DNA of 11,626 nt, taken from the NCBI GenBank assembly GCA_964247135.1, contig CAXTTL010000154.1, forward strand, positions 1 to 11,626, written 5' to 3'. The notes below the pieces were generated by a model. It ran no database searches. It was given only the letters and a program-made list of their open reading frames with translations, and was not told the origin of the DNA. This DNA is from an uncultured Deinococcales bacterium. GTDB lineage: Bacteria; Deinococcota; Deinococci; Deinococcales; JAAFIG01. Position 1 is the stretch's first letter. Each line of letters opens with the position of its first letter. Both the position numbers and the translations under genes were made by a program. Shown here piece after piece: positions 1 through 11,626 of the stretch.

Positions 1-717
1 AATGCGTTTTGCCACCGTGAACGGCACGACGAATCCCACACCGGCGCTCGAGCCTGCCCCGCCGATGATGGCGGCGTTGATGCCCACCACTCGCCCTTGG
101 GCGTTCAAGAGTGGTCCGCCAGAATTGCCTGGGTTGATGGCGGTATCGGTTTGCAGCAAATGCACCAGCGTTAAACCTTCGGCGCTAAAAACGCGCTCTT
201 GCCCAGAAACAATGCCGCTCGAGAATGATCCTGGGGCGCGACCAAAGGGGTTGCCGATGGCGTAGACGCTCGCGCCGATTTCTGGAAGTTCTGACGCCCA
301 CTCGAGTTTGCTTGAAGGTGCATCGGTTTTGAGCACGGCGATGTCGGTGAGGGTGTCACTGCCAATCACTTGTGCGATTTTGGCTTTTTGATCTGGTTTC
401 TCGAGGGTACGGTTGGAATCTTCGAGCATCACTTCCCGCGCACCTGCGATCACGTGGGCGCTGGTGACAAAATAACCGTTTCCAATGTGAAATGCCGTGC
501 CGACCCCTCGGGCTTCCAAGTCGTCAAGGCGTGCCAGGTCGGTTCTGACGGTCATGACGGCGGGTTTGGCGCGTTTGTAAATTCCCGAGGCGCCCACTTG
601 GCTCGAGGCTGAAATCTGGGCATTTGGGGCGCTGCCCGAGCTTGGTTTGAGGTTGAGGTATATTGCCGCAATCCCGAGCAAAACGCCAAGAACGGCTACC
701 GACCAGAGTGCTCTCAT
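1..717 (-). CDS. HtrA/DegP-like trypsin-type serine protease (S1C), membrane-anchored; 3' end truncated by the window edge
   Basis: Not in the ORF track because it has no stop in the window. Manual translation from ATG at 717 gives MRALWSVAVLGVLLGIAAIYLN (TM/signal)...GVGTAF...VTSAHV (His)...TDIAVLK (Asp)...AIGNPFG...LQTDTAINPGNSGGPLLNAQGRVVGIN (Ser). The start overlaps the upstream stop as ATGA (717-714). Confidence 0.93.
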   Translation of the reverse strand, partial: MRALWSVAVLGVLLGIAAIYLNLKPSSGSAPNAQISASSQVGASGIYKRAKPAVMTVRTDLARLDDLEARGVGTAFHIGNGYFVTSAHVIAGAREVMLEDSNRTLEKPDQKAKIAQVIGSDTLTDIAVLKTDAPSSKLEWASELPEIGASVYAIGNPFGRAPGSFSSGIVSGQERVFSAEGLTLVHLLQTDTAINPGNSGGPLLNAQGRVVGINAAIIGGAGSSAGVGFVVPFTVAKRI

Positions 718-1658
718 TGGTTGTTCCGCAATTCGTTTAAGGCAGCCGAATCTTTTGGGTCAATACCGTACAGCAGTGCCAAGTAATAACCGACCCACGC
801 TCCGAAGTACCACAAACCCAGTTGTTGCGCGTACAGTTCGGTGTTTGGGGCTGGGACTTGAATCACCTCGTCAACTCGAGATTCCAACACCTCTTGCATA
901 AACTCCAAAGCCTCGTCGCTGCCGCCGAGCAGCAATGCCACCAACGAATCGCCGGTTTCGTGGCGGGCTTCAAAGCCACTGGCAATAATGGTCAACGGAT
1001 TGCGTTCTATCGGGATGCTCATGGATTTACCGAGGCGCGAAAGCAGGACTTGCCACGCCCAAATCTGACTTTGAAATTTCGTGCCAGCCAGCAACATCGG
1101 TGTGCGCGTCCAGAGTTTCCAAGCCAGCTCTTTGGCGGGATTGGTGTCTGAATGCACCTGGGTTTTGCAACGTTCTCGCAAATCCTCCAAGACATGTTCG
1201 GCGGCTTGGGCACTGCTGGCACGACCACAGGCATAACTGAGTGCCTGCAAATAGCTGTAACTCGAGAGTGGCGAAATCGGAATCAAATGCTCGAGGTTCT
1301 CGAGTGCATCGCTGAATTTTAAGGTCAAGCCCTTCTCATCGCGGGTGACTCGAGATGCTTTGGTGCCAATGCCCATACGGTAAAGGTTGGCGCCTGTGGC
1401 TTCGGCTAAAATCATGCCCGCGTCGGCTTCGCCAAAGTCCAGCCCTCCAAGCAGCACAAATTGCGTGCCGCCTGCCACAATCGAGGCATCAATCCAATCT
1501 CGAGAAACTTCCGCAGCCCAAGCGCCCTCGCCGAAACCAATCACGCCGTAAGGTCCAGGCAAGACCTTTGTGGGTCCAGCATAAGACCCTGGCAAGCCTT
1601 CGAGCGTTTGCGCAAGTCGGACGGTGTCAAGTTCATAACGTTCAGAGGAGTCAAGCAC
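714..1658 (-). CDS. SIS-domain protein, degenerate phosphoglucose/phosphomannose isomerase (PGI/PMI)-like, Deinococcota type
   Basis: 314 aa with GTG start. C-terminal motifs NPAKELAWKL, EARHETGD and WVGYYLALLYGIDP match the PGI/PMI C-terminal SIS pattern. The N-terminal loop reads GFGEGA instead of GMGGS. Resemblance to a Thermus G6P-isomerase-like protein is recalled from memory, not searched. Confidence 0.75.
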   Translation of the reverse strand: MLDSSERYELDTVRLAQTLEGLPGSYAGPTKVLPGPYGVIGFGEGAWAAEVSRDWIDASIVAGGTQFVLLGGLDFGEADAGMILAEATGANLYRMGIGTKASRVTRDEKGLTLKFSDALENLEHLIPISPLSSYSYLQALSYACGRASSAQAAEHVLEDLRERCKTQVHSDTNPAKELAWKLWTRTPMLLAGTKFQSQIWAWQVLLSRLGKSMSIPIERNPLTIIASGFEARHETGDSLVALLLGGSDEALEFMQEVLESRVDEVIQVPAPNTELYAQQLGLWYFGAWVGYYLALLYGIDPKDSAALNELRNNQ

Positions 1659-1664
1659 GCTTTT

Positions 1665-1670
1665 AGTTTA
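1665..1670 (-). promoter_or_regulatory. Putative -10 element TAAACT of a leaderless promoter for the SIS-htrA pair
   Basis: Minus strand reads TAAACT-AAAAGC-GTG, a TANNNT 6 nt before the start codon, with no Shine-Dalgarno sequence. Confidence 0.6.
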
Positions 1671-1685
1671 TACAATTTAGGGGTG

Positions 1686-1718
1686 ACAACAAAAATCACG
1701 GCTCGAGTTGCGCCGTGA
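1686..1718 (-). terminator. Intrinsic terminator after the receiver-domain gene
   Basis: Minus strand TCACGGC-GCAACTCGA-GCCGTGA (7-bp stem, arms 1696-1702 and 1712-1718) followed by TTTTTGTTGT, about 20 nt after the stop at 1739. Confidence 0.7.
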
Positions 1719-1738
1719 GGTCAGCATTACCATTTAAA

Positions 1739-2152
1739 TTAGGCGGCGCTTTCAATCGTTGAACTCTTAAAATTCTCGAGTAAGCCCAGCAATTGCGACG
1801 GGCGAAACGGCTTGGTGATAAAATTCATGTTGTTTCGCGCCCCCTTGCGACGGTCTTTTAAACCGCTGGGCGTGGTCAACAAGATCAGCGGCACGCCTTT
1901 GGTTTTTTCGGCGTGAAACAAGCGTGCCGCCATGTCAAAACCGTCCATGTCACCCATCATGATGTCAAAAATAATCGCAAAAGGCTTTTCTTCGCCCCAG
2001 GCAAGGCTGATGCCCTCGACGCCGCTGGCGGCGGTTTGCACACGGTAACCCGCTTGGGACACCATCAACTCGAGCGATTCACGGACCGTGGGGTCATCGT
2101 CTACGATCAAGACCAATTTTTGGTTTTTCTCGAGCTTGGCGAATTCATTCAT
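1739..2152 (-). CDS. Single-domain response regulator (CheY-like receiver)
   Basis: 137 aa. Acidic pocket VLIVDDD, phospho-Asp in IIFDIMMGDMDG, Thr in LILLTT and Lys in FITKPF. No output domain. Confidence 0.92.
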   Translation of the reverse strand: MNEFAKLEKNQKLVLIVDDDPTVRESLELMVSQAGYRVQTAASGVEGISLAWGEEKPFAIIFDIMMGDMDGFDMAARLFHAEKTKGVPLILLTTPSGLKDRRKGARNNMNFITKPFRPSQLLGLLENFKSSTIESAA

Positions 2153-2169
2153 GCACGTTTAGGTTACCC

Positions 2170-2202
2170 AAAAAAAAACGAGAGGCTTGGTAAAAAGCCT
2201 CT
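2170..2202 (-). terminator. Intrinsic terminator after the LysM/M23 gene
   Basis: 8-bp inverted repeat AGAGGCTT (2181-2188) / AAGCCTCT (2195-2202) with a 6-nt loop, followed on the minus strand by CG and T9 (A-run 2170-2178). Confidence 0.75.
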
Positions 2203-2256
2203 TTGCCCTTATGGATTTTATCATGGAGTACAAATAAAGCTGGAAATCATCATACT

Positions 2257-3561
2257 TTACGGTAAATAAACCAAAGGATTGATCGGTGTTCCGTATCGCT
2301 GCACTTCAAAATGCAAGTGCGGACCGGTGCAAATTCCCGAGCAGCCCTCGTAACCGATGATCTGCCCTCGAGCCACCACCGCACCCGCACCCACGGCAAT
2401 TCGGCTCATGTGACCGTAAATGTTGACAATTCCATTGCCGACCGCAATCCGAATGTTGAGACCAAAATAACCGTAGCCTGCCTCGATGATTGTGCCCGTG
2501 TGCGCCGCACGAATCGGGGCGCCGTAACCTGCGGCAATGTCCAAACCGGTGTGAAAGTTACTCGAGCCAATCCACAAACCTCGCCGCCCAAAGCCCGAGG
2601 TGATCGAACCCTGAAGGGGCCAAATGTAACCGCCACCGTAAGACGGCATTGGATGGTAATCGGGTTGGACTTTGGCACGCTCTACCCGTGCTGGCGTGCT
2701 GATTTGCGCTCGAAGCAGAATTCTGGCTTGCGTCTTGGCTTGCGCCGCCTGTTCTGCCAGCTTGGCTCGGGCTTCACGAATGTGCTGTTTTGCCAGAATC
2801 TCGCGCTCTTTGGCGTACTCGAACGCCAGTTGCCGCCTGATCTCGAGTTCGGCGGCGCGACGCTGCTCGAGGCGTTTGAGCGCATTTTGCGGCGTGATTC
2901 CAGGCAGCAAGACACGGTCCCCCGTGCTGGCGTTCATCAGGTAATCGAGCGTGTTGACTTGGGTCATCTTGAGGGCGTCCACGCCGTATTGGTCGGCAAG
3001 CTCGAGCGGCAACTGACCGGTTTTGAGTGCCAGCAGCACACCGCCGCCATTGGTCGGAATCAGGAGCACCTGCCCAACCCGAATCTGATCGAGGCTGCGC
3101 AAGTCAGGGTTCGCGCCGATCAAATCCACGGCGCTGACGCCGAAGCGGTTGTGAATCGTACTGAACGCCTCACCGCGACGAACCGTGTGGCGCACGACGC
3201 CTGGCGGTAAGCTTGCGGCTCGAGCTTGAAGCTTTAATTCCTCGAGGATCGGAATTTTTAAGGTCGCACCAGGACGCAGTTGGTCCAGGCTCATGGCATT
3301 CTCGAGTTTGATGGCTCGAGACGAAATGTCAAAACGGTTCGCAAGGCTCGACAAGGTATCGCCAGCCCGAACTTTGGTGTAGACCACCGCTTTGGTTATT
3401 TTGGGACGCTCGAGCGTCACGGTTTTGCGAGCTGGGGCGGGAACGATATCCCAGAGGTACTTCTCGAGGTGGAAACCAGTTTGGGCTTGAAAACTTGCCG
3501 CCTGAGCGAACGAAAAACCTGTTGTGACCAGCGCAAGAACAGCTTTTTGAATTGCCTTCAT
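2257..3561 (-). CDS. LysM-repeat M23 family peptidoglycan DD-metalloendopeptidase
   Basis: 434 aa. Signal peptide ending AQA. LysM repeats VRAGDTLSSLANRF...LKIP and HTVRRGEAFSTIHNRF...LLIP plus a degenerate third. Ala/Glu/Arg coiled-coil linker. M23 domain with WPLQGSITSGFG, HTGLD (HxxxD), YGHMS and GPHLHFEV (HxH). RBS AAGGA upstream. Confidence 0.93.
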   Translation of the reverse strand: MKAIQKAVLALVTTGFSFAQAASFQAQTGFHLEKYLWDIVPAPARKTVTLERPKITKAVVYTKVRAGDTLSSLANRFDISSRAIKLENAMSLDQLRPGATLKIPILEELKLQARAASLPPGVVRHTVRRGEAFSTIHNRFGVSAVDLIGANPDLRSLDQIRVGQVLLIPTNGGGVLLALKTGQLPLELADQYGVDALKMTQVNTLDYLMNASTGDRVLLPGITPQNALKRLEQRRAAELEIRRQLAFEYAKEREILAKQHIREARAKLAEQAAQAKTQARILLRAQISTPARVERAKVQPDYHPMPSYGGGYIWPLQGSITSGFGRRGLWIGSSNFHTGLDIAAGYGAPIRAAHTGTIIEAGYGYFGLNIRIAVGNGIVNIYGHMSRIAVGAGAVVARGQIIGYEGCSGICTGPHLHFEVQRYGTPINPLVYLP

Positions 3562-3596
3562 TTGATTCCTTGAGACATGTTCAGTTTCCCTTTCGA

Positions 3597-3626
3597 GTTC
3601 AGCCTGGGTTCAGCTTGGGTTCAGGT
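3597..3626. repeat. Three 11-bp-period direct repeats (GTTCAGCYTGG) upstream of the M23 gene; candidate operator
   Basis: GTTCAGCCTGG GTTCAGCTTGG GTTCAGGT, with GTTCAG at 3597, 3608 and 3619 and a further copy at 3579. Confidence 0.6.
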
Positions 3627-3673
3627 GAAAGCCAAGGCAACTCTAAGTTTTAAAGACGCTTAAAGTCAAATTT

Positions 3674-4921
3674 TTAACCGGCAGCCAAGGTGGAAAGGAA
3701 CTCTTTGTTCGATTTGGAACGTCCCAGACGTTGAAGCAGCATTTCCATCGCCTCGGCGGGGTCCATGTCGGAAATGACTTTTCGCAGCAGCCACATTTTA
3801 TGCAGGGTTTCGTCGCCCAACAAGAGTTCTTCACGGCGAGTGCCCGATTTTAAAATGTCAATTGCCGGAAAAATACGACGCTCCTCGAGCCGTCTGGAAA
3901 GGTGCAATTCCATGTTGCCCGTGCCTTTAAACTCCTCGAAAATCACGTCGTCCATCCTCGAGCCGGTTTCGACCAGGGCAGTCGCCAGAATGGTCAGCGA
4001 ACCGCCGCCGCGAATGTTGCGGGCAGCGCCGAGGAAGCGCTTGGGCCAGTACAGCGCGTTGGAGTCCAGACCGCCCGACAGCGTGCGCCCTGTGGCGGGC
4101 GTAACCAAATTGTTGGCTCGAGCCAGGCGCGTGATGCTGTCCAGCAAAATCACCACATGTCCGCCCTCTTCAACGATGCGCCGCGCCCGTTCGTGGGCAA
4201 ATTCGGCGACGCGCACATGGTTGGCGGGCGGCTCATCGAAAGTTGAGGCGATCACTTCCGCGCCTGTCACGCTCTCGCGGAAATCGGTGACCTCCTCGGG
4301 GCGTTCATCGACCAGCAGCACGATCACCTTGATGTCGGGTTCGTTGGCGGTGATCGCGTTGGCAATGCGTTTGAGTAAAGTCGTTTTGCCCGCTTTTGGC
4401 GGCGCGACAATCAGTCCCCGCTGACCGCGACCGATTGGCGCGAGCAAGTCCACCACCCTGGTCGAGAGCACATCGGGCAGCGTCTCGAGCTTGATTTGCG
4501 TGTCTGGATGCTCTGGAGTCAAATCGTCAAACTTGGGTCGGGATACCGCGTTGGTCGGGTCTTGCGAATTGACCGCTTCGATTTTGGTCATGGCGTTAAA
4601 GCGTTCGTTCTCTCGGCTCGGACGCGCCGTACCGACGATAAAATCGCCGGTGCGCAACTGAAACTCTTTGATCAGACCCGCCGAGACGATCACACTGCGC
4701 GATTCGGGCGTCAGCAAAGAGTCCTGCAAGAACCCGTAACCGTCCTCAGAAATCTCGAGGTAGCCCTGCGCCAGGGATTGACCCTCACCCTCGGCATTTT
4801 TCGCCAGGATCGCCAAGACCAGCGCATCACGGCTCAGTTCCTTTGGATTTTCGACCCCAGCCTTACCCGCCATCAGGTGCAATTCTGCAAGAAGTTTATG
4901 TTGAAGCTCGAGAAACGTCAT
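3674..4921 (-). CDS. rho: Transcription termination factor Rho
   Basis: 415 aa. GYLEISEDGYGFL RNA-binding motif, PIGRGQRGLIVAPPKAGKTTL Walker A, DERPEEVT, LLDSITRLARA, FEEFKGTGNMEL and SGTRREELLL. Confidence 0.99.
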   Translation of the reverse strand: MTFLELQHKLLAELHLMAGKAGVENPKELSRDALVLAILAKNAEGEGQSLAQGYLEISEDGYGFLQDSLLTPESRSVIVSAGLIKEFQLRTGDFIVGTARPSRENERFNAMTKIEAVNSQDPTNAVSRPKFDDLTPEHPDTQIKLETLPDVLSTRVVDLLAPIGRGQRGLIVAPPKAGKTTLLKRIANAITANEPDIKVIVLLVDERPEEVTDFRESVTGAEVIASTFDEPPANHVRVAEFAHERARRIVEEGGHVVILLDSITRLARANNLVTPATGRTLSGGLDSNALYWPKRFLGAARNIRGGGSLTILATALVETGSRMDDVIFEEFKGTGNMELHLSRRLEERRIFPAIDILKSGTRREELLLGDETLHKMWLLRKVISDMDPAEAMEMLLQRLGRSKSNKEFLSTLAAG

Positions 4922-4943
4922 GTACGACCCCTAAATGATGTTG

Positions 4944-5585
4944 TTATTTGAATTTTTTGGCGTCCGCCATGAACTTCTCGATGCCCGCATCGGTCAGCGG
5001 GTGCTTGACCAGCATTTGAAAGACCTTGGCTGGCATGGTCGCAATGTGCGCGCCCGCTTTGGCAGCCTCGAGCACGTGCACGGGATGGCGAATGCTGGCA
5101 GCGATAATGTTGGTTTTCAGGTCGTGCGTGTCCAAAATTAACCGAATATCACGAATAAGCTGCATCCCGTCCCAGGAAATATCATCGACCCGACCCAAAA
5201 ACGGTGAAACATAAGTCGCACCCGCTCGAGCCGCCAAAATCGCCTGGTTGGCGCTGAAGCACAGCGTCAAATTGGTTGGGATGCCCTGTGATGTTAAGGC
5301 TTTGCAAGCCGCCAAACCGTCGGGCGTGATCGGCAACTTCACCACCACATGATCCGAAATTTTGCGAAGCTCGAGTCCCTGCGCGATCATTTCGTCTTTC
5401 ACCAAGCTGGTGACTTCGGCAGAGACCGGACCTTGTACAATACCGACCATTTCTTTGATCACATCTTCAAACTTGCGCCCACTGGCAGCAATTAGACTGG
5501 GGTTGGTGGTCAAACCAGAAACCACACCCCAAGCAGCAATTTCACGAACTTCATCGACGATGGCGGTGTCCAAGTAAAGGTGCAT
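4944..5585 (-). CDS. tal: Transaldolase (short FSA/TalC family)
   Basis: 213 aa from ATG 5585 (MHLYLDTA), preceded by RBS GGAGGA. Motifs [14 protein letters not shown] (Schiff-base Lys), NLTLCFS and AASIR. SAEV (Glu) and SPFLGR (Phe) are the residues typical of transaldolase rather than F6P aldolase (Gln/Tyr). Confidence 0.93.
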
Positions 5586-5799
5586 AATTCCTCCAAAAAG
5601 CAAAAAATAGAACTTGCCGCGATTCAATTCTCAACCTCGAGTTTCGCGGGATGTCTTAGTTTGCGCTAAAACCACCCGATTGCGCAAGGTACAAAGTTCG
5701 AGAAACACAGAACTCAGTCAGAAACACCTCGAGTTTGGTCTGAAGGATTTTTCTCAATATCAACGCAACGACTTCCTCGAGTGACAATTTAAGCTTCAG

Positions 5800-8700
5800 T
5801 CAACCTGCTTTTATGCGCAGGGCTACGAATTGCTCCAAGGCTTGGGGTGATCCCTTGTGGTTCAAGGCAAAGGCAATGACCTGCTCGAGAGGAGCGGCAC
5901 GTCCAGACTCATGACTGCTGATCCATTTGTCCATCGTGAGTGCCTGTTGGGTTTCTCGAACGAGACGCTCGTGGATTGGGCGACGCAGTGGCGAGAGCGG
6001 CAAACCGATGAGGCTACGAAGTGCTTCGGACGCGCCCAACAGCCAAATCGCCTTTTGGGGTTCAAATTCTTGCAGTGCCAGTGCCGCAAATCCCTCAATC
6101 CCCTGTGCGATCAGCCAGCGTGGTCCGTACTGTCTGGTCGCCGTCAGTGATTCGGTCAATGCACTTCTGGCTTGCTCGAGGTCATGGCGTGCCAGGGCGA
6201 TCAGGGCAAGACTGGAGAGGGATTCGGCACTCGGAGCGCCACCCCAGAGGGTGCGTGCTTTGGCAACGCTTTCCAAAGAAAGTGCTTGCGCGTGCTCGAG
6301 GTCGCCTTGCACGTAGGCAGCCAGCGCAAGGTTGTTGAGTGCAAATGCCACGCCCCAAGCTTCGCCAAGGTCTTCAAACAACACAATGCTTTCTTGAGCC
6401 AAGGCTTGGCAGCGCGTGGCATGGGCTTGTTCGCGGGCAATGTCACTTTGCCCGAGCAATGTGGCAGCCATCCCGCCGCGATCACCAAGTTCTTGATGCA
6501 ATCTCAGGCTTTCCTCGAGCAGACTTTCGGCTCTGGCATACTGTCCCTGTTCACACAACACCAAAGCCAACCTCGAGAGTGAGAGTCCAAGCCCGTCTTG
6601 TCCGATGCTCTGGTGGTTTCCAGCCTCGCGTTGCCTTGACAAACTTTGCTCGAGCAGGCTTGTTGCACGGGCATAATCGCCTTCGGAACGTGCCAGCATC
6701 GCCTCGTTGACCAGGGCGGCTTCCAGTCCAGCCGTTTCGCCCATTTCACGTCTTAAGCTGGCGCTTTCCTGAAAAAAACTGGTCGCAAGTGCAAAATCAT
6801 CACGGGCATGAGCCAACCATGCCGCGCCCGTCAATGCCGTAGCACGCACCGCCAAGGGAACTCGCTGCGTGCTTGTAACCTCGAGTTTAAGCAGACCCTC
6901 GAGCCATTCGCTGCCTTCAACCAAATGACCGCGAATCATCCAGTAATTTTTGAGCGCCCCAGCGAGTTGTAAACCGATTTCGCAATTGCCGTTGTGGTAT
7001 GCCCACTCGAGCGCCACATGGAAGTTCTGGTGATCCAATCCGAGCCTGGAAAGCCAGAGCGCTTTGCTGATCCCGTACAATTCTGAAGCCGCCGTTTGAG
7101 CCAAGGCAAGAAAGAACTGGGCGTGTTGAATTTGAGTCATTTGGCGCACTTCTGGCATAGTCTCGAGTTTCTGATACGCATGTTGGTGAATCAGTGCGTG
7201 TCGGTCATACCGCCCGTCAGCATTGACCCTCAAAAGTGATTTGTCCACCAATGATGTCAGCACCGCAATGGTGACGCCCGTGACCGCACTGGCAGCCTTA
7301 TGGTCAAAACCACCTTGAAAAACCGACAAACTTGCGAGTGCGAATTGTTCTTTGACCGTCAGCAAATTCCAAGAATATTCAAACACCGCCCTCAGGTTGC
7401 GGTGACGCTCCGTGATGTTTCTCGAGTTTGACTCGAGCAAATCAAAATTTTGTGTCAATTCCAAAGCCAATTGCGCGACTGACATGACCTTGACCCACGC
7501 CGCCGCAAGTTCGATTCCGAGCGGCATTCCGTCCACCAAACGACAAATCTTGAGGACACTTGGCAAATCGCTTTGGGTCAAATCAAAATCGATTCTGGCG
7601 CGTTTTGCACGCTGAATAAACAAGCGCACCGCATCGAAAGCTTCGGCATCAGCGAGGTTAACCTGATCGCTCGAGACTCGAAAACCCGAGAGCGGCAGCA
7701 CAAATTCTTCCTCAAGGTTCAGGCGTTCCCGAGAGGTCACGAGCAACATCAGATTTGGGCAACGCTCGAGCAGTTTGGAAATCATCAGTGCGCCGTCGGT
7801 CAGATGCTCGAAGTTGTCGAGCACCAACAAAATGCGATGATCGGCGATAGAAGTTTGCAGCACTTCGAGCGGGTCGGCACTGCCAAAGACTGCAACACCC
7901 AACGCGTCCAAAATGGCTCGAGGAATTTGAGCATTCGAGTTGAGCGTCTCGAGTGGCACAAAATGCAGACCGTTTTCAAACTGGTTTTCTTGCCGTTGAT
8001 CGTGCGCCAATTGCAACGCCAAACGGGTTTTGCCCACACCACCAGCACCCAGAATCGTCACCAACCTGACCTCAGAACCCGCAAGCAGATTTGCCAATTC
8101 AATCAATTCTGGATCACGCCCAACAAACGACGTTTTGGCGCTCGGGATTGGACGCATCGCAAACCGAGTGGCTTTTTGCTTGACCACCACAAAACGCGCT
8201 CGAGCTTCCAACGGCGTCAGGTTCAACTCGAGGTTAAATTCTCGAGCCTCACGTCGAACTTGTGCCGCCAAAACGCTATCGCCCGCCAGCAAAACCGCGT
8301 ACAACCGCTCGAGTTCTTCGGGTTCGGCAGATTTCGCACCCTGAACTTTGTACGCAGCCTCGGCGCGAGTTGCTGCCAGCCCATAATTCTGACTTGCCGC
8401 AAGTTGTTCCGCCTCGTACAACAACGCACCGCGCACCTGAGCCGCAATGGATTCTCGGGTCGCATACACCCATTCCTCGAGTTCGCTGCTCCAATCTGGC
8501 AGCACAAAGCCTTCCAGAAAAGCACCCGAATACAATGCCGCAACGTTTTGAAAATCACGATTTCGCACCGACTCGAGCAAATTCTGAACGTCGCTGGTCA
8601 AAGCAAAAGCCAACTTTTGCCCATCCTCGAGCACCGCGTTTTCCACACCTTGCCGAAGTTGCGTTAACGCCACCCGCAAACTCGAGGCGGGATTTGCGGC

Positions 8701-8841
8701 ATCAGACCAGAACAATTGTGCAATATGCCGCCGGTCTTTCGCACCCTCGAGCGCGAGGTACACCAGCAGCAACAACGGTTTTGGACGTTGAAAGGTGGTC
8801 GCAATGAGCTTTAATTCGCCCAGTGTTTTCAGGCGCACCAT
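5800..8841 (-). CDS. AfsR/SARP-like regulator: N-terminal wHTH/BTAD-like region, STAND (NB-ARC-like) ATPase and TPR repeats
   Basis: 1013 aa from ATG 8841 (MVRLKTLG). SARP-like N-terminus LLLLVYLALEG...LFW...SLRVALTQLRQ and ALYSGAFLEG...EEWV. FVGR motif, Walker A GAGGVGKT, Walker B LLVLDNFEH, LVTSRE, GMPLGIELAAA and RHRNLRAVFEYSW. C-terminal TPR repeats of the GDYARATSLLEQSL type. Confidence 0.9.
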   Translation of the reverse strand: MVRLKTLGELKLIATTFQRPKPLLLLVYLALEGAKDRRHIAQLFWSDAANPASSLRVALTQLRQGVENAVLEDGQKLAFALTSDVQNLLESVRNRDFQNVAALYSGAFLEGFVLPDWSSELEEWVYATRESIAAQVRGALLYEAEQLAASQNYGLAATRAEAAYKVQGAKSAEPEELERLYAVLLAGDSVLAAQVRREAREFNLELNLTPLEARARFVVVKQKATRFAMRPIPSAKTSFVGRDPELIELANLLAGSEVRLVTILGAGGVGKTRLALQLAHDQRQENQFENGLHFVPLETLNSNAQIPRAILDALGVAVFGSADPLEVLQTSIADHRILLVLDNFEHLTDGALMISKLLERCPNLMLLVTSRERLNLEEEFVLPLSGFRVSSDQVNLADAEAFDAVRLFIQRAKRARIDFDLTQSDLPSVLKICRLVDGMPLGIELAAAWVKVMSVAQLALELTQNFDLLESNSRNITERHRNLRAVFEYSWNLLTVKEQFALASLSVFQGGFDHKAASAVTGVTIAVLTSLVDKSLLRVNADGRYDRHALIHQHAYQKLETMPEVRQMTQIQHAQFFLALAQTAASELYGISKALWLSRLGLDHQNFHVALEWAYHNGNCEIGLQLAGALKNYWMIRGHLVEGSEWLEGLLKLEVTSTQRVPLAVRATALTGAAWLAHARDDFALATSFFQESASLRREMGETAGLEAALVNEAMLARSEGDYARATSLLEQSLSRQREAGNHQSIGQDGLGLSLSRLALVLCEQGQYARAESLLEESLRLHQELGDRGGMAATLLGQSDIAREQAHATRCQALAQESIVLFEDLGEAWGVAFALNNLALAAYVQGDLEHAQALSLESVAKARTLWGGAPSAESLSSLALIALARHDLEQARSALTESLTATRQYGPRWLIAQGIEGFAALALQEFEPQKAIWLLGASEALRSLIGLPLSPLRRPIHERLVRETQQALTMDKWISSHESGRAAPLEQVIAFALNHKGSPQALEQFVALRIKAG

Positions 8842-8847
8842 GAGGAC

Positions 8848-8853
8848 AGGGTA
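8848..8853 (-). promoter_or_regulatory. Putative -10 element TACCCT of a leaderless promoter for the STAND regulator
   Basis: Minus strand reads TACCCT-GTCCTC-ATG, with a 6-nt spacer and no SD sequence. Confidence 0.5.
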
Positions 8854-8894
8854 CAGCACGTGAGGACTTGGGTGCAAAACGCTTGAGCCTCAAC

Positions 8895-8927
8895 CGTTAG
8901 CGCCTTGTTAATGCCCCGTTTGGCAAA
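8895..8927 (+). promoter_or_regulatory. Candidate SARP-type operator: 11-bp-period direct repeats
   Basis: CGTTAGCGCCT / TGTTAATGCCC / CGTTTGGCAAA, with GTT at 8896, 8907 and 8918, in the divergent promoter next to a SARP-like regulator. Confidence 0.5.
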
Positions 8928-8977
8928 CTCTGGTCAGACGAGGGCAACCTCGAGCGACACGAACAGGAGATCAAGCC

Positions 8978-9139
8978 ATGAACCCACCAATCCGCGAGAC
9001 ATACCAAACTCCGAAGCTCGAGACGCATACCGATTGGAAAGCCATGACGGGCGCACCTGTCAGCGTGCCAATCACGAGTTTATCCACCGACCCCAACGAC
9101 ACGCTCGAGAAAATGCTCGGGTTCTTGAAAGGACAATGA
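8978..9139 (+). CDS. 53-aa small peptide with a lasso/RRE-dependent RiPP-like leader
   Basis: Below the ORF-track cutoff. RBS AGGAGA (8965-8970) lies 7 nt before the ATG. Translation: MNPPIRETYQTPKLETHTDWKAMTGAPVSVPITSLSTDPNDTLEKMLGFLKGQ*. Contains YxxPxL and TG. The stop is 1 nt before the next ATG. Confidence 0.75.
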   Translation: MNPPIRETYQTPKLETHTDWKAMTGAPVSVPITSLSTDPNDTLEKMLGFLKGQ

Positions 9140-9140
9140 A

Positions 9141-11510
9141 ATGCGAAAATTACTGCTGCCAATATTGGTTTTAGCGTTTAGCGCTTGCAATCAAAGTCAA
9201 CTGATTCGTCCGATCATGCCAAGCACTCCCCACGGTTTGGTCGAAATCAATTTTTCTGAAATCGGCAACTCACAGCCAAACTCGAGCGCCAAAAACATTC
9301 CCTCGAGAAATCAAACCCGCACCCTGAGCGACAACACTGGCGGCATTGACATGAAGCTGGTCAGCACCAACGCATTTACCTTTAACCCTGGGGTCAACCG
9401 TCAAGATGGTTTTCGTTACCTGAGTGCAACCTACAAAATTCGCAACGCCGACAGCACTGGCACACTTTACGCAACACCTCGCAACAACCTCAGCTTTGTG
9501 GCGGTCAGCACCCCTAGCACCCTTGGCGGCAGCGCCGTCTCGAGCTTACTGCGCTTTGATGGCACACCAGCCGACTCGAGCATCGCGCCACTGATTCGTC
9601 CAACCCACGAAATGACGCTTGATGGCAACACGTTAACGCCCAAAACCCTAACGGGAAAAGAAGACTTTCAAGCCTACCTCGAGACTGAAATCGCTCAATT
9701 TCAACCGGGTGGTTTGAACCCGGTCACGGGTGTGAACAGCGTTTTTGGTTACGGCTTCGTGACCCGCCCCATCGGAAACACCGACAGCCGCATTTTACCC
9801 GCAGTGCCAGTTCGACCAGACGGGTACGACGGCATGGTGACCTTTGCCGTGCGCGTACCCTTGCAAGCCAATCCAAATGGTGCAAGCAAAGACCCATTCA
9901 GTTTCTCGATGCTGTTTGAAGTCATGGATGACAGCCAAACCACCGTCACCGAAAGTCTCGAGGAGCAAAATAACCTGGGCAACGCGTTTTCTCGGTCAGT
10001 GGGTTTAAACAATGCGCCAATCAAAATCCTGCCTGGCAGCAGCATCAGCGGCACTCCCGTCTGCCGAATTCGCACCGCAGGCACGGTCAACAACCCACTG
10101 GCTTTCATGGTCAACTCGAGCACCCTGAACGGCACACCCGCTCTTGCCAATCACATGTTTGCCACTGCGGGCAGCCCAATAGAAGCCATGTTCGACCAAC
10201 CCATGAACGCTGCCAACGCCCAAACGTTTAGCGTCAATGGTTCGATGACAGGTTTCAAAACTGGCTCGTACACTGGCGCCGGCACGAACAAACTTAAGTT
10301 TACTCCAACCGATACCTCGAGCACCAAGTTTCCAGCCAATGAAGAGCTTGAAGTCACACTGAATGGCGGATTAAACGACACGACTGGAAAAGCTATTTGC
10401 GCTCCGTACAGCTTTAAATACCGTACAGGAGTAAACGTCTCGAGTAGCGCGAGCTTTCCACTCTCGAGGACGTTCAACACAGGTGGTGGACCGGTATCGG
10501 TGATCACAGCGGACATGAACGAAGACGGTAAAATAGATTTGATTGTTCAGGATAGTATAGGTCAGTTGAACGTCAAGTGGGGCAATGGTTTTGGTGATTT
10601 TTCAAGCGGCGCGTTTATTCCTCCTGGTGATTTCAATTTTCCTGGTCAATCAATCGTTGCATCTGACCTGAATCACGACCATCACCTTGACCTGGTAGTC
10701 ACCAGTCCAGCTTCAAATTACATCAGCGTCATGTTAGGTAATGGTCTTGGAGGATTTACTAGAACAGATATTGTGTTATCGGCAATTGATGAACTTCGTC
10801 CATCTTTGATAAAAATAACGGACTTCAATAGCGATGGAATTTTGGATATTGTGAGTGTTAATACCACAAACATTCCTGGTTTAAATTCTATCTCCGTTCT
10901 ATTGGGCAATGGAGATGGTAGTTTCAAACCAAGCATTGTAAATCGTATTTCAAGTGCTGGTTTATTCAGTTCTATCAGCGTCGATGATCTTAACAATGAT
11001 GGAAAAATAGATGTCATCCTTGGCAACTTTAGTTCGAGTTCGGTAAAACTTTTGCTTGGCGCTGGCAATGGTCGTTTTCAAGCCCCAACACTTGTTGCGT
11101 TGCCTGGTATTCCAGCTTATGTTACGACCAGCGATGTGAACAACGATGGAAAACTAGACCTCATCGCTGTTTTTTTCAGTCAAGGCGCAGGCAGCGTCGG
11201 TATTTTACTTGGCAATGGCGATGGCAGTTTTCAAGCACCAAACTTCAAACCATTTGGGGTCAACCCTCAAGGAGTCCTGACCGCCGACCTGAACGGCGAC
11301 GGCAAACTTGACATCGCCACCTGTGACTCCAACTCGAGTCAAGTCATCATACTGTTGGGCAACGGCGACGGAACATTCCAAAATGGTTATGCCATTCCAG
11401 TTGGTGCTGGACCAGACTCTCTGAGTGCCGCCGACCTCAACAATGATGGGAAACTGGATTTGGCAGTCACAATTTATCCCCAAAATTACGTCCAAGTCTT
11501 ATTTCAATAA
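9141..11510 (+). CDS. Lipoprotein with an uncharacterised N-terminal domain, an SbsA/Big_5-like Ig domain and a seven-repeat FG-GAP/VCBS beta-propeller
   Basis: 789 aa. Lipoprotein signal MRKLLLPILVLAFSA-C16 and RBS AAAGGA (9128-9133). Ig-like segment IEAMFDQPMN...LKFTPT...LEVTLNGGL...YSFKYRT. Seven D-x-N-x-D-G-x-x-D-type repeats: DMNEDGKID, DLNHDHHLD, DFNSDGILD, DLNNDGKID, DVNNDGKLD, DLNGDGKLD, DLNNDGKLD. Confidence 0.9.
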   Translation: MRKLLLPILVLAFSACNQSQLIRPIMPSTPHGLVEINFSEIGNSQPNSSAKNIPSRNQTRTLSDNTGGIDMKLVSTNAFTFNPGVNRQDGFRYLSATYKIRNADSTGTLYATPRNNLSFVAVSTPSTLGGSAVSSLLRFDGTPADSSIAPLIRPTHEMTLDGNTLTPKTLTGKEDFQAYLETEIAQFQPGGLNPVTGVNSVFGYGFVTRPIGNTDSRILPAVPVRPDGYDGMVTFAVRVPLQANPNGASKDPFSFSMLFEVMDDSQTTVTESLEEQNNLGNAFSRSVGLNNAPIKILPGSSISGTPVCRIRTAGTVNNPLAFMVNSSTLNGTPALANHMFATAGSPIEAMFDQPMNAANAQTFSVNGSMTGFKTGSYTGAGTNKLKFTPTDTSSTKFPANEELEVTLNGGLNDTTGKAICAPYSFKYRTGVNVSSSASFPLSRTFNTGGGPVSVITADMNEDGKIDLIVQDSIGQLNVKWGNGFGDFSSGAFIPPGDFNFPGQSIVASDLNHDHHLDLVVTSPASNYISVMLGNGLGGFTRTDIVLSAIDELRPSLIKITDFNSDGILDIVSVNTTNIPGLNSISVLLGNGDGSFKPSIVNRISSAGLFSSISVDDLNNDGKIDVILGNFSSSSVKLLLGAGNGRFQAPTLVALPGIPAYVTTSDVNNDGKLDLIAVFFSQGAGSVGILLGNGDGSFQAPNFKPFGVNPQGVLTADLNGDGKLDIATCDSNSSQVIILLGNGDGTFQNGYAIPVGAGPDSLSAADLNNDGKLDLAVTIYPQNYVQVLFQ

Positions 11511-11606
11511 TCACCAACAGACGCTCGAGCAACCCAACACGAAATCACTCGCTCGAGGTTCACAAAAAAATCTCGAGCCACGCGTTTGATTGAGAAATCA
11601 GGAGTT

Positions 11607-11626
11607 ATGTTCAAACATATTGCCGT
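11607..11626 (+). CDS. Possible start of the next gene (MFKHIAV...), reminiscent of a universal stress protein N-terminus; truncated by the window edge
   Basis: AGGAG at 11600-11604, then ATG TTC AAA CAT ATT GCC GT. Only 6-7 codons are visible and the SD spacing is short. Confidence 0.35.

Follow-up and report, generated by a model that had tools for sequence, protein, structure and literature searches.

A lipoprotein-coupled small-peptide family of Deinococcota is a likely counterpart of the LPP peptides of Bacillota

Linear polyphosphorylated peptides (LPP; lppA-K-B-S-D-N; Popov et al., Nat Commun 2026, PMC13381572) are described as restricted to Bacillota. Their precursors follow the consensus YxxPxVLxHQxIxFETxxS, with cleavage after T-1 and phosphorylation on S3, and their function is given there as unknown. 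According to the same report, motifs of the Y-x-x-P-x-L class are read by the discrete RREs of both lasso and LPP pathways, and a split between Y-x-x-P and W-x-x-P precursors keeps the two apart (PMC13381572). A related chemistry is found in pseudomycoidin, for which the published description (PMC6993621) reports that an HprK-type kinase phosphorylates a precursor Ser and that a PsmN-type NTP transferase is needed for the hexose on the phosphate. Here, we describe a small ORF that belongs to a large, unnamed peptide family of the Deinococcus group and is coupled to a lipoprotein gene. We judge it likely, though well short of certain, that the product of this ORF is a precursor from which enzymes make a linear modified peptide, and that it is a Deinococcota counterpart of LPP and of the branch that tailors phosphorylated lasso peptides.

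The ORF, P0001, lies at 8978..9139 of the window, the whole 11,626-nucleotide stretch of DNA from an uncultured Deinococcales bacterium that was analysed. It encodes 53 aa and lies on the forward strand, as do the features named below other than the regulator P0003 and the unstranded intergenic region beside it. Its ATG is preceded at 8 nt by a Shine-Dalgarno sequence AGGAG (8965..8969), read directly, and a purine-rich stretch occupies the equivalent site in 6/6 paralogs inspected. The stop codon TGA (9137-9139) is separated by a single base, 9140, from the ATG at 9141 of the lipoprotein gene P0002 (9141..11510), and the Shine-Dalgarno sequence of that gene, AAGGA (9129..9133), falls within the last P0001 codons, 7 nt 5' of the ATG. 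In each of these respects, a previous sequence-only reading of the window is borne out: the translation is identical to the one it quoted, the ORF has a ribosome-binding site and ends 1 nt short of the lipoprotein ATG, and the lipoprotein ribosome-binding site is embedded in its last codons. Rfam gave zero matches over 8500-9500, a promoter/terminator scan with the sigma-70 consensus found no site at the locus, and no RNA run matched the region 8700-9700 in full, 9 runs sharing about 5% of its words.

The peptide has the outline of an RRE-dependent precursor. Residues 9-14, YQTPKL (9002..9019), form the family-conserved Y-x-x-P-x-L docking motif, and the leader residues Y9, P12, L14, H17, T24 and G25 are all present. 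T24-G25 (9047..9052), with the Thr 15 residues past the Tyr, is the predicted leader/core junction, the cut falling after T24 or G25. The earlier reading had noted a YxxPxL motif followed by a Thr at the -2 position; motif and Thr are both there, but if LPP is a guide the Thr may occupy -1 instead. The sequence VSVPIT (9059..9076) is the P0001 version of a family box, [VI]-S-[LV]-P-I-[GT], in which Ser29 is the candidate phospho-acceptor; it stands at +20 from the Tyr, 5 residues past the Thr, compared with +18 and 3 past the Thr in the LPP register. A variable tail follows (9077..9136), which is net acidic across the family and contains 3 D+E against 2 K+R in P0001. The first acidic residue is D38 and core positions 7-9 are P/I/T counted from G25 or I/T/S from A26, so that the claimed lack of Asp/Glu at these positions holds for either start.

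P0001 is a real gene under purifying selection. As sole query it recovered a paralog on contig C147 (E 0.001), and a single-sequence search of a 5.8-billion-protein index returned only the self-match; profiles were needed to reach the family. A profile search counted 228 database representatives at 50% identity, all unnamed or annotated as "hypothetical protein". The source genome carries at least 9 family copies, the others lying on contigs C141, C26, C147, C16, C126, C58, C40 and C3. With a first profile, the peptide family was found in 15/18 genomes of the window's own taxonomic family (1-15 copies each) and in 0/22 genomes from other families; a broader profile that included the window copy detected it in 36/201 Deinococcota genomes. 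Two genomes of the same genus have frame-preserving relatives of P0001, with a dN/dS of 0.34-0.56 against the window copy. The dN/dS check proposed earlier gave values below 1 throughout: the 6 pairs compared within the window's subgroup range from 0.11 to 0.56, and 15 pairs from a second subgroup range from 0.19 to 0.44.

The leader of the family reads Y..P.LE.H...TG; a short [VI]S[LV]PI[GT] box and then an acidic tail come after it. Among 29 aligned members, Y, P(+3) and L/V/I(+5) are found in 29/29, H(+8) in 20/29, Thr at +15 from the Tyr in 18/29 (most others have it at +14) and S[LV]PI in 16/29. Among 190 short database members, Y..P.[LVI] is present in 189, T[GA].S in 120 and SLPIG in 80. 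The region after the Thr contains 2-6 D+E and 0-2 K+R in the 29 aligned members, with almost no Cys, and in all 29 the first acidic residue, read from the alignment, lies past the box. In some subgroups of the window's genus the Ser is found two positions later; the acceptor position is not fixed. The C141 paralog passes the NCBIfam model lasso_leader_L3 (NF033521; 20.1 bits, cut-off 19) and the window copy does not, the latter matching lasso_cyano weakly (15.3 bits, cut-off 33). The box motif occurred 0 times in four supplement files of a D. radiodurans small-ORF peptidome (PMC9650054), a data set in which a modified peptide could be missed. A literature search, whose coverage excluded subscription journals, found no prior description of this Deinococcota system. 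Five family matches are long (159-4676 aa), mostly multi-stretch matches within repeat proteins.

The coupling of the peptide to a lipoprotein is conserved across the family. A lipoprotein gene lies directly 3' of the peptide in 28/32 sampled members, via an ATGA overlap in 25; peptide and P0002 are on the same mRNA, and stop/start coupling is found in most family members. Fused peptide-lipoprotein forms were absent among the best 150 of the 228 representatives. P0002 is a 789-aa lipoprotein with a signal peptide (Cys16), an N-terminal domain that we call domain X, and a variable C-terminal module (10134..11507) composed of Big_5 (residues 332-429) and FG-GAP/VCBS repeats (about 440-789) forming a propeller; the Pfam matches are FG-GAP_3 (E 7e-56), FG-GAP and Big_5, and Pfam found no match in residues 1-331. 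Domain X (residues ~29-300, 9225..10040) is an unnamed beta-rich domain of about 280 aa that is common to the lipoproteins downstream of family peptides (17-sequence alignment, 22-28% identity). Its AF2 model (pTM 0.73, mean pLDDT 68) had no Foldseek match in the PDB at E<=0.001. A wide VIA-align search peaked at Z 6.5, with 7dda_A over 118 aligned residues at an rmsd of 3.8, and 5hlj_A scored 5.0; the tool rates scores of this size as common. The best ESM Atlas score, 0.85, came without a named family. Domain X occurs in 59/201 Deinococcota genomes; outside that phylum, hhalign detects it in a Gemmatimonadales protein with a probability of 99.5%. The partner lipoproteins are multi-domain proteins of 390-1300 aa, adhesin- or enzyme-like, with FG-GAP, cadherin-like, PKD, LTD or EEP nuclease modules. 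Distances between peptides and between the adjacent domains X are correlated (Mantel r 0.72 over 25 pairs, reached in 0/2000 permutations). In the source genome, only 5 of the 16 domain X genes are associated with a peptide and 11 are not; thus, domain X does not need the peptide. The suggestion that P0001 is a partner peptide of the adjacent lipoprotein is therefore supported by the 28/32 members that precede a lipoprotein gene with this common domain.

Where are the enzymes that would mature the peptide? Pfam detected no PqqD, Transglut_core3 or Asn_synthase domain in the 9 large window ORFs scanned, in agreement, for these ORFs, with the claim that the window encodes no RRE, peptidase or cyclase. 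The genome search that the sequence-only reading had recommended for RRE, B2, kinase and nucleotidyltransferase genes succeeded on two other contigs. On contig C14, a discrete PqqD RRE ORF (PF05402, 62 bits) overlaps the gene that follows it, whose 291-aa P-loop product contains a stretch resembling HprK_rel_A (E 9e-8, below cut-off); neither this kinase-like protein nor the RRE reaches the curated cut-off of any named NCBIfam model. Contig C33 encodes a fusion of NTP_transf_5 (PF14907, E 1.7e-22) with a Transglut_core3 B2 peptidase domain (E 3.9e-12), in which Cys369 and His403 align with a canonical B2.

These enzymes co-occur with the peptide family and cluster physically with it in relatives. 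Over 201 genomes, the kinase and PF14907 each accompany the peptide in 35/36 cases and PF14907 accompanies the kinase in 47/47, counts that overstate independence since the compared genomes are relatives and many are incomplete MAGs. Within the window's family, PqqD and Transglut_core3 matches are missing from the 3 genomes without the peptide, and the maturase genes are unlinked to most peptide cassettes. Outside it, the peptide lies at most 8 kb from a kinase or PF14907 match in 27/33 peptide-positive genomes (hand tally). In one genome (G020), lipoprotein, peptide, PqqD, kinase and NTP-B2 genes all fall within 6.4 kb; two others (G090 and G181) show the same linkage, and the PqqD-kinase pair adjoins peptides in G020, G012, G090 and D. 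radiodurans. No signal-peptidase family is among the Pfam matches in clusters L048, L049, L051, L069-L072 and L074, and in the clusters examined a B2-type Transglut_core3 domain stands in its place. No exporter conserved across the examined clusters was found. Neither the ABC ATPase that borders L069 nor the ABC-2 pair next to the C26 cassette is conserved across clusters. The C14 and C33 enzymes, the 35/36 co-occurrence and the clustering in relatives give computational support to the proposal that the peptide is processed in trans by a non-lasso, RRE-dependent machinery. The refuting conditions set out in the sequence-only reading failed wherever they could be put to the test.

How close is this system to those already described? 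LPP (PMC13381572) and the Deinococcota system share (i) a small precursor whose C-terminus varies and whose N-terminal leader keeps Y-x-x-P-x-[VL]...H...T; (ii) a discrete PqqD-type RRE (LppB in LPP), an HprK-like kinase (LppK; here predicted), a PF14907-type NTP transferase (LppN) and no cyclase; and (iii) coexistence in the genome with a phosphorylated-lasso-type cluster that has a W-x-x-P precursor. They differ in phylum, Bacillota there and Deinococcota here, and in the leader peptidase, which is the SpI/SipW-type LppS in LPP and, in our case, a Cys/His domain of B2 type in one protein with the NTP transferase. An MsbA-like exporter, LppD, is part of LPP (PMC13381572), whereas none was found among the ORFs scanned in Deinococcota clusters; a different conserved box, SLPIG, follows the cut here; and the Deinococcota precursors are multi-copy, dispersed and each coupled to a lipoprotein gene. 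With phosphorylated and glycosylated lasso peptides (paeninodin; pseudomycoidin, PMC6993621), the system shares the split B1 RRE and B2 peptidase, the HprK-type kinase and the PsmN-type transferase. In contrast to these, it has no Asn-synthetase-like cyclase and no Asp/Glu at core 7-9, its Ser lies near the N-terminus of the core and not the C-terminus, and B2 is fused to the transferase. HPr-rel-A (TIGR04352, HprK-related kinase A; TIGR04353, PqqD family chaperone) likewise places a PqqD-like protein beside an HprK-related kinase, with a nucleotidyltransferase, but a separate precursor and a B2 domain set the Deinococcota system apart, and membership was rejected on scores of 31.6 bits against a curated cut-off of 200 and 21.7 against 35. 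If the LPP counterpart reading is correct, the LPP kind, known since 2026 from Bacillota (PMC13381572), would now extend to another phylum with a different leader peptidase. LPP-type peptides would also be tied to a concrete partner class, nearly every precursor being co-translated with a surface lipoprotein.

Enzymes whose genes lie at other sites in the genome probably phosphorylate and trim the peptides of the family. We infer every chemical step, the cut site, export and the role of the product for the lipoprotein, and model the steps on relatives. The Y9-x-x-P12-x-L14 leader would dock on the discrete PqqD-type RRE of C14, and the adjacent HprK-like kinase would phosphorylate the box Ser, here Ser29, by analogy with LPP Ser3. 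The NTP_transf_5 domain of C33 may add a further group, for example a hexose on the phosphate as PsmN does, and the fused B2-type Cys/His peptidase domain would cut the leader off at T24/G25. No macrolactam ring would be formed.

What would such a peptide do? Once matured, the acidic phosphopeptide would most likely have its site of action in the envelope, on the lipoprotein or together with it. Against this reading, the clusters examined contain no conserved exporter through which a cytoplasmic product could meet an exported lipoprotein. A bolder proposal, which we hold only tentatively and regard as rather doubtful, is that the peptide is a dedicated phospho- or phosphoglycosyl-subunit, not a diffusible natural product, needed by an entire family of surface lipoproteins in Deinococcota, and perhaps Gemmatimonadota, for maturation, surface anchoring or activity. 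As such a decorated subunit, it might bind the shared N-terminal domain of the lipoproteins. If true, lipoprotein biogenesis would have recruited a RiPP pathway, and the extracellular nuclease DR_B0067 of D. radiodurans would be among its clients. Domain X is an unnamed lipoprotein domain that is defined here.

Alternatively, the peptide could act unmodified in the cytoplasm, where it would hold, inhibit or help to assemble the lipoprotein, its lasso-like leader being a structural coincidence or a relic. Stop/start coupling to the lipoprotein is indeed the most constant feature of the family (28/32), and the unlinked maturase genes of most cassettes in the window's family and the missing exporter point the same way. 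Nucleases often have cognate inhibitors, and a nuclease is the partner in some Deinococcus. However, the RRE-docking motif is the best-conserved part of the peptide, and the kinase and PF14907 accompany it almost without exception (35/36) and mostly nearby (27/33 within 8 kb), which makes an unmodified partner unlikely. The ATGA overlap and the lipoprotein Shine-Dalgarno sequence inside the ORF would also fit a regulatory upstream ORF that couples or tunes lipoprotein translation and whose product has no role. Conservation at the amino-acid level (dN/dS 0.11-0.56), a fixed motif common to 228 representative clusters and co-occurrence with peptide-processing enzymes leave that idea very little probability.

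Two readings would make the peptide a more conventional product. Numerous peptide-lipoprotein pairs scattered over a genome (1-15 peptide copies), variable tails and shared processing genes acting in trans recall multi-bacteriocin loci, in which an exported antimicrobial peptide would be paired with an immunity lipoprotein; lantibiotic LanI immunity proteins are lipoproteins. Against such pairs, the lipoproteins are large, multi-domain and adhesin- or enzyme-like (390-1300 aa), 11/16 domain X genes of the source genome stand without a peptide, the tails are acidic with almost no Cys, and the clusters examined contain no exporter or C39 peptidase; we consider bacteriocins quite improbable. As for a true lasso precursor, P0001 combines YxxPxL with a Thr near the leader end, matches lasso_cyano weakly, and sits in a genome with a B1-type RRE and a B2 peptidase. 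Contig C32 encodes a lasso cluster (B2, B1, a cyanobacterial-type cyclase, an HprK-like kinase and a sulfotransferase) that could cyclise it in trans. But this cluster has its own B1 and its own W-x-x-P precursor with G1...D8, and its cyclase, the only one in the genome, has two in-frame stops. No lasso cyclase is needed: of the 15 genomes in the window's family that have the peptide, 8 are without a cyclase-type match at E<=1e-20. Among these 8 are G011, a one-contig genome with 7 copies that marker genes put at 94% complete, and G009, likewise 94% complete. The Deinococcus clusters examined contain no Asn_synthase gene either. With no acidic residue at core 7-9, no cyclase in the system and a separate precursor on C32, identity as a lasso peptide was rejected; this reading is largely refuted and its remaining probability is slight. 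The evidence thus weighed, we retain the linear, enzyme-modified precursor as the preferred reading.

Upstream of the peptide, P0003 (5800..8877, reverse strand) encodes a STAND-type regulator-like protein with an NB-ARC/NACHT ATPase, TPRs and an AfsR-like centre (Pfam NB-ARC, NACHT, TPR_12). Its true start is probably the ATG at 8839-8841; alignments to paralogs begin near residue 14-16. The divergent intergenic region between P0003 and P0001 (8842..8977) is, from its position, the presumed promoter and operator. P0003 scores 75 bits against the NCBIfam AfsR-like model, below cut-off, and Pfam assigned nothing to its N-terminal ~230 aa. It is 28% identical over ~990 aa (E 2e-81) to the regulator beside the C32 lasso cluster and 29% identical (E 5e-58) to that beside the G012 PqqD-kinase pair. 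The source genome has 13 P0003 paralogs, only 4 of them within ~6 kb of a part of the system. P0003 probably regulates the peptide operon; its link to the system is no more than suggestive. The idea that the TPR regulator is itself a partner of the peptide found nothing in its support; paralogs of P0003 flank the C32 lasso cluster and a relative's PqqD-kinase pair.

The same arrangement is present in Deinococcus radiodurans R1, a genetically tractable model, on the megaplasmid MP1. At 77-89 kb, the order is NTP-B2 (DR_RS15790), small ORF, DR_B0067, small ORF, Ig-like/domain X protein, S8 peptidase, kinase-like protein (DR_RS15810) and PqqD (DR_RS15815). One small ORF immediately precedes DR_B0067 and another lies upstream of DR_RS15800; at least 2 of the small ORFs in this cluster are absent from the R1 gene table examined. 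DR_B0067 is an extracellular nuclease with a published deletion phenotype and activity assay (PMC3554781), and the abstract of that report carries no mention of an upstream small ORF or of PqqD, kinase and B2 genes nearby. DR_B0067 is a lipoprotein of the ExeM/NucH type; in related clusters such a protein lies directly 3' of a family peptide, and the C147 cassette of the source genome is of the same type, whereas P0002 has FG-GAP repeats in place of the nuclease. Because the arrangement is present in R1 beside DR_B0067, the purpose of the phosphopeptide can be tested there by knock-outs and mass spectrometry.

The peptide ORF (8978..9139, forward strand) encodes 53 aa (P0001) from an ATG start and carries a Shine-Dalgarno-like AGGAG 8 nt before that ATG. 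The lipoprotein ORF (P0002, 789 aa; 9141..11510, forward strand) begins with an ATG one base past the peptide's TGA stop, and its own AAGGA lies within the last codons of the peptide ORF. A sequence-only reading had described the peptide as RiPP-precursor-like, with a lasso-type leader, and everything that it reported seeing was borne out: position, start, length, sequence, both ribosome-binding sites and the 1-nt gap agree with a direct reading of the sequence, translation confirms that positions 7-9 of the putative core hold no Asp or Glu, and a Pfam scan of nine large ORFs of the window found no PqqD, Transglut_core3 or Asn_synthase, as expected from its statement that no RRE, peptidase or cyclase is encoded there. 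P0002 has a lipoprotein signal with Cys16, followed by a Big_5 domain and FG-GAP repeats (Pfam), and its first ~330 aa have no Pfam assignment. Divergently encoded upstream of the peptide (5800..8877, reverse strand) is P0003, an NB-ARC/NACHT and TPR protein with an AfsR-like centre (Pfam, NCBIfam). Five copies of the palindrome CTCGAG fall in the 600 nt of positions 8800-9400, three of them within the peptide gene.

Other contigs of the genome (G000; 5.09 Mb in 386 contigs, 84% complete, the window being the entire contig C154) carry paralogs, detected by a motif scan and by a search with P0001, and a local HMM counts nine peptide ORFs in all. Where relatives of the genome's proteins in the databases carry an organism name, it is "Deinococcales bacterium" or Deinococcus. 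A six-paralog profile matched in 15 of 18 further genomes in the window's family, with 1-15 matches per genome, and in none of 22 genomes of the order that belong to other families. The broader profile A3, built from 29 sequences including the window copy, matched 36 genomes in a phylum-wide sample of 201 (by group: f1 2/2, f3 31/92, f5 2/57, f4 0/9, f2 0/40). Public protein sets hold 54 family clusters at 90% identity, none of which has a Pfam domain or a name beyond "hypothetical protein"; at 50% identity there are 228 representatives, and 145 of the best 150 of these 228 are 38-89 aa long. The family pattern is a leader, Y-x-x-P-x-[LVI]-E-x-H ... T-G, then a box, [VI]-S-[LV]-P-I-[GT], and a variable acidic tail (D+E 2-6 vs K+R 0-2). 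Y..P.[LVI] is present in 29/29 aligned and 189/190 database members, H at +8 in 20 and T at +15 in 18 of the 29 (+14 in most others), and SLPIG in 80 of the 190. The peptide gene is real and purifying selection acts on it. Two genomes of its genus hold related copies (two in G001, one in G004); comparing these with the window copy gives dN/dS of 0.34-0.56, and the six pairs of the subgroup together span 0.11-0.56. In a second orthologous group, 15 pairs give 0.19-0.44. A longer variant of about 94-102 aa (G000:C40:1-282 and, in G004, L067 (G004:C169) 6476-6784, reverse strand) has the leader Y-Q-K-P-G-L...W-K-A-L-T and no SLPIG box; in G004 it sits just downstream of the relative of the window peptide, with no lipoprotein gene directly after it.

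What is conserved is a small gene with an RRE-type leader together with its co-translation with a lipoprotein. Among 32 family members sampled in 16 genomes, many of them orthologs of each other, 28 have an ORF with a lipoprotein signal starting -12 to +10 nt from their end, with an ATGA overlap in 25 cases, and three of the four exceptions lie near an end of the available locus sequence. The lipoproteins share their first ~300 aa, here called domain X (alignment A2, 17 sequences, 22-28% identity to P0002), and vary in their C-terminal modules, which include FG-GAP, cadherin-like, PKD/LTD/EEP nuclease and beta-propeller types. Domain X has no Pfam match, and its predicted model is a beta-rich fold (pTM 0.73, pLDDT 68) for which structure comparison found no convincing relative. 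It occurs in 59 of the 201 Deinococcota genomes and, outside the phylum, in a 782-aa Gemmatimonadales VCBS repeat protein (P0214, residues 71-315; hhalign 99.5%, 39% identity over 228 columns). The relation of peptide to domain X is one-sided, with a peptide in front of only 5 of the 16 domain X genes of G000 and a decayed remnant in front of one further. Distances between peptides correlate with those between the adjacent domain X sequences (Mantel r 0.72, 0/2000 permutations, 25 pairs), which shows inheritance of each cassette (peptide plus lipoprotein gene) as one unit rather than binding between the two products. The remnant (G000:C89:2380-2520) has a leader without the Tyr, lacks an ATG and precedes an intact domain X lipoprotein gene.

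To which class do these leaders belong? The window copy scores 15.3 bits with NCBIfam lasso_cyano, below the cut-off of 33, and the paralog on C141 exceeds the cut-off of the curated lasso_leader_L3 model (20.1 vs 19 bits). We rejected classing the family as lasso peptides, the system having no ring acceptor and no cyclase. The lasso cyclase is not part of it: Asn_synthase is absent from all related clusters scanned, and of the 15 genomes in the window's family that carry the peptide, 8 give no cyclase-type match at E<=1e-20. The register resembles that of the linear polyphosphorylated peptides (LPP) of Bacillota, as described by Popov et al. 2026 (PMC13381572). In that account, LPP precursors of 35-200 aa share the consensus YxxPxVLxHQxIxFETxxS and have variable C-termini; the leader is bound by a discrete RRE, LppB, and cut after T-1 by a SpI-type peptidase, core Ser3 carries several phosphates put on by an HprK-like kinase, and the clusters also contain an NTP transferase and an exporter. 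RREs are shown there to discriminate Y-x-x-P (LPP) from W-x-x-P (paeninodin-type lasso) leaders, and LPP and paeninodins are stated as restricted to Bacillota. The Deinococcota family has the Y, P(+3), hydrophobic(+5), H(+8) and T(+15) of the register so described, in P0001 as Y9, P12, L14, H17 and T24, with the Ser (S29) two residues later than in LPP. The LPP Ser(+18) register (T at +15, then x-x-S) is matched in 7 of 29 aligned members; the T-x-x-S spacing is commoner, T[GA].S being present in 120 of 190 database members. Two parts that define LPP, the SpI-type peptidase and a conserved exporter, did not turn up in the Deinococcota clusters examined, and the host lies outside the range stated for LPP in that account. 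By analogy, the system would work like LPP; our literature search found no published description of it.

Profile search gave two matching places each for PF05402 and PF13471 in G000. On contig C32 lies a paeninodin-like lasso cluster (L015 (G000:C32:9000-26000) 6778-14815) of sulfotransferase, B2, B1, cyanobacterial-type cyclase, precursor, HprK-like kinase and regulator, the last an NB-ARC/TPR paralog of P0003. Its 52-aa precursor (L015 10690-10848) has a W-x-x-P leader and a G1...D8 core, and its cyclase is split into two ORFs (L015 8787-9842, 9882-10643) with two in-frame stops and is either broken or mis-assembled. Contig C14 has a PqqD ORF and, overlapping it, a 291-aa P-loop protein that NCBIfam matches best to HprK-related kinase A (E 9e-8); the scores of the two proteins lie far below the curated NCBIfam cut-offs, on which HPr-rel-A identity was rejected. 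Contig C33 encodes a 449-aa fusion (NTP-B2) of NTP_transf_5 (PF14907) and a B2-type Transglut_core3 domain that retains the Cys and His invariant in alignment with canonical B2. Thus, G000 has two pathways with separate RREs, a lasso one for W-x-x-P leaders and a linear one for Y-x-x-P leaders, which mirrors the picture in PMC13381572. The proposal of an orphan precursor processed in trans gains RRE, kinase-like and transferase-B2 genes on other contigs; processing itself is suggested by analogy.

Across genomes, the peptide family co-occurs and clusters with RRE, kinase and transferase-peptidase genes. The three genomes of the window's family without the peptide (G007, G008, G010; 87-91% complete) also have no PqqD or Transglut_core3 matches. 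In the 201-genome sample, whose counts are not independent because the genomes are relatives, the peptide is accompanied by a strong kinase match, by PF14907 and by domain X in 35/36 genomes each, and the kinase by PF14907 in 47/47 and by domain X in 44/47. In twelve kinase-positive genomes the peptide profile found nothing at E<=0.001; divergence of their peptides is a possible reason.

Physical linkage is stronger evidence than co-occurrence. In the high-G+C genome G020, probably a Deinococcus, 6.4 kb hold the lipoprotein, the peptide overlapping its start, a divergent PqqD and kinase and a convergent NTP-B2. In G012, the PqqD-kinase pair lies between a P0003-type regulator paralog on one side and, 3.3 kb off on the other, a cassette; in G011, a PqqD-kinase-NTP-B2 group comes after the same M23/LysM and Rho genes as in the window; and enzymes flank the cassette in G090 and G181. 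Of the 33 peptide-positive genomes outside the window's family, a hand tally counts 20 in which no more than 8 kb separate a peptide match from a PF14907 match, and 27 if kinase matches are allowed as well. When the G020 fusion was searched against the proteins of plasmid records, all 18 records hit were from Deinococcus. On megaplasmid MP1 of D. radiodurans R1, the order is DR_RS15790 ("lasso peptide biosynthesis B2 protein"), the ExeM/NucH nuclease DR_RS15795 (= DR_B0067), DR_RS15800 (Ig-like with domain X), an S8 peptidase, a "hypothetical protein" matching the kinase and a "PqqD family protein". Two small reverse-strand ORFs, each combining the family leader with an exact SLPIG box (L075 (NC_000958.1) 7616-7828, 3752-4141; profile E 3e-7, 1e-4), sit directly upstream of the extracellular nuclease DR_B0067 and DR_RS15800; they are missing from the gene table consulted, which is incomplete by design, and the original record may annotate them. 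For the barely described LPP-type peptides, this supplies a definite class of partner and a model organism that is genetically tractable.

How might the peptide be processed? In pseudomycoidin, PsmK phosphorylates and addition of a hexose on the phosphate needs PsmN, according to PMC6993621. By analogy with that system and with LPP, the RRE would bind the leader at Y9-P12-L14, the kinase would phosphorylate the Ser of the box, the transferase domain may extend the phosphate, the B2 domain would remove the leader at T24/G25, and the product would remain linear. No exporter is conserved in the clusters examined. The regulator may belong to the system, judging by its position and by the paralogs of it that lie beside the C32 cluster and beside the enzyme pair of G012; G000 has 13 P0003 paralogs, only 4 of them near system parts.

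The G001 ortholog of the window locus (L066 (G001:C830) 275-9251) is a tandem array of three cassettes, in which the first lipoprotein's peptide gene is mostly gone, about 84 nt of it having been lost, and two complete peptide genes follow. Since the window contig ends 116 nt past P0002, more copies may follow there as well. One cassette type forms a conserved operon (L011 (G000:C26) 2841-8491, L070 2954-9169, L069 7721-13996) of the peptide, a cadherin-like domain X lipoprotein, two or three phage-tail-collar-domain (PF07484) proteins and a periplasmic-binding-protein-like gene. A GNAT gene comes next in G090 and G181, where the opposite strand carries a DUF6916 gene and encodes a short domain X protein.
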